IMG/VR virus record: IMGVR_UViG_3300009082_000959
Direction: 5' to 3' (one strand)
Origin: a virus
Taxonomy: Duplodnaviria; Caudoviricetes
Length of the DNA stretch: 64,000 bases
A program made the position numbers and the translations under genes. Below the pieces are notes generated by a model that saw nothing but the letters and a program-made list of their open reading frames with translations, was not told the origin of the DNA and made no database searches. This document shows, in pieces, positions 1 through 64,000 of this stretch; within the stretch, counting starts at the first letter, position 1, and every line of letters begins with the position of its first letter.

Positions 1-226
1 TGTTTCTTCTAATAAACTTAAAAATAAACATATAATTTGGTCGCGTTATGGACTTTATAATAATCCACGCAAGCATTGGGAATAAATATGAGTTCAAACA
101 TTTATAGACTATACATTAATATTTTTAAATACGGCGGTCGAATACTAAATCAATTTACAGAACATAATGGAGATATAGTAATAAACTTATCAAATAGTTG
201 GTTTTGTTCTGTTTTAAGGAGTAAGA

Positions 227-1390
227 ATGATTTACCTGGATAATCAATCATCTACTAAAATAGATAAGCGTGTTTTAAAAGCAATGGAACCCTATCTAAC
301 AGAACATTTTGCAAACCCAGCAGCAGCCCATTTTGCGGCAGAGGAACCACGGCAAGCAATCGAAATGGCTCGCAATAATGTATCTTACTTGATTAAGGCA
401 AAACCAGAAAATTTATATTTTACTAATTCAGCAACAGAATCGAATAATATAGTTTTACAGGGTCGTTTAGCGAATCATAGGAAAAATAGCAATAATGCCG
501 CAATCATTATTACATCAAACATAGAACATTCTTCTGTTTCAAAAACGCTTCAAAATATGTGGTCGAAAGATAATCTTTTTTTCAATCAAACTTTAAAGAT
601 AAATAGCAACGGTGAAATTGATTTAGACAAACTCAATCATACAATTAAAAATTATTTCAGCAATCGTGTTATTCTGGTTTCTATCATAGCGGCGAGCAAC
701 GAAATAGGTGTAATAAATAATCTGTCCGACATAGGTGCGATTTGCAAGCGTCACAATGTTTTATTTCACACAGACGCAACACAGGCAATTGGAAAAGTTG
801 ATATTGATGTCAATGCCATGAATATATTTGCTTTGACTTTCAACGCTCACAAAATTAATGGGCCAAAGGGAGTTGGTGCTTTGTTTGTTAGAAATCCTAA
901 TTTAGTTGAGCCACTAATACACGGAGGATATCAGAACACTTTTTCATCAGGGACACAAAATGTTCCGGCAATAGTTGGGTTTGGAGAAGCATGTGATATA
1001 CTACGAAAAGAAGGGAAAAAAGAAAATGAAAGAATTAGTTATAGACGTGATTTGTTATGGAGAAATTTATCTTCCAGCATTCCTGATATTTTTATCAACG
1101 GCACAATGAAAAATCGTTTGCCAAACAACCTAAACATTACTATAAAAGGAGTTAAGGCAGAAATTTTGGTCAAGGGAATGAGTGATGTTGCGGTTTCCGG
1201 AGGTTCTGCGTGTAATTCTGGAAATCTGGAACCCTCGCTGGTAATATTGGCGCTCGGAACACCCTATCCTGATTGTGCTATAAGAATTAGTCTTGGAAGA
1301 TTCACCACAATGGCCGATTGTGAATATGCGGCAAAAAAGATTAAAGACATAGTAGAAAGTGTTAGGTGCAACAATGAAACCAAAATATAA
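227..1390 (+). CDS. iscS: Cysteine desulfurase (IscS/NifS/DndA group, PLP-dependent)
   Basis: IYLDN start, NSATESNN, IEHSSV, HTDATQAIGK, PLP-lysine motif AHKINGPKGVG, catalytic Cys loop GGSACNSG. Confidence 0.92.
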   Translation: MIYLDNQSSTKIDKRVLKAMEPYLTEHFANPAAAHFAAEEPRQAIEMARNNVSYLIKAKPENLYFTNSATESNNIVLQGRLANHRKNSNNAAIIITSNIEHSSVSKTLQNMWSKDNLFFNQTLKINSNGEIDLDKLNHTIKNYFSNRVILVSIIAASNEIGVINNLSDIGAICKRHNVLFHTDATQAIGKVDIDVNAMNIFALTFNAHKINGPKGVGALFVRNPNLVEPLIHGGYQNTFSSGTQNVPAIVGFGEACDILRKEGKKENERISYRRDLLWRNLSSSIPDIFINGTMKNRLPNNLNITIKGVKAEILVKGMSDVAVSGGSACNSGNLEPSLVILALGTPYPDCAIRISLGRFTTMADCEYAAKKIKDIVESVRCNNETKI

Positions 1391-1868
1391 AGTTGGAGAA
1401 ATAGTATTTGACAAAAACGGAGAGCAAGTAAAAGTAATTAAATTTAATCGCAATGAATATATCGTTGAGCCAATCAATAAGCGTTCAGAAAAAGAATCAG
1501 AGCTATTTGCTTCAAAATTAGAATCAGAAAATTATAGTAAAGTAAAAGATTTATTAATAGATAAAGAAAAAAAGTTAGATAAAATTAAATATAATAAGAT
1601 GGAAATAAATAAGTGTAAGAAATTAATAGAAAAATTTAATCGTAAATTAGAAACCGCGCAAAATAAAATATTAACATTAAAGTCTTTTCCAGATAGATTG
1701 ATAAACAGTATTTATAATTTAAGAGATGAAATATACGACAAAAAATCATATATTATAAATTGTAAAACTAATAGTCGCTACCTAAAAGAAAATATAAAAG
1801 ACATTGATAGAGATATAGAAGAACTTAAAAAAGAGCATTTAATTATTCAGTTGGCAGGTATTCAATGA
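1374..1868 (+). CDS. Hypothetical coiled-coil protein, tandem paralog of 1865-2380
   Basis: ATG at 1374 preferred over GTG 1359; N-terminus MKPKYKVGEIVFD and C-terminus ELKKEHLIIQLAG match the next ORF. Confidence 0.75.
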   Translation: MKPKYKVGEIVFDKNGEQVKVIKFNRNEYIVEPINKRSEKESELFASKLESENYSKVKDLLIDKEKKLDKIKYNKMEINKCKKLIEKFNRKLETAQNKILTLKSFPDRLINSIYNLRDEIYDKKSYIINCKTNSRYLKENIKDIDRDIEELKKEHLIIQLAGIQ

Positions 1869-2380
1869 AACCAAAATATAATGTTGGGGATATAGTGCTT
1901 GATAGGCACCAACACGCATTAAAAATAATTGATATACAAAAAACTAATGGAAGAATAAAATATTTTCTAAATTTTGCCGAGCCCATAGAAGCAGATGGTG
2001 AGAGTTTGTTTAAAACAAGAGATGATGTTATACGATTTAATAATATGGAATTTTTATTGGAAAGAAATTACGAAACAAAACGAACTATTAAGTATTACAA
2101 AAAACAAAAAAATAAGAACCAATCGATGCTGAAAAAGAATAAGGAAAAACTTCGTTGCATGAAAATAGAGTTGAAAAATAGAAAACGGCAGAATCTTGCA
2201 ATTTATGGGATATCTAAAAATATTGATAAGTTAGAGCAAACAATTCAACAAAGAATACGCAAAATTAGTGCAATTAATAGGATATTTAAAGATTGTGATG
2301 CCGAACAAAAAGAAATTAATGATAGTATTAAAGAACTTGAAAAAGAATACTTAATACTTTATTTAGCCGGAGTAAATTAG
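1865..2380 (+). CDS. Hypothetical coiled-coil protein, tandem paralog of 1374-1868
   Basis: MKPKYNVGDIVLD ... ELEKEYLILYLAG; ATGA overlap with the previous gene. Confidence 0.75.
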   Translation: MKPKYNVGDIVLDRHQHALKIIDIQKTNGRIKYFLNFAEPIEADGESLFKTRDDVIRFNNMEFLLERNYETKRTIKYYKKQKNKNQSMLKKNKEKLRCMKIELKNRKRQNLAIYGISKNIDKLEQTIQQRIRKISAINRIFKDCDAEQKEINDSIKELEKEYLILYLAGVN

Positions 2381-2382
2381 AA

Positions 2383-2703
2383 ATGAACAGAAAACGAAAA
2401 ACATTGGAGAAACTCGCCAAGGATGTTGGCGTAGCAACCGCAAAGAGTTATTTTGAGATGTTTTATGACGAAAAAAATCGTGGCGAATATTTTCGTTGGG
2501 AATACTTACCAAATTTAGCATATAGAATGGCAATTGCACAAATGGGAACAAGTTGCTCTGAAAGAGAATATGAAAGACTTGGAAAACATTTAGTAATAAT
2601 TGCTGGTGACTCTGCATTTGAAGAAGCAAAAGGGTTAATTGAGCAAAAGTTTCCAGGAACAATAATAGTAGAAAAAGAGGAGAACTATGAAGAAAAATAT
2701 TGA
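2383..2703 (+). CDS. Hypothetical protein
   Basis: Tightly packed ORF in the operon; no recognised motif. Confidence 0.7.
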   Translation: MNRKRKTLEKLAKDVGVATAKSYFEMFYDEKNRGEYFRWEYLPNLAYRMAIAQMGTSCSEREYERLGKHLVIIAGDSAFEEAKGLIEQKFPGTIIVEKEENYEEKY

Positions 2704-2792
2704 TACAAAGAATCGTATAGTTGATTATTGGGATATTAGCACTCTAACTGTTTTATAATTTAAGTAATTATTAAAATTAGGTTATAATATAG

Positions 2793-3743
2793 ATGAAAAT
2801 TTGCACCAAATGTAAAGTTGTGAAAAATGAAAATGAATTTAGCAAAGATAAAAGAAATAAAGATGGACTACATTATAATTGCAGAGATTGCAATAGTGAA
2901 AGAAATAAACAATACTATGAAAAGAATAAGGGAAAAGTTATTAAACATGCAAAAAATTATTATGAAAATAATAAAGAAAAAATTGCCATAGCAAAAAATA
3001 AATATTACCTGAACAATAAGGAAAAATTTATAGAGTATCAAAAACAGTATCGGGAAAATAATGTAGAAAAGATATACACATATCAAAAAGAATATCGCGC
3101 AAAAAATAATGAGAAGGTAGTAAAATATTCCAAAGAATATTGTGCGGCAAATAAATATAAAATAGCAGAATATCAAAAAGAATACTATGTAAAAAATAAA
3201 GATACAGTAGAAAAATATCAAAAAGAATACTATGTAAAAAATAAAGATACAATTTTGATTAACATAAGACAATATTATAAAAACAATAAAGAAAAAATTT
3301 CGGGCAAGGCGAAACAATATCGTAAGAATAATCAAGAAAAGATTGCGATAATGAGAAAACACTATCGATCAAAGAATGTTGCGAAAATATCGGAAAGCTA
3401 CAGAAAAAGATTGAAAACCGATATTAATTATAAATTGTCTTGTAATCTTAGGTGCCGTTTAAATAGGGCAATTAAAAATAATCAAAAGGCTGGTTCTGCC
3501 GTTAAAGATTTGGGCTGTTCAATACCAGAATTGAAAATTTGGATAGAACAACAGTTTAAACCCGGAATGACTTGGGAAAATTACGGTGAGTGGCACATTG
3601 ATCATATAATACCTCTTTCAAAATTTGATTTAACGGATAGAAAGCAATTTTTGAAAGCTTGCCATTAGTTTAATTTACAGCCACTTTGGGCCAAAGACAA
3701 TTTAAAGAAATCTAATAAATATAAAAAAGGAGATAATTTATGA
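2793..3743 (+). pseudogene. HNH homing endonuclease (N-terminal CxxC zinc finger, 15-aa repeats) interrupted by in-frame TAG at 3666-3668
   Basis: WHIDHIIP then ACH*FNLQPLWAKDNLKKSNK; three paralogs read ACHY/ACNW straight into NLQPLW; the read-through frame ends at TGA 3741-3743, overlapping the next ATG. Confidence 0.85.
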
Positions 3744-3988
3744 AGAAAAATATTGATATTGCAAATAGAGTTGTTGAATATAGTAATGTAGAATCTACTT
3801 GTGCCATTGAAGATGAGGTGGTTGGTTATTTAAAACGCCAAATGAAGGTTGTATTTAGAGATGCGTTATTCAACAACAGAAAATTCGTGTTTATTAGAGG
3901 GCCAGGAGACCAGAGCAGTAATTCGATTATGGTAAGTTCTTATAGGCGTAAAAATCCTGGTGAAAAGGTATCTATCTCATTTCAATGA
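3740..3988 (+). CDS. Hypothetical protein
   Basis: AAGGAG upstream of ATG; coupled to the next ORF. Confidence 0.7.
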   Translation: MKKNIDIANRVVEYSNVESTCAIEDEVVGYLKRQMKVVFRDALFNNRKFVFIRGPGDQSSNSIMVSSYRRKNPGEKVSISFQ

Positions 3989-4185
3989 ATAAAGAATACA
4001 ATAATGTCAGCATAAATAATATAAAGCTTATTTATGTAAGTGTTTTTAAGCATCATCACAAAATTGCTGGGTTTGACTGGTCGGATTTGGATACAGATGT
4101 TTTATATATATCACTTACGGCACCAGATTATCTTGACATTAAATTTAGAACTGTTGATGTTCCCATTTGGATAACAAATAAATAG
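3985..4185 (+). CDS. Hypothetical protein
   Basis: ATGA overlap with the previous gene; short. Confidence 0.55.
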   Translation: MNKEYNNVSINNIKLIYVSVFKHHHKIAGFDWSDLDTDVLYISLTAPDYLDIKFRTVDVPIWITNK

Positions 4186-4215
4186 AGGCACCTCTCTAAA
4201 TACAAAGGAGTAAAA

Positions 4216-4812
4216 ATGATTAGTCAAATGAATATGAGCGAATTGTTTCGTAGAATAATAATTTCCGGTTCAATTAGAGAAGATACTGCCTCTCAATTTT
4301 TGGAGCAAATTACTGCTCTTGAATGTATGGATGTAACTAAACCAATTAGTGTTTATATAGATACTTATGGCGGCAGTTTGGATGCTGCAATTACAATATA
4401 TGATGCTATGAAGTCGTGTTGTTGCCCCATTAACACAATTGGAATAGGCAAAGTAATGTCGGCTGGGGTTTTGTTGTTGGCCGCAGGAGATAAAGGAAGC
4501 AGATTTATAACCGACAATACAAGGGTAATGATACACGAAGTTTCCGCCGGCGCAATTGGATCTGTAAGCGAAATGGAAGCATCATTGGAAGAAATAAGAC
4601 ATCAGCAAGAAAAATATATAGAGTTGCTATCAAAAAATTGTGGTGCAAAGAAAGATGAATTATTGGAGGACATGCAGTGTGAAACATTTATGTCAGCAGC
4701 AGAAGCAGTCAAATATGGGATTGCAGACAGAATCGTTCCAATCAGACAACACACCCAAAAAACATACCCAAAACAAAAGAAGAAAGTATCAGCCAAGAAA
4801 ACAAAGAAGTAA
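4216..4812 (+). CDS. clpP: ClpP-family serine protease (S14)
   Basis: YIDTYGGS, IYDAM, catalytic Ser motif VMSAGVLLLAAG, RVMIHE, FMSAAEAVKYGIAD. Confidence 0.92.
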   Translation: MISQMNMSELFRRIIISGSIREDTASQFLEQITALECMDVTKPISVYIDTYGGSLDAAITIYDAMKSCCCPINTIGIGKVMSAGVLLLAAGDKGSRFITDNTRVMIHEVSAGAIGSVSEMEASLEEIRHQQEKYIELLSKNCGAKKDELLEDMQCETFMSAAEAVKYGIADRIVPIRQHTQKTYPKQKKKVSAKKTKK

Positions 4813-4827
4813 GATGGAGATATAATT

Positions 4828-5664
4828 ATGAAAGTCAAGGAATTCTTTAAGCAAGCAAGATTATACGTAAATGTTCATCCATTTCATATTGTAATGACTG
4901 TTGCAATGATTACAATGTTTGTTATGCATATTTCTCACTATATGATGACTGGCACCATGTATAATTGGGTTGCTAAAAATAGCAATGATATAGCAACAAG
5001 TAATATCAAAAATATGCTTAATCGCAATTCAGATAGAAAAGAATTCCTTGACGTGGTGGAGTTAAAAGGAAGCGAATGTGCTAAAAATTTGGCAGCAGTT
5101 AAAGAAGAAACTAATTCAAAGATTGATATTCTCAATAGCTCCATAGACCCAGAAAACAAAAAGAGAAAGTTAATAGAAAAGGTGAGGATAGCAATATCAG
5201 AAAACACTAATACTAAATTAGAAATAAGAGAGTTAAATAATATATCGATAGCAGTTGTTGATTATAGCTATCATTATAATTTGTCAATAGCAAAAGTTTT
5301 AGCACAAATAAGACAAGAAAGCAATTTTGTAATCACAGCACGTTCCCCGGCTAATGCGCAAGGATTAATGCAAGTTATACCAGAAACATGGGAATATGTT
5401 TCCTTGAAAGAATTTGAACGGAAAAATGCAAGCCCGGACAATGTTTATCATAATATAAAAGCAGGATGTTTTTATATGTCGGAACAACTTTTTAAATTCA
5501 ATAATTTTGACGATGCCTTGCGGGCATATAATTGGGGTCCTGATAAAGTCAGGAAATTGCGTGCAGGAGAAATTGATGAAAAACATATTCCGCAAGAAAC
5601 CATTGAGTATGTTGTTAGCATAAATAAATGGATTAAAGTTTTTGAAAGATATGGTTTGGAGTAA
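4828..5664 (+). CDS. Lytic transglycosylase (SLT domain) with N-terminal hydrophobic anchor
   Basis: QESNF catalytic Glu, AQGLMQVIP, AYNWGP; hydrophobic stretch FHIVMTVAMITMFVM. Confidence 0.88.
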   Translation: MKVKEFFKQARLYVNVHPFHIVMTVAMITMFVMHISHYMMTGTMYNWVAKNSNDIATSNIKNMLNRNSDRKEFLDVVELKGSECAKNLAAVKEETNSKIDILNSSIDPENKKRKLIEKVRIAISENTNTKLEIRELNNISIAVVDYSYHYNLSIAKVLAQIRQESNFVITARSPANAQGLMQVIPETWEYVSLKEFERKNASPDNVYHNIKAGCFYMSEQLFKFNNFDDALRAYNWGPDKVRKLRAGEIDEKHIPQETIEYVVSINKWIKVFERYGLE

Positions 5665-6257
5665 TGAACAAATTAGAAATTTGGGAAAATATTGCAAAAG
5701 AAGTTCAGTGTTGTGAAAAATGCGATTTAGGGTGTCAAAAAGAATTGGACGGGCACGATGTTCATGTTATGGGTCAGGGAAATTTAGACGCTGACGTAAT
5801 GTTTATTGCAGAGGCTGCCGGTCTTCAAGAGACCATACATAAACGCCCGCTTACGCCGCCAGGAACATCTGGTAAAATTTTTGAAAAGTTATTGGCTAAT
5901 TTGGGTCTAAACAGAGAGCAAGTATATACAACCAATGTTTGTTTGTGCAGGCCAGAAAAAAATAGAGACCCGGAGCCTTGGGAAATTTTAAAATGCAAAC
6001 CATTTTTAAAGAGACAATTAGAATTAGTTGGCCCAAAAATCATTGTCACATTTGGAAGATTTGCTGCTCAAATATTTTTAAATGATGTAAAAATAACGAG
6101 AGACCATGGGCAATTAAAAAAGTCCAGTAATTTTGATTTTAATGTTTTCCCATTATATCATCCGGCATACATAGGGGCTTATGCTCCGGAAGAAAAAAGA
6201 GTAGAATTTAAAAACGATGTAATTACTTTGAAAAAAATATTAGAGAACACGAGGTAA
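5664..6257 (+). CDS. Uracil-DNA glycosylase family 4 ([4Fe-4S] type)
   Basis: CCEKCDL, VMFIAEAAG, TNVCLCRPEKNRDP, CKPFL, YHPAY. Confidence 0.9.
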   Translation: MNKLEIWENIAKEVQCCEKCDLGCQKELDGHDVHVMGQGNLDADVMFIAEAAGLQETIHKRPLTPPGTSGKIFEKLLANLGLNREQVYTTNVCLCRPEKNRDPEPWEILKCKPFLKRQLELVGPKIIVTFGRFAAQIFLNDVKITRDHGQLKKSSNFDFNVFPLYHPAYIGAYAPEEKRVEFKNDVITLKKILENTR

Positions 6258-6259
6258 GT

Positions 6260-6763
6260 ATGTTAGGTCCGCGTAAAGATTTTTTGTGCTGGGACGATAC
6301 CTGGATGTCCATAGCGCAGGTAATGGCCATGAGAAGCAAAGACCCATCAACGCAGGTTGCCGCCGTTGTTGTTAGTCAATCAAATAGAATGGTTGGAATA
6401 GGTTATAATGGCTTTCCATCTGGGTGCAATAGCAATGCTCTTCCGTGGGATAAGGTAGGAGACCCGCTTAATACGAAATATCTATATGTTTCTCATGCAG
6501 AGGCAAATGCTCTTGACAAAAGCATACAAGATACAAATGGTTGTAAATTATACACAACTCTTTATCCGTGTAATCAATGCGCCATAAGGATAATCCAACG
6601 TGGAATCACAGAAGTAATTTATTTGTCAGACAAGTATCATGACACAGATGAGGCGCAGGCGGCAAGAAAGATGTTTGATTTAGCAAATATTAAGACAAGA
6701 AAATTTGAACCAAAGATAGATAGTTTTGTAATCAATTTAAAAGACCCAGTAAGGTCCGGCTAA
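6260..6763 (+). CDS. dCMP deaminase
   Basis: RSKDPSTQV, GYNGFP, HAEANA, PCNQCA zinc motifs. Confidence 0.93.
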   Translation: MLGPRKDFLCWDDTWMSIAQVMAMRSKDPSTQVAAVVVSQSNRMVGIGYNGFPSGCNSNALPWDKVGDPLNTKYLYVSHAEANALDKSIQDTNGCKLYTTLYPCNQCAIRIIQRGITEVIYLSDKYHDTDEAQAARKMFDLANIKTRKFEPKIDSFVINLKDPVRSG

Positions 6764-7074
6764 TGAAGGCAATTATAACGCTTGGGTGCGAGGGATATCA
6801 AGACCAGGGATTTATTTTTTGCCCAAAAGTAGAGAACAAACTCATTGACTTGGAAAAAATTGTTGGGTCTAAAAATTATTTTCAAGTCATTCAATATTTG
6901 GATTCGGTAGCAAAAATATTTGACGGGCCTTGTAATAATCTTAATATAATAACAAACGTAATGTATAAATTATATACACTTGAATATCTCACAGAAAAAC
7001 AATATTATGATTTAGCATATTTTTATAATATGCACAGAAAGTGTGGATTAATATTAGAATCAAAACTTAAATAA
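6763..7074 (+). CDS. Hypothetical protein
   Basis: TAATG coupling; no motif. Confidence 0.7.
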   Translation: MKAIITLGCEGYQDQGFIFCPKVENKLIDLEKIVGSKNYFQVIQYLDSVAKIFDGPCNNLNIITNVMYKLYTLEYLTEKQYYDLAYFYNMHRKCGLILESKLK

Positions 7075-7083
7075 AGGAGCAAA

Positions 7084-7455
7084 ATGGCAAAACCAGACAA
7101 CGCACAGATTCAACCACCACAAGCATCTTTTGATGTTCAGCAAGACTATGAAAGAAGAAAGAAAGAATTAGAAAGATCGTTTAAAGAGTTTCACAGGTTA
7201 GTTGGTAAAAAAGTATTAGACACAAATAAGTCACCGGAAGTTAAAAAAGCAGAACTCGCAGTAGTAAATGATTTAGTTAAAGCAGCACAATCACTTGATA
7301 ATGTGAATGTTGGAGAAGGTATTTTGGCTCTGGCATCAATAGCAATTAGAGAACAATTAATTGTTAGAGATAGAGTAAATCAGCTCGAATACGAATTATG
7401 TAAAGCCTTAAAAGATATTTCTGATTTAAAGGCAGCCAATGTCAAACCGAAGTAA
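7084..7455 (+). CDS. Hypothetical helical protein
   Basis: AAGGAG upstream of ATG. Confidence 0.75.
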   Translation: MAKPDNAQIQPPQASFDVQQDYERRKKELERSFKEFHRLVGKKVLDTNKSPEVKKAELAVVNDLVKAAQSLDNVNVGEGILALASIAIREQLIVRDRVNQLEYELCKALKDISDLKAANVKPK

Positions 7456-7657
7456 AGAATTAGAAGAAATAAGATTATATATAGAGACACTTGATACGGA
7501 GGAGCAAAATGCTCACTCCCATTTATTAAATACTCTCCAAAACACAATAGGTAGAACTTTTGAATTTGAAAATGTTGCAAAAGTTTTGAGAGAAGTATTG
7601 AATGCCAAATTAGGCATACTTGAAAAAATACGAAAGAAAATTCAAACATATGGGTAA
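7439..7657 (+). CDS. Hypothetical protein
   Basis: Overlaps both neighbours by a few codons. Confidence 0.6.
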   Translation: MSNRSKELEEIRLYIETLDTEEQNAHSHLLNTLQNTIGRTFEFENVAKVLREVLNAKLGILEKIRKKIQTYG

Positions 7658-8699
7658 TCAAGCCGAAGAAATGGCAGAGATTTTGTTGCAATTAAAAATA
7701 AATGCAGACATAATAAGTATAGATAACAGTGGAACTCTAACAAAATATTATCTTAAATTAAATCCAGGGGCCAAAGTATCTAAAATAGAAAATTGTTCTA
7801 CGGAGATAGCGCTTGGTATAAAATCTTATAGTAAGCCAATAATAAAAGTGGTATTAGAGCAGGGACTGGTTGTTCTTGAAGTATTGTCCAAACCAATAAA
7901 TTTTGTTGGCTTTTCAGAGTTGGCATGTGATATTTTGGCAGATAATAATTTGCCAATCCTATTAGGCAGGACACACGACGGAAAAGACCTAACAATTGAT
8001 TTAACAAAAATGCCACACTTGCTTGTGGCAGGAACAACCGGTTCTGGTAAATCTGTGCTGCTTCACTCAATGATAGCAAGCATTTTAACATTTAGTAATG
8101 CTAATTTAGTTTTGATAGACCCCAAGAAAGTAGAGTTTTCACATTACGCAAATATTAAAGAGTTGTTGTTTCCAATTATAACCGAAACCGAAGAAGCAGG
8201 AAAAGTTTTGTCCGACTTAATCAGCGAAATGGAAAACCGCTTTAAGTTTATGTCCAAGCATAGGATGAACAATATATCTATGGCAAAGGGTCAATTTAAG
8301 TATATTGTCCTCGTGATAGATGAATTTTCTGACCTGAACCAAACATCTAAAAAAGAGTTTCAGAATGACCTTTGTCGTTTAGCGCAAAAATCAAGAGCGT
8401 GCGGAATTCATATAATCATGGCAACACAAAGGCCATCCGTCGATGTGGTGACTGGTCTAATAAAAGCCAACTTTCCAACAAGAATAAGTTGTCGTGTCCC
8501 AACTTTGGTGGATAGTAGGGTTATATTGGGTTGCTCTGGCGCAGAAAAATTACTTGGAAACGGAGACTCACTAATCAATGTTGGAAGTGATTTAATAAGA
8601 TTTCAGGGTGCGTTCTTGTCTCAATCTGATATAATACAATTATCAAAAGCACATGAGATGAGCTGGCACTCGAAAATTTTTAATATGATTGGAATTTAA
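7650..8699 (+). CDS. ftsK: FtsK/SpoIIIE motor-domain protein (no TM or gamma domain)
   Basis: MPHLLVAGTTGSGKS, IDPKKVEF, VIDEFSDL, GIHIIMATQRPSVDVVTGLIKANFPTRI, GAEKLLGNGD; ATG 7650 preferred over 7620. Confidence 0.9.
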   Translation: MGNQAEEMAEILLQLKINADIISIDNSGTLTKYYLKLNPGAKVSKIENCSTEIALGIKSYSKPIIKVVLEQGLVVLEVLSKPINFVGFSELACDILADNNLPILLGRTHDGKDLTIDLTKMPHLLVAGTTGSGKSVLLHSMIASILTFSNANLVLIDPKKVEFSHYANIKELLFPIITETEEAGKVLSDLISEMENRFKFMSKHRMNNISMAKGQFKYIVLVIDEFSDLNQTSKKEFQNDLCRLAQKSRACGIHIIMATQRPSVDVVTGLIKANFPTRISCRVPTLVDSRVILGCSGAEKLLGNGDSLINVGSDLIRFQGAFLSQSDIIQLSKAHEMSWHSKIFNMIGI

Positions 8700-9302
8700 A
8701 TGTCGTGGATAGATAAAGATGATCCAGTTGTTGAATATGATAATTTTATAGATATCATTGTAGAAAAAGTTCCAATTTTACAAGTTTTGGATAAATTTGG
8801 AATTGAATATTCGGAGTGCAAGAGTGGAAATTTTACACATAGGGCGAAATGTCCTCTACCACTTCACAGCAATGGTTGCGAAAGAACTGCGTCTTTTTAT
8901 ATTTCTGATATAAATAATAGTTTTTGTTGTTTTGGCTGCAATTCAAACTCTAATTCAATAGGGTTCGTGGAATTATATACTGGAAAACCATACAATGTTG
9001 CTGCAAGATGGTTGGCAGAACAGTTTGGTGTGTGCGGAGATGGAAATGAAGATATTACCATTAAACGAAGGTCACCGGAAGAAATTCCAATCACCCATAT
9101 ACATAAATCTGGCGTTGTTATAAGAGATTTTCTTACGACAATGAAAGACACAGAAGACTATAATAAATGGTGTAAGTGGGCTGATAAAAGATTCGATACA
9201 CTTGATAAATACATAGATACACTAAAAGATGACGAGTGGGAGACAGCCAAAAAATATTACGATAAGGTTGTTTCATTTTTAAACAAAGGTGGTAGTAAAT
9301 GA
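8700..9302 (+). CDS. CHC2 zinc-finger protein (DnaG primase zinc-binding domain, stand-alone)
   Basis: CPLPLH...ERTASF...CFGC; helical C-terminus; no TOPRIM motifs. Confidence 0.8.
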   Translation: MSWIDKDDPVVEYDNFIDIIVEKVPILQVLDKFGIEYSECKSGNFTHRAKCPLPLHSNGCERTASFYISDINNSFCCFGCNSNSNSIGFVELYTGKPYNVAARWLAEQFGVCGDGNEDITIKRRSPEEIPITHIHKSGVVIRDFLTTMKDTEDYNKWCKWADKRFDTLDKYIDTLKDDEWETAKKYYDKVVSFLNKGGSK

Positions 9303-10501
9303 AAATAGGAATCGTTGGTGATACTCACGTCGGAAGTGGCTATAATTTTGGCAAAACAGATGGAGCAACCCAGCTAAATACAAGGTTATTGGATTTGGTT
9401 GAAACTTTTGACAACACAATAGATGAATTTAAAAAGAGAGATGTAAAGTTAGTTGTTATTACTGGTGATGTTTTTGATAGCAAACATCCTTCTTCGTCTC
9501 AACTTAATGCTTTTTCAAAGTGTGTCCAACGCGCCATAAAAGAAAAAATGGAAATTGCGATAGTGGTAGGAAATCACGATCAGCAAAGGGCGATATCAAC
9601 GACAACGGTTGATATATTTGAGGTTTTGGAAATACCAGAAATATCAGTATATGCCCATGCCGGTTCAAAAATAATTAAAGATGAAGATGGTCAAGAGTTT
9701 GGTTTAATTTTTTTGCCATATCGTGACAGGAGAATGATTGGAGAAAAAACTAATACAGATGCAATTGCCGTTATAAAGAAAAACTTAAATGACATATGCG
9801 CTTCTCTTCCGCAAAAGAGAATTGTTGTAGGGCATTTCATGGTTGATAAGCCGGTTTCAGGAGAGAATCCAGACTCTTTCAGTATAAACGAGTTAGTTTT
9901 GCCAATAGATACATTTGATTGTGTTGATTTGGTTGTTATGGGCCATGTTCATAGACACTCGATAGTATCAAACAAAAAACCAAAGATAATAAATATCGGC
10001 TCAATGGATAGAGTTTCTTTTGGTGAAAAAGACCATACAAAGGTTTCCTTGGTAATAGACACAAAAACACTTGAAACAGAAATAATAAAAAGTAAAGTTA
10101 GAAATTTTATAGAAATTTCTCTGGATTATTCTCCAAAAGATAAATATTATAAAAACCAAATTAATGATAAAATTATCGCAGACATAGACAAATTCAATGC
10201 GCAAACAAATTTGTCAGGTTCTATATTGAAATTTTCTGTGAAAGTAAGACCAGATGATTTATGTTTTGTTGATAATGAGAAAATATTAAGTAGTCTTGCG
10301 GCAAAAAATGTAAAATATATAATGCCCATACATGTTGCTGCATCAAATCCAAGACAAATGAGGAACAAAAAAATAACAGAGGATATAAAATGCCAAGATG
10401 CTATGTTGGCCTACATAAATGGGCTAATAGAACCAGAGAACATAAAAAAGAAATTAATAAAAATTGCCACGCATATTATTGATGAGGTAGATTCTAAATG
10501 A
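9299..10501 (+). CDS. sbcD: SbcD/Mre11-like nuclease
   Basis: GDTHVG, GDVFD, GNHD, GHF, GHVH metallophosphoesterase motifs; adjacent to SbcC. Confidence 0.92.
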   Translation: MKIGIVGDTHVGSGYNFGKTDGATQLNTRLLDLVETFDNTIDEFKKRDVKLVVITGDVFDSKHPSSSQLNAFSKCVQRAIKEKMEIAIVVGNHDQQRAISTTTVDIFEVLEIPEISVYAHAGSKIIKDEDGQEFGLIFLPYRDRRMIGEKTNTDAIAVIKKNLNDICASLPQKRIVVGHFMVDKPVSGENPDSFSINELVLPIDTFDCVDLVVMGHVHRHSIVSNKKPKIINIGSMDRVSFGEKDHTKVSLVIDTKTLETEIIKSKVRNFIEISLDYSPKDKYYKNQINDKIIADIDKFNAQTNLSGSILKFSVKVRPDDLCFVDNEKILSSLAAKNVKYIMPIHVAASNPRQMRNKKITEDIKCQDAMLAYINGLIEPENIKKKLIKIATHIIDEVDSK

Positions 10502-12579
10502 CACCAGATTATTTAAAAATTGAAAACTTCTTGTCCCACGATCAATCAGAGGTGGATTTTAAAAAATTCGACCTCGCTCTGATACTTGGGTCATTTGACG
10601 GAGAAACAGACCAATCAAACGGTTCAGGTAAAACCGCCATCATGGCCGCTATTTTGTGGGCTCTTTTTGGAAAATCCAGGCATAAGAAAAAGGATGGAGT
10701 TGTAAAGTGGGACAAACGATCGTGTAGGGTTGAGTTTTCATTCTGGATGAATAATGATTTATACAGAATTACACGGACACGAGATAAGATTGTTGGAGAA
10801 TCTGATGTTGTATTTGAAAAATGGAATGGTTCTCAATACGATAGCATAAGCTGTGATACAAATTCTGCGACAGATAATAAAATAGAAGAAACAATAAATA
10901 TTAATTATGAAGTTTTCATAAATTCTATTTATTTTAAACAAAATGATATATCTATGTTCGCTACTTCTGCTCCCGGAAAAAGAAAAGATATATTAAAAGC
11001 GTTGCTAAAAATGTCCAAGTGGGACCAATATCAGAAAAAATCAAAAGACCGCGCAAAGATTTTATCTACCAAAATAGAAGAAAAATCAAAATTATTGATA
11101 CCATTTGATGGATTGCAACTTGCTTTAAACACTTGCGTTAGTGATATAGAAAATTTAGAAGTATTGTTGGCAAAGAACACAAAAGAATATGATGAAAACA
11201 ATAGTAAGTTTGTTGGTTTGTCATCACAGTATCACACATTATATTCTGATTCAGTTGATGATAATGAGGTAAAATTATCGAAACTTCAAAAAGAGTATAG
11301 CGTGGCGGTTAGTAGAAAGAATAAATTATCCGCCGATATAATTGAAAATAATACATCTATAAGCAACAGCAATGATAGTGTTGCATCTATAAAACAAAGG
11401 GCCAGTGTTTTAAGAGAGAAAGTAAAAGCAAAGAAAGATATAAATTTACAATTTTTGCGTTCAAAGCTAATAGAAGGAAAATCAAAAGATGCATCTATGT
11501 CTGATAAAATATTGGAATTAAACAAAGATGTAGAATTATCAGGTGAGTGCGACCTTTGTGGAAAACAAATAACTAAATCAGAGGCCGATGCCATAAAGGA
11601 ATCAAGAATACAAAAATTATCAGATTTAAAACAAAAACAATCTGAAATAAAATCAAAAATTTCAAAGCTATCAAAACTATTAAAGGAACAAGAGAAAATA
11701 GTTGAGGACGGTAATTCGGCTGAATTAGAAATAAGCAAATTAGAAACAAAGATATCAAAACTTCAATCTGATATAAATAACAAAATTACAGAAAATGAAA
11801 GAATTTCTATTGAATTATCAAAAATAGATGAGAAAAAATTTGAAAGAGAAATTGATTTACTCAAAATAAAGGCAGACGCAAATGGTAGAAAATTATTAAA
11901 AAAAGAAATTGATGATTTGGAATTACTATTAAAATCAACAAAATTATCTGGAAGTAATTTGAGCAAAGAATATGGCCATAAGCTTGGCAAAAAGGAAGAA
12001 TTTGTTGCAAGTATATCTGCCCAAAAAGAAATACAATCTCAAATAGAAAGACTTAAATCCGAGTTTATTATATATGACAAATTAAAGAGTTATTTTGGCA
12101 AAGATGGAATTCAGTCAATTATAATAGAGAATGTTATAGGTGAGCTTGAAAACTATACAAATGAAACTCTTGAAAAGATTTGCAATGAACCCACATCTAT
12201 TTCAATAAAGACGCAAAGACAAAATGAAAATGGGTCTTGGGCGGAAACCATTGAAATATCTACGAAAGTTGGACAAAGAACAGATGATTTTGAATCTTTG
12301 TGTGGCGGAGAGCAGTTTAGGATATCATTGGCAATAAGATTGGCTTTAAGTAGTATTTTGTCGAGTAGAATGGGCGGAAAGATTAAGTTTTTACTTTTAG
12401 ATGAAGTAAGTTCAAGCCTTGATAATAAGGGATTGAGAATGTTTATGGACACAATAAAAGGATTGAGTAATGAGATGAAGGTTTTAGTAATAACCCATGA
12501 TGACCGATTAAAAGATATGTTTGAGCATGTAATAATGGTTGATAAGGGACCAAGCGGCAGCAGAGTAACTATGTCGTAA
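10498..12579 (+). CDS. sbcC: SbcC/Rad50-like ATPase
   Basis: Walker A NGSGKT, coiled coil with CDLC zinc hook, LCGGEQ signature, Walker B LLLDE, ITH. Confidence 0.93.
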   Translation: MTPDYLKIENFLSHDQSEVDFKKFDLALILGSFDGETDQSNGSGKTAIMAAILWALFGKSRHKKKDGVVKWDKRSCRVEFSFWMNNDLYRITRTRDKIVGESDVVFEKWNGSQYDSISCDTNSATDNKIEETININYEVFINSIYFKQNDISMFATSAPGKRKDILKALLKMSKWDQYQKKSKDRAKILSTKIEEKSKLLIPFDGLQLALNTCVSDIENLEVLLAKNTKEYDENNSKFVGLSSQYHTLYSDSVDDNEVKLSKLQKEYSVAVSRKNKLSADIIENNTSISNSNDSVASIKQRASVLREKVKAKKDINLQFLRSKLIEGKSKDASMSDKILELNKDVELSGECDLCGKQITKSEADAIKESRIQKLSDLKQKQSEIKSKISKLSKLLKEQEKIVEDGNSAELEISKLETKISKLQSDINNKITENERISIELSKIDEKKFEREIDLLKIKADANGRKLLKKEIDDLELLLKSTKLSGSNLSKEYGHKLGKKEEFVASISAQKEIQSQIERLKSEFIIYDKLKSYFGKDGIQSIIIENVIGELENYTNETLEKICNEPTSISIKTQRQNENGSWAETIEISTKVGQRTDDFESLCGGEQFRISLAIRLALSSILSSRMGGKIKFLLLDEVSSSLDNKGLRMFMDTIKGLSNEMKVLVITHDDRLKDMFEHVIMVDKGPSGSRVTMS

Positions 12580-12602
12580 ATCTACTAATAAAGGATGATA
12601 AT

Positions 12603-13244
12603 ATGGGCATTCTATATCCATTTAAAAGAGTGTATGGGTTGATTGGCGCACCAAGAAGTGGCAAGGATTTGATAGCAAATTTTTTAGTGGAAACAAGAGG
12701 TTTCACCAAAATTGCCTTTGCTGACCAGATAAAGTTGGAGTTCGGTATTAGCGATGCCGACTTTGATGCAGCCAAATCAACTGGGTCCGACTTGGAATTA
12801 AGAAATAAGTTGTGGGATTTTAGTGCAGAAAAGAAAAAGAATGACCCAGAGTATTTTATAAGAACAGTTATTAATAAAATAAATGCCTTACAAGAGTCGG
12901 TGGTAGTTACAGATATAAGGACACAGGATGAATTGCGTGCATTTTACGGTGTCCCATTAGTAAGGCAAACAAGTGCTGGTAAATTATTTTTAGTCACAAA
13001 GAATGGGCAATATGTGGCAAGTTCTGGTCACATAGCGGGGTCAAAGATATTAGAAAGTGATTTGCAGGATTATTTTGACACTGGTAAATGCCAGCGTATA
13101 GTAAATAATGATAGCGGTTTGTGTGATTTTTACCAGCATCTTGATGAATTTTTCTTTATGCAGGATATTGTAAATTTATCAAACAAATTACAACTATTAA
13201 ATTATTTGCGACAATTTAATATTACAAGAAAGACACAACAATGA
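12603..13244 (+). CDS. Deoxynucleoside monophosphate kinase-like protein
   Basis: GAPRSGKD P-loop, AFADQIK, VVVTDIR. Confidence 0.75.
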   Translation: MGILYPFKRVYGLIGAPRSGKDLIANFLVETRGFTKIAFADQIKLEFGISDADFDAAKSTGSDLELRNKLWDFSAEKKKNDPEYFIRTVINKINALQESVVVTDIRTQDELRAFYGVPLVRQTSAGKLFLVTKNGQYVASSGHIAGSKILESDLQDYFDTGKCQRIVNNDSGLCDFYQHLDEFFFMQDIVNLSNKLQLLNYLRQFNITRKTQQ

Positions 13245-13852
13245 AAAACATACTTTTAGACATAGATGGTGTCATTGCTGATTTTTATGTTGGGTTTGCA
13301 CAACACTTAAATGAAAATCATGGTTGTTCTCTTGATTTAAATTCTGACCCATCAAGTTATTCTATTTCAGACTGGGGACGTGGTGTTTGTGACATCGGCA
13401 ATATAGAAGAAACAATATTGGAATGGATTATGTCTGATGGAATGAGAAAATTACCAACAATTGGAGAAGCAAAAGAGTTCTTTGATAAACTTGAAAAATT
13501 GGGAAATGTTCATATAGTTACGGCCAGAGTGGGTGATTGGAAGCTTAAATTCAATGATAGTGTCGTCAATAAAATAAAAGACAACACTATTGGTTGGTTG
13601 AATGACAAGGGGATTTCAACAAAGAATTTAAATTTTGAACACGATAAAATTTCCTTTTGCAAAAATAACAAAATAAACATTATGATAGAGGATAAACTTT
13701 CCACGGCAATCGATGCAGCAAGGAACGGAATCAAATCTATTATAGTGGATAGAAAATATAATAAAAGCACAGTCAAAGAAGACGGAATGTATAGAGCGTT
13801 TTCCTTTGATGATATTTTAAGAAAAGTTGGTAAATCTAATGGCATCTGGTAA
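13241..13852 (+). CDS. HAD-family 5'(3')-deoxyribonucleotidase
   Basis: LDIDGVIADF, IVTAR, MIEDK. Confidence 0.8.
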   Translation: MKNILLDIDGVIADFYVGFAQHLNENHGCSLDLNSDPSSYSISDWGRGVCDIGNIEETILEWIMSDGMRKLPTIGEAKEFFDKLEKLGNVHIVTARVGDWKLKFNDSVVNKIKDNTIGWLNDKGISTKNLNFEHDKISFCKNNKINIMIEDKLSTAIDAARNGIKSIIVDRKYNKSTVKEDGMYRAFSFDDILRKVGKSNGIW

Positions 13853-14165
13853 GTATATTTTAAAAGAAGATGAATTAATTTCGCTTGTAAATGAAGTTAA
13901 AAATAATGGCCCAGAAAAAACCTACGATAAACTAAAAGAAAAAATTAATTTGGTTGTGGATTTTGATGATAATCTTGATAGTATGCTAATGGATATGCAT
14001 GATTCAGTATTGCAAAGGGCAAGAATATGCGCAGAGGATGATAAAAACATTGATACTTTATATTCAATTACGGTAATATTGAGAAGACTTGCGCACCAGA
14101 TACATAGGGCCTACATAAAACGTGGTAAAGACAAAAGTAATAATAATTTTTTGCATGTAGCATAG
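13839..14165 (+). CDS. Hypothetical protein
   Basis: ATG 13839 chosen; operonic packing. Confidence 0.65.
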   Translation: MASGKYILKEDELISLVNEVKNNGPEKTYDKLKEKINLVVDFDDNLDSMLMDMHDSVLQRARICAEDDKNIDTLYSITVILRRLAHQIHRAYIKRGKDKSNNNFLHVA

Positions 14166-14174
14166 GAAACTAAA

Positions 14175-15059
14175 ATGGCAGTAGTCACACTAACATTTCA
14201 AGGGTCTGATGACGAGATAGTCTCTGGAATACCAAGATACATTTCCATAGAATCAAATGTCACTGCCACAATTTATTTTACAATTGATGGTTCAACGCCA
14301 ACCACTAATTCACCAATATATACAGACACAATTAATGTTCCAACTAATCAAAACTCAATTACATTAAGTGCATTTGGGGTTGGGCTGGATGATGTTAGTG
14401 GTCCAATATTGACACAAGTATTTGCAACAGATGTTTCCAGAATTTCAATTACCAGAATGATTGGGATTGAAGGAATTATGTTAAATAGAGCAGATACTGG
14501 CGCTGACATACCAAATGATTATGATGCCGATGGATTACCTGGAAGATTTTTAGACATAGACCCCAGCAATTTAGATTTTTCGCCAGGAGATCGTGGGTTT
14601 AATGGAATAGCACCAGGAACACGAATAGAGGTCGGATTTCAAGATCCCACATCTACGCCGTCATTACTTGATGATGATATGGAAATTTCATCATCACCGG
14701 AAATAGGTGAATTCTTTAATCCAAATGCCAGAGTTATTTATATAGATAATAGAATACCAAATGATATTTTAATCATTCTTCGGCCATATGGATCACTGCA
14801 CGACCCATATATAGAGTTTGGCGGCAAAAGAATATTAGAGTCATCAGAAGACGCAAATTATGTCAGCGGTGGATTTGTAAAAAGATTTTATAATCCTGTT
14901 AATAATACTATGGTATCGTATTATTTTGATCATAATGAAGCACGATATGTTAGAAATATACAGAATTTACCAAGCAATATTCCTAATAGAGAACAATACT
15001 CGCCCGGCAATCCACTGGTATTTAAGTGGGTTTATGGTGGAAGGCAGTCTAGCTTGTAA
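14175..15059 (+). CDS. Protein with N-terminal chitobiase/Fn3-associated Ig-like domain (possible virion protein)
   Basis: IYFTIDGSTPTTNSPIYT motif. Confidence 0.65.
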   Translation: MAVVTLTFQGSDDEIVSGIPRYISIESNVTATIYFTIDGSTPTTNSPIYTDTINVPTNQNSITLSAFGVGLDDVSGPILTQVFATDVSRISITRMIGIEGIMLNRADTGADIPNDYDADGLPGRFLDIDPSNLDFSPGDRGFNGIAPGTRIEVGFQDPTSTPSLLDDDMEISSSPEIGEFFNPNARVIYIDNRIPNDILIILRPYGSLHDPYIEFGGKRILESSEDANYVSGGFVKRFYNPVNNTMVSYYFDHNEARYVRNIQNLPSNIPNREQYSPGNPLVFKWVYGGRQSSL

Positions 15060-15067
15060 GGAAAACA

Positions 15068-15826
15068 ATGGAAATTAATAAAGAAGAAGAAAATCCGTTA
15101 CTAATAAAGTTATCAGCAAGTTCAAAGAAAACCTATCAACAATGTCCCCGAAAATATTTTTTCAACTATATAGAAAAAGCACCCAAGAAAACTTGGTTAC
15201 ACTTTGACATTGGGAATCTATGTCACAAAACACTTGAATTATTTCATTACAATTATATTAAAAATGGAACACACAAAATGTCCTTATCTGAAATGATGGG
15301 CGTGTCGTTCGCAGAGGCAAGGAAATCGTATCTGGATATGAGTAATGATAATTTAGAAGAAGTAAAGTCAATGTTATCAGATTATCTTGCATCAGTAAAA
15401 GAAAATGGAATGCCAAATGTTAAGGGAACTGAAATTGGTTTCAGCTTTAATATAGATAAAGATGTTTTAATGAGAGGGTTCATAGATAGGTTGGACATTA
15501 TGAAGGATGGCAGGTTTCATATAGTTGATTACAAAACAACAAAAAATACTCAATATCTTGATGATTTTCAGTTGCTGGTTTATGGAATTTGGCTCAAAAA
15601 AGAGTATCCGACCATAGAGTCATTTAGAGGATCATATGTTTTATTAAAGCACAAATCCGCACTTAAAAGTTTTGATTTTAATTTGAGTGATGTTGATATA
15701 GTTCAAAATGAATTAATAGAATATGCATCAAAAATAAGAGAAGAAAATTCGTGGGTTCCAATTCCAAGCAGACTTTGTAATTGGTGCGATTTTTATGATA
15801 TTTGCCCGGCTCAACAGCAGTGGTAG
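15068..15826 (+). CDS. PD-(D/E)XK nuclease, RecB/Cas4-like with four Fe-S-type cysteines
   Basis: LSASS..YQQCPRKY, GFIDRLD, IVDYKT, CNWCDFYDIC. Confidence 0.87.
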   Translation: MEINKEEENPLLIKLSASSKKTYQQCPRKYFFNYIEKAPKKTWLHFDIGNLCHKTLELFHYNYIKNGTHKMSLSEMMGVSFAEARKSYLDMSNDNLEEVKSMLSDYLASVKENGMPNVKGTEIGFSFNIDKDVLMRGFIDRLDIMKDGRFHIVDYKTTKNTQYLDDFQLLVYGIWLKKEYPTIESFRGSYVLLKHKSALKSFDFNLSDVDIVQNELIEYASKIREENSWVPIPSRLCNWCDFYDICPAQQQW

Positions 15827-15841
15827 CCAGATTGGAAAAGT

Positions 15842-16636
15842 ATGAAAGATTTTGAAATATTTAAGAACGATGATAATTGTCAAATTGGGTTTTCTGGTGT
15901 TGTTGCGGTTTATGATAGTGAAATTTATGTAGATACAAGAAGTGGAGTTGGATACGACGAAGTTATAAAAAAACTAAATCCACTTATATATAAATTTACA
16001 AAAAAATATTATATGAGTAAGAAAGATCTTGTAGAGGACATAAAACAAGATATAGTGTTAATTATTCTTGATGGAATAAAGAAATTTAATCCAGAAAAGG
16101 AAACAAAGTTATCTACATTTATAGAAATGTATGTTAATCAAAAATTAATAAAAAAGGTTAGGGATAATAATAGGGATTTTAGAAGTGCAACATCACTTAA
16201 TATTAGTAAATATAAAATAATATGTAGGTGTGGTTTTAGGGATACTGTTAGTTTATCTCCGCAAGATATAAAAGATTATTGTTGTAGTGTTTGCGGGAAA
16301 AAGATTGAAAAAATTCCAAGGCGGATATCCGTTGGTGATATCAATGCATCAGATTTATCAAGCCCACTTTCATCTGATCAATCCTCTAATCCGCCACTGG
16401 ATATGGATATATTTCAGGAGAAAAAAGACGACAGTGATATTTGTTTTGCAAATGATTTACAAAATTGGGTTAGTGATAAAGATGAAAAGTTAGCAAAAAT
16501 TATATCTCTTTATTGTTTTAATGATTACTCAATTACTGCTGCGTCTAAATTAGTTGGAATAACAAGTCAAGGTGGAAACGGCAAGCTTAAAGATTTAAAG
16601 AAAAATAAAAAATTATTAGAAATTCTTGGTAGGTGA
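15842..16636 (+). CDS. Sigma70-like factor with internal zinc ribbon
   Basis: Region-2-like EDIKQD...IKKFNPEKETKLSTF; CRCG...CSVCG insert; region-4-like HTH at C-terminus. Confidence 0.7.
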   Translation: MKDFEIFKNDDNCQIGFSGVVAVYDSEIYVDTRSGVGYDEVIKKLNPLIYKFTKKYYMSKKDLVEDIKQDIVLIILDGIKKFNPEKETKLSTFIEMYVNQKLIKKVRDNNRDFRSATSLNISKYKIICRCGFRDTVSLSPQDIKDYCCSVCGKKIEKIPRRISVGDINASDLSSPLSSDQSSNPPLDMDIFQEKKDDSDICFANDLQNWVSDKDEKLAKIISLYCFNDYSITAASKLVGITSQGGNGKLKDLKKNKKLLEILGR

Positions 16637-17397
16637 AAATGTCTAATTTGGTGAAAATTCTTATTAAGCAACAAAAAACTGATGCAAGAAAATCTATAGC
16701 AGCACAAAATAGAGAGATATCAAAAAGCAAAACATGTGCCCAATACATAATGTTTAAAGTAATTGCTGATGAGAAAAAATTTCTTGAGTATGATTTCTCC
16801 TCGGCAAAAAAAATAGAAGATGTAATGGATATAATACATTCCATTAGACATGCATCGGTAAATAGAAATTCTCATTACTTTAAGTGTGAATTATGTAAAA
16901 AAATATTGGCGCAGGTATCAACGCCACTGCCCGGAACTAATAAAGAATTAACAAAAGTTGATGACGATAAAATAAAAATACGATACGGTAATTTAATTGC
17001 AATATTAAGCAAAAATGTTGCAGACGAAATATCAAAGATGCAAGGCAAAAAAATGCCAAGCCAAAATGATATTACCAGGTGGGCACTAAAAGACGCAGTA
17101 TTAGAATTTTACAAAGATTTTAATGAAGAAGAAAGTGCGATTGTCGTAAAAAATGTTGGAGACGATCGTCTTGATTTGAAATTCGAAGCCGATTTTGATG
17201 TTATTTATAAAAAATGGTTCGATCGGCTTGACAAGTTGCAGCGCCGAAACGATAAATACACATTGCAGATCGAGGAATTTGATCGGGCCCAAGAAGATTT
17301 GGAACAAGGAATGCGTGGTTCAAATTTTGAAAAACAATTGGATAGGTATAGAAAAGAGTTTATGGAACAATTAAATGCAATAAATGGAACTAATTAA
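16633..17397 (+). CDS. Hypothetical protein
   Basis: GTGA overlap with the previous gene; contains CELC. Confidence 0.7.
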   Translation: MKMSNLVKILIKQQKTDARKSIAAQNREISKSKTCAQYIMFKVIADEKKFLEYDFSSAKKIEDVMDIIHSIRHASVNRNSHYFKCELCKKILAQVSTPLPGTNKELTKVDDDKIKIRYGNLIAILSKNVADEISKMQGKKMPSQNDITRWALKDAVLEFYKDFNEEESAIVVKNVGDDRLDLKFEADFDVIYKKWFDRLDKLQRRNDKYTLQIEEFDRAQEDLEQGMRGSNFEKQLDRYRKEFMEQLNAINGTN

Positions 17398-17413
17398 TAA
17401 AGGAAAGGATCGT

Positions 17414-18697
17414 ATGACTAATTGTGTTGAGGTTGAAAAATTAAGTGAAATAAAGTATAAGATTAATATTTCTGTTCCATCCCAAGAGGTGGATAAAAAA
17501 TTCGATGATTTTTTTAAGATAGCTGGAAAGAGTGCGCAAGTTCCTGGTTTTAGAAAAGGGAAAGCCCCATTGTCTTTTTTGAAGCAAACTTTCTATGAAA
17601 AGGCAAAACCAACTGTTGCGCAAGCCTTGGTTGGTGAATATTTTACCAAAGCAATACAAGAGAATTCCATTAATCCCGTTGGGAAGCCGGAAATGGATAG
17701 TAAATTTAACAACGGCAAATACCCAGGATTATTTGGATTTGATAATTCTTTTAGTGCAAGTCTTATTGTGGAAGTTTTACCAAAAATTGATCCAGCTGGT
17801 TATTTAGGAATGGAATTAGATTTGCCAAACATTGATTTAAATAAGATGGTAGAAGCAAAGGTATTGGAAAGCAGAGAGCAGTTTGCAGAGAGAAAGCAAA
17901 TTTCTGATAGACCTGCCCAAACTGGAGACTCCGTAGTAATAGATTTTACCGGAATGATTGATGGAAAGCCGTTTGGTGGAGGGTCTGCGTCTGGCCATGT
18001 GATTAATTCGCTTGGTTCTGGAAGTTTGGTGTTTGGATTGGAGGCAGGAATAGTGGGAATGTCTTTAAATGAAACCAAAAATATCCCAGTGAAATTTCCT
18101 GATGATTATAGAATGAAGAATTTGGCTGGTCAGAATACAACATTTGATGTTACTCTGAAAAGCATAGTGGAAAAAAAGTTGTCAGAAGTAAATGTTGATT
18201 TAGCACTAATGTTGGGATTTACCTCTATTGAAGAAATGATGGAAAAATTTAAGTCTGATGCGCAGGAAAACAAAAGCGCTATGGAGCGGCAAGCACTTGA
18301 CAAGACAATTGTAAATATGCTCATAGCAAAGAATGTTTTTGATGTTCCTTCGGCTCTTATAGATGATGAATTTAGGCGCATAATGACTATATCAAAAAAT
18401 AAAGTTGAAGACTTGCAAAGCGATGTTATTGCAAGTATCAAGAAAATAGCAGAGACAAATGTTAAGCGTGCGGTGTTGTTTGATGCAATATACGAAAAAG
18501 AAAAGTCACTTGAGGTGACTCCAGAAGAATTAAACAAACTATTAGAACAACACTCAAAGGCAAACAATATGTCGAAGGATGATTTGGTTAGTAATTTATA
18601 CAACTCAAATCAAATGGATAATTTTGTGGGTATTTTAAGAACATCAAAAGTTGTTGATTTTATTATCTCACAAGCAAAAAGAAAGGAAAATGTTTAA
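17414..18697 (+). CDS. tig: Trigger factor
   Basis: Ribosome-binding GFRKGKAP, FKBP domain GDSVVIDFTG...FPDDY, C-terminal chaperone domain; AGGAAAGGA before ATG 17414. Confidence 0.93.
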   Translation: MTNCVEVEKLSEIKYKINISVPSQEVDKKFDDFFKIAGKSAQVPGFRKGKAPLSFLKQTFYEKAKPTVAQALVGEYFTKAIQENSINPVGKPEMDSKFNNGKYPGLFGFDNSFSASLIVEVLPKIDPAGYLGMELDLPNIDLNKMVEAKVLESREQFAERKQISDRPAQTGDSVVIDFTGMIDGKPFGGGSASGHVINSLGSGSLVFGLEAGIVGMSLNETKNIPVKFPDDYRMKNLAGQNTTFDVTLKSIVEKKLSEVNVDLALMLGFTSIEEMMEKFKSDAQENKSAMERQALDKTIVNMLIAKNVFDVPSALIDDEFRRIMTISKNKVEDLQSDVIASIKKIAETNVKRAVLFDAIYEKEKSLEVTPEELNKLLEQHSKANNMSKDDLVSNLYNSNQMDNFVGILRTSKVVDFIISQAKRKENV

Positions 18698-18942
18698 TGG
18701 AAACAGCAAGTAAGCAATCGGTAACTGGATTTAAGGTAATCAATTTTCAAAGCAAAACAAGCAAGGATACAGAGAAGGTTCGTTTGGTTTTGGAGGCAGA
18801 AGTAGATACAATGGGAGCCGGCACATATGATGTTGGCGATATACTAAAGGCTTTGCTCCATCATCAAACCGGACAAATAGATGTTGGCCTATCCGTGTTT
18901 GTAAATTCTGCACTTCCATCATCGGAAGAAGACACCCCATAA
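18697..18942 (+). CDS. Hypothetical protein
   Basis: TAATG coupling with tig. Confidence 0.7.
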   Translation: METASKQSVTGFKVINFQSKTSKDTEKVRLVLEAEVDTMGAGTYDVGDILKALLHHQTGQIDVGLSVFVNSALPSSEEDTP

Positions 18943-18971
18943 TATAATAGCATTAGTGTTTCGGCAGAGCA

Positions 18972-19340
18972 ATGCTATTTGCCATTGCTCTGCACCCCAC
19001 ATACATGACAAAATTTTCAGACATCATTACACAAAAAACAACAAGCTGCTCAAAGTGTTTCTCGATGTTGTATGGCTTGCCGTGCCAAATAGACGCAGAC
19101 ATTGCAAACTTTTTAAAATCATTTGGTGGTCCAATTTATCCTTTGCAATCAGTGTCTTTGCTAAAAATAGACTCGACCGACGGATTTCATATAGAGGGAA
19201 GGCTTGGAGCAAAAGTTATAAAATTTGGAATGCCAAAAAAATACGAAAACAGTGATTTGGCAAAGCTTAAAAGAAAAATAGAATTTGAATTACAATTAAA
19301 AAAGTGGTTGGAAAAGAAATTAAATATAAAGATTGGATAG
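18972..19340 (+). CDS. Hypothetical protein
   Basis: ORF filling the gap before dnaE; CSKC motif. Confidence 0.6.
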   Translation: MLFAIALHPTYMTKFSDIITQKTTSCSKCFSMLYGLPCQIDADIANFLKSFGGPIYPLQSVSLLKIDSTDGFHIEGRLGAKVIKFGMPKKYENSDLAKLKRKIEFELQLKKWLEKKLNIKIG

Positions 19341-19344
19341 AAAA

Positions 19345-22300
19345 ATGAAAGATTTGTTTGTTAATCTGCATTCGCATTCGGCGCAGGGAAGTTTGGCGGA
19401 TAGCATGGTTACCGTTGATCAACTTTTCAATAGAGTAAAAGAATTAGGGCAAGAAGCAATTGCTCTGACAGACCATGGAACAATGGCAAGCGTTTTTGAT
19501 GCACGAAAAGCTTCCAAGAAAACTGGAGTAAAATATATACCAGGATGCGAAATTTACTTTGTTAATGATGTATCAGATAAAAAAGGCAAAAGATATCACT
19601 TGGTTCTTTTAGCTAAAAATGAAACAGGATACAGAAATTTACTAAAATTAAATTATCTTGGGTTCAAGTCTGCTCATTATGTTCCTGTTATAAATAAAAT
19701 ATTTTCCGTTGTTGATTGGAATATGCTTGAAGAATATCATAATGGAATTATTTGTCTTACTGCTTGCAGCTCTGGACCAATTGCTCGTGCGTTGTTGGCA
19801 ATTAAAGATAATAATCCAATCAATGAAGTAGAAAATTACTCTAATGCATTGGAAATAACAAAGAGACTCCAAAAAATATTTGGAGAAGATTTGTATCTTG
19901 AAATACAGCCACACGACCTAAAGGCTTATAGTAGAGACAGAAAAACAGGAGATGCATTACTGGACGCAAGTGGCAACCCAATAGTAAGTGTCGACCAACC
20001 ATATATTAATAAAAAAATAATTCAAATATCAAAAGAATTAAATATACCATTAACTGCAACTTGTGATGTTCATTACTTAAACAAAGAAGATGCCAAGGCA
20101 CACGATATGCTCATGGCGATAAATGAAAAGAAGCCACTTAATGATAAAAATAGACACCGATATGAGGTCGAAGAGTTTTACCTTAAGAGTAGCAGCGAAA
20201 TATTAAATTACTTTACAAGTCGTTTTGATGAAAACATTGCACTCGAAGTATGCAACAATAGCATTATAATAGCAAATAAGTGCGAGGACTCTAAATACAT
20301 AGACTCCGACAAAATAAGATTTCCTATTTTTGATGCATCAAAAGAAAAAGATTATGACAAGTTTTTGAGTTGGAATAAAAATCAATCTAATAAAACTTTG
20401 TCAGAGGACAAAGCATATATGAGATTTAAGTGCATAAATGCTTTTGGGAAAATGTATAGACACTTGAGCGAAGATGATAGGAAAATATACAAAGAAAGAC
20501 TCACAGAAGAAATAAAGGTTTTTGAGGAAAAGAACTTTTGTTCTTACATGCTTATAACGTCCGACTTTATAAATAAGGCCAAAGAACACGGTGTCAGAAT
20601 CGGTCCGGGTAGGGGATCGGTCGGAGGATCTCTTGTCGGTAATTTACTTGGCATTCATGAATTAGATCCAATACAATATGGTTTATTGTTTGAGAGATTC
20701 ATTAATAGAGAGAAGGTTGCATTTCCTGACATAGACACTGACTTTAGCCCGGACGGAAGAGAATGGGTAGAGCAATATGTTATAAAGAAATATGGAGAAT
20801 TGAATGTCGCTCATGTTTCAAATTTTTCAAAAATTACTCCAAAGGTTGTATTAAAAGATATAGCTCGCTCATTGGAAATAGGCGGCGGCAAGAGTGAAGC
20901 ATTTAAAATTGCAAATGATATCACTGACTCTATTTCAATTGATTCAAAAACATTTGATAATGCTTTGCAGGAATCAGCGAGCTTGAGGAAAATTTGCGTT
21001 GAATACCCAGACATAGAAAAATATGGCAGAAAATTAGTTGGATTGGAAAAAACATTTGCAACTCATGCTGCTGGAATTGTCATAAGTGATATAGATTTAT
21101 CAACTTATATTCCGTTACGATATGATAAAGATGGGATATTGGCAACGCAATATGAAAAGGAAAGATGCGAAAAGGTTGGTTTGATAAAAATGGATTTCCT
21201 TGGATTAGAGCATCTTAAAATAATTGATGGCGTTATAGCTAATTCCAAGAAATTAGGTCTTGATTGTCCGGACACAGTTGATTTGGCTCCTTTCGACGAT
21301 AAGGGCGTTTGGGATATGATTTCAAGAGGAAAGACATCTTGCGTTTTTCAAATGGGTTCAACTCATATGCAGGCAATGTGCAAGAGAATTAGACCAAGGA
21401 ATATAGAAGATTTAAGTTTAGTTAATGCCTTGGGTCGTCCATCAGCAGCAAAGAGTAGAGACTTATATATAGCAAGAAGAGATGGAAATAAAAAAGTATC
21501 ATATAAATATGATTTTTTGGAAAAAGCATTTAAAGAAACACTTGGTATTTGCGTGTATGAAGAACAGCTGCTTAAATTAGCAAGATACGCTGCTGGTTGG
21601 AGCTTAAATAAGGCCGATGGTTTGAGAAAACTAACAAAGCTAAAAGGCAAAGACCCAAAAATGGCAGCACAATTAGAGGGTGATTTTATAAATGATACTG
21701 TTGCTAATAGTGGATTAACCAATGAACAAGCCAAAGAAATTTGGAAAGATATAATAGAACCATTTGCCGGATATGGGTTTAATAAAGCACATGGAATATT
21801 TTATAGTTTAAATGGATATCATACGGCGTATTATAAACATCATTATCCAGCTCCATTTATGGCTGCTGTTCTAAAATCAGAGGTAGAGAAAACATCTTCA
21901 AATGCAGAAAAAATGAAAGAGTATAAGCAAGAAGCACAAAGAATGGGTATAAAGATTATAGCTCCTGATATAAATTTTAGCGAACATTCTTTTTCAGTGC
22001 GCGACCAAAAAACAATAGTCATGGGTTTTGGAACAGTTAAGGGCGTAGGAGATAAAGCAATTGAGAATATTTTAGAGGTAAGGTCTGTTGGTCCATTTAC
22101 ATCATTTGCCGATTTCTTGCATAGAACAAATTCAAGAGTTGTTCAAAAGAAGGTAATACAATCACTTGCGCAGGCCGGATGTTTTGATTCACTTGGTGTT
22201 TCTCGCCGTGGAGCATTTTTATATTACGCCGAAATAAGAACAAAGACAGCAAAACATATAGAAAAATTGGCAGATAAAAATAATGTTTTGGATGTTCTTA

Positions 22301-22743
22301 AAAACTTGAAAATTGAAAACACTATTTCGGATTTTCATGACGAGTGGAATAAGAAAGAAATTTTGAATGGAGAAATGTTGTCCTTGGGAGAATATTTATC
22401 TGGCGGAATAAATGACATATATAATGAATTTTTTACTAATCAGGGAACAGCTTTAAGTAGAATAAAAAATATGGCTGATGGCGCATCTGTAAGGATTGAA
22501 GTAGTTGTTGATGGTATATCTGAACAAAAAACAAAAACAGGCAAAAGTAAAGGACAAAGTTATGGTAATTGTTCAATTGTAGATAAAAATGGAGATGCAT
22601 CAACTATGAAAATTTGGTCAAATGTATGGAACAAAGTAAGAGATGAAATTAAAGTAGGAAGACCAATAAGAGCTGTTTGTAAAATAAACTCTTATAATGG
22701 AAATAATACACTTGTATTAAATTCGTTAGAAAAGGTAGGTTAA
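19345..22743 (+). CDS. dnaE: DNA polymerase III alpha subunit
   Basis: PHP domain (HSHS, TDHG, GCEIY, DVHY), GRGSVGGSL, catalytic PDIDTD, HAAGIVI, KMDFLGL, GYGFNKAH, C-terminal OB fold. Confidence 0.96.
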   Translation: MKDLFVNLHSHSAQGSLADSMVTVDQLFNRVKELGQEAIALTDHGTMASVFDARKASKKTGVKYIPGCEIYFVNDVSDKKGKRYHLVLLAKNETGYRNLLKLNYLGFKSAHYVPVINKIFSVVDWNMLEEYHNGIICLTACSSGPIARALLAIKDNNPINEVENYSNALEITKRLQKIFGEDLYLEIQPHDLKAYSRDRKTGDALLDASGNPIVSVDQPYINKKIIQISKELNIPLTATCDVHYLNKEDAKAHDMLMAINEKKPLNDKNRHRYEVEEFYLKSSSEILNYFTSRFDENIALEVCNNSIIIANKCEDSKYIDSDKIRFPIFDASKEKDYDKFLSWNKNQSNKTLSEDKAYMRFKCINAFGKMYRHLSEDDRKIYKERLTEEIKVFEEKNFCSYMLITSDFINKAKEHGVRIGPGRGSVGGSLVGNLLGIHELDPIQYGLLFERFINREKVAFPDIDTDFSPDGREWVEQYVIKKYGELNVAHVSNFSKITPKVVLKDIARSLEIGGGKSEAFKIANDITDSISIDSKTFDNALQESASLRKICVEYPDIEKYGRKLVGLEKTFATHAAGIVISDIDLSTYIPLRYDKDGILATQYEKERCEKVGLIKMDFLGLEHLKIIDGVIANSKKLGLDCPDTVDLAPFDDKGVWDMISRGKTSCVFQMGSTHMQAMCKRIRPRNIEDLSLVNALGRPSAAKSRDLYIARRDGNKKVSYKYDFLEKAFKETLGICVYEEQLLKLARYAAGWSLNKADGLRKLTKLKGKDPKMAAQLEGDFINDTVANSGLTNEQAKEIWKDIIEPFAGYGFNKAHGIFYSLNGYHTAYYKHHYPAPFMAAVLKSEVEKTSSNAEKMKEYKQEAQRMGIKIIAPDINFSEHSFSVRDQKTIVMGFGTVKGVGDKAIENILEVRSVGPFTSFADFLHRTNSRVVQKKVIQSLAQAGCFDSLGVSRRGAFLYYAEIRTKTAKHIEKLADKNNVLDVLKNLKIENTISDFHDEWNKKEILNGEMLSLGEYLSGGINDIYNEFFTNQGTALSRIKNMADGASVRIEVVVDGISEQKTKTGKSKGQSYGNCSIVDKNGDASTMKIWSNVWNKVRDEIKVGRPIRAVCKINSYNGNNTLVLNSLEKVG

Positions 22744-22745
22744 TC

Positions 22746-23279
22746 ATGAAGTGTGAAAATTGCGGAGTTTTAATTAATCCAGATTTTGGGTTTGCGATAA
22801 AAAATAATCAATGTCCTGCGTGTGGCAAAAACATTATGAGCAAAGAAAAGGCCATTGCGGTTTCTGACTTAAAGAGCCTTCTTGCGGAAAATATAAAAGG
22901 AATTGACATAGACCCCATTGTTTCGCTGGTGGTGGCCAATTTCGACATCAAACTAATTTCAAAAAACGGGTTGCAAAAGCCGGTCGCGCAGGATAAGATT
23001 GACGATGCCGGTTCGCCACCAGAAAAAGACGACCCGGATGCCGAATTCAAACAAAAACAAAAAAAGGAAGCGCAGGCAATATTAAGGAAATTGAGAGACG
23101 AAGCACTCAACGGCGCTCTACACGACAGATATGGGTTTGAAGAAGATGGAGCTGGTGTTTCAATTGATATAGGCGTGAATGACGGAGAAAGCACATTTGA
23201 GGTGGCAGAAAGAATTAAGAAAGAACAAAAAAGAGATGCAGTTCTTAGTGGCGGCGGTTCATTTAAGAGGTCCGAGTGA
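22746..23279 (+). CDS. Zinc-ribbon hypothetical protein
   Basis: CENC...CPAC at the N-terminus. Confidence 0.75.
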   Translation: MKCENCGVLINPDFGFAIKNNQCPACGKNIMSKEKAIAVSDLKSLLAENIKGIDIDPIVSLVVANFDIKLISKNGLQKPVAQDKIDDAGSPPEKDDPDAEFKQKQKKEAQAILRKLRDEALNGALHDRYGFEEDGAGVSIDIGVNDGESTFEVAERIKKEQKRDAVLSGGGSFKRSE

Positions 23280-23560
23280 TTAAGGGAATAGGCCATAAAA
23301 AAGTAGAAATCACTAACGAAGAGTATTTGTATTACTTGGAATTGGTGAAAAGATACTCTAATGAAACACATAGTGGTGAGGATTATTTTGTTGATTTGTT
23401 TCAAACCGATAAATCAAATAATATATCTGTTATTACACCAACAAATAATGTTCCTTGGGTTATTTTATTCTTTGTCCAAAATCTTATGATTAATCAGCGT
23501 TTAAGAATAAATGACTCAAAGATTGATGAACTTGAAAGGAAAATTGATGGCAGGAAATAG
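23276..23560 (+). CDS. Hypothetical protein
   Basis: GTGA overlap; operonic. Confidence 0.7.
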   Translation: MIKGIGHKKVEITNEEYLYYLELVKRYSNETHSGEDYFVDLFQTDKSNNISVITPTNNVPWVILFFVQNLMINQRLRINDSKIDELERKIDGRK

Positions 23561-24137
23561 TTTAACAGTAAAAGAATTACTTAATCCTGGTGAAAAATTC
23601 GATCCCATGAATATAGACACCAGCGAAATAAAGGCATTATCTAATGCGTTGCCACAAGATGGAAATATAGATACCAATAACGCAGAAGTGATGGCAACAA
23701 AATACTTACGCGGCGCCGATATCTGCGCGGAGCTAACAGCAATTGCTCTTGCTTATGTCCAAAAGACCAGCTCAAATATGAAGATGGAATATAGTCAAGC
23801 AGCTTTGGTGAGGTCAGAGGATTATTTTACTACAAAAAATGGTGGTAAAAAACCAGCAAAAATAACAGATAAAATGAGAACACTTTATGCGGAAATGGAC
23901 GAAGAGTATCTTGCCGCTTGCCAAAAGCATGACGAGGCCATGGCGTTTGCAAAATGGGTGAATGGAAAATATGATAGTTTCAATAAAATGCACTATCACT
24001 GCAAACAAGCTCTTTCTCGCGGGTATGATCATGAACGAATATCGGGCTGGGAAAGAGATATAACGGGAAATCAGGAAAGCGGAGAGTGTAGTTTATCGGT
24101 AAATAAAAGCACAGACGACGATGATTCTGGTTGGTAA
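23547..24137 (+). CDS. Helical protein, possibly UvsY-like recombination mediator
   Basis: GAAAGGA before ATG 23547; helical pattern and position directly before the SSB gene; function is a guess. Confidence 0.45.
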   Translation: MAGNSLTVKELLNPGEKFDPMNIDTSEIKALSNALPQDGNIDTNNAEVMATKYLRGADICAELTAIALAYVQKTSSNMKMEYSQAALVRSEDYFTTKNGGKKPAKITDKMRTLYAEMDEEYLAACQKHDEAMAFAKWVNGKYDSFNKMHYHCKQALSRGYDHERISGWERDITGNQESGECSLSVNKSTDDDDSGW

Positions 24138-24138
24138 T

Positions 24139-24168
24139 ACTTGACTTTTTTGTAAAATCAAGTATAAT
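24139..24168 (+). promoter_or_regulatory. Sigma70-type promoter overlapped by an inverted repeat
   Basis: TTGACT (24141-24146), 16-nt spacer, TATAAT (24163-24168); ACTTGA...TCAAGT inverted repeat at 24139-24163. Confidence 0.7.
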
Positions 24169-24236
24169 AATAAATGTCCGCCGGCAATTTTTAGTTTAGA
24201 TAAAGCCAAAGGACAATTAACAAAGGAGTATTAAAA

Positions 24237-24869
24237 ATGAGTACAAAGGTAGTCGGAAAATTGGATGATTGGAATGACGCGGATTTAGGTGGCAGCGACT
24301 TTATGAATCTCGAAGAAGGTTCAAATCAGGTTCGTATTGTTGGCAAGGCACATCAGTTTTATATACACTGGACAAAGGATGAGACTGGTGCAAATCGTAA
24401 GGTTCACTGCGCCCTTGATGGTTGCCCTCTCTGCCAGAAGGGAGAGCGAGCACAACCACGATGGTTTGTGACAGTCATTAATCGTAAAACCAATAAGTGT
24501 GCTATATTAGAAATTGGTTCTCAAATCTATAAGAGTATTCTCAATTTGTTTAAAAAGGAAAAGTGGGGTGATCCAAGACAGTATGATTTGGATATTGAGC
24601 GCCAACCAAAGGGCTCACAACCATTATATGTTGTTTCCCCCAATCCAAAGGAAGCACTCTCAGATGATGAGAAGGGGCTTGTTAAGGAGTTCAATACAAG
24701 AGTTGATTTGGTTAAGATGGCCGTTCCAGCAACTGTAGAGGAAATTTGTGAGAAGCTGGGATTATCTGCGCCAAAGGCAAAGCCAGCAGTAAGCAATAGT
24801 TTTGATGAGGCTGAGCCAGTCGCAACAGAAGAAAGCGGCAGCGATGACGACTTCAATTTTGATGGTTAA
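24237..24869 (+). CDS. Single-stranded DNA-binding protein, T4 gp32-like
   Basis: HC...GCPLC zinc site, W/F/Y-rich core, acidic tail ending DDDFNFDG; AAGGAG RBS. Confidence 0.78.
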   Translation: MSTKVVGKLDDWNDADLGGSDFMNLEEGSNQVRIVGKAHQFYIHWTKDETGANRKVHCALDGCPLCQKGERAQPRWFVTVINRKTNKCAILEIGSQIYKSILNLFKKEKWGDPRQYDLDIERQPKGSQPLYVVSPNPKEALSDDEKGLVKEFNTRVDLVKMAVPATVEEICEKLGLSAPKAKPAVSNSFDEAEPVATEESGSDDDFNFDG

Positions 24870-24887
24870 TATGTAATTAGCGTGAGT

Positions 24888-24930
24888 AATAAAATCCAGG
24901 ATGACTTAATTGTTATTCCTGGATTTTATT
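24888..24930 (+). terminator. Intrinsic terminator-like hairpin
   Basis: AATAAAATCCAGGA / TCCTGGATTTTATT arms right after the SSB stop, followed by a T-rich tract. Confidence 0.75.
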
Positions 24931-24951
24931 GTTTTATAGTCATTTCAAACA

Positions 24952-25533
24952 ATGTTAATTCTTGCCTTAGATGTTAGTAGTAAATCAACCGGATGGTCCG
25001 TCATTCTGGATGGTAAATTGACAGACGGATACGGACTTATTTCCCCAAACAAAAAATTTTCTCAGGGGGCCAAGTTATCGTTTTTTAGAGAACAAATTAA
25101 AACACTGTATTATAAATATAATCCAGATTTGGTAATCGTTGAAAACATATTTTGCGGAATTAATAAAATATCCTTTCGTTGTTTGGCAGAATTTCGCGGA
25201 GTTGCATTCCAAACATTATTTGAGATAACTGGACGTGACCCATACAGCATAATGGCAGTCGAGGCAAGAAAAATTATGGGAGTTGGGACAAAAAAAGAAG
25301 ATGCGTTTAGTGGTATCGTAAATAAATATAACTTGATTGGTTTTGATTTTGAGAAAGACAATGACATAGTGGATTCATTTTGTCTTGGTCTCGCGTACCA
25401 AAAAATACTCGACGGCGCTCAAATAATGCCAGTAATAAGGTCTAAAAAGAGAAGAACAAAACAATCTACCCGCAGAGATAAGAGTGTTTTGGGTGGAAGA
25501 AAAACTAAGAAAAAAAGAAAGACAAAGAAATGA
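24952..25533 (+). CDS. RuvC-like Holliday junction resolvase
   Basis: LALDVSSKSTG, VIVEN, DIVDS acidic motifs; basic C-terminal tail. Confidence 0.8.
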   Translation: MLILALDVSSKSTGWSVILDGKLTDGYGLISPNKKFSQGAKLSFFREQIKTLYYKYNPDLVIVENIFCGINKISFRCLAEFRGVAFQTLFEITGRDPYSIMAVEARKIMGVGTKKEDAFSGIVNKYNLIGFDFEKDNDIVDSFCLGLAYQKILDGAQIMPVIRSKKRRTKQSTRRDKSVLGGRKTKKKRKTKK

Positions 25534-26528
25534 ATAATCCTTATGAAGTTCTTGGGGTTGAAAAAGACGCGAGCCAAGCCGACATAAAAAAGGCTTACAG
25601 GACTCTCGCAAAACAAACACACCCCGACGTAAACCAAAATGATCCGGTAGCGGAAGAAAAATTTAAAGATATTTCGGCCGCATATGATATTTTGGGTGAT
25701 CCAGAAAAAAGAAAAAACTTTGATACCTTTGGCAGCGTTGATGGCCGAGGCCCAGACAATGGATTTAATCCGTTTGATTTTGTTATGAATGATATTTTTG
25801 GTGGCAGGAAAAGATCAACAACCGGACAGCACATTACAAAGAAAATATCAATTAGTTTTATGGAATCAGCTCTTGGGTGTGAGAAAAAAATTTCAGTAGA
25901 ATATCCGCATCAATGCAAATCATGTAAAGGAAATGGATCAAAGGACGGGACTAATACTAAAACATGTGTAACTTGCAATGGATTTGGAAAAATAGAACAA
26001 AGTCATGGGTTTATGCAAATAATAAATAGGTGTCCGACTTGCAATGGTTCTGGAAACATGATTACAGAAAAGTGCTTAGATTGTTCTGGCAAAGGCATAG
26101 TATTTAACACGGAGACACTTAAAGTAAAGTTTCCGGCCGGAATCAGTACTGGAAACTCAATAAGGTTGGCAAAAAAAGGTATGCCAAGTGATGTGGGTGG
26201 AACTAACGGAGATTTGTTTTTAAATGTGTTTGTTGAGCCTCACCCGAAGTTTAAACATGACGGAGCTAATGTTTTTTCTTTTGAGAACATTAGCTATTTG
26301 CAGGCAATTTTGGGTGAAAAAATAGATATTCAAACAATACACGGTGACATAAAATTAACAATTCCCTCATACACTCAGCCAAATAGTGTATTGAGGGTTG
26401 CTGGTAAGGGAATTATAAATGGAAATAATTGTGGAGATCATATTGTTGTTATTAATATAACTATACCAAAAAATATTTCACAGGAAGAGGAAAATCTTTT
26501 AAAACAATTAAAAGAAATAAAAAATTAA
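25530..26528 (+). CDS. dnaJ: DnaJ chaperone
   Basis: J-domain HPD, four CxxCxGxG repeats, C-terminal domain. Confidence 0.95.
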   Translation: MNNPYEVLGVEKDASQADIKKAYRTLAKQTHPDVNQNDPVAEEKFKDISAAYDILGDPEKRKNFDTFGSVDGRGPDNGFNPFDFVMNDIFGGRKRSTTGQHITKKISISFMESALGCEKKISVEYPHQCKSCKGNGSKDGTNTKTCVTCNGFGKIEQSHGFMQIINRCPTCNGSGNMITEKCLDCSGKGIVFNTETLKVKFPAGISTGNSIRLAKKGMPSDVGGTNGDLFLNVFVEPHPKFKHDGANVFSFENISYLQAILGEKIDIQTIHGDIKLTIPSYTQPNSVLRVAGKGIINGNNCGDHIVVINITIPKNISQEEENLLKQLKEIKN

Positions 26529-26538
26529 CGAGGCACAC

Positions 26539-27384
26539 ATGCACAAAAAGTTTCTTGCACTGATTATGCTAATTTCTGCTTTTTCTTGGTCTTGTCAGGA
26601 TAAAAATAAATTGACAGTTGGAGAACAGATTTCAGAAACCATTGTGTATGTGAATCAATCATCAGGAGTCATTGTATATTCCGATGAAGAACGATCATTG
26701 GTTTTAACAGCATATCATGTAATAGCAGATAATTGCGATTCAAGCGGTAGTTGCAATACAGACGAAATAAAAGTATCCATAGTGTATCCAATTTTTTTGG
26801 ACAAAGAAACAAAAATAAGAGCAAGAGAGATAATGGAGAAAAATGGAACCAGTGAAGATATTATTAATTTAATATTGGATAATGAGTTTATTCAAATACC
26901 AGAGTTTTTTAGTGTTGTTCAATCCGAAGTAGACCCATCCCACGACTTGGCTATATTGGAAATAAAAACTTCGTTAAATTTTCGTTTCTCTAATCTTTCC
27001 AAAAAAGAATGCAAGGTTGGAGACGATGTTTATCTTGCTGGTAATCCAAATAGATTATTCAGAACAATATTAAAGGGAACCGTTGGGTCTATTGATAGGT
27101 TTATAGATAATACCGAGTCAATACAAATCAGTGGCGGAACAATATTCGGTAGCAGTGGCGGTGGAGTTTTTAATCTTGATGGGGAATTAATTGGAATAAT
27201 TCAATCCGTAAGGGCATTGGTTACGCCTTATTGTTATGGCGAGTGGAATGAAGATGGAGATTTTGTTAAAAGGACGTGCGTTGAGTTGCCAGTTGAGTTT
27301 TTGGGTTTTGCTGCAAAAGAAAAAGTAATTATCGACTTTCTATCTGAAAGTCGATTTTGTTTGTATTTTAAAATTTGTAAATAA
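26539..27384 (+). CDS. Trypsin-like serine protease with signal peptide (possible lipoprotein)
   Basis: LTAYHV, DLAIL, GSSGGG triad motifs; N-terminal MHKKFLALIMLISAFSWSC. Confidence 0.82.
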   Translation: MHKKFLALIMLISAFSWSCQDKNKLTVGEQISETIVYVNQSSGVIVYSDEERSLVLTAYHVIADNCDSSGSCNTDEIKVSIVYPIFLDKETKIRAREIMEKNGTSEDIINLILDNEFIQIPEFFSVVQSEVDPSHDLAILEIKTSLNFRFSNLSKKECKVGDDVYLAGNPNRLFRTILKGTVGSIDRFIDNTESIQISGGTIFGSSGGGVFNLDGELIGIIQSVRALVTPYCYGEWNEDGDFVKRTCVELPVEFLGFAAKEKVIIDFLSESRFCLYFKICK

Positions 27385-27461
27385 AAAAGAAAGGTTAGCT
27401 AACTGCACATAATCTGCTAATATCTTCCAACATAGTATGCCACTACATAGGAGGTATTTTC

Positions 27462-28055
27462 ATGTTCGTGCCGCTTAGAAAAGCGGTTGAATTAACGGGT
27501 CTACACCCAAACACTTTAAGGAAATATGCAGACCAAAACAAAATCAAAGCAGTCAGAACTCCCTGCGGGAACCGGTTGTTCGACACCGATTCACTTCCGG
27601 GCCAACAGGCTCAGCGATCAGCCACAGTCTGCTATTGTAGAGTTAGTTCAACCAAACAAAAATCAGGTCTCGCTAGACAAGTTGTTGAACTTAGAACCCA
27701 ATTCCCCCAAGCAGACATCATCCAAGATGTGGGATCCGAGCTCAACTTCAAAAGAAAAGGGCTTAGGTCCTTATTGGACCGATTGCTTCAAGGAGATCGT
27801 ATCACACTTATCGTGGCTCGCAGAGACCGGCTCTGCCGGTTTGGATTCGAGTTGCTTGAGTATTTGGTCACCAAAAACGGTGGAGAAATCATGGTTCTCG
27901 ACCAACCTGAAACAAGTCCGCAATCAGAATTGGTTCAAGACTTGTTGTCAATCATACTTGAGTTCTCTCGCAGAGTCCCAGGACTCCACAGATACTACGA
28001 TGATATCAAAAAAGATACGACTGTTACCAACTCAACAACAGAAACAGCAACTTAA
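27462..28055 (+). CDS. tnpA: IS607 serine recombinase TnpA
   Basis: N-terminal MerR-like HTH (TGLHPNTLRKY), YCRVSS catalytic Ser, DVGSELNFKRKGL, RDRLCRFGFE. Confidence 0.93.
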   Translation: MFVPLRKAVELTGLHPNTLRKYADQNKIKAVRTPCGNRLFDTDSLPGQQAQRSATVCYCRVSSTKQKSGLARQVVELRTQFPQADIIQDVGSELNFKRKGLRSLLDRLLQGDRITLIVARRDRLCRFGFELLEYLVTKNGGEIMVLDQPETSPQSELVQDLLSIILEFSRRVPGLHRYYDDIKKDTTVTNSTTETAT

Positions 28056-29121
28056 TTCGTGGATAAACGGTTTTCGTTTTGTTTATAATCAGTCTTTGGA
28101 GTATGCACAGAAGCAAACAACTACTCCATCGTGGTTTAAAACTAAAAAGCAGTTGTTAGATCAGTTACCCTCTTGGACTAAACAAATTCCCTATCAAATT
28201 AAATCAATTGCTATAAAGGAAGCATTTGATAACCTAAGACAACGGAAAAAACAAGCAAAATTTAAACACACTAAATTTAAGATGCACTTTAAGTCTAAGA
28301 AGGAACCACAACAATCGTGTTATTTGCCTAAGTCTGCGGTTTTGACAAAGGGAATTTATCCAAGGTTGCTGGGGAAACTTAAATACACAGAATCACTGCC
28401 ATCCAATATTGGTGACTCTCGTTTAGTTTACGTTTACGGGAAATTTTACTTAACTATACCAACAACAAAGCAACGGTCTTTAACCGAGAACCAAGGCAGA
28501 ATCGTTGCTCTCGATCCAGGTATAAGAAAGTTTATTACTTTCGTAAGTCATGACAGTGCGGGTTGCTTGGCAACCCATGACATAGGTAGGATTTATAGAT
28601 TATGTTTTTATTTAGACCAATTAGTTTCCAAGACAAGCAAGGCCAAGTCTAAACAAAAACATAATTTACGAAAAGCAGCAAACCGTATTCGTGAAAAAAT
28701 TAAAAACTTAATAGATGAACTACACAACAAAGTTGCCTATTTTCTTGTTAATAATTTTGACCTAATTTTACTACCAACTTTTGAAACACAACAAATGGTT
28801 TCCAAAGCACATCGTAAAATAGGATCAAAATCAGCCAGGGCCATGATGACTTTCAGTCACTATAAATTTAAGCAGAAACTAAAACACAAAGCCTTTGAAT
28901 ACGGGAAAGTAGTAGTTGATGTTTGTGAAGCCTATACTAGTAAAACCAATAATTTTACTGGCGTGGTGGATAAAAAATTAGGCGGAAAAGAATACGTATT
29001 AGTTGGTGGGAAAAAAGTGGATCGAGATATAAATGGAGCCTTGGGTATTTTACTTATGGCATTGGGAGATACACCCTATTTGGACAATTCAGTCCACAAT
29101 TGCACTGCTAATCATTATTAG
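28000..29121 (+). CDS. tnpB: TnpB RNA-guided nuclease, pro-Fanzor-like; frame is open upstream to ATG 27526
   Basis: KKIRLLP..QKQQL HTH start, RuvC-I ALDPG, RuvC-II LLPTFE, RuvC-III DRDING; no zinc-finger cysteines. Confidence 0.88.
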   Translation: MISKKIRLLPTQQQKQQLNSWINGFRFVYNQSLEYAQKQTTTPSWFKTKKQLLDQLPSWTKQIPYQIKSIAIKEAFDNLRQRKKQAKFKHTKFKMHFKSKKEPQQSCYLPKSAVLTKGIYPRLLGKLKYTESLPSNIGDSRLVYVYGKFYLTIPTTKQRSLTENQGRIVALDPGIRKFITFVSHDSAGCLATHDIGRIYRLCFYLDQLVSKTSKAKSKQKHNLRKAANRIREKIKNLIDELHNKVAYFLVNNFDLILLPTFETQQMVSKAHRKIGSKSARAMMTFSHYKFKQKLKHKAFEYGKVVVDVCEAYTSKTNNFTGVVDKKLGGKEYVLVGGKKVDRDINGALGILLMALGDTPYLDNSVHNCTANHY

Positions 29122-29143
29122 CAGAAAGGTATCGGAATAATTA

Positions 29144-30304
29144 ATGAGTAAAAGTATGGCAGATATTTGGAAGACTATAGAAAAGCAACATGGTCCTGAG
29201 GGATTGTATGTTGGCAATACGGACATGACAACATATTCTGGGGCCATTCCTACCGGCAGTTATGGTTTGGACGACGCCCTGGGTATTTGGGGTCTTCCAA
29301 AAGGACACATGGTTCAGTTTGCGGGGTTTGAGCAATCCGGGAAAACACTGATGGCTCTTTCTGCTATCGCACAGTGGCAAAAACAAGGTTCATCTAACTG
29401 GGCCATGTTTATCGACGCAGAATTTACCTACACAAAAGAGTGGGCAGAGATGCTGGGAGTTGATACTTCCAGACTTTATGTTTATAGAGAAAATAAGGGA
29501 CCAGAAATTTTTGCTCGTTTGACTGGTATTCCCGGTAAACCAAATTTGCAAGGCGTGATTAAAAAGGTTAAGCCCGGCATTTTGGATCTTGAAATAGAAA
29601 ACGGCGGAACTGGATTAGGTATTATTGTTCTTGACAGCGTTCCAGCCGTATTAGTGCCCATGGAAGAAGCCAGTGCGCCTGGAAAACAAAATATGGCTCT
29701 AATGGCTCGTTTTCTTCCGCCTGAGCTACGAAAGCTTACACCACTATTGACAAAAACCGGTGTGTTGTTTATTGCAATAAACCAATTACGTTTTACGCCT
29801 GGGGTTATGTATGGAGATCCTACTATGTCTCCTGGTGGTCAAGCATTAAAACATGCTTGTGCACAGATTATTAATTTTGGACGTATGAAAGGAAAAGACT
29901 CGAAGATTGAAGAGGGAGAGGAACAAACAGGTCATCACATCATGGCCAAAATCGATAAGAACAAAAAAGCTCCGCCGTTTCGTAAAGCAACTTTTGGTAT
30001 TAAATACACAGAAGGTGTGGTAGAGCAAAACATAGAAATTCGTGACCTCGGAGCAAAATATGGTGTAATTCTTCGTCCCAACAATAGAATTTGGGAGCTG
30101 GATGGCATAAAATATAGTGGTAAAGATGATATTGCCGAAGCCCTGAAAGAGGAAACCTTACAGCAGTCTGTGTTGGAACGAGTTAAAGAAGCTAAGAAAA
30201 ACTGTATTCATCTAGTTAATGTTGATGACGAAACCGAAACCGAAGAAGAGATGGACCAAGAACAAGAATTGTTGGATGCGGAATCTACACAAGAATTGGA
30301 ATGA
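29144..30304 (+). CDS. recA: RecA/UvsX recombinase
   Basis: IPTGSYGLDDALG, Walker A GFEQSGKT, FIDAE, IVLDSV, IAINQLR, PGGQALKH. Confidence 0.95.
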   Translation: MSKSMADIWKTIEKQHGPEGLYVGNTDMTTYSGAIPTGSYGLDDALGIWGLPKGHMVQFAGFEQSGKTLMALSAIAQWQKQGSSNWAMFIDAEFTYTKEWAEMLGVDTSRLYVYRENKGPEIFARLTGIPGKPNLQGVIKKVKPGILDLEIENGGTGLGIIVLDSVPAVLVPMEEASAPGKQNMALMARFLPPELRKLTPLLTKTGVLFIAINQLRFTPGVMYGDPTMSPGGQALKHACAQIINFGRMKGKDSKIEEGEEQTGHHIMAKIDKNKKAPPFRKATFGIKYTEGVVEQNIEIRDLGAKYGVILRPNNRIWELDGIKYSGKDDIAEALKEETLQQSVLERVKEAKKNCIHLVNVDDETETEEEMDQEQELLDAESTQELE

Positions 30305-30334
30305 TGTTGGGAATATTATTGCATGTGGGATAAA

Positions 30335-31174
30335 ATGAAAATTTGTGGACATTGTAAATTTGAAAAACCAAACTGTGAGTTTAATAAAAACAAACGCACA
30401 AAAGATAAATTAAGTAGTTGGTGTAAATCTTGCACAAAACAGTATCAAGTAAATAACAAAGATAAGATTGTGGCAAGAAAAAAACTATACTATAAAAACA
30501 ATAGAGAAACGATATTGGAAAAAGATAAATATTATAGAGAAAACAATAAAGAAAAAACTGCAGCATGTCGCAGTAAATATTATGAAAACAATAAAAAAGA
30601 AATATTAATTAATAAAAAACAATATTATGAAAATAATAAAGAATCGCTTTTAGAACAAGCTGCGGAATATTATGAAAATAATAAAGACAAAGTTCTAGAA
30701 AAAAGAAAACAAGATTATAAAGATACCAAAGACGAGACGCTTATAGAAAGAAAACTATATTACGAAAACAATAAGGAAAAAATATTAGAAGATGTTAAAA
30801 AATATAGTAATACGCCAGATGGCAGAGAAAAAATAAAACAGCGCCGAAAAAAGCGTCGTTCAACAGATATCAAACATAAATTGTCTCGTAGTCTAATACA
30901 TCGTTTATATAAAGCACTCAAAGGAAACTATAAATCTGGCTCCGCTGTTCGCGACTTAGGGTGTTCCATTGGCGAACTAAAAATGCGTTTAGAAAGACAG
31001 TTTGAGCCAGGAATGACTTGGGAGAATTATGGAGAGTGGCACATAGATCATATAATACCGATTTCTAGTTTCAACCTAACCGATAGAATGGAGTTTTTGG
31101 AAGCTTGCAATTGGTGCAACCTGCAGCCGCTTTGGGCTGCCGATAATATAAAGAAATCTAATAAATTAATATAA
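30335..31174 (+). CDS. HNH homing endonuclease with 15-aa repeats
   Basis: CGHC...CKSC, about eight YYENNKE-type repeats, WHIDHIIP...NLQPLWAADN. Confidence 0.88.
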   Translation: MKICGHCKFEKPNCEFNKNKRTKDKLSSWCKSCTKQYQVNNKDKIVARKKLYYKNNRETILEKDKYYRENNKEKTAACRSKYYENNKKEILINKKQYYENNKESLLEQAAEYYENNKDKVLEKRKQDYKDTKDETLIERKLYYENNKEKILEDVKKYSNTPDGREKIKQRRKKRRSTDIKHKLSRSLIHRLYKALKGNYKSGSAVRDLGCSIGELKMRLERQFEPGMTWENYGEWHIDHIIPISSFNLTDRMEFLEACNWCNLQPLWAADNIKKSNKLI

Positions 31175-31186
31175 AGGATAAATAAT

Positions 31187-31534
31187 ATGCTAATTACGTG
31201 TAATAATCGTGGATGTTTAAAAAGCTCTGATGCACTTTTGGATGTAAAGACAGATAAGGTTATTTGTGGGGAATGTAAGAGAGAAATAACCAATGTATCT
31301 GTCATGATGAAGAAAACACTAAAAAGTTTTGGACAAATTATTAGAGAGACAAAAAAGGCTTTTATGCTTGCGTGTAAGAGCTGCAATGCCAATAGGGAAA
31401 TAGTTCTTGATCAGAAGGGAAATACTTTATGCAAGACTTGTCATAGTCCAATAAAAATTCATCCAGCATTTAAGATCGCAATAGAAGAGTCTGGTGGACT
31501 TGAGAAAATAATACTAGAGGACGATAAAAAATAA
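31187..31534 (+). CDS. Cys-rich zinc-binding hypothetical protein
   Basis: CNNRGC, CGEC, CKSC, CKTC; AAAGGA RBS. Confidence 0.75.
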   Translation: MLITCNNRGCLKSSDALLDVKTDKVICGECKREITNVSVMMKKTLKSFGQIIRETKKAFMLACKSCNANREIVLDQKGNTLCKTCHSPIKIHPAFKIAIEESGGLEKIILEDDKK

Positions 31535-31551
31535 GAAAGAAATATCAAACA

Positions 31552-32289
31552 ATGAGCGAATTTTATAAGAAATTAGCCGACGTTTGTCATAATATACTGC
31601 TTGATGACATTGGGTTGTGGTCGTATTTAAAGAAAGAAAGAAAAATGACAAACAAAACAATAAAAGAATTTGGAATTGGTGCATTTCCATCGGACCTAAG
31701 AAGATTGTTTAATGAGTTTTCCCTTGATCCAGTGGAATTGAGAGAGAATGGAATAATTTGGAATGCAGAACATAGTCAGTTTAAACTGTATCCAATAGTG
31801 ATTCCAATCACCGATATACATGGTTCTCCGATAGCGATAGGTTGCAGAACACTAATTAGTGAAAGTGAAAGAAAAGACATAGGATTGCCAAAGTATAAAA
31901 ATAGTGTTTATAAAAAAACATCTAATCTTTTTGCGCTAAATAAATCATATCAAAGTATAAGAAAAAACAATCTAGCAATTGTTGTTGAGGGATATTTTGA
32001 TGCGATTAGTGCCCACCAAAATAAGATTACCAATGTTGTTGCAACTTGTGGAACAATGTTTGGTAAAAAACAATTAGCAATACTATCCAGATATACTAAT
32101 AATATATGCTTATTATTTGACAATGATGCGCCAGGGAGAACTAGTGCCATAAAGGCAGAGAAAAACTTAAAGGATATAGATGGGGCTAAAATCTTTTTAA
32201 GATTCACACCAGATGGTTATAAAGATTTAGATGAATTCTTGCGAAATGGCGGAGATTATAATACGCTATTTAAAGACTCTAATGTTTGA
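31552..32289 (+). CDS. dnaG: DnaG primase catalytic core/TOPRIM (no zinc-binding domain)
   Basis: IPI...GCR, PKYKNS, IVVEGYFDAI, VATCGT, FDNDAPG. Confidence 0.9.
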   Translation: MSEFYKKLADVCHNILLDDIGLWSYLKKERKMTNKTIKEFGIGAFPSDLRRLFNEFSLDPVELRENGIIWNAEHSQFKLYPIVIPITDIHGSPIAIGCRTLISESERKDIGLPKYKNSVYKKTSNLFALNKSYQSIRKNNLAIVVEGYFDAISAHQNKITNVVATCGTMFGKKQLAILSRYTNNICLLFDNDAPGRTSAIKAEKNLKDIDGAKIFLRFTPDGYKDLDEFLRNGGDYNTLFKDSNV

Positions 32290-32298
32290 GGAAATTTA

Positions 32299-32745
32299 AT
32301 GCCGAAAAATTTTGTATGCAGTGGATCTGGAGACGCAGATGTTTCTGGAAATTATATAGAAATAAGTATAGATCCAAATGTTTTAAATAATTTCTCAAAT
32401 GAAGACGGAATGTCAGCATTTCTTTCATCACAATCATGTTCTGAGGAATTTAAATTATTAAAGGCAGAACTGTTACAGGAAGTTTTACTGATAATAGAAA
32501 TGTGTCTTACCAAAAAACAGAAAGAGGTTATGAAAATGACATTTGTTGATGGTATGACACAGAATGAGATAGCGTCTGAACTTGGAAAGCATCAAACCAC
32601 TATACATAAACTTTTGTATGGAAATTTGGACTACAATAATAAGAGAAGGCGTTATGGTGGTGCAATGAAAAAAATTAGAAAAATGTGCGCAAATAGTAAA
32701 AAAATACAAGAAATACTTACAAAAATGAAACAACAGGTTGAATAA
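32299..32745 (+). CDS. Sigma70 region-4-like HTH protein
   Basis: LTKKQKEVMKMTFVDGMTQNEIASELG. Confidence 0.75.
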   Translation: MPKNFVCSGSGDADVSGNYIEISIDPNVLNNFSNEDGMSAFLSSQSCSEEFKLLKAELLQEVLLIIEMCLTKKQKEVMKMTFVDGMTQNEIASELGKHQTTIHKLLYGNLDYNNKRRRYGGAMKKIRKMCANSKKIQEILTKMKQQVE

Positions 32746-32747
32746 AT

Positions 32748-33788
32748 ATGGGAAGAAAGAAAATAATATTGGATCCGGATAAGCTTACCAATAGTTACAA
32801 ACAACTTTTATCAATTAATAAAGTTGCCTTAGAGTTAAATACTACACCATTTATTGTGCGAGAGAGATTAATTGAACTTGGGGTTAGACTGGTAAATCCA
32901 GGCGGTCAACATAAATATTCGTGTAACGATGATTTTTTCTCAACTGATACTCCGGAATCTTTTTATTGGGCTGGGTATATGGCCGCAGATGGATGCGTGT
33001 CTCAATCATACCGTAATGGTAAAGTGGTGTCTGTATCAAGTATAGACATAGAACATATGGAAAAATTTAAAAAATGTGTTGAATATGATGGACCAGTAAG
33101 AATAGATACTAATTTAAATGAAATAAATAAGACCAAAACTATAAAAAGTACGAAACCATTTTCTGGCATTGGAATTCATTCTGAAAAAATGTTTTATAAT
33201 TTGGCTAGATTTGGAGTAATTCCTAATAAATCATTGATATATGTTTTCCCAGATTGGCTTAAGCAACATGCACTGGTTAATCATTTTATTCGAGGCTGCA
33301 CCGACGGAGATGGTTGCTGGTCTGAATTAAAACCGCGCGGCGGTGGAAGAACCAGAGATATATTGACATATCATTTATGTGGAACAAATAGTATGGTTGA
33401 ATCAGTTAGGGAAGTTTTTAGTAAAAATTGTGGACGAAAAATTACTCAAAAAATATATAAAAATAAAAATATTTTTTGCTTATCGTATTGTGGTAATGTT
33501 CAAGCCAAGGCAATAAGGGATTTCCTTTACGCCGGCGCAAATCAAAATATTTGGTTGAACCGCAAGCACAATATAGTATATAATGATTGGATAGATGTTT
33601 TGTCAGAGTATGCAATGGTTTCGGTAATAGGAACTAATGCGAAAACAAATGAGATAGTTGAGTTTAATGGTATGATGGAAGCGGAGCGACACGGATTTAA
33701 TCATTGCGGAATATCAGAATGTTGCTCCGGGAAAAGAAAGTTACATCATGGTTACAGTTGGAAATTTAACAAAAGGAGTTGTGTTTAA
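32748..33788 (+). CDS. Free-standing LAGLIDADG homing endonuclease with C-terminal NUMOD1-like domain
   Basis: YWAGYMAADGCV and FIRGCTDGDGCW motifs; C-terminal ISECCSGKRKLHHGYSW. Confidence 0.85.
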   Translation: MGRKKIILDPDKLTNSYKQLLSINKVALELNTTPFIVRERLIELGVRLVNPGGQHKYSCNDDFFSTDTPESFYWAGYMAADGCVSQSYRNGKVVSVSSIDIEHMEKFKKCVEYDGPVRIDTNLNEINKTKTIKSTKPFSGIGIHSEKMFYNLARFGVIPNKSLIYVFPDWLKQHALVNHFIRGCTDGDGCWSELKPRGGGRTRDILTYHLCGTNSMVESVREVFSKNCGRKITQKIYKNKNIFCLSYCGNVQAKAIRDFLYAGANQNIWLNRKHNIVYNDWIDVLSEYAMVSVIGTNAKTNEIVEFNGMMEAERHGFNHCGISECCSGKRKLHHGYSWKFNKRSCV

Positions 33789-34258
33789 TGAAGGTAATGC
33801 TCATCAATGAGTCTGGAGAAAGAGTTGGGGAAGTTCTTATAGAGGAAGCAGAAAGGCAAGCAAAACTAGCGGGAAAACAGTTGGCGATGGTTGCCCAAAA
33901 TGTATATAGAATAGTTGAAATAGGCAAACTAAAATACGAAAAAAACCAAAAGCAACGCCAAAGCCGCGTACAAAAAAGGCAGCACAAGATAAAGGAAATA
34001 AAATTGGGAGTAGCAATAGAAACACACGACATAGAAGTAAAAGCAAATCATATACGAGAATTTCTTGAAAAGGGCCTTAAAACAAAGATTACTGTTCAGT
34101 TTAAGGGGCGACAAATGGCTTTTCAGGAAATAGGCTTTCAGAAGTTGAATCTATTAATTAAACCATTTCTTGATAATGGCTTAGCAACACTTGATAAAGA
34201 ACCAAAAATGGATGGTAAAAACCTGATAGCTTTTCTCATTCCAACCCGCCGAAGTTAA
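33788..34258 (+). CDS. infC: Translation initiation factor IF-3
   Basis: VMLINESGE..G, KLKYE, IKEIKLG..IETHD, FLEKG.K.K.TV.FKGRQ; TAATG overlap, ATG start. Confidence 0.9.
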   Translation: MKVMLINESGERVGEVLIEEAERQAKLAGKQLAMVAQNVYRIVEIGKLKYEKNQKQRQSRVQKRQHKIKEIKLGVAIETHDIEVKANHIREFLEKGLKTKITVQFKGRQMAFQEIGFQKLNLLIKPFLDNGLATLDKEPKMDGKNLIAFLIPTRRS

Positions 34259-34340
34259 TCTCACCACTTATACAGTAATCGTATAATTTTCTAAAAATCA
34301 AAACAAAAATACCATCTTTCTATCAATATTTTGAACTTAT

Positions 34341-34376
34341 AATGTTAGGTGTGGTCTATTCTGACTACACCACATT
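34341..34376 (+). other. RNA hairpin in the intergenic gap between the replication and structural blocks
   Basis: AATGT-TA-GGTGTGGTC / GACTACACC-ACATT arms (one G-U pair). Confidence 0.5.
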
Positions 34377-34397
34377 ATTTATGTGGGGTTATATTAA

Positions 34398-34871
34398 ATG
34401 GACACTCTTGATTGGACCCAGTTGGCCGGAAATGTTAATAAAGATGCAAATAAAATAGAATATGAACCAAACAAAGGTTTGTTTAGAAAAATAGCATTTG
34501 ATGTATTTCAACTAAATTCTGCGCCCGTTGAGTCTCTTTGGACACTCGAAAGTAGCGATGACGGAACACAGTATTTGGTCGCAATGTATGCCGATGATGA
34601 CACTGAGACACTAGAAGCAAAAGGTGACTGGAACGCAATTATGTGCAAAAATGCTAGCAGTGTCACACTAACCTATAAAGAAACACCATTATACAAGTTT
34701 GCTTCATCTGATTATGGTTTTATTGAGTCAGATGCTCATATTTTTCAGAGAAGTCTTATAGAAAAATTTAGTTCAGATAAAGCATTTGTGTCATTATTTT
34801 TGAAAGCACAGCCCAAAAATAAACTATCGGAAATATTAAATAAATTCCCAGAACTCAAAGATTTTGTATAA
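34398..34871 (+). CDS. Hypothetical protein (first gene of the structural block)
   Basis: Intact ORF; no recognised motif. Confidence 0.75.
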   Translation: MDTLDWTQLAGNVNKDANKIEYEPNKGLFRKIAFDVFQLNSAPVESLWTLESSDDGTQYLVAMYADDDTETLEAKGDWNAIMCKNASSVTLTYKETPLYKFASSDYGFIESDAHIFQRSLIEKFSSDKAFVSLFLKAQPKNKLSEILNKFPELKDFV

Positions 34872-34919
34872 TAAACTAATGGCCGCCTGGTCGGTCTAAT
34901 TTTTGGAGGAGAATGTAAC

Positions 34920-36482
34920 ATGACTAGCAATATAAATATTGGCGAGCTTGCTCGAATCGCCAAGGAAGCGCTTGATGCAAGAACCAATGGACAAGAGTTC
35001 ATGCTCAACGATGTATATAATGTTACTCGTGCTGCCTATGAGCGTCACCCAGAAGATCACGTAATAAGGCATGTTGCTGCAACAATAGAGAGAATGTATG
35101 AAAGATCAAAGGTTGGCGCAACAATAAACCAGTCCGAGATATCCAAAATATATAATCATTTCGCTAGTTTATCTGGTAATTCGAATTTTAAGAGTGTTCT
35201 TGGCCACTTGTTGCTTGGAGACGTAATAAAAAAATCCTCCCCAGATTACGATAAAATCAATAAAACAGCCCAAGAAGATTTATCTATAGACACACAAGAC
35301 GTAAGAGATGCATCGGCAGCAATACAGACCATGTTTGTTGACACCACAAATAATGTATATGATAAGAAAATTGCATCTGACGGAGTAAAAATTGTTTCTG
35401 CTGAGCTTCGAGCACTCGGCGTTCCATTTCACTCTGTTTCAGTTGTTGGTGGGGATAATAAACTATTGGTTTATTCCTCGCAATTTGATACGAGGAAAGG
35501 TCCATTACAAGTTGCAATACCAGTGGAGATTAAAAATAATCAAGTTTTATTTCCAACAAAGTTCGTAGAGAATGGGCAATTAACTGATCTCACGACTAAC
35601 AACATACGAAAACATATAGATAGGTTTGCAGAAAACAATGAGTTCTATGTAGATAGACAATTTCCAGAAAGTAAACCAGATATTAACACGCACAGTGACG
35701 TTGAAATGCCAAAGTCACTGGAACATTTGGCAAGAGACTTTGAAGATAGCGTAATAGAGGCAGCAAGCTCCTTTGGTCTTGGGTCAATTCAGTGTGGAAA
35801 GGAAATGGTTGGAAGAGAATTAAGGTCCGCTGGATTTAAGAATGCTCAGGTCAAATTTGGAAGCGAGAGCGCGGACTCGGTTGTGTATTTAGCGTCCATA
35901 CCAACGCCTAAGGGCGCAGTCGAAATAGAAGTTCCGGTTGAGATGATTGCAACAGCTGAAAATAAGTTTTCTCCACTAATTCCAACGTATTTTGCTTATG
36001 ATGGAATAATAGAGGATTTTACGGCAGCAAAACTTCAGAGATTTGCAATTAATCTACCAACACCATCAACTGAGAACAAAATTTATAGATCAGCGTTCGC
36101 ATACATGACACTCCCAGAATTAAAAGATGAGATTTTAAAGGCGGCTAGCGCAAACGATTATGTGAGTTGTGAAGCGGCATTATCAGAGATCGAAGAAAAG
36201 TTTTCAGAAGAAGATTTTAAAAATGCAGTCGCAGACTACCACTATATATTGATGCATAAGACACATTCTGAGCACTCTGAGATGCAAAAATGCAGCAGAA
36301 TGATTCCTGCTGGTAAGGGGTCTATATATCCCAGATGCGGCCATTACCTTGTTGCGATGAACAAAGTTGTGGTTGATGAGAACGGAAATTGTCATCTAAA
36401 GTCATCAATTGAGCGAGAAAAATTAAACCCGGCAGAAGACGGTGGTGCAGCCATAAGCACATCAAAGATTTTTATGGCATAA
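34920..36482 (+). CDS. Hypothetical protein with internal domain duplication
   Basis: GGAGGAG RBS; ELRALG...TRKGPLQVAIPVEI...FPTKF repeated as ELRSAG...TPKGAVEIEVPVEM...IPTYF. Confidence 0.8.
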   Translation: MTSNINIGELARIAKEALDARTNGQEFMLNDVYNVTRAAYERHPEDHVIRHVAATIERMYERSKVGATINQSEISKIYNHFASLSGNSNFKSVLGHLLLGDVIKKSSPDYDKINKTAQEDLSIDTQDVRDASAAIQTMFVDTTNNVYDKKIASDGVKIVSAELRALGVPFHSVSVVGGDNKLLVYSSQFDTRKGPLQVAIPVEIKNNQVLFPTKFVENGQLTDLTTNNIRKHIDRFAENNEFYVDRQFPESKPDINTHSDVEMPKSLEHLARDFEDSVIEAASSFGLGSIQCGKEMVGRELRSAGFKNAQVKFGSESADSVVYLASIPTPKGAVEIEVPVEMIATAENKFSPLIPTYFAYDGIIEDFTAAKLQRFAINLPTPSTENKIYRSAFAYMTLPELKDEILKAASANDYVSCEAALSEIEEKFSEEDFKNAVADYHYILMHKTHSEHSEMQKCSRMIPAGKGSIYPRCGHYLVAMNKVVVDENGNCHLKSSIEREKLNPAEDGGAAISTSKIFMA

Positions 36483-36509
36483 TATATAATAATAGGAATA
36501 TATAAAAAA

Positions 36510-37490
36510 ATGGCACTTAATATCAATGAACTAGTGTTATTGTCTGAAACACTATCAAAAAGTGGCAAAATAAAGCAGGCAAAGACTATAGAAGGCATGA
36601 TTGATAAATTATCAGCCGAATGGGACACAATGGATCCAGAAAAACAAAAAAGTTGGGTAGAGAGGCAGGACTGGCACACAAATCCCATCGAATACATAAA
36701 TCGTCCCGAGAAAAAACCAGAGCCACCGACATCTGGTGTTTCAACAAAAAACGAAGACGAAACGAGTATTGATGAGGATAAAATTAATGAAAAGGCACTA
36801 GAAGATGCCAATAAAGAGTTTAGTAAATTTTTATCTTATCTTGATTCTAGCGGCATATCTCCTCAATCGTTTTTTGATACCGTTCATGGGTCTGGTGGAA
36901 TTATATTGCGCAACAATCCAGAAACAAACAAACCAGAGGTGGTGAAAGATTTTCCAGAAGATAATGAAATAGACTCTTCGGCCGCAATTAATAAAAATGA
37001 TGTATTATATAAACTTGCAGAAATGGCAGACAGATTAGATTCTATTGGGGCAACAAAAGAGGCAAATCTTATAGATAATTTCATATCAAAACACGCATCG
37101 GGTCCTGTAGTATTAAAGAGTGCAGACGACCAAGAAAAAAAGTATGATGCAAAATATCATCATTCGTTGCAGGTTAGAGAACCAAAAAATAAGGATAAAA
37201 AAGAAACAAAACATAGTGTCAAAAACTATGAAGGCGGGCACGGATGCAGCACACTTAGCACAAGATACTGCCCAGAACATCCTGGGGTTATGCTCGGAAG
37301 AATAGGCGAGCTTACATATCAGTGTTCTCTAGATGGCCATGTTTACAACTACGAAGCAGGCTGGGTTGATGCCGATGGGACAAATCACCCAGGAGGATCT
37401 GTTGCTGGCCAGACACCGGACTCTACCGGATATGATACGCCACACAGAGTATTTGATAGTAGAGAGAATACATTAAATAGGGGAAAATAA
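36510..37490 (+). CDS. Putative virion protein with two helical tag motifs and C-terminal Cys/His domain
   Basis: LSETLSKSG..QA..IE and LAEMADRLDSIG...EANLID; TRYCPEHPG...QCSLDG. Confidence 0.75.
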   Translation: MALNINELVLLSETLSKSGKIKQAKTIEGMIDKLSAEWDTMDPEKQKSWVERQDWHTNPIEYINRPEKKPEPPTSGVSTKNEDETSIDEDKINEKALEDANKEFSKFLSYLDSSGISPQSFFDTVHGSGGIILRNNPETNKPEVVKDFPEDNEIDSSAAINKNDVLYKLAEMADRLDSIGATKEANLIDNFISKHASGPVVLKSADDQEKKYDAKYHHSLQVREPKNKDKKETKHSVKNYEGGHGCSTLSTRYCPEHPGVMLGRIGELTYQCSLDGHVYNYEAGWVDADGTNHPGGSVAGQTPDSTGYDTPHRVFDSRENTLNRGK

Positions 37491-37493
37491 ACA

Positions 37494-38045
37494 ATGTATA
37501 GTATTGATGAACTTATTGCAATAGCAGACTCTCTTGATGCGTGTGGATTACATTCAGAAGCAGAAACTATAGATGGTATGATAGAAAAATTGGCCGCACC
37601 GACGTCTGGTGCTATTCCATCATTTGTGACAAGGCTAAAAGAGACTTTTGTTTCTGAAATTGGTGATTCTGGGGACCGCATTAGCCTTGAATACATTTTA
37701 GAGGTAATAGACAGTGTTGCACAAAATAGTGGTCCATTTACTGGATATAAGGCTGGCCCAGAAGAAGTAAATAGACTTAAAGTTATGTCACAAGAGCCGG
37801 CGAGCAAGGCACTACACTTACTTGAGCTTCAGAGATCGGTAAAGGACATTAAATCTGAGTTAGACAAAGAAAATGACCCAGAAAAAATCAAATTGTTGCA
37901 GCGTGATTTGAAGAGCGATCAAGAAGACTTAGACGAAATACTCAAAAAAGTAGAACAATGGAAGAGTGGTAAAAGAGATAATGATATTGCATCATATGAT
38001 CTATTTACAAAGATATACAATAGTCGCGGAGAAAATATAGAATAA
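37494..38045 (+). CDS. Putative virion protein with N-terminal helical tag
   Basis: LIAIADSLDACGLHSEAETIDGMIEKLAA. Confidence 0.75.
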   Translation: MYSIDELIAIADSLDACGLHSEAETIDGMIEKLAAPTSGAIPSFVTRLKETFVSEIGDSGDRISLEYILEVIDSVAQNSGPFTGYKAGPEEVNRLKVMSQEPASKALHLLELQRSVKDIKSELDKENDPEKIKLLQRDLKSDQEDLDEILKKVEQWKSGKRDNDIASYDLFTKIYNSRGENIE

Positions 38046-38782
38046 TGTCTGCATCGAAAGTACTAAAGCATCCCGATAAAGATGAAATAATAGAACTACT
38101 TGCAACCAAAGGAGAGTCTGTAAGGGAAATAGAATCAATGTTGCGAAGCAAGTATCCGTCTAGTAAACATTTGTGGATATCATCAGTAACACTTCAAAAA
38201 TTCAGAAAAGAAAACTTAAAGCTTGAGGGAAGAGTTCTTAGGGATATACAAGAAGCCGGAAGAGTTCAAAAGCAGCAATCAGAAAAACAAGAGAAGATTC
38301 GTATTTTGGAATCTACCGGCGCTTACACAAAAAAAATTAATGAAATTGCTGATTCTAAACTAGATGTCCAAAAAAGAATTTTGCAGTTGGATAGAATAAT
38401 AGAATCAAGAATGGAGTACTGGTATAATGCCATTATTAGTGGTACAGAAACTGCATCAAAAGGTGACAAGGAATTAAGACAATTTATGGACAGACAAATG
38501 AATCTTTTGTCGCAATACAAGAAATTGGTTGAGGGAATGGCAGATAGAACAATAGATCATAATGTGAATATAACGGTAATGAATGAACAAATAGGAATAA
38601 TACAGGACGTAATAAGAGAGTGTATATCAAGTTTTTCGCCCGAACAAGCAATGTTGTTTATGGAAAAGCTAAACAGAAGATTAAACGCAACAACTTATCG
38701 CCCAAAAGAACTACAACCGGCATTATCATTAGTTGAACTTAAAAAATCTGAAGAAGATATTATTGACGGTGAATATGAATAA
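38045..38782 (+). CDS. Hypothetical helical protein (N-terminal HTH-like; small-terminase candidate)
   Basis: HPDKDEIIELL...SVREIE pattern; location upstream of terL; weak assignment. Confidence 0.5.
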   Translation: MSASKVLKHPDKDEIIELLATKGESVREIESMLRSKYPSSKHLWISSVTLQKFRKENLKLEGRVLRDIQEAGRVQKQQSEKQEKIRILESTGAYTKKINEIADSKLDVQKRILQLDRIIESRMEYWYNAIISGTETASKGDKELRQFMDRQMNLLSQYKKLVEGMADRTIDHNVNITVMNEQIGIIQDVIRECISSFSPEQAMLFMEKLNRRLNATTYRPKELQPALSLVELKKSEEDIIDGEYE

Positions 38783-40238
38783 TTACCACCAAAGAATTAA
38801 AGTAGCGTATTCTGGCGGCAATGTAAACAAATATATGTCGAAACGATTGTCTGATGCGGCAGAAGACGGCATGACTGACAATTTATATGACGAATTAGAG
38901 CGAGACGCGATTGATGCCAGTGATGTGGGTGTCGAAAGTGACAGAGACTACAACATATACTTTTTTGTAAGCTCCTTAGTGGACGACATACTGCTAGACA
39001 CCTTTAATAAAAAGATTTCACCAGAAGATAAAAAAGAATTGTGTAGGTTTATCCTATCGCACAAGAATGATAAAAATTATAAACTTGACAACTTGACAGA
39101 TTACAGGATACTAATACACAAGTGGTTGTGTGATAGTTTATCAAAAAAGGCTCACCCAAATATATCTGGAAAAAACATAAAAGATCCAACATATTTGATT
39201 GATAAGTGGATAGATGCAATAAAAAAAATATACTCAATAATTCATACCAATAACATCGGACGAAGAGATGCATTTGATTATGTAACCTCAGATTGGGATG
39301 CTGACGAAAGAAGTAAGTTTGATAATTGGATGAAATACTACGAGAGTGGTAATACGGAGAAATATAACGTGAAAACCGCACAATTTAAAAATGTTTTTGG
39401 TGCAGAAATCCCAATACCGAGTACATTACTAAACAGAAGAGAACAATCAAATTCACCTATTCCAATTTCCACATATAAGGCAAATTTAGAACCAACCAAA
39501 AAAGAAATTGATGTGGAAAATGCAAAGCAATTTAAGGCCCAAATGCGTTCTCGGCTGTACTCGTTTAGAAAATTATTAGAAAAATACCACGATATATTGT
39601 CCAAACAGAACATAGACCAAATATACGATGAATTATTTGCGCTAGAAAAAAGTGTTGGAAAATTAAATGTTTATGCATCATTGAGAGATAGGGCCATACT
39701 ATCCGCAAACAGGATAAAAATATTTGGATTCCCAGAGGGAGCAGATATGCTAGAAAAATTTGCCGCCGAGCCGGCAGTTGGTCAAGGAGTAATGAGTGCT
39801 TTGCCGCAGACTGGATCAAAAGAACCAAATTTACCGCCACAAAGTACGTCTATGGCTGGAATTCAAGATGTAATAAATAGACTTGAGTCAATAGGCAAAA
39901 ACCTTAAATCTAGAGATATGATAAGAGAATTAGCTAGCATTGACATATTACTGAACGAGATGGGTATGGCTAGTTACTTCCCAGAATTAAGCGACTCTCA
40001 GGCAAAGCTAATAGAAGCTTATGGTTATGCATCGAACAAGGTTGAGGCAATAATAGCCAAATTACGCGGAAGTGGGCCAAGCAAACCAAAGAAAACCAAA
40101 GAAGAAGCCACACCAGACACTATTAATCCGTTGCCGATTAAGCAATCTCCACCTACACCAGCACAGAAACCGATGGAAACTGGAGAGATAATGGACAAGC
40201 CAGTTGGAAAAGTAGAAAACAGATTACCAATAAAATAA
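38775..40238 (+). CDS. Hypothetical putative virion protein
   Basis: ATG 38775 chosen; several K-x-A motifs; Pro-rich C-terminus. Confidence 0.72.
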   Translation: MNNYHQRIKVAYSGGNVNKYMSKRLSDAAEDGMTDNLYDELERDAIDASDVGVESDRDYNIYFFVSSLVDDILLDTFNKKISPEDKKELCRFILSHKNDKNYKLDNLTDYRILIHKWLCDSLSKKAHPNISGKNIKDPTYLIDKWIDAIKKIYSIIHTNNIGRRDAFDYVTSDWDADERSKFDNWMKYYESGNTEKYNVKTAQFKNVFGAEIPIPSTLLNRREQSNSPIPISTYKANLEPTKKEIDVENAKQFKAQMRSRLYSFRKLLEKYHDILSKQNIDQIYDELFALEKSVGKLNVYASLRDRAILSANRIKIFGFPEGADMLEKFAAEPAVGQGVMSALPQTGSKEPNLPPQSTSMAGIQDVINRLESIGKNLKSRDMIRELASIDILLNEMGMASYFPELSDSQAKLIEAYGYASNKVEAIIAKLRGSGPSKPKKTKEEATPDTINPLPIKQSPPTPAQKPMETGEIMDKPVGKVENRLPIK

Positions 40239-40240
40239 AA

Positions 40241-41008
40241 ATGAATATAAATGAGTTACTTGAGTCAATTGACAAAATATCAAAACTAAGTGGTTTGTCT
40301 AAGCCATTCATGGTTGGCGGCGTTCCAAGAGATCGTTTTTTGGGAAAGCTAGGAAAGCCCTCGGAAATAAAGGATGTTGATATTACAACAGGAAACAATG
40401 ATTCAAGAAAGCTTGCAGAAATATTGCATAAGAAATTTCCCAAAAGCACGTATAGGGAATACGATGACGGCCATATTTCATTAGATATATTTGGATTACA
40501 CATAGATTTCTCAAGTAATTTTGTTGCCCCTGGGGTATCCGAAGAATTGGCTAAAGCCGGAGTTACAGGTATATCACCAATGTTGCTTGAGGTTTATAGT
40601 CGAGATTTTACAATTAATACTCTGCTAGAGGATTTAGCTTTCTCAGGAATCTATGATTTAACAAAAGAGGGCATAAAGGACTTAAAAACCGGTGTAGTAA
40701 GGTGCCCAATAGATCCAGAAATAACAATAGGTGTTGATCCACGAAGAATATTGCGAGCAATTAAATTTTCAATAAAATATGGGTTTACAATTGAAGAAAA
40801 TCTTAAAAATGCTATTATGAATAATAGAAAAAAACTTCAATCTCTTCCTAGAAAATTTGTACAGGACAAAATAAGTGAAATTGTTACGCTCGATAGTGAT
40901 TTGGGAATCGATGAATTAATAAAATATAAAATTTTACCACTAGTTCCTTTATCAAAAACAGTTTCAGATATTTTAATACAAAAAAGAAAAATGGTTCACG
41001 CATTATAA
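40241..41008 (+). CDS. Class II nucleotidyltransferase (CCA/poly(A) polymerase family), divergent
   Basis: VGGVPRD, DVD catalytic pair, RDFTIN, DPRRILRAIKF; templating motif reads LEVYSRD instead of EDxxRRD. Confidence 0.88.
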   Translation: MNINELLESIDKISKLSGLSKPFMVGGVPRDRFLGKLGKPSEIKDVDITTGNNDSRKLAEILHKKFPKSTYREYDDGHISLDIFGLHIDFSSNFVAPGVSEELAKAGVTGISPMLLEVYSRDFTINTLLEDLAFSGIYDLTKEGIKDLKTGVVRCPIDPEITIGVDPRRILRAIKFSIKYGFTIEENLKNAIMNNRKKLQSLPRKFVQDKISEIVTLDSDLGIDELIKYKILPLVPLSKTVSDILIQKRKMVHAL

Positions 41009-41268
41009 TGGAAAAAGAATCTCAAGTCACGGCATTGCAGAATTTTCAAACACTAGAGCAAACACTGCTAAAGATCGACTCCTTGATGAAAGATTTTCAG
41101 ATAAATAGAGATATTATAAAAAACCTAATGTCACAACTCAAAGTTCAGGTTCAACAATTGGAAAAAATAAGAAACCAAGAACCGGGCATTGGAGCAACAC
41201 AAAGTGGCGCTGACGACGGAAAACACCACTCATTTTGGAGAAAAAATTTAGATTATGGCGTCAGATAA
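41008..41268 (+). CDS. Hypothetical coiled-coil protein
   Basis: TAATG coupling. Confidence 0.65.
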   Translation: MEKESQVTALQNFQTLEQTLLKIDSLMKDFQINRDIIKNLMSQLKVQVQQLEKIRNQEPGIGATQSGADDGKHHSFWRKNLDYGVR

Positions 41269-41938
41269 TATTACAAAAAAATGCATGATACGTGGAAACG
41301 GAGCATCTGCTTGTCCGTTTGGCCTACCCGCTATAGAGGCTTGTAAGTGTGCAGGAAATTGTGTTGATAGAATGGCTCCGGTCGACCAAGCAAATGAGCA
41401 GGAGACAGAGAGACTGGCACGTGCAAACAGAATAGTCTATGCATATTGTAAAGAAAAATGTAATTGCAAATATGCAGACAAAATAATTGAATCCAAGGAA
41501 AAGGTTGATTGTGATTTTGGTGATACTGGCGCTGGCCAACGAACACCATCATTTAGGGGAAGTCCGCTATACCCGCAAACATTTCATGGCATAGGTTTGG
41601 ATGGATTATATGGTTATCCACTGGGATATTACTCAGATAATAATGAAAGCAGAAATATGTTTTTTGGGTTATTTAGTTTAATCGGAACACACACAATACA
41701 AGAATTGGTTAAAGTTGGAGACCAATACGATAAGTCAGGAGAGCTAGAGAAAGCAAATATAGTTGATGATTTGTTAGTAAAATTGAAAGGAATAAGAGAT
41801 AATAATAGGGAATCGTTTGATACAATTGAATCATATTTAGAAGAATTTAGAAAAAAATACGATAGAGCCAGGTCTGACACCGGATTGTTGTGGGACTTGT
41901 CGCAAAAATGGTACGGCGCCCGACAATCTGCAAAATAA
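41255..41938 (+). CDS. Cys-rich hypothetical protein with helical tag
   Basis: Nine Cys in the N-terminal half; ELVKVGDQYDKSGELEKANIVD. Confidence 0.75.
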   Translation: MASDNITKKCMIRGNGASACPFGLPAIEACKCAGNCVDRMAPVDQANEQETERLARANRIVYAYCKEKCNCKYADKIIESKEKVDCDFGDTGAGQRTPSFRGSPLYPQTFHGIGLDGLYGYPLGYYSDNNESRNMFFGLFSLIGTHTIQELVKVGDQYDKSGELEKANIVDDLLVKLKGIRDNNRESFDTIESYLEEFRKKYDRARSDTGLLWDLSQKWYGARQSAK

Positions 41939-41952
41939 TGGAGGATTAGACA

Positions 41953-42897
41953 ATGCCAGAATTTTTAGGAGATCAAGTGTTTGTTGATGAGGACGATGTT
42001 TTGCTAGGACAGCAAGACCAAGATAATGATATTTTCGTTGACGAAGACTTCGTCTTTGATGATTTAATGGTAGAGGAAGATCGACCTGGCGATGATGAAG
42101 TTGTGGTTGAGGACGAGCACAGGGACGTAATTCCAGGGTCAGACTCTGTTTTTGTTGATGAAGCTGACGACAATATTGTCGAAGAAAAGGCAAAAGATTG
42201 GTCACATGATAAGGATCACTCTCAATTTATAGCGTATATGAAGGAAAAACTCACAAAGATACCACGACACTCAGGAGAGACGGTGCCCGGTTGTGAGAGA
42301 GCTAAGGCTTATTTAAAGTCATTGGATTCAGAAATAAGCTCGGCCATGAGAAGCGATCTTGATGGCGCAATAGACGAAACAGATATAGATAATATTAGAA
42401 AGCGCATTGAGGACGACTGTGATAGGCTTGATAAACAAATAAAGAAATTGCGAGGAACCAAGAGAGCCAGTATTGATGTTAAGTTGGTTTCAGATGGCCA
42501 TTGCAGTGTGTGCAATTCGAATGTTCCCGTGTGGCACGATGTATCTAGTGATAAAACTATCTGTATGTCTTGTAATGCCTCCAACAAGCAAGAAGATAAT
42601 GAAACTCTGGAAAAAACCGCAGGGACTCCCGTTTTGAATGTATATGTTTCTGCCTTCGAGCGCGCAGTAGTTGGTACCATAATAAATTCTGCCGTTTCTG
42701 CCGGGAAAAATATCGAAGAAACATATTCGCGCATGAAGGGAAAATACAATTTTACTCCGCGTGAAGAACTGGCTATCATACAGCTTATCGCCGACTACGG
42801 ATATCCGGTTGGGTTATTGGATCGTGCAAGTATTAATGAAGATTCAGACCCATCTTCTGGTGAAAGCGCCGAGTGGATTACAAATTATAATGCCTAA
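41953..42897 (+). CDS. Hypothetical protein with acidic N-terminus and zinc ribbon
   Basis: GGAGGA RBS; D/E-rich FVDE repeats; CSVC...CMSC; KRAS and LEKTAG motifs. Confidence 0.78.
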   Translation: MPEFLGDQVFVDEDDVLLGQQDQDNDIFVDEDFVFDDLMVEEDRPGDDEVVVEDEHRDVIPGSDSVFVDEADDNIVEEKAKDWSHDKDHSQFIAYMKEKLTKIPRHSGETVPGCERAKAYLKSLDSEISSAMRSDLDGAIDETDIDNIRKRIEDDCDRLDKQIKKLRGTKRASIDVKLVSDGHCSVCNSNVPVWHDVSSDKTICMSCNASNKQEDNETLEKTAGTPVLNVYVSAFERAVVGTIINSAVSAGKNIEETYSRMKGKYNFTPREELAIIQLIADYGYPVGLLDRASINEDSDPSSGESAEWITNYNA

Positions 42898-43999
42898 ATA
42901 TAACGGCATTGATATCGCAAATAGTATAGCTCACGAGAGGGGCGGACTATGTTTGTCTGAAAATTATACAGACTACAAGACAAAAATGTTGTGGGAGTGT
43001 GACAAGAAACACCGGTGGAATGCAAATTTAGCACAAGTAAAAACATTTAAAAAATGGTGTCCAAAGTGCGCAAAAATATCTGGAGCATCTTCTAGAAAAC
43101 TTGATGGTATAAAAGAAGCAAACCAAATTGCATTAGAAAAAAATGGCAAATGTTTGTCTAGTGAGTATATTAATATAGATAGCAAACTTGATTGGGAATG
43201 CCAACATGGTCATATTTGGAAGGCATCTTTATATGGCATTAAATCACAAAAAACATGGTGTCCTGTTTGTGCTGGTATATTAAAATTAGATGGACTTAAT
43301 GTTGCAAGAAAACTAGCAACCGATCATGGCGGAGTTTGTATGTCAGCAGACTACATAAACAACAAAACAAATATGATTTGGAAGTGTGGAAGAGGACATG
43401 TTTGGGAGGCTACGCTGAATGCAGTAAAAACAGCTAATCATTGGTGTAGAAAATGTTATGAGTTAGATACACTCCCAACACAGAAAAAGCTAAAAAATGG
43501 ACTAGAAATAGCACAACAACTAGCCAAGGCACATAGTGGAGAATGTTTATCAAACGAATATAAGCGTTCAGATAAAAAACTTTTATGGAGATGCAAAAAC
43601 AACCACCAATGGTGTGCATCTCTTAGCCATGTAAGATTCAGTAATTCATGGTGCCCGGATTGTGCACAAATAAATGGAGCGAGAGTACGAAACAACAGAT
43701 ATACAATAAAACACTGGAAAACAAACAAAGAATTGGTGTGTCAGGGTAGTTGGGAAAAACTTGTTGTTGAATATTTAAATAAAAATAATATAAATTTTAG
43801 ATGGCAACCGCGTTCATTTACTATGCCTAATGGGAAAAAATATTATCCTGATTTATATTTATTTGGAATAAAAACATGGATCGAAATAAAAGGGTATTTT
43901 TGGGGAGAATCAGAGAAAAAATGGAATTGGTTTTCGAGCACCAAGACTAATTCAGAACTGTGGAATAAAGATAAACTTAAAAAACTTGGAATTTTATAA
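42890..43999 (+). CDS. Zinc-ribbon repeat PD-(D/E)XK endonuclease (probable homing endonuclease)
   Basis: Four C-[LM]-S...W.C...H.W...WC..C repeats, then E...YYPDLY...IEIKG; ATG 42890 preferred over 42761. Confidence 0.8.
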   Translation: MPKYNGIDIANSIAHERGGLCLSENYTDYKTKMLWECDKKHRWNANLAQVKTFKKWCPKCAKISGASSRKLDGIKEANQIALEKNGKCLSSEYINIDSKLDWECQHGHIWKASLYGIKSQKTWCPVCAGILKLDGLNVARKLATDHGGVCMSADYINNKTNMIWKCGRGHVWEATLNAVKTANHWCRKCYELDTLPTQKKLKNGLEIAQQLAKAHSGECLSNEYKRSDKKLLWRCKNNHQWCASLSHVRFSNSWCPDCAQINGARVRNNRYTIKHWKTNKELVCQGSWEKLVVEYLNKNNINFRWQPRSFTMPNGKKYYPDLYLFGIKTWIEIKGYFWGESEKKWNWFSSTKTNSELWNKDKLKKLGIL

Positions 44000-44010
44000 T
44001 AGGAAACACT

Positions 44011-44625
44011 ATGTCTGAGATATCTCGTTCTTTAATTTATGCTCGCCCAGAAAGAGGGCCGGATTGGTTTAATGATTTTTTGCTCTCTTTTGCGGAACAA
44101 AAAGATTCAACACAGGACATCCTTAATGCAATTCACAATGGGCATCAGACTGTATCAAGCGTAGTACAAGGTTATCGTGAGCAAGTAGGGCTAGACATTA
44201 TAGAATCTGCTGATGACTGCGAGGACAGTGCAATTAAAAATGCAAATGTCAAACACAAACCATTATCTGTCAGGGAAATTAGACTCACATCATCGTTTGT
44301 TCCTCTTTCTATTAGACATGCTCAAGAAGAATCATCTGTAAGTAAAATTAAGGCACAACCAGACTTAGTTGCTGCCCTCGAAAGTTTATGTCGTCATACT
44401 GGTGGAACTATAAAATTCCCATCCTTGATTAATTTTTTAAGGAAGAGGATGGGTAATGATATAAAATTCAATGATGATGAACTTAAAGAATATTTGACTG
44501 AAATAAAGAATAGATATTTGGACGCACAAGTATCCCACCAAAGCCAAGATTACGTTGGTTTGGTTGGCGTTACAAATGAAGATTATGATGACGATGTAGC
44601 GGAATATACTCGCAATGGCAGATAA
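44011..44625 (+). CDS. Hypothetical putative virion protein
   Basis: Directly upstream of terL; PLSVRE and PLSIRHA motifs. Confidence 0.72.
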   Translation: MSEISRSLIYARPERGPDWFNDFLLSFAEQKDSTQDILNAIHNGHQTVSSVVQGYREQVGLDIIESADDCEDSAIKNANVKHKPLSVREIRLTSSFVPLSIRHAQEESSVSKIKAQPDLVAALESLCRHTGGTIKFPSLINFLRKRMGNDIKFNDDELKEYLTEIKNRYLDAQVSHQSQDYVGLVGVTNEDYDDDVAEYTRNGR

Positions 44626-44627
44626 TT

Positions 44628-46502
44628 ATGTCAGCAAACAAGTTATTTACAACGGCAGAACAATGGTTTGAAGACCTAAAAAAAGAAGTCTTAAAGATAG
44701 ACCCAGTGTCGTTTGCTGAAAACTATCTTGTCGTAGACGGAAAACCACTAAAACTTGGCGGCGGGACCGGCTGGAAATACCTTACTGATATTTACAGGTA
44801 CATGGCAACGAAAGCCATGGAAGAAGATGGGAAACCCGTAGTATGTGTTAAGGGTCGTCAGGTAGGCGCAACAACTGCCGCCACTGCACTTGAACTTTTT
44901 TTTTGCACCAGCGGGCTATACGGAACATCTCCAAATAAACCACCAATAAGACTTCTTCATTGTTTTCCTGCACTAGCTCTTGTGCAAAAATTCGCAAAAG
45001 ATAAATTAAGTACAATGATGAGAACATCAAAGGATAATTATATCCTTAATCATTCTCTTGGCTACGACGCTGAATCAAAGAAAAAGAGAATTGATGTTCC
45101 AGAAGATACTCTCACAGAAAAACAATTCACCAATGAAAATAGGCTTTGGGTTGATTCCAACGCCAATGATGCTCAAAGACTTCATGGTATGTCTTTGGAT
45201 GGTATTTTCTATGATGAGGTTCAGAGAATGAACCAAGATGACATAGGAAATAGCAAAAGAACCCTAACATCTGCTCGATATGGGCCCCGCGGACAAGGAA
45301 TCCAGATGTATTTTGGCACTCCTTTGCAGCGCGGTTCAAATTTTCACAAAATGTGGGAATCCTCTGACAAAAGATATTATCATCTTGGGTGTGAAAATTG
45401 TGGTCATTATTTTATGCTATATTCTCCTGGGAATGATGATTGGGAGAAAATATGGCTATATGCTAATGTTGTGGCTTGTCCAAAGTGTCACCACGAACAG
45501 GATAAAGTTGATGCAATAGAGCGCGGTAAATGGATTCCAATGCAACCAGTTCTGCCAGACGGAAAGGAACCACAGTATGTTGGATTTCATTTTAATCAAT
45601 TGCTGATACCAAATTTTCATAAAGAAACGGTCATTAAAGAAAAACCAGGAATACATCCAACAAACTCAGAGCGCATTTGGCAAAACGAAATATTAGGAGA
45701 GTTTTACAGTGGTGAAGATTTGCCAATGTCGGAAGAAGAAATATATAAGTATTGTAGAGATATAGACAGAAGCATTTCATTTGGAGGCCCAGGCACATCC
45801 ATAAAAAGAGTGCAAAGCAACAAGATTTATTCTTCGAGTAAAATTCCCACTTTTTTGGGCATCGACTGGGGTGGTAAAATAGACGATCCAAATTCCAAGA
45901 TAGGAAAATCGTTTTCTTGTATGGCAATTATATCTGTTGATAAGGATGCGGTAGTGAGAATAGAGAATGCATTTAAACTAAAAAAGAATGATTTGCAACA
46001 CAAAAAAGATGTAGTAAGGGAAATGTTCAGAAGATTTGATATCAATTGCGCTGTCGCAGACTTAGGTCATGGTAATGATATAGTTCCAGAGCTTCAGGGG
46101 GAATTTGGAAACAGGTTAATAGGAAGCATAAGCAGTGGTAGTCTAACTAATCCAACGAAATATGACCCAGAGGAACTAAGACTGATTATAAATCATCACG
46201 TATTACTGGAAGATTTATTCGCGCATATGAGAAAGGGTAAAGTATTATTTCCATGGAAAAGTTATGAGCAAATTCAGTGGCTTATAGAGCACTGCTGTTC
46301 AATGGAAAAAGAAATACACACAGTTCAGGGTCGAGTCATATCAAGATTTGTAAAGGGTACCGGACCCAACGACGGTCTTATGGCTCTCCTATATGCCTAT
46401 TTGGCGTATAAATTTTATCTAACGCAAGGGTTTACGATAAAGGCCCACCAACTAAATGCAAAAAGTGCCGGACCAATATTGGCTTATTTGCCAAGTTTTT
46501 AA
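44628..46502 (+). CDS. terL: Terminase large subunit
   Basis: KGRQVGATT Walker A variant, IFYDE Walker B, FGTP, CENC...CPKC, nuclease GIDWG. Confidence 0.9.
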   Translation: MSANKLFTTAEQWFEDLKKEVLKIDPVSFAENYLVVDGKPLKLGGGTGWKYLTDIYRYMATKAMEEDGKPVVCVKGRQVGATTAATALELFFCTSGLYGTSPNKPPIRLLHCFPALALVQKFAKDKLSTMMRTSKDNYILNHSLGYDAESKKKRIDVPEDTLTEKQFTNENRLWVDSNANDAQRLHGMSLDGIFYDEVQRMNQDDIGNSKRTLTSARYGPRGQGIQMYFGTPLQRGSNFHKMWESSDKRYYHLGCENCGHYFMLYSPGNDDWEKIWLYANVVACPKCHHEQDKVDAIERGKWIPMQPVLPDGKEPQYVGFHFNQLLIPNFHKETVIKEKPGIHPTNSERIWQNEILGEFYSGEDLPMSEEEIYKYCRDIDRSISFGGPGTSIKRVQSNKIYSSSKIPTFLGIDWGGKIDDPNSKIGKSFSCMAIISVDKDAVVRIENAFKLKKNDLQHKKDVVREMFRRFDINCAVADLGHGNDIVPELQGEFGNRLIGSISSGSLTNPTKYDPEELRLIINHHVLLEDLFAHMRKGKVLFPWKSYEQIQWLIEHCCSMEKEIHTVQGRVISRFVKGTGPNDGLMALLYAYLAYKFYLTQGFTIKAHQLNAKSAGPILAYLPSF

Positions 46503-46514
46503 TAAAGAGGTTTT

Positions 46515-47180
46515 ATGAATAAAGTTTGTGGGCACTGCAAAGAAAAAAAGCAAGAATTTGAATTTGGAAAAGATAAATCAAGCAGCGACGGCTTGAAGTG
46601 TTTTTGTAAAAGTTGTATTAAACAATATTATATTAACAATAAAAGCAAAATTTCTGTTGCACAAAAACTCTATAGAGAAAAGAATAAAAACAAAATAGCG
46701 GATAAGAAAAAGCAATGGTGCGAAAAAAACAAAGACCGCGTGTTGGAGCATGCAAAACAATATTACGCAGACAACAAAAATGAAATTTTAGTGCAGAAAA
46801 AACATTATTATGAAGAAAATAAAACCGAAATTATTTATAAAAAGAAAAATTACCAAAGCAAAAGATTAAAAACTGACATTAATTTTAAAATAACTTGTGG
46901 TTTAAGGTCTCGGCTACATATAGCACTAAAAAATAATTATAAATCAGGTTCTGCTGTACGTGACTTAGGATGCACTATACCAGAATTAAAACTTCACCTC
47001 GAATCCAATTTTCAATCAGGAATGACTTGGGAAAATTACGGAGAGTGGCATATAGATCACATTTTGCCTCTTTCTAAATTTGATTTAACTGACAAAACAC
47101 AATTGCTTAAAGCCTGTCATTATACTAATCTGCAACCGCTTTGGGCTAAAGATAATTTAAAGAAATCGAATAAAATATAG
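46515..47180 (+). CDS. HNH homing endonuclease with 15-aa repeats
   Basis: CGHC...CKSC, about five repeats, WHIDHILP...NLQPLWAKDN; lies between terL and portal. Confidence 0.88.
   Translation: MNKVCGHCKEKKQEFEFGKDKSSSDGLKCFCKSCIKQYYINNKSKISVAQKLYREKNKNKIADKKKQWCEKNKDRVLEHAKQYYADNKNEILVQKKHYYEENKTEIIYKKKNYQSKRLKTDINFKITCGLRSRLHIALKNNYKSGSAVRDLGCTIPELKLHLESNFQSGMTWENYGEWHIDHILPLSKFDLTDKTQLLKACHYTNLQPLWAKDNLKKSNKI
47046..47104 (+). repeat. 59-nt perfect direct repeat; second copy at 52047-52105
   Basis: TGGCATATAGATCACATTTTGCC...GACAAAACACAATT in the two HNH genes flanking the portal. Confidence 0.88.
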
Positions 47181-47192
47181 GAAACAAAATAA

Positions 47193-50100
47193 ATGGAAAT
47201 ACGAAGAGGTCCATGGAAACCTGCTACAACCAATAAAGTAGCAACAGTAAAATCCAGTAGGTTCGGTGCGCGTCCAGCAACTGTTCTTAGTCCTGGTGTA
47301 TCAAATTCAGAGCACCATTTGGCTAATCGGCAGGCAGATACTGGCGCTATTCCCGAAAAAGTGTCAGAGTTTAGACAGGCAGAAATAATTAGAGCGACAG
47401 GATCCTCAAACAACCAAATCAAAGAGTCGCCTGCTCCATTATTATTATATAGTAATTCGTTCAAAAAATCTCAAGAAATAAAAGAAAATTTCCTGAGAAA
47501 AAGTGCCGCGTCTGTGACTTCTGGTGGATATAGTTCTGCTGGCGGCGGAACAACCATACAGGCACCAGAAATATATTCTCCACTATTTCAAATTGCAAAC
47601 CTACAGCTTCCGCGCGAAAGAATAACAATGAATGCGTGGAATAGAAATTTTTATGATACACATCCATTGGTTCACAACTGCATTAATTTGCACGCAACTT
47701 ATCCAATTAATAAAATAAACATTAAGTGCAAAGATGGCAAAATAGAACAATTTTTTAAGGATATGGCAGAGAACATAGACTTAATAGGTGTTTTGCAGGG
47801 AATGGCACTTGAGATTTTTAAGATTGGTGAGTGTTTCCCCTATGCCGAGTTGGATGAAAGAACTGGTGCTTGGAAAAGTATCGTAATTCAAAACCCAGAC
47901 TACATCCACATAAAAACATCTGTATTGGGAGGTGATCCAGTAATATCACTATCACCAGATGCGGCACTAAAACGATTGGTTCAAAGTAATAATCCAGCAG
48001 ACATACAATTAAGAAGCCAAATAGACGATGAAATTCTATATCACATTCGTAAGGGAAACAACATTCCTTTGGATAATTTTCACATAAGTCATTTGGCCCT
48101 TAAATCAGCTCCCTACGATGTGCATGGAACATCTCCAATAGTTACTGTCTACAAAGATCTTATGCTGTATGACAAACTTAGGGAGTGTTATTCTTCCGAT
48201 ACAGAAGTTTTGACTGATTCTGGTTTTATGAATGGTCTTGAATTGTCATTAAAGTATAAGAACAGTAATCAAAGCGATTTGCCATCTATTGCTTGTTTTA
48301 ATTCAGAAACAGAGATGGTTGAGCATCATAAACCAATAAAAACACATATATCAGAATATAATGGAAATATGTATAGGTTTAAGGGTAAAAAAGTAGATAT
48401 TCTCGTTACACCAGAGCATCGTATGTGGGTCAATAAGAACAAAAAGACTGGTTGGTCTGGATGGCATTTTGAACAAGCAAAGGATGTTAGCCCGTCCTAC
48501 TGGTACAAGTTTAGATGCCACGCAAAATACAATGAAGGCGAAAAGGTTGAATTTATTGATGTTCTTGGTAAAAAAATACCATCGGAACTTTACATGAAGG
48601 TTTTGGGACACATAATTTCGGAAGGATGTGTTTATCAAAGTTATAAAAACGGAAGATATGATAATAATGTTTCTATATGTCAAAATATAGAATCTAAATA
48701 TCAACAAAATATGAGAAATAATTTTAAGCAGTTTGCTGAATTATTGGGGAAAAATCTCGTAGAAAATACTAAGGTGGTTGGGTCTGGGTTTAGTGCACAT
48801 TCTCCAAAAAATAAGTGGGAAGCATTAGTGAGTGGTAAGGATTTAGTAAATTACTTCAAAAAAGAAATTGGAACAAATGATGTTTGTAATTCCGGAACCA
48901 AAAGAATTCCTAGGTGGATATTTGGACTACATTCTGATTTGTTAAAGTGTTTGTTGGAATCATTAATGGAGGGCGACGGGCATTTTTCAAGTAGTTTGTA
49001 TAATACAACATCAAAAGGCTTTCGTTATGACACTGGCTCAAAACAACTAGCAGATGATGTATATGAGTTAGTCTATCGCCTTGGATTTGTTCCGTTATTG
49101 CGAACAGTAGATAGGACTGGAGAAAATACTGGGAAAAATTTATTAGAATACTCTGTCTCTTGGTCAAACACACATTATGGCCGTGAGCCGCGTGTGTATG
49201 GAAAATCAGATTCAAAGCATCACGGTGCCCATATTGGTCAAACAGATTATGATGGTTTAGTTTGGTGCTTCGAAGTTCCTACTGGATTATTTATAACACG
49301 CAGAAATGGCAAAATAACTATTCAGGGAAACTCTAAATATGCACAGGCTGATAGCCTTGTAAATCCAATTACACTAATAAAAGTTGGTGGGGCTGGAGAA
49401 GGAGAATACAAAGCAACCGGTGATGACTTGGAGAAATGGCGTCAAATAATGGAGTGTCATGATGAAGAGACCGAGGTATTGACTGACCACGGTTTTAAGA
49501 AGTTTTTTGATGCAATTGATTACACAAGGAGCGATGATGTTGCTGTTTACACTGCATCACCAAAGACTGGAATAAAAATAGCTTGTTTTAATAATGATAC
49601 AAAACAACTTGAGTATCATATTCCATCCAGAGCTACTTTATATGATTATTCTGGAGAAATGTATCATTTCAGTGGCGGAAAATTAGATATCAAAGTTACA
49701 CCCAATCACAGAATGCTTGTTACAAGAAAACTAAAGAAAGGTTGGTCTAATAGTGAGATAATTACTGCTGAAAACCTTTCACTGGGGACACACTATAGGT
49801 TTAGGTCAGTCGCAAAATTCAACGGTGAAGAAAAAGAATCAATTAATGTTTGTGGGAAAAGTATAAAAACTGATGATTATTTGGAATTTTTGGGAAATGT
49901 TATAAGTGAGGGATATGTTTGTAAGATAAATGACAAGTATTATAATAGCATAACATTATATCAAGAAAATTGTTCTCCAGAAAAAAATAGTATGGAAACC
50001 AATTTAGAAAAAATAGCAAATTGTTTTGGGAAAACCATACAATCAAAAACAATTGATAATAGCCATACTCCATTTTCCGGCACAAATACAAGCACGATGT

Positions 50101-51422
50101 GGCGAGGAATTCTGTGCTCATCTGTTTTAACCAAACATTTGTTTGAAGAAATAGGTGAAAACGGAAAATGTAATTCGCACAACAAACGCATTCCAAGGTG
50201 GATTTATTCTCTATCTACACGACAAATGAAAATACTTATTAATTCTCTTGTCGCAGGAGATGGAACAAAATACACAAGTAAAACTGGTAAGAGTGGATTT
50301 AAATATAGTACAATATCTGAAAATTTGGCAAAAGACCTACATGAATTAGTGTTTTTGGCCGGGTTTGCTCCAAAAGTATATAAAACAAAGAATGGTCAAG
50401 GAAAAGACTATTGGCTTGTTACCTGGACTGAGAGTGGCAAGGGATCATTCCCGCATTTCGGTGGAGTATCAAATAAAAGAGAACAACAACTCACTAAAGA
50501 GCAATATAATGGTAAGGTTTGGTGCTTTACTGTTCCAACAGGATTATTTGTCACCAGACGAAACGGTTTAATTACAATTCAGGGTAATAGCGCTGAGTAT
50601 GATAAAAACTTTAAGATAATTACTCATGCAGGCGTTACGGTTGAAAGAGTTGGTGCTAATGGATCAATATTAGATATAAACCCAGACATGCAGGCTATTT
50701 TAGATAATATTTTGTACGGTCTTATGGTTCCAAAAGCGGTAGTGACACAGGAAGGTTCGTCTTTCAACAGCGCAACTGTTGGTCTAGAAGTTCTTAGGCA
50801 GCGCTACGAGGCTTTTAGGAACATGATGTCGCAGTGGCTCATTAAAAAGATATTTGCTCCAATCAGCGAAATACAAGAATTTTATGAGTATAAAGATGGG
50901 GATAAAAAACTTATTGTCCCAGACATTGAGTGGAATAGAATGATATTGTTTGATATGGATAACTATATCAGTGTATTAAACGGATTGGTCAAAGAAAAAG
51001 CAGTATCCAAGACTACACTTTTTAGAAGCCTTGGTCTAAACATCGATGAAGAGAATAGACTTCGTAAGGAAGAACTAATAAAAGAAGCTATAATAGGAAA
51101 AGAAACAGCTATTCTAAATTCAATGACTCTTGGTGCCTTGCGCTCACTAAAGGCAGAGGACGATATAATAGAACCAACAGACCAGGTTTCTCTACCTGGG
51201 ACACCTGGTTCAGAGGAATCAGGAATACCTGGAATGACTCCTCCTGGCGCCGGCGGATTAGGCGGTGGGGGTCTTGGTGGCTCTCCAATGCCTCCAATGG
51301 GCGGACTTGGCGGCGGCCTAGGTGAGCTTCCAACAGAGGGCCTTGGCGGCCCTGAAGCTCCTGCGGGCGGTGGAGAAACACCTCAAAGCCCAACGCCAGC
51401 ACCTACATCACCAACACAATAA
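47193..51422 (+). CDS. Portal protein containing two inteins (about 649 aa after splicing)
   Basis: Position after terL; extein motifs PEIYSPL, IGECFPY, IQNPDYI; Gly/Pro-rich tail; the portal call rests mainly on context. Confidence 0.8.
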   Translation: MEIRRGPWKPATTNKVATVKSSRFGARPATVLSPGVSNSEHHLANRQADTGAIPEKVSEFRQAEIIRATGSSNNQIKESPAPLLLYSNSFKKSQEIKENFLRKSAASVTSGGYSSAGGGTTIQAPEIYSPLFQIANLQLPRERITMNAWNRNFYDTHPLVHNCINLHATYPINKINIKCKDGKIEQFFKDMAENIDLIGVLQGMALEIFKIGECFPYAELDERTGAWKSIVIQNPDYIHIKTSVLGGDPVISLSPDAALKRLVQSNNPADIQLRSQIDDEILYHIRKGNNIPLDNFHISHLALKSAPYDVHGTSPIVTVYKDLMLYDKLRECYSSDTEVLTDSGFMNGLELSLKYKNSNQSDLPSIACFNSETEMVEHHKPIKTHISEYNGNMYRFKGKKVDILVTPEHRMWVNKNKKTGWSGWHFEQAKDVSPSYWYKFRCHAKYNEGEKVEFIDVLGKKIPSELYMKVLGHIISEGCVYQSYKNGRYDNNVSICQNIESKYQQNMRNNFKQFAELLGKNLVENTKVVGSGFSAHSPKNKWEALVSGKDLVNYFKKEIGTNDVCNSGTKRIPRWIFGLHSDLLKCLLESLMEGDGHFSSSLYNTTSKGFRYDTGSKQLADDVYELVYRLGFVPLLRTVDRTGENTGKNLLEYSVSWSNTHYGREPRVYGKSDSKHHGAHIGQTDYDGLVWCFEVPTGLFITRRNGKITIQGNSKYAQADSLVNPITLIKVGGAGEGEYKATGDDLEKWRQIMECHDEETEVLTDHGFKKFFDAIDYTRSDDVAVYTASPKTGIKIACFNNDTKQLEYHIPSRATLYDYSGEMYHFSGGKLDIKVTPNHRMLVTRKLKKGWSNSEIITAENLSLGTHYRFRSVAKFNGEEKESINVCGKSIKTDDYLEFLGNVISEGYVCKINDKYYNSITLYQENCSPEKNSMETNLEKIANCFGKTIQSKTIDNSHTPFSGTNTSTMWRGILCSSVLTKHLFEEIGENGKCNSHNKRIPRWIYSLSTRQMKILINSLVAGDGTKYTSKTGKSGFKYSTISENLAKDLHELVFLAGFAPKVYKTKNGQGKDYWLVTWTESGKGSFPHFGGVSNKREQQLTKEQYNGKVWCFTVPTGLFVTRRNGLITIQGNSAEYDKNFKIITHAGVTVERVGANGSILDINPDMQAILDNILYGLMVPKAVVTQEGSSFNSATVGLEVLRQRYEAFRNMMSQWLIKKIFAPISEIQEFYEYKDGDKKLIVPDIEWNRMILFDMDNYISVLNGLVKEKAVSKTTLFRSLGLNIDEENRLRKEELIKEAIIGKETAILNSMTLGALRSLKAEDDIIEPTDQVSLPGTPGSEESGIPGMTPPGAGGLGGGGLGGSPMPPMGGLGGGLGELPTEGLGGPEAPAGGGETPQSPTPAPTSPTQ
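48186..49331 (+). mobile_element. Intein 1 with LAGLIDADG endonuclease (382 aa)
   Basis: E|CYSSDTEVLT ... VWCFEVPTGLFITRRNGKITIQGN|S; LGHIISEG and LMEGDG motifs. Confidence 0.92.
49455..50588 (+). mobile_element. Intein 2 with LAGLIDADG endonuclease (378 aa)
   Basis: E|CHDEETEVLT ... VWCFTVPTGLFVTRRNGLITIQGN|S; LGNVISEG and LVAGDG motifs. Confidence 0.92.
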
Positions 51423-51431
51423 GGAAGCACA

Positions 51432-52187
51432 GTGTCTAAAAGACTCACAAGCAATAAAGTAGAAAGATCTATGTATCAACAGTGGTATTATGAAAACAAT
51501 AAAGACGAAATCACACAATATAAAAAGGCATATAACAAAAAAAATAAAAACAAAATAGCGGAAGAACAAAAACTATATTATGAAAATAATAAAGAGAAAA
51601 TAAAATCATATAAAAAGCAATATTACTTAGATAATAAAGACAAAATATCAGAGAAACAAAAACTATATTATGAAAACAATAAAGAGGTTATCGCAGAAAA
51701 AGAAAAACAATACTATGATAAAAATAAAGAAACCATATTGGTAAAAAATAAACAATACTATGAGGAAAATAAAGAAATAGTTTTAGAGAAAAATTCGGCG
51801 TATCGAAAAGAGCACAAAACAGAAATCACAGAAAAACAAAAAGAACGCTTAGAAGTTGATATTAATTTTAAGTTGTCATGTAGGTTGCGAACAAGACTTA
51901 GTGGTGCTTTAAAAAATAATCGCAAATGCGGTTCTGCAGTTAGTGACTTGGGTTGTTCAATATCAGAATTAAAAATTTGGTTGGAACAGCAATTTTATAA
52001 TCATTCTTATACTGGCGAACCTATGACTTGGGAAAACTACGGAGAATGGCATATAGATCACATTTTGCCTCTTTCTAAATTTGATTTAACTGACAAAACA
52101 CAATTATTGAAAGCTTGTAATTGGTTTAATCTACAACCTCTTTGGGCCGAAGATAATTTAAAGAAATCAGACAAAACAAAACAATGA
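51432..52187 (+). CDS. HNH homing endonuclease with 15-aa repeats (no N-terminal zinc finger)
   Basis: About eight repeats; WHIDHILP...NLQPLWAEDN. Confidence 0.87.
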   Translation: MSKRLTSNKVERSMYQQWYYENNKDEITQYKKAYNKKNKNKIAEEQKLYYENNKEKIKSYKKQYYLDNKDKISEKQKLYYENNKEVIAEKEKQYYDKNKETILVKNKQYYEENKEIVLEKNSAYRKEHKTEITEKQKERLEVDINFKLSCRLRTRLSGALKNNRKCGSAVSDLGCSISELKIWLEQQFYNHSYTGEPMTWENYGEWHIDHILPLSKFDLTDKTQLLKACNWFNLQPLWAEDNLKKSDKTKQ

Positions 52188-52459
52188 TAGATATTTTTAC
52201 TAAATTAGATAGTCTTATAAACTATGATGATAATTATAGTATTCTCAAAGCTTTTTCTACTTTGGAAAAAGAATTTAATATGTGTGTTACCAGGAAAGAC
52301 AAAAGATATGCCTATCAAATAGTTTATGCTGCAAACAAATTAGCAGGAAAACTATCATTATTGTTTGGTAATAGTGGGGTTTATTCTTCTGAAAAATTGG
52401 TAAAAATATCATCTGAGCTAGTTAGGAATTTTGGTTTCAGAATAAACAAAATATTGTAG
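52184..52459 (+). CDS. Hypothetical protein
   Basis: ATGA overlap; fills the gap before the giant ORF. Confidence 0.6.
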   Translation: MIDIFTKLDSLINYDDNYSILKAFSTLEKEFNMCVTRKDKRYAYQIVYAANKLAGKLSLLFGNSGVYSSEKLVKISSELVRNFGFRINKIL

Positions 52460-52466
52460 GTAAAAT

Positions 52467-55400
52467 ATGCTATTCAATAATTTTAAAATTTTATCAAAAC
52501 GCGCCAAAGTTGTCAGTGATAAACCTGCATACAAAGACAAACAAGAAAGTGACAGCGGGAACACAATTTATCACTATGACGAAAAACATTTATCAAAACG
52601 CTGGCAACACAAGCGAGATAAGGTAAAAAATCTCGAAAAAAATGTAAAGAAAATACGAGAACAATATGAGAAGGATTTAAGTTCAGATGATCCCAGAACA
52701 CGCGCTATTGCTGCTGTTGTTGGTGTTATAGATGATACGGCCGCGCGCGTTGGAAATCCTGACTCTATTAAAGATCATGACACATATGGTATAACTACGC
52801 TAAAACTAAAGCACATTTCGTTTAGCGGCGGCAAAGCAAAACTAAAATTCCCAGGAAAAGACAATGTTAATCAAGACCTTACTGTTGATAATAAGAAAGT
52901 CATTAAGGTCTTAAAAGAACTTACCAAAGACAAGAAAAAAGATGATTTCCTTTTTGAGGTTGATGGGAAAAGAATTTGGGACCGTGCTATCAATAGATAT
53001 TTGTCTCCCTTTAAGATTAGTGCAAAGGATTTGCGCGGTTTCCATGCCAATCGTTTAATGAAAGAGTTACTGAAGAAAAAAGACTTTGACGAGGCTTTAG
53101 AGGAAACGGCCTCCATTGTGGGTCATGAAAAAGCAACGCTCAAAAATCAATACCTTTTACCCGAATTAGTCGAAAAATACGAAGGCAAAAAGAAAGATGC
53201 TAGCATAATGCGTTTATCAAAACGCGCTGAACTCACACCAGAAGACTTGGCTTGGGTTAATAGCATTAAGGGTTTGACTGCTGATGTTCCTTCTGCGCCA
53301 GCAACACAAACAGGTGGCGTAAAAATAAACAGTTTAATACTAGCTGCTTGGCAAACTTTATTACCATTTTTGCCAAAGGGTTCTGTGATTACTTCCGGAG
53401 AAAGAACGGCAGATGATCAAAAACGAATCCTGGAACACTATTGGCAAAAAGCAACTGGCCAAAAAATACCAGATAAACTTAAAGCCAATGATAGCGTATG
53501 GTTCCAAGTATCTAAGTCTCTTAAAGAGGACTATGGTTATATAGTTGGACCTCCGAAAACAAATGATCCTTATTCTCACTTGAACGGAAGAGCACTTGAT
53601 GTTTCTGGTGCAAACTTAAATCAAATTGCCAATATAGCGGCTTCTGTATCAAACAACCCAAAATTACCAGTAAAATTTAGAAAACCAGTAATAGAGAAGC
53701 AAAACAATTGTGTTCATCTGGGAATAGAGAACGCAGAATATAATCCTGCGGCAATTAAAGAAGTATTAAGTAGCGGATTGGGAGTTACTGCATCTATATC
53801 TGTGCGTGCAAATAAATTTTTGGATGAAATGGGTTTTGGTCTTGAAACAGAACAGGGTGATTTATTTGAGAAATCACCAATATTCAGGCATTATGATGGC
53901 TACCAAACATACAAAATTCATGATATTAGCGAAACAGAAGCTAGCAAATTAGCAAAGAGTGAACCAGACGAATTCTTTTATCGCGGACTACACAAAGAAT
54001 ACGCTAATCTTGTTCCTGGTGCTTTACGTAGCATGATACAATCGAATGCAAAATTTTTCTTTGTATTTGATTATCACAAAGATGAAAAATATTCAGACTT
54101 GTTAATTTTGGCCGCCGAACTATTATCTCAACAGGACCCTAGGGCATTTTTCTATTTCGGCCTACATAAAAAGTTTCCAGAATTAGGCAGAGGTGCTGTT
54201 GTTCAGTTGATTGATACCAATCCGGACTCATTTTTCGATCTTGGTCTGGAAAAAGAATACAGCGATTTAGAGGGAAGTGCTGGTGCTGCCAGAAACATAA
54301 AAGACCCAAATAAAATTGAAATAGAAAAAGATTCTAATTTGAATAAAGCAGCAGAGGAAGACGACGAAGAAAAAAAGAAATTAGAGGAATATTTGAAACT
54401 TCGAGAAAAATATAAGCGATTATTTAAAGACAGAGACTATAAAGAGTTTCCACCAGAGGACCGCAAAAAGGAATTTTGGAAGCATCAATTTAATCCAAAG
54501 GAAATTGGTAGTTTTCCTAGTTTCTGGGAATATCCAAAAGAAGAAGACCCGGATCGTGAGGAAAAAGAAGAAGACCTTAAAAAAAGACGCAAACAGTACT
54601 GGCAGCACCAATTAAGTCCCACCCGGTGGCTTGGCTATGGCGCTATTCCTTTTTGGAAATATCCGAAGAGTTCTGTGATGCCAGTGCTATCAAAACGCGC
54701 AGAAGTCAATGACGTTGCTGGCGTATTTGCAGTATTGCCAAAAGAAATAGCAAAACAATTTAAGTCTCTTGGTGACCACGACAACAGTGATCCACACATA
54801 ACTGTGATTTTTTGCGGTAAAGTAAAAAAGAAAGATAGAAAGTTGCTGGAAGAAACTGTCAGAGGAGTAATAGAAAACTGGAAGCCCTTTAAAGCAGAAT
54901 TAGATAGCAAGGTCACTTATTTTCCTGCAACCAAAAATTCAGATGGCTGTAAAATAGCTAAAATGAGTGTGAAATCCAAAGAACTTCACAGACTGCACAA
55001 AGAATTAAAAGAAGCGATTGAAAGCGCCGGAATAGAAATCGATGATACATTTCCTGATTACAAACCACACGTGACATTGGAATATTTAGAAAAAGGTGCA
55101 ACAAAATACGAAGACGAAGTTCCGGAAGGCTCTTGGGAAATAGATTGTGTAGAAATTTGGGGAATTGGTAAAAATAGAAAAATTAAATTTGACAAGCACG
55201 AGAAGAAAGCGTGTCTATCAAAACGGGCATCATTCACAGAAGAAGAGGCGAAGGAACTGGCCGAAAAAGGTTCTGATACTTTTTTTTACTATCACCTACA
55301 GGAAACCTACCCACATCTCGCAGAACAGGCGGCGCGTAATCTAGCAAAAGTATCAGCATTTGATTTTTTTTATTACAGACTACACGAAACATACCCACAT

Positions 55401-58400
55401 CTTATAGAATACACAGTACAAAAGTTGGTAGAAGAGAATCCCAAAATGTTCTTTTTTCGTGGTTTTCACAAAACATATCCACATCTTACAGAACAAGCCG
55501 CCAAAAACCTAGTAGAAGAGGATTCTGGATATTTCTTTAGTTATGGACTACAGGAAACATTTCCACATCTTACAGAACAAGCCGCCAAAAGCCTAGCAGA
55601 AAAGGATCCTGATACTTTGTTTTTTAGGAAACTAGATAAAATTTATCCACAATTAGGTGAGTTGGCAGCCAAAAACCTAGCAGAAAATAAACCTGCCGAT
55701 TTCTTTTACTTCAAGCTGCATAAAACCTACCCACAAATAGGAGAACAGGTGGCCAAATACCTGGCAGAAAATAATATTAGTACATTCTTTCATTACAATT
55801 TACAAGAAATCTACCCAAAACAGGGCGAGCTACTATCAAAAAATCTAGCAGAAAAGGATCCTGATACTTTCTTTCGCAGGGAATTACACAAAATTTATCC
55901 GCAACTAGGTGAATTGGCAGCAAAGAGTACGGCAGAAGAGGATCCAAAAAAGTTCTTTCTTTTTGGATTACACAAAACCTATACACACTTTGCAGAATTG
56001 GCAGCAAAAGGCATTGCGGAAATCATTCCTGGTTATTTCTTTGATACTGAATTACATAAAATATACCCACAGTTATCAGAACAGGCTGCCGAAAATTTGG
56101 CGAAAGAAAATATTGTGTCCTTCTTTTATCGCAAAATACACGAAACCTATCCACATATCGCAGAACAAGCTGCCAAAAACCTAGCAGAAAATGATGAGGG
56201 AGAATTCTTTAAATTAAATTTGCAAAAAACTTATCCACAGTTTGCGGAACAACCAATAACAAATAGATTAAAAGCACAGAAACAATTTGATTACGAAAAT
56301 CCCGATCACAGAAATAGACCTCTTAAAGCAAAACAATTAGCCAGTAAAATGTATAATCAGGGATATAAAACCTACATACACACTAATGATTTAGATGATT
56401 TGGATGGAATCGGCAGTATTCCTGGGGAAATTTGTGTAAGTTCTTGGGACTTATCCAGAAAACTGTTTTCCTCAAGCCCAATGACTTACGCTGCAATTTT
56501 TGAGGGAAGACCTTCACATTTCTTTAATCAAGATGCTTGGTCTGACGTAGGTCAGGATGGCCTACGATTTTTGACAAGTATTGGGAGAGATAGGGACTTT
56601 TACGAAATGGATGAAAACCATGACGAAGCTTGGTTTAATCCACTAGCACCAGGAAACAAATTAGTTGGCTTTGCTTTAGTGGGAATACCGAAAGATCAAG
56701 AAACATATCAAGATGGAAAGAAAAAACTACAAAAACTGGCGGAGAAAAACGGAGTAGCGTATTTGGAGTTTGGAGAAAATCCTTGGGACTTGAAAAAAAT
56801 CAGAGAAAAACCTTTAATGAAAGAATATGAAAAACCAAACCCAATGATCAGCAAATATAAAAATCTACCAGAAATGAGAGACTACGCTAAACTGAAACTA
56901 TCAAAACGTGCCGAAGAGGAAACAACAATACAACTTACCGACAAAGAAAAACAAATCTTTGATGTTTTGCTTGAAACAATAAAGCATTTTAATTTAAAAT
57001 CCACCATTAGAGTTGCCGGCGGTTGGGCTAGAGATAAAATACTTGGGAAAAATAGTAAAGACATAGATATAGCAATTGATAATATGTCTGGTAAGCAGTT
57101 TGCCGAAAAAGTATTGCTATTTGCTCGCACGAAAAACATTCCAGTAAAATCAGTTGGAGTAATAGAGGCCAGACCAGAACAATCAAAACATCTCGAAACA
57201 GCTGTGGTTAATTTACTAGGCGAGAGTATAGACTTTGTAAATTTGCGCGCAGAAAAATATGATCCAGAAACCAGAATTCCAACGGCAGTTCCTGGAACTG
57301 CTCTTGAGGACTCATATCGTAGAGACTTGACCATTAATAGTTTATTTTACAATATTAATACTGGGAAAATAGAAGATTTGACCGGCAAAGGTATAGATGA
57401 TTTAAAAAATAAAATAATAAGAACGCCAGTTCCGCCGAAGGAAATTTGGTCACAGGTTGGAATTACAGACGAATCACAAGCAATTACTCCAAAGAAAACC
57501 TTTATGGATGACCCACTTCGTGTTCTTCGTGCAATTAGGTTTGCCTCAAGATACGGATTTTCTTTGGCACCAGAATTAATGGAAGCAGCAAAGGACCCCG
57601 AAGTTCAGGAATCATTTAAAAACAAAATATCTAGAGAGCGCATCGAGGCAGAATTAAGAAAAATGATAACTGGTCCAAATCCTGTTTGGGCTCTAAATTT
57701 AATAAACGAGTTGGGTTTTAGGTCTGAAGTATTAAAACTCCCAGAACAAACAAACTGGAAAACCGGTGATGAAGATATTTGGGGAAACATAATTCAAACA
57801 CTGGATAATTTACAAAGTATAATAAAAGAAAGAAATTTGGGTGAAGCAGACAAGTTCGTTATTAATTTTGCGGCATTCTTGCATGATGTTGGCCTACTTG
57901 ATCCAAAAAACCAAGACGCGAAAAAATTGGAGAAATCCATTGGACGATCTGAATCCAGCGTCGTAGTCGCAGAACATGTATTACGAAATTTGCCAGGCGT
58001 AAGGGTTGATGAAATAGAAAGAGTAAAGAAACTAATAGATGCCACCAAACTAATAGAAAACCAAAAACACGATTTGTCTGCTATTACACGAAAACAATTG
58101 GGTAATTTTGTTAGAGCAATAGGAGACGATTGGGAAAATGCAGTTGATATTTTGGCTGCACGAAACAAGGCCAACGAAGGATTTAGTCCAGAGTATTACA
58201 GTGGAATTAAAAAACAGGTAAAGGATTTTGGTCTTGAAAAAGCCCACACAATGAAACCGCTTTTGACTGGCGAAGAATTAATGAAATTGTTTGAAAGAAA
58301 GGGCGGAAAGTGGATGGGAGACCTAAATAGAGAACTAATTCAATGGCAGTTAGAAAATCCAAACGCAACGAAGGATGATGCAATTGTCGCAGCAAAAGAC

Positions 58401-60275
58401 ATTTATGGTAAGTTTGGGTTAGATAAAAAATCATCTCTTGGCCGTTTGTCTAAATTGGCTAGTGCTGGTTTTTCAGATAAAGATGTAATTGATTTATACA
58501 AATTTATGTATTTGCGAAACCAATTAGAAAGAAGAGGAGACCCGGAAAGCGATAGTTATATTGAGTATTTAGATGAAACTATGAATGATAAACTAAAGCA
58601 TATTTTTTATGTCCTGTCGACGGTATTTGAAAAATGGCTAAAAAGACATCGAGCTATGTTTGGTGATTTAAATAATCTAGAGAATTTTGAAACCGCCGTT
58701 GCATGGTATGTTGGTAATTTAATGGATCATGTGCATGAAAAAGACATCAACAAGGCGGAGCAATACTTACCACAGTCTCGTGATGAGGTTTTAAAGTGGA
58801 AAAATACATTTAATACAATACACGAAATATACGAAAATCTTGCAAAAGGTCCATCCAGAGACATGAATAGTAATTTCTCTATAATAAGTCGCGCAATTGG
58901 GGCATCACATATCCATGGTGATATGTTGTCGTATATTAAAGAAACAGTCGATGATCCAAACCAACAAATTACGCCAGAATTAATGTCTCAATTGACTTCT
59001 GGAAAACACGAAGATTTTAAAGAGTGGAACAAAGAACTGCGAAGAATTGGTTGTAAAAAATTACACTTATCGAAGAGAGCGTCTGTTTCTGAAGAAGAAG
59101 CAAAAGACCTAGCAGAAAAAGATCCAGATAGTTTCTTTATAGACAAACTACACAAAATATACCCCAAACTTGGTGGGTTAGCTGCAAAGAATTTAGCAGA
59201 AAAAGATCCTAATAAATTCTTTTCTAGATCACTACATATAACCTACCCACATCTTGAGGAATTAGCAGCCAAAAACCTATCAGAAAATGATCATTATAGT
59301 TTTTTTTATAATGGATTACACGAAATTTATCCGCAACTAGGTGAGCAAGCTGCCAAAAACCTAGCAGAAAATGATTTTCATGAGTTCCTTGCTTTTGGGT
59401 TACACAAAATCTATCCCCAAACCGCAGTTCAAGCAGCAAAAAATCTGTCAGAAAAAGATCCAGAAAATTTCTTTTATTTCGAACTACAGCAAATCTATCC
59501 ACAATTCGGGGCCCTGGCGGCCAAAAAGATAGCAGAAGATGATGCAGAGAAATTCTTTAAATTAAATTTGCAAAAAACTTACCCACAGTTTTCAGAACAA
59601 CTCATAAAAAACAGACTAAAAGCACAGAAACAATTTGACGAGGAAAATCCAAATCGCAAAAATAGGCCACTTAAAGCAAAGCAATTGGCTAATGAAATGT
59701 ATAATCATGGATATAAAACCTACATACACACTAATCACCTAGAAGATTTAGACGGAATTGGTAGTATTCCTGGGGAAATTTGTGTAAGTTCTTGGGATTT
59801 GTCTCGTAAGCTTTTTTCTGCAAACCCAATGACTTATGCTGCTATTTTTGAGGGGAAGCCTTCACACTTTTTTAATCAAGATGTTTATTCTAATATAGGC
59901 AAAGATGGCTTGCGGGTTTTGACAGACACCATGCGTGATGACACCTCTATTTACGAAATGGATGAAAACCATGACGAAGCTTGGTTTAATCCACTTACTC
60001 CGGGAAACAAACTGGTTGGTTTTGCTTTAGTGGGAATACCAAAAGACGAAAAAGAATACCAAGAAGCCAAGAAACAGCTACAAAAACTAGCGGAGAAAAA
60101 TGGAGTATCTTTCCTAGAATTTGGTGAAAGTCCCTGGGACTTGAAAAAAATCAGAGAAAAACCTTTGATGAAAGAATATGAAAAACCAAACCCAATGATC
60201 AGCAAATATAAAAATCTACCAGAAATGAGAGACTACGCTAAACTGAAACTATCAAAACGAACCAACATTGGTTGA
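52467..60275 (+). CDS. 2602-aa multi-enzyme polyprotein-like ORF (TopoIB, M15 peptidase, 2H phosphoesterase, repeat+ART-like x2, CCA-adding enzyme, unknown modules)
   Basis: Family motifs in each segment; LSKRA-type pentapeptides at aa 9, 250, 444, 625, 741, 917, 1478, 1994, 2201, 2595. Confidence 0.88.
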   Translation: MLFNNFKILSKRAKVVSDKPAYKDKQESDSGNTIYHYDEKHLSKRWQHKRDKVKNLEKNVKKIREQYEKDLSSDDPRTRAIAAVVGVIDDTAARVGNPDSIKDHDTYGITTLKLKHISFSGGKAKLKFPGKDNVNQDLTVDNKKVIKVLKELTKDKKKDDFLFEVDGKRIWDRAINRYLSPFKISAKDLRGFHANRLMKELLKKKDFDEALEETASIVGHEKATLKNQYLLPELVEKYEGKKKDASIMRLSKRAELTPEDLAWVNSIKGLTADVPSAPATQTGGVKINSLILAAWQTLLPFLPKGSVITSGERTADDQKRILEHYWQKATGQKIPDKLKANDSVWFQVSKSLKEDYGYIVGPPKTNDPYSHLNGRALDVSGANLNQIANIAASVSNNPKLPVKFRKPVIEKQNNCVHLGIENAEYNPAAIKEVLSSGLGVTASISVRANKFLDEMGFGLETEQGDLFEKSPIFRHYDGYQTYKIHDISETEASKLAKSEPDEFFYRGLHKEYANLVPGALRSMIQSNAKFFFVFDYHKDEKYSDLLILAAELLSQQDPRAFFYFGLHKKFPELGRGAVVQLIDTNPDSFFDLGLEKEYSDLEGSAGAARNIKDPNKIEIEKDSNLNKAAEEDDEEKKKLEEYLKLREKYKRLFKDRDYKEFPPEDRKKEFWKHQFNPKEIGSFPSFWEYPKEEDPDREEKEEDLKKRRKQYWQHQLSPTRWLGYGAIPFWKYPKSSVMPVLSKRAEVNDVAGVFAVLPKEIAKQFKSLGDHDNSDPHITVIFCGKVKKKDRKLLEETVRGVIENWKPFKAELDSKVTYFPATKNSDGCKIAKMSVKSKELHRLHKELKEAIESAGIEIDDTFPDYKPHVTLEYLEKGATKYEDEVPEGSWEIDCVEIWGIGKNRKIKFDKHEKKACLSKRASFTEEEAKELAEKGSDTFFYYHLQETYPHLAEQAARNLAKVSAFDFFYYRLHETYPHLIEYTVQKLVEENPKMFFFRGFHKTYPHLTEQAAKNLVEEDSGYFFSYGLQETFPHLTEQAAKSLAEKDPDTLFFRKLDKIYPQLGELAAKNLAENKPADFFYFKLHKTYPQIGEQVAKYLAENNISTFFHYNLQEIYPKQGELLSKNLAEKDPDTFFRRELHKIYPQLGELAAKSTAEEDPKKFFLFGLHKTYTHFAELAAKGIAEIIPGYFFDTELHKIYPQLSEQAAENLAKENIVSFFYRKIHETYPHIAEQAAKNLAENDEGEFFKLNLQKTYPQFAEQPITNRLKAQKQFDYENPDHRNRPLKAKQLASKMYNQGYKTYIHTNDLDDLDGIGSIPGEICVSSWDLSRKLFSSSPMTYAAIFEGRPSHFFNQDAWSDVGQDGLRFLTSIGRDRDFYEMDENHDEAWFNPLAPGNKLVGFALVGIPKDQETYQDGKKKLQKLAEKNGVAYLEFGENPWDLKKIREKPLMKEYEKPNPMISKYKNLPEMRDYAKLKLSKRAEEETTIQLTDKEKQIFDVLLETIKHFNLKSTIRVAGGWARDKILGKNSKDIDIAIDNMSGKQFAEKVLLFARTKNIPVKSVGVIEARPEQSKHLETAVVNLLGESIDFVNLRAEKYDPETRIPTAVPGTALEDSYRRDLTINSLFYNINTGKIEDLTGKGIDDLKNKIIRTPVPPKEIWSQVGITDESQAITPKKTFMDDPLRVLRAIRFASRYGFSLAPELMEAAKDPEVQESFKNKISRERIEAELRKMITGPNPVWALNLINELGFRSEVLKLPEQTNWKTGDEDIWGNIIQTLDNLQSIIKERNLGEADKFVINFAAFLHDVGLLDPKNQDAKKLEKSIGRSESSVVVAEHVLRNLPGVRVDEIERVKKLIDATKLIENQKHDLSAITRKQLGNFVRAIGDDWENAVDILAARNKANEGFSPEYYSGIKKQVKDFGLEKAHTMKPLLTGEELMKLFERKGGKWMGDLNRELIQWQLENPNATKDDAIVAAKDIYGKFGLDKKSSLGRLSKLASAGFSDKDVIDLYKFMYLRNQLERRGDPESDSYIEYLDETMNDKLKHIFYVLSTVFEKWLKRHRAMFGDLNNLENFETAVAWYVGNLMDHVHEKDINKAEQYLPQSRDEVLKWKNTFNTIHEIYENLAKGPSRDMNSNFSIISRAIGASHIHGDMLSYIKETVDDPNQQITPELMSQLTSGKHEDFKEWNKELRRIGCKKLHLSKRASVSEEEAKDLAEKDPDSFFIDKLHKIYPKLGGLAAKNLAEKDPNKFFSRSLHITYPHLEELAAKNLSENDHYSFFYNGLHEIYPQLGEQAAKNLAENDFHEFLAFGLHKIYPQTAVQAAKNLSEKDPENFFYFELQQIYPQFGALAAKKIAEDDAEKFFKLNLQKTYPQFSEQLIKNRLKAQKQFDEENPNRKNRPLKAKQLANEMYNHGYKTYIHTNHLEDLDGIGSIPGEICVSSWDLSRKLFSANPMTYAAIFEGKPSHFFNQDVYSNIGKDGLRVLTDTMRDDTSIYEMDENHDEAWFNPLTPGNKLVGFALVGIPKDEKEYQEAKKQLQKLAEKNGVSFLEFGESPWDLKKIREKPLMKEYEKPNPMISKYKNLPEMRDYAKLKLSKRTNIG
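55230..56252 (+). repeat. About 12 tandem 28-aa (84-nt) repeats
   Basis: Consensus YPQLxEQAAKNLAExDPxxFFxxxLHKT. Confidence 0.92.
56203..56908 (+). repeat. About 700-nt direct duplication; second copy at 59551-60259
   Basis: Near-identical DNA; the last ~120 nt differ at about one position and run through the LSKR codons. Confidence 0.92.
59082..59600 (+). repeat. About 6 tandem 28-aa repeats of the same family
   Basis: Same consensus as 55230-56252. Confidence 0.92.
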
Positions 60276-60319
60276 AATATACTAATAAAATCACATTTAT
60301 CAGTAGAAGGAGAGAGTTT

Positions 60320-61000
60320 ATGAAAAAAATCGCATCTGGCGCCGAGATTATGAGCACCATACTATCTTTTACTGAAGCACTCGAAGAAATGTATGAGCAT
60401 ATGCATTGGAGGGCTTCTGGACCAAATTACTACGGTGATCATCTTTTGTATCAGAGACTGTATGAAGACATAGAGGGCGAAATAGATGGAATAGCTGAAA
60501 AGGCAGTTGGTGTTTTTGGGCCAGATTCGATAGGCCCAAACAAAAATATTTCAGAAACAGCCAAAATAACTGAAAAACTTATTTCTGATACTGATACAGC
60601 AGAAAAATTTCCAGAGATAGCAATATCCGCAGAGGAAAAGTTTGTTGAATTGGTTTCTCGCGCGCTTAAAGAAATGGATAAAAGCAACGAATTAACCAAT
60701 GGCATAGATAATATGCTACAGGGTGTGGTAGATAGCCACGAAGGTCACTTGTATTTATTAAAGCAAAGGGCTAATAAAAAGGAATCAAGCACAGTCATAA
60801 GACTGTTTAAGTTGGCATACTATTTGGATAGAAAGTCCTTATACAACGAAGCACGAGAAATAGAAGAAGTTATGCTACAATTGGCAAAACGAGTGGGCAT
60901 AAATCAAGAAGAAATGGTATCACTGGCTGATGAATTGGATCAAATTGGGGATACTGTCGTAGCGGATAAAATAGATAATATGATTAAATCAAATAAATAA
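60320..61000 (+). CDS. Dps/ferritin-like protein with two C-terminal helical tags
   Basis: HW...H...Y...D..AE (HMHWRASGPNYYGDHLLYQRLYEDIEGEIDGIAEK); LLKQRA, then two tag copies; AAGGAG before ATG 60320. Confidence 0.78.
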   Translation: MKKIASGAEIMSTILSFTEALEEMYEHMHWRASGPNYYGDHLLYQRLYEDIEGEIDGIAEKAVGVFGPDSIGPNKNISETAKITEKLISDTDTAEKFPEIAISAEEKFVELVSRALKEMDKSNELTNGIDNMLQGVVDSHEGHLYLLKQRANKKESSTVIRLFKLAYYLDRKSLYNEAREIEEVMLQLAKRVGINQEEMVSLADELDQIGDTVVADKIDNMIKSNK

Positions 61001-61001
61001 T

Positions 61002-61376
61002 ATGCGTCCTCTATCAATTCGGCACAAAATAGCAACAATTGAAGCCTCCAAGTCTGGTGTCGGCGTAAGTGCTGGTGCGAGAAAATATATGAGAACCGCT
61101 ATGCCCGAATATAAGAGCGTTGGAAATGCTGAACTAAACGAGCTAATCGTGTTTGAGTTTTCAAAGTGCGCGCCGTGGAGCAGATTCAAACTAAATAAAA
61201 CACTAGATGGAATAGCCGAAATAAGAAAAAGTTCGAGGTTTGTATTCGTCGCTAGAATAAGAGATAGAGGGACATCGCAGTCTGGGTATGATATTATAAC
61301 GATACAACCAAACTCTAAAGAGGTTTCAGAAAAAATTAGAAAACTACGCCTACAGCCCGGTTGGGGCTTTGAATAA
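61002..61376 (+). CDS. Hypothetical protein
   Basis: Starts MRPLSIRHKIA; operonic. Confidence 0.68.
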   Translation: MRPLSIRHKIATIEASKSGVGVSAGARKYMRTAMPEYKSVGNAELNELIVFEFSKCAPWSRFKLNKTLDGIAEIRKSSRFVFVARIRDRGTSQSGYDIITIQPNSKEVSEKIRKLRLQPGWGFE

Positions 61377-61387
61377 CGGAGAACAAT

Positions 61388-61789
61388 ATGGAAATCCTTA
61401 AAAAACTAGCTACTTTGGCAAATGAACTTGATAAGATGGGGCTTACTGCTGAAGCAACTGAAATAGACCTTATAATTGAAAAGTTGGGCCAAAACGGAAT
61501 TGATAATGTTTTTGAGCAAATAAAAAATGAGATTACTCCGTTTATTCCAGCAGGAACGCTTAAATGGAATCCCAAAAAGCCAGTATTATCCCTTCGTCCA
61601 GTATTAGATGAGTATTATCCTGGATTATTTAGAAAGGGAATGACTGCGGACGGATTACTGGAGGCCATAAGAAATTCCAACAAAACAAAGACAAAACCAA
61701 CCACAGCTCCAATTGGTCAAACGAGAGACCCTGGACCAATTAAAGTCGATTTTCAAATGCCATCGCCTGGACCACAACCTAAACTATAA
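61388..61789 (+). CDS. Putative virion protein with N-terminal helical tag
   Basis: LKKLATLANELDKMGLTAEATEID; GGAG RBS. Confidence 0.78.
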   Translation: MEILKKLATLANELDKMGLTAEATEIDLIIEKLGQNGIDNVFEQIKNEITPFIPAGTLKWNPKKPVLSLRPVLDEYYPGLFRKGMTADGLLEAIRNSNKTKTKPTTAPIGQTRDPGPIKVDFQMPSPGPQPKL

Positions 61790-62685
61790 TGGACAAGCTT
61801 GCTATTATTAAAAAACTTCCAAACGGAAAATATCGTCTTTATAGCAAGAAGAAAGATAAAAATGGCAAAAGACGAAATCTTGGGACATTTGATTCCATTT
61901 CAGCCGCGAAAGATAGGGAAAAAGATATAAATTATTTTAAACATAATGCTGATGATGGTGAGACAGATTCAGAGTTGGATAAACTTATTTCTGACCTCTC
62001 CACTATTGCTGCATATTTAGAGGAGGCAGGAATGTCTGGAGCAAACGAAATAAGCAAAGCTATGGACGCAATAGATGGAAGTTTTGCAGATGATGGTATT
62101 CCAGAGTGGGAAATGGAACTTGCTAATATGGATATTTCTCCCAAAGCGCGTAAAAAAGAAAAACTATATCGAAAACACGAAATATTAACTGACCCAGAAG
62201 AAATGGATGAAATGACAGGAGAGAACCCTGATTTATACGACTTAATGTCTTACAATAAAATAAATAAAGAGTTGGATGAAATTTACAGAACAGAAAGCGC
62301 TGGTGGCTACGCAAAAGCACAAAGATGGATAGAGGAAAATGTAGATCAAATGAAACTTTCTGACAATATGAAACAATCTTTATTAGATAGAGTTTCATCA
62401 CCAATGTGGGAAATTTTTGATGCTAACGACGGCGATTATGCTGACGATCCGATAATGGCTAGTGTTCCTGATGTCCAAATGAACTACCCTGGTTCTGGAA
62501 ATTATGAAATGACTGGTGAGGTTGCTGGTGGAACACAAGCACTTTTCTCAATTCCAGAAGCAACCGTAATGGCGCATCTTGTTGAAAAATTAACAAAACT
62601 AGCAAATCATCTTGATGGTATTGGATACTTTGATTGTGCCAGTGAAATAGATGAAATAACCAAATCATTACGAAAAACAAAATAA
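61789..62685 (+). CDS. Putative virion protein: basic N-terminal domain, acidic core, helical tags
   Basis: GKYRLYSKK...RNLGTF; C-terminal LTKLANHLDGIGYFDCASEID. Confidence 0.78.
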   Translation: MDKLAIIKKLPNGKYRLYSKKKDKNGKRRNLGTFDSISAAKDREKDINYFKHNADDGETDSELDKLISDLSTIAAYLEEAGMSGANEISKAMDAIDGSFADDGIPEWEMELANMDISPKARKKEKLYRKHEILTDPEEMDEMTGENPDLYDLMSYNKINKELDEIYRTESAGGYAKAQRWIEENVDQMKLSDNMKQSLLDRVSSPMWEIFDANDGDYADDPIMASVPDVQMNYPGSGNYEMTGEVAGGTQALFSIPEATVMAHLVEKLTKLANHLDGIGYFDCASEIDEITKSLRKTK

Positions 62686-62699
62686 TAGGAGAGAGAACC

Positions 62700-63515
62700 A
62701 TGAAATTTTTGCAGAGACTTATTAAATTAGCAAATGATTTGGACAGCCGCGGTCTTTTTGGCGAGGCTGACGAACTTGATGCAATTATACGAAATGCAGC
62801 GGACGGCGTCTTTGGCCCAGGAACAGGCGGATTGGCTGGATTACCAACACCATCTATGGAGGGAGCCTATCAAAGATACAAATCACGAACCAGTCCAGAC
62901 AATATAAAAACCTGGCAATCACAATATAATGCCGCCCTTCAATTGCTACAAAAACGCTTGGGATTTTTGCCAAGCGGAATGACACCGCTTAAAGTAGATG
63001 GAATAAGGGGCAAAAACACTATTATGGCCATGAATTATGTAAAGCAAATTCTTGGCGGAAAAGGAACACTAAAAAACTTTGTAGAAACAGTTGTCGCTAA
63101 CGAAATGAACAATAAACAATTAGGTAGTCCAGCAGTTGCAACACGAGAACAAATTACCGATGCTCTAAAAAAATATGTTGAACAGAACATGAGCATTACT
63201 GATGCTCCACTCGACGCAGAAGTTCAAAATAATATAACTGGTGTCGCCAATAAATTATTCGAACAAGTTGCACAAGGACAACTAACCCAAAAACAACTAC
63301 TCTCTGCCATAGTTGATTCCGCAAGGTCAATAGGTTCGCAGTTTGAGGAAAGAATGTATGCACAAATGGGTGAAAACCCTCTTAAAGATTTCGAGATCTC
63401 CGCACCAACACAACCAAAACCATCAATGATTAGAGAGCCACGCGGAGGACAGATAGGAACCTATATGCCAATCCCAGACAGCGTAATGCCAACCACAAAT
63501 TACCCAATAAAGTAA
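62700..63515 (+). CDS. Tagged protein with a peptidoglycan-binding-like domain
   Basis: N-terminal LIKLANDLDSRGLFGEADELD; IKTWQ...LKVDGIRGKNT resembles PG_binding_1. Confidence 0.72.
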   Translation: MKFLQRLIKLANDLDSRGLFGEADELDAIIRNAADGVFGPGTGGLAGLPTPSMEGAYQRYKSRTSPDNIKTWQSQYNAALQLLQKRLGFLPSGMTPLKVDGIRGKNTIMAMNYVKQILGGKGTLKNFVETVVANEMNNKQLGSPAVATREQITDALKKYVEQNMSITDAPLDAEVQNNITGVANKLFEQVAQGQLTQKQLLSAIVDSARSIGSQFEERMYAQMGENPLKDFEISAPTQPKPSMIREPRGGQIGTYMPIPDSVMPTTNYPIK

Positions 63516-63527
63516 AAGAGGACTAAA

Positions 63528-64000
63528 ATGATCACCAAACTTGTAAAACTAGCAAATCACCTAGACTCAATTGGAGAACACGATTTAGCAGACCAAATTG
63601 ATGCTATAGTAAAAAGCGCCGCATTGTTGAGCGCAAGAAATAGTTTAATTGATGCGCTTAAAAACGACGACACCAAAAAGGCCAATGACGCAATTATGGA
63701 ATTGGTGTCTCAAATTCCGCGCGGCTCTAATGCCGCTGATGAATTGGGTATTTCCAGCAAAGAATTCAAAGAACTTGCTAATGCCATACACACAGGTGAT
63801 CTTGAATCAGCGCGCAAAGTATTTAATGTTGGCAAAGCGGTAAGCAAGGACCCAAATAAAATAAATCCCTTTACAGGACAACCATGGCCATCCGGAGAAG
63901 TAAAAGAGGAACCAAAGCAGTCTGATACGGGTAAAAAGAAATATGAATTTACGGGGAAAGAAACATCCACAAGAGGGTTTGGTGGAGTAAAAGTAAAAGA
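63528..64000 (+). CDS. Tagged putative virion protein (runs off the window; absent from the ORF track)
   Basis: GAGGA RBS, ATG 63528; MITKLVKLANHLDSIGEHDLADQIDAIVKSAA; frame open to the end. Confidence 0.8.
   Translation, partial: MITKLVKLANHLDSIGEHDLADQIDAIVKSAALLSARNSLIDALKNDDTKKANDAIMELVSQIPRGSNAADELGISSKEFKELANAIHTGDLESARKVFNVGKAVSKDPNKINPFTGQPWPSGEVKEEPKQSDTGKKKYEFTGKETSTRGFGGVKVK

Follow-up and report, generated by a model that had tools for sequence, protein, structure and literature searches.

Nucleotides 56913–58445 of the DNA analysed here (a 64-kb stretch, referred to as the window) encode a full-length class II tRNA nucleotidyltransferase of a CCA1-like lineage, with head (motifs A–E), neck, and C-terminal tail all intact. 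The enzyme forms an internal module of a polyprotein from an uncultured huge tailed phage, and its position in a polyprotein following the portal gene suggests that particles of this phage may contain a tRNA-end repair enzyme. At the DNA level, the phage has no close match among deposited phages, and its large terminase subunit (TerL) shares no more than 25% identity with that of any of them.

A complete class II nucleotidyltransferase within a polyprotein

A preliminary description of this DNA had proposed a complete CCA-adding enzyme embedded in a polyprotein, and both parts of that proposal were borne out. The module corresponds to residues 1483–1993 of a continuous 2,602-aa ORF, the features of which are compiled in Table 1 together with the TerL and portal genes; a small ORF separates the portal gene from the polyprotein. 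About ten modules are joined on this single chain, many of them unrelated enzyme domains, i.e., topoisomerase IB, 2H phosphoesterase, and the CCA enzyme, next to further, unassigned modules. Pfam located a topoisomerase IB core at aa 47–240, the 2H phosphoesterase at aa 769–883, and a PolyA_pol head at aa 1515–1652. No peptidase domain was detected in the chain by Pfam and further domain searches of the polyprotein, and an "M15 peptidase" label for aa 255–443 was unsupported by Pfam and PDB sequence searches. A cell-wall peptidase would have spoken for delivery upon entry, a point that was accordingly dropped. GC content is even across the region. The first methionine of the module is residue 58, past the catalytic DxD, and ATG, GTG, and TTG are absent at the junction; since no start codon precedes the active site, independent translation was rejected, and the module is translated solely within the polyprotein chain. 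The same phage also encodes a second, head-only nucleotidyltransferase (40241–41008).

Table 1. Coordinates in the window of the CCA module, its elements, and the surrounding genes
Feature	Coordinates	Strand	Evidence or residues
Large terminase subunit (TerL)	44628..46502	+	PHROG 675, E=1e-57
Portal gene, intein-containing, directly upstream	47193..51422	+	PHROG portal, E=9e-43; LAGLIDADG/intein
Polyprotein ORF with CCA module	52467..60275	+	Single open frame, 2,602 aa
2H phosphoesterase module, same chain	54702..55214	+	Pfam 2_5_RNA_ligase2, E=9.5e-12; LigT_PEase, E=1.4e-6
Upstream delimiter LSKRA (aa 1478–1482 of ORF)	56898..56912	+	Motif search
CCA-adding enzyme module (P0001), 511 aa	56913..58445	+	Pfam, PHROG, PDB, and fold matches
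Motif A, GGWARD and catalytic DxD (DIDIA)	57018..57074	+	Invariant G36, G37, R40, D41, D50, D52
SKHLETA element with the NLRAEKY loop, between motifs A and B	57183..57260	+	Invariant S91, K92, H93, T96, A97, R112, E114, Y116
Motif B, RRD	57318..57326	+	Invariant R136, R137, D138
Insertion of ~18 residues (PPKEIW...TPKK), between motifs C and D	57435..57488	+	Alignment
Motif D, DDPLR, nucleotide-selecting (E/D)DxxR	57507..57521	+	Invariant D200, P201, L202, R203; D199 nearly so
Motif E, SRERIEAELRK	57630..57662	+	Invariant E242, R243, E247
Degenerate HD domain, LHD dyad alone kept	57795..58142	+	Comparison with relatives
C-terminal tail, common to plant and fission-yeast CCA enzymes	58191..58409	+	Second aligned stretch to 9kma and 9ns4
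Downstream delimiter LSKLA, motif variant	58446..58460	+	Motif search

The module carries the five catalytic motifs of the class and matched Pfam PF01743 (PolyA_pol head; 90.7 bits vs. a cut-off of 23, E=1.2e-25) as well as PHROG 2244 (tRNA nucleotidyltransferase; E=2e-37), while its best PDB sequence match was 9kma, the CCA-adding enzyme of Arabidopsis thaliana (E=1.4e-86); such scores greatly exceed those expected by chance. An AlphaFold (AF2) model of the module (pLDDT 90.4, pTM 0.88) again retrieved 9kma as the top fold match, the two sharing one fold along their entire length (TM 0.78), and each of the PDB fold matches listed down to E=1e-9 was a class II enzyme of the CCA-adding, A-adding, or poly(A) kind. 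As modelled, the module has the head-neck-body-tail fold of the class II family.

With residue 1 of the module set at nucleotide 56913, every motif quoted in the preliminary description was found in frame, i.e., RVAGGWARDKILG (residues 33–45), DIDIAID (50–56), SKHLETA (91–97), NLRAEKY (110–116), EDSYRRD (132–138), DDPLRVLRAIRF (199–210), and LHD (323–325). Two labels had to be corrected, that of the HD-like LHD (see below) and that of EDSYRRD. The latter, which had been read as the templating element, contains motif B (RRD); the nucleotide-templating element of class II enzymes is motif D, (E/D)DxxR, present in the module as DDPLR (199–203). Residue invariance was scored in a 30-sequence alignment, in which motif C (EDxxGxGxxD, residues 154–163) is likewise invariant. 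The two parts of motif A (GGWARD at 36–41 and DID at 50–52) are kept throughout the module's clade, and the motif E signature ERxxxE lies at residues 242–247. The closest prokaryotic relatives lack SKH and show a 7-residue gap at the SKHLETA/NLRAEKY site. The ~18-residue insertion is absent from plants, fungi, and prokaryotes, and is common to the closest homologues, P0123 and P0124, and a free-standing metagenomic clade (P0007–P0021). Finally, the second aligned stretch, which covers the C-terminal tail, spans module residues 427–499 in the alignment to 9kma and 381–492 in that to the fission-yeast entry 9ns4.

Delimiter pentapeptide and association with head genes

The pentapeptide [LI]SK[RL]A flanks the CCA module precisely and also stands at the borders of the other modules, every assigned border having the motif. 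The strict form, [LI]SKRA, occurs six times in the six-frame translation of the 64-kb window, all six inside the polyprotein ORF and, within the polyprotein, at module borders only. These borders fall where free-standing enzymes naturally begin and end, homology to the latter starting at module residue 4–6 and ending near residue 500. Moreover, the delimiter is kept in homologous polyproteins at 46–65% identity despite a differing module order.

A syntenic relative with a 162-kb record served as a proxy for the genome beyond the window. In this record, the polyprotein has five copies of the motif, and three further large ORFs on the plus strand also contain it; one of these has a tape-measure-like match, and the other two lack annotation. 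The motif never occurs on the opposite strand. Both in the polyprotein and in another ORF, the motif is located 3–9 residues past the start methionine (5 residues in one of the three further ORFs of the relative). From these patterns, we infer that the [LI]SKRA delimiter is a functional signal, probably for processing.

TerL, portal, small ORF, and polyprotein follow one another in this order in the window and in L082, L083, and L087, i.e., in four related phages. In the latter three, TerL is 75–76% identical, and a CCA-bearing, [LI]SKRA-punctuated polyprotein homologue directly follows the portal gene. In relative L082/L176, a 1,265-aa protein encoded ~6 kb downstream (L176:7310–11104) yielded one match to a head-maturation protease (PHROG 18299, E=1.1e-12); Pfam gave no match for this protease candidate or for the structural proteins of the relative, and no capsid gene was recognized there. 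Phage polyvalent proteins encoded beside portal and terminase genes have been predicted to be packaged in the capsid (PMC5512222), and ejection proteins are known to be cut by prohead proteases at short motifs, in some cases with loss of N-terminal propeptides of 20–24 residues (PMC10052503).

We infer cleavage, virion packaging, and tRNA repair as three steps of decreasing certainty. Most certainly among them, the pentapeptide would be a processing signal for the phage's head-maturation protease, so that cutting would release the CCA module as a free enzyme of ~58 kDa. With less certainty, this processing would occur in the prohead, as a result of which the enzyme would be carried in the capsid and enter the cell with the DNA. 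Least certainly, once in the cell it would rebuild C-C-A on host tRNAs with trimmed or blocked 3′ ends, while the 2H phosphoesterase module of the chain, which could open 2′,3′-cyclic phosphate ends, would work alongside it, the outcome being a translation capacity protected ahead of any phage gene expression. Taken as a whole, a polyprotein-made CCA module that is released by a protease, carried in the capsid, and rebuilds host tRNA ends is the best explanation we can offer, and we regard its chances of being right or wrong as about even. A bolder version, in which the polyprotein is a capsid-loaded, protease-released "first-minute" end-repair kit whose CCA enzyme and 2H phosphoesterase are injected along with the DNA and restore host tRNA 3′ ends hit by abortive-infection nucleases, so that tRNA repair would arrive as virion cargo, is put forward more tentatively, as something we would sooner doubt than assume.

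Repair of tRNA 3′ ends at the moment of infection is consistent with the genomic context, given the portal-adjacent slot in four phages, the shared delimiter, the protease candidate of the relative, and the co-occurrence with 2H modules. The latter recur in CCA-bearing homologues (P0125, P0127, P0128, P0130, P0014, and L082), which makes the 2H phosphoesterase module a candidate end-healing partner of the CCA enzyme; LigD 3′-phosphoesterase and ligase-type modules also recur in CCA-bearing chains. No tRNA genes were found in the 64-kb window or in the 162 kb of the relative (a record that is ~40% complete), leaving host tRNAs as the only substrates in view. Since the genome was sampled in part, phage tRNA genes may nevertheless be present elsewhere and give the enzyme an ordinary role.

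Such an ordinary, cytoplasmic role is the strongest competing explanation. The chain would then be a late product, cut or uncut, whose CCA module matures phage tRNAs or boosts tRNA turnover during infection, in the manner assumed for free-standing phage CCA enzymes, without being delivered by the virion. CCA enzymes have been counted among the RNA-repair genes of jumbo phages (Iyer et al. 2021, PMC7824862), in a review that treats them as expressed repair genes. Members of the CCA family on IMG/VR contigs of 133–548 kb fall in at least three of its clades, and free-standing members adjoin tRNA clusters in the huge phages L089, L091, L095, and L097; of the 17 tRNA genes that are listed for L084, L089, L091, and L097, not one encodes CCA. 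These observations, together with the partial genome coverage of the tRNA search, speak for a cytoplasmic role. Against it stand the fixed gene slot between the portal and the remaining head block in all four related phages, the lack of tRNA genes in the combined 64 kb and 162 kb of this lineage, and the sharing of the delimiter with other proteins from the relative's late-gene region. There is, moreover, no obvious reason to bury a maturation enzyme that is needed throughout infection in a late polyprotein of structural modules. On balance, we deem a purely cytoplasmic role unlikely, albeit a serious contender.

Alternatively, the chain could work as an uncut polyvalent protein, in which [LI]SKRA serves as a conserved linker, a docking element, or a recombination junction, with the CCA module active while tethered to its neighbors, whether packaged or not. 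The failure to detect a peptidase domain inside the polyprotein would fit with this. However, a flexible linker has no need of an invariant pentapeptide, and where the motif lies just behind the start methionine (as in the polyprotein and another ORF) there is nothing to link. The coincidence of the borders with the termini of free enzymes also argues against a permanently tethered module, and we consider this alternative improbable.

Chemistry and ancestry of the module

By sequence alone, the CCA-, CC-, A-adding, and poly(A) activities of class II enzymes are inseparable. The module could accordingly be a class II nucleotidyltransferase that adds only CC or only A, that acts as a poly(A)-type enzyme, or that uses a substrate other than tRNA. 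In fission yeast, cca1 and cca2 each carry out part of the reaction, and the PDB entries of these enzymes (9ns4 with E=3.6e-66 and 9ns2 with E=7e-64) score near the Arabidopsis enzyme; in addition, the head motifs are common to bacterial poly(A) polymerases, and the second, head-only nucleotidyltransferase (40241–41008) might share the work. In favor of genuine CCA addition, 9kma, which matches best and over the full length, is titled CCA-adding enzyme; alignment to it is gap-free in the loop between motifs A and B, and the C-terminal tail of CCA enzymes is present. A different chemistry strikes us as quite improbable.

The preliminary description had also placed the module nearer to the CCA1 type of fungi and plants than to Escherichia coli Cca. 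As to overall affinity, this view held. Bacterial enzymes in the PDB matched with E-values of 1e-9 to 1e-16 only, and human TRNT1 with 4e-6. The best match among 185,579 prokaryotic species genomes had E=2e-44 at 25–35% identity, and the named matches in a large sequence database were plants (35–40% identity). The equivalog cut-offs of NCBIfam TIGR02692, PRK13299, and PRK10885 were all missed (scores of 122.7, 85.4, and 57.6 bits vs. cut-offs of 438.8, 290, and 451, respectively). Identity to P0099 (A. thaliana × A. arenosa) was 38% overall and 52% in head and neck, the latter parts being 78% identical to those of the closest homologue.

The module does not belong to the plant/fungal group itself. 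The tree unites the 22 eukaryotic sequences in one clade (support 100) and leaves the module outside it, in a sister clade. The module, which is on a long branch, falls in a clade of 27 entries (support 99) consisting of polyprotein-embedded or fused forms and free-standing metagenomic enzymes. It clusters with no ordinary prokaryotic Cca. In this tree, the eukaryotes branch from amid phage-type lineages (AU p=0.011), and on this basis the plant/fungal CCA1 lineage and the huge-phage enzymes may have a specific common origin.

The clade of 27 entries has an HD domain, whereas the eukaryotic enzymes are without one. An HD-like LHD had been noted in the module, and it does represent the remnant of an HD domain, but the H...HD...H...D metal-binding signature is broken, with three of its four elements lost. 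Compared with the elements PHH..W.H, HDxGK, GHE, and AD of its relatives, the first His block is deleted, the K following HDxG is changed to L, GHE has become GRS, and AD has become AA. Correspondingly, Pfam HD scored below its cut-off on the module (15.5 bits vs. 22, E=0.022) and reached 5e-6 to 1e-3 on homologues. Since the HD signature was intact in every relative examined and the module's branch is long, its loss in the module could reflect relaxed constraint, a point against the explanation preferred above.

That the phage recently acquired a CCA1 gene from a plant or fungus, as the closeness of the head to plant enzymes (52%; E=1e-86) might suggest, is rejected by the tree and scarcely credible, as the well-supported eukaryotic clade excludes the module, its own clade unites polyprotein-embedded or fused forms with metagenomic proteins and has the HD domain that eukaryotic enzymes lack, and the GC content is uniform over the region.

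Comparison with known systems and significance

The module resembles the enzymes of A. thaliana (9kma) and Schizosaccharomyces pombe (cca1/cca2; 9ns2/9ns4) in its fold, head motifs, SKHLETA element, and C-terminal tail. It differs from these free proteins in being internal to a phage polyprotein, in having the insertion between motifs C and D and an HD remnant, and in standing outside the eukaryotic clade. The multifunctional Cca of the E. coli type, which combines a nucleotidyltransferase with an active HD phosphohydrolase, shares the head, neck, and HD-containing body seen across the phage clade; its similarity to the module is weak, and the HD of the module is broken.

A precedent for cargo processing by a prohead protease is phage T4, whose internal proteins and Alt are processed with gp21. 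In the head proteins of phiKZ and SPN3US, for which gp175 and gp245 act, cut sites are recognizable by a short conserved motif, the proteins lose short N-terminal leaders, and the cargo enters with the DNA (PMC10052503). Known prohead-protease motifs nevertheless end in Glu, in contrast to the basic S-K-R-A of the candidate motif in this polyprotein, and the known cargo consists of separate gene products rather than of some ten modules on one chain. Polyvalent proteins (Iyer et al. 2017, PMC5512222) are similar in being giant multi-enzyme chains encoded beside portal or terminase genes, and in including a 2H phosphoesterase domain. Their modules are released by an in-chain metallopeptidase, however, which was not detected here, where a fixed pentapeptide separates the modules, and PMC5512222 makes no mention of a CCA-adding enzyme. 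The free-standing CCA enzymes of jumbo phages (PMC7824862) belong to the same family and also occur in huge phages, some of them beside CCA-less tRNA genes; these are independent genes with the HD intact, unlike the present module with its decayed HD, its place in a head-module polyprotein, a delimiter on both sides, and no tRNA genes in view. The literature searched contained no virion-packaged CCA enzyme and no capsid polyprotein with topoisomerase IB. Jumbo-phage CCA enzymes and capsid-borne polyvalent proteins are each known separately, and their combination was not found in that literature.

The family described here adds many HD-intact relatives of the plant/fungal CCA type, several of them on contigs classed as viral, and bears on the origin of the plant/fungal-type CCA enzyme of eukaryotes. 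Polynucleotide kinase and RNA ligase of phage T4 are RNA-repair enzymes made after the onset of infection, and the free-standing CCA enzymes of jumbo phages are also made once infection is under way; a particle-borne enzyme would differ in this respect. If the pentapeptide does direct processing, it would constitute a simple code from which the head cargo of these phages could be read. If the particle carries the CCA enzyme, the host translation machinery would be protected from the first seconds of infection, which would in turn point to host defences that hit tRNA 3′ ends early.

A complete class II nucleotidyltransferase within the polyprotein

Frame 1 translation of the CCA module gave 511 stop-free residues that contained every motif quoted in the preliminary description (see the table for coordinates). 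PHROGs assigns the module to the tRNA nucleotidyltransferases (E=2e-37), and in a 30-sequence alignment all class II catalytic elements were invariant, i.e., motif A (GGxxRD and DxD), motif B (RRD), motif C (EDxxGxGxxD), motif D (DDPLR) and motif E (ERxxxE). With these elements intact and the module inside a 2,602-aa ORF, the proposal of a complete CCA-adding enzyme embedded in a polyprotein held up. The EDSYRRD stretch, previously taken for the templating element, is instead motif B; the templating element of class II enzymes is motif D, here DDPLR. An AlphaFold model built from the same alignment was confident (pLDDT 90.4, pTM 0.88), and its top PDB fold match over the whole chain was 9kma, the CCA-adding enzyme of Arabidopsis thaliana (TM 0.78), with bacterial CCA-adding, A-adding and poly(A) enzymes ranking next. 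Judging from its motifs, the nucleotidyltransferase of the window's copy is probably active.

Coordinates of the CCA module, its delimiters and associated features (G001, 162-kb record of the relative L082; L084, L089, L091 and L097, loci in other huge phages)
Feature	Location	Strand	Remark
Polyprotein	window 52467-60275		single ORF
CCA module	window 56913-58445		polyprotein residues 1483-1993
Topoisomerase I core, eukaryotic-type	polyprotein residues 47-240		Pfam
2H phosphoesterase	polyprotein residues 769-883		Pfam
PolyA_pol head domain	polyprotein residues 1515-1652		Pfam, E=7e-25
RNA-binding neck	polyprotein residues 1719-1759		Pfam
SHLNGRALD segment	window 53229-53795	+	polyprotein aa 255-443
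Upstream delimiter LSKRA	window 56898-56912		directly ahead of CCA module
Downstream delimiter LSKLA	window 58446-58460		directly after CCA module
Second nucleotidyltransferase	window 40241-41008	+	255 aa
Portal gene	window 47193-51422	+	1,409 aa
Ferritin/Dps-like gene	window 60272-61000	+	directly 3' of polyprotein
ISKRA/LSKRA ORF, 218 aa	G001 83703-84356	+	motif at open-frame residue 11 (MTGNA-ISKRA)
ISKRA/LSKRA protein, 489 aa	G001 82259-83725	+	motif at residue 312; tape-measure-like PHROG match
ISKRA/LSKRA ORF, 2,141 aa	G001 108900-115322	+	motif at residue 316
Region of free-standing family member and tRNAs	L089:19721-20707		~10 kb or less between member and tRNA genes/clusters
Region of free-standing family member and tRNAs	L091:19032-20528		~10 kb or less between member and tRNA genes/clusters
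Region of free-standing family member and tRNAs	L097:6206-12731		~10 kb or less between member and tRNA genes/clusters
Region of free-standing family member and tRNA	L084:5457-5531		~10 kb or less between member and single tRNA

The LHD previously described as HD-like does have an HD origin, but it is a leftover of an HD domain that has decayed and lost most of its signature. The full signature (PHH..W.H, HDxGK, GHE, AD) is kept in all other members of the module's clade, embedded or free, whereas in the window's copy the first block is deleted, K is changed to L, GHE to GRS and AD to AA. The Pfam HD match is poor (E=0.022 vs. 5e-6 to 1e-3 in homologues), and a region-by-region comparison showed the conservation of this region to be relatively lower than between intact members. 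The HD phosphohydrolase of the window's copy is probably dead, and the separate 2H module might cover the lost function. Between motifs C and D, the window's copy, its closest homologue P0123, P0124 and the free-standing clade P0007-P0021 share an insertion of ~18 residues that plants, fungi and prokaryotes lack.

Several homologues (P0003, P0005, P0013, P0014, P0128, P0129, P0131 and P0132) start a few residues ahead of the catalytic DIDI, with P0014, P0129 and P0131 opening with M-A-x-x-DIDI, so that the GGxxRD part of motif A is missing from them all. This reflects either contig-end truncation or wrong starts, or a head split over two ORFs.

Delimiters, head-block position and predicted processing

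Six-frame translation of the 64-kb window revealed six strict copies of the delimiter [LI]SKRA, all between modules of the polyprotein ORF, in addition to two variants. Since homology to free-standing enzymes extends from module residue 4-6 to ~10 residues short of the downstream delimiter, the delimiters mark out a complete protein. Moreover, stand-alone translation of the module is impossible, because no ATG, GTG or TTG is present at its junction and its first Met (residue 58) lies downstream of the catalytic DxD.

A search for longer proteins yielded a family of giant chains (1,300-2,600 aa) with a CCA module at 46-65% identity, all punctuated by [LI]SKRA and also carrying topoisomerase IB, 2H phosphoesterase, LigD-type and other domains. 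Three of these chains lie on IMG/VR contigs (L082, L083 and L087) syntenic with the window (TerL 75-76% and portal 61-67% identical), where the portal is followed, as in the window, by the same small ORF, the polyprotein and the same downstream genes. In all four phages the polyprotein gene comes straight after the portal gene as part of the head block. The order of the modules varies between relatives (the topoisomerase being N-terminal in the window, L082 and L087 and internal in L083, and the CCA module N-terminal in P0127) with an unchanged delimiter, which suggests cassette-like shuffling.

The portal gene itself is interrupted by an intein of the LAGLIDADG type (Pfam LAGLIDADG_3, E=2e-11). 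In L083 and L087 the portals align to residues 1-342, 714-768 and 1133-1345 only, and thus lack the insert. The ferritin/Dps-like gene (PHROG 3636 'DNA binding protein', E=1.6e-12; Pfam Ferritin, E=2e-4, under the cut-off) keeps 60% identity in L082 and is unusual for a head module. Within polyprotein aa 255-443, the short motif SHLNGRALD is the only hint of a LAS-type metallopeptidase, and searches of Pfam and PDB sequences gave no match of any kind, M15 peptidases included, even at permissive thresholds.

In the 162-kb record of L082, a 1,265-aa protein ~6 kb downstream matched a head-maturation protease (PHROG 18299, E=1e-12), with no match in Pfam. This record holds eight strict [LI]SKRA copies, of which five in the polyprotein and three in other large plus-strand ORFs, and none on the other strand. 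In the 218-aa ORF the motif is situated five residues past the start Met, mirroring the N-termini of the polyproteins of the window (MLFNNFKI-LSKRA) and L082 (MRQ-ISKRA). All three ORFs may be additional substrates of the same putative processing signal. In SPN3US, prohead proteases process numerous head and ejection proteins by cutting at a short motif, and remove short N-terminal leaders (PMC10052503), and phage polyvalent proteins encoded next to portal/terminase genes are predicted to be packaged in the capsid and delivered (PMC5512222). Given the head-block position, the protease match, the motif distribution and these precedents, predicted processing and packaging of the polyprotein modules is the most economical reading.

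Phage CCA enzymes, polyvalent capsid-borne proteins and protease-processed head cargo are already known. A virion-packaged CCA enzyme was not found in the literature searched, and the polyvalent-protein paper makes no mention at all of a CCA enzyme (PMC5512222), whereas the window's polyprotein carries one.

Repair and maturation of tRNA ends

CCA-adding enzymes have been listed with the RNA-repair genes through which jumbo phages restore the 3' ends of tRNAs (PMC7824862). More distant huge phages encode the CCA enzyme as a separate gene, in some cases next to tRNA clusters. Because the 17 tRNA genes examined in these phages (L084, L089, L091 and L097) all lack an encoded 3'-CCA, the free-standing enzymes probably serve in phage tRNA maturation. 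In the polyprotein lineage, no tRNA genes were found in the 64-kb window or the relative's 162-kb record (~40% complete). The 2H phosphoesterase recurs in CCA-bearing chains, often adjoining the CCA module (P0125/L087, P0127, P0128, P0130, P0014, L082 and the window), and this pairing fits a scheme in which the 2H phosphoesterase would heal an RNA end that the CCA enzyme would then rebuild.

Relationship to the plant and fungal CCA1 type

Among all PDB sequences, the module matched 9kma at E=1.4e-86 and fission-yeast cca2 and cca1 at 4e-66 and 7e-64, vs. only 5e-16 to 6e-9 for bacterial enzymes and only 4e-6 for human TRNT1. It fell below every curated bacterial CCA equivalog threshold of NCBIfam, and no prokaryotic match better than E=2e-44 (25-35% identity) was present among 185,579 species, scanned at one genome per species. 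CCA1-type proteins scored 420-745 bits with the family profile, vs. at most 275 for the best prokaryotic proteins. In a 5.8-billion-protein database, the top matches were unnamed metagenomic proteins (40-51% identity), followed by plants (35-40%). Over head and neck, the module is 78% identical to P0123, 52% to the plant enzyme and 32-35% to the best prokaryotes.

The window also encodes a second, free-standing class II nucleotidyltransferase, which has a head (Pfam PolyA_pol head, E=2.6e-11) and neck, lacks both body and tail, and shares 29% identity with the polyprotein module. It reads SRD at motif B and VDPRR at motif D, and its best PDB matches are again fission-yeast cca2 and 9kma.

In a maximum-likelihood tree of 91 modules (quick search, SH-aLRT support only), prokaryotes split from the CCA1-type group with support 100. 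The 22 sequences from plants, fungi and protists together formed one clade (support 100), and the window's copy was situated in a separate 27-row clade (support 99) that comprises forms embedded in polyproteins or fused, and one free-standing metagenomic enzyme group. P0123 was the sister of the window's copy (support 98). The PDB scores, profile bits and tree thus bear out the suspected plant/fungal CCA1-type affinity, the enzyme not clustering with host-type Cca. By these sequence comparisons, the module is a sister lineage to the eukaryotic enzymes. Recent capture of a plant or fungal gene is contradicted by this tree, in which the eukaryotic clade leaves out the window's copy.

CCA1-type family members, from at least three clades, were found on IMG/VR viral contigs of 133-548 kb, so that much of this family belongs to huge phages. 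Constraining all phage-type sequences to one clade, a grouping chosen after the tree was seen, lowered the log-likelihood by 30.6 units and was rejected by the AU test (p-AU 0.011). When the closest prokaryotic enzymes served as outgroup, the eukaryotic CCA1 clade was nested within a set of HD-bearing lineages, and contigs classified as viral occur in at least three of these lineages. This nesting is relevant to the ancestry of the eukaryotic CCA1 type.
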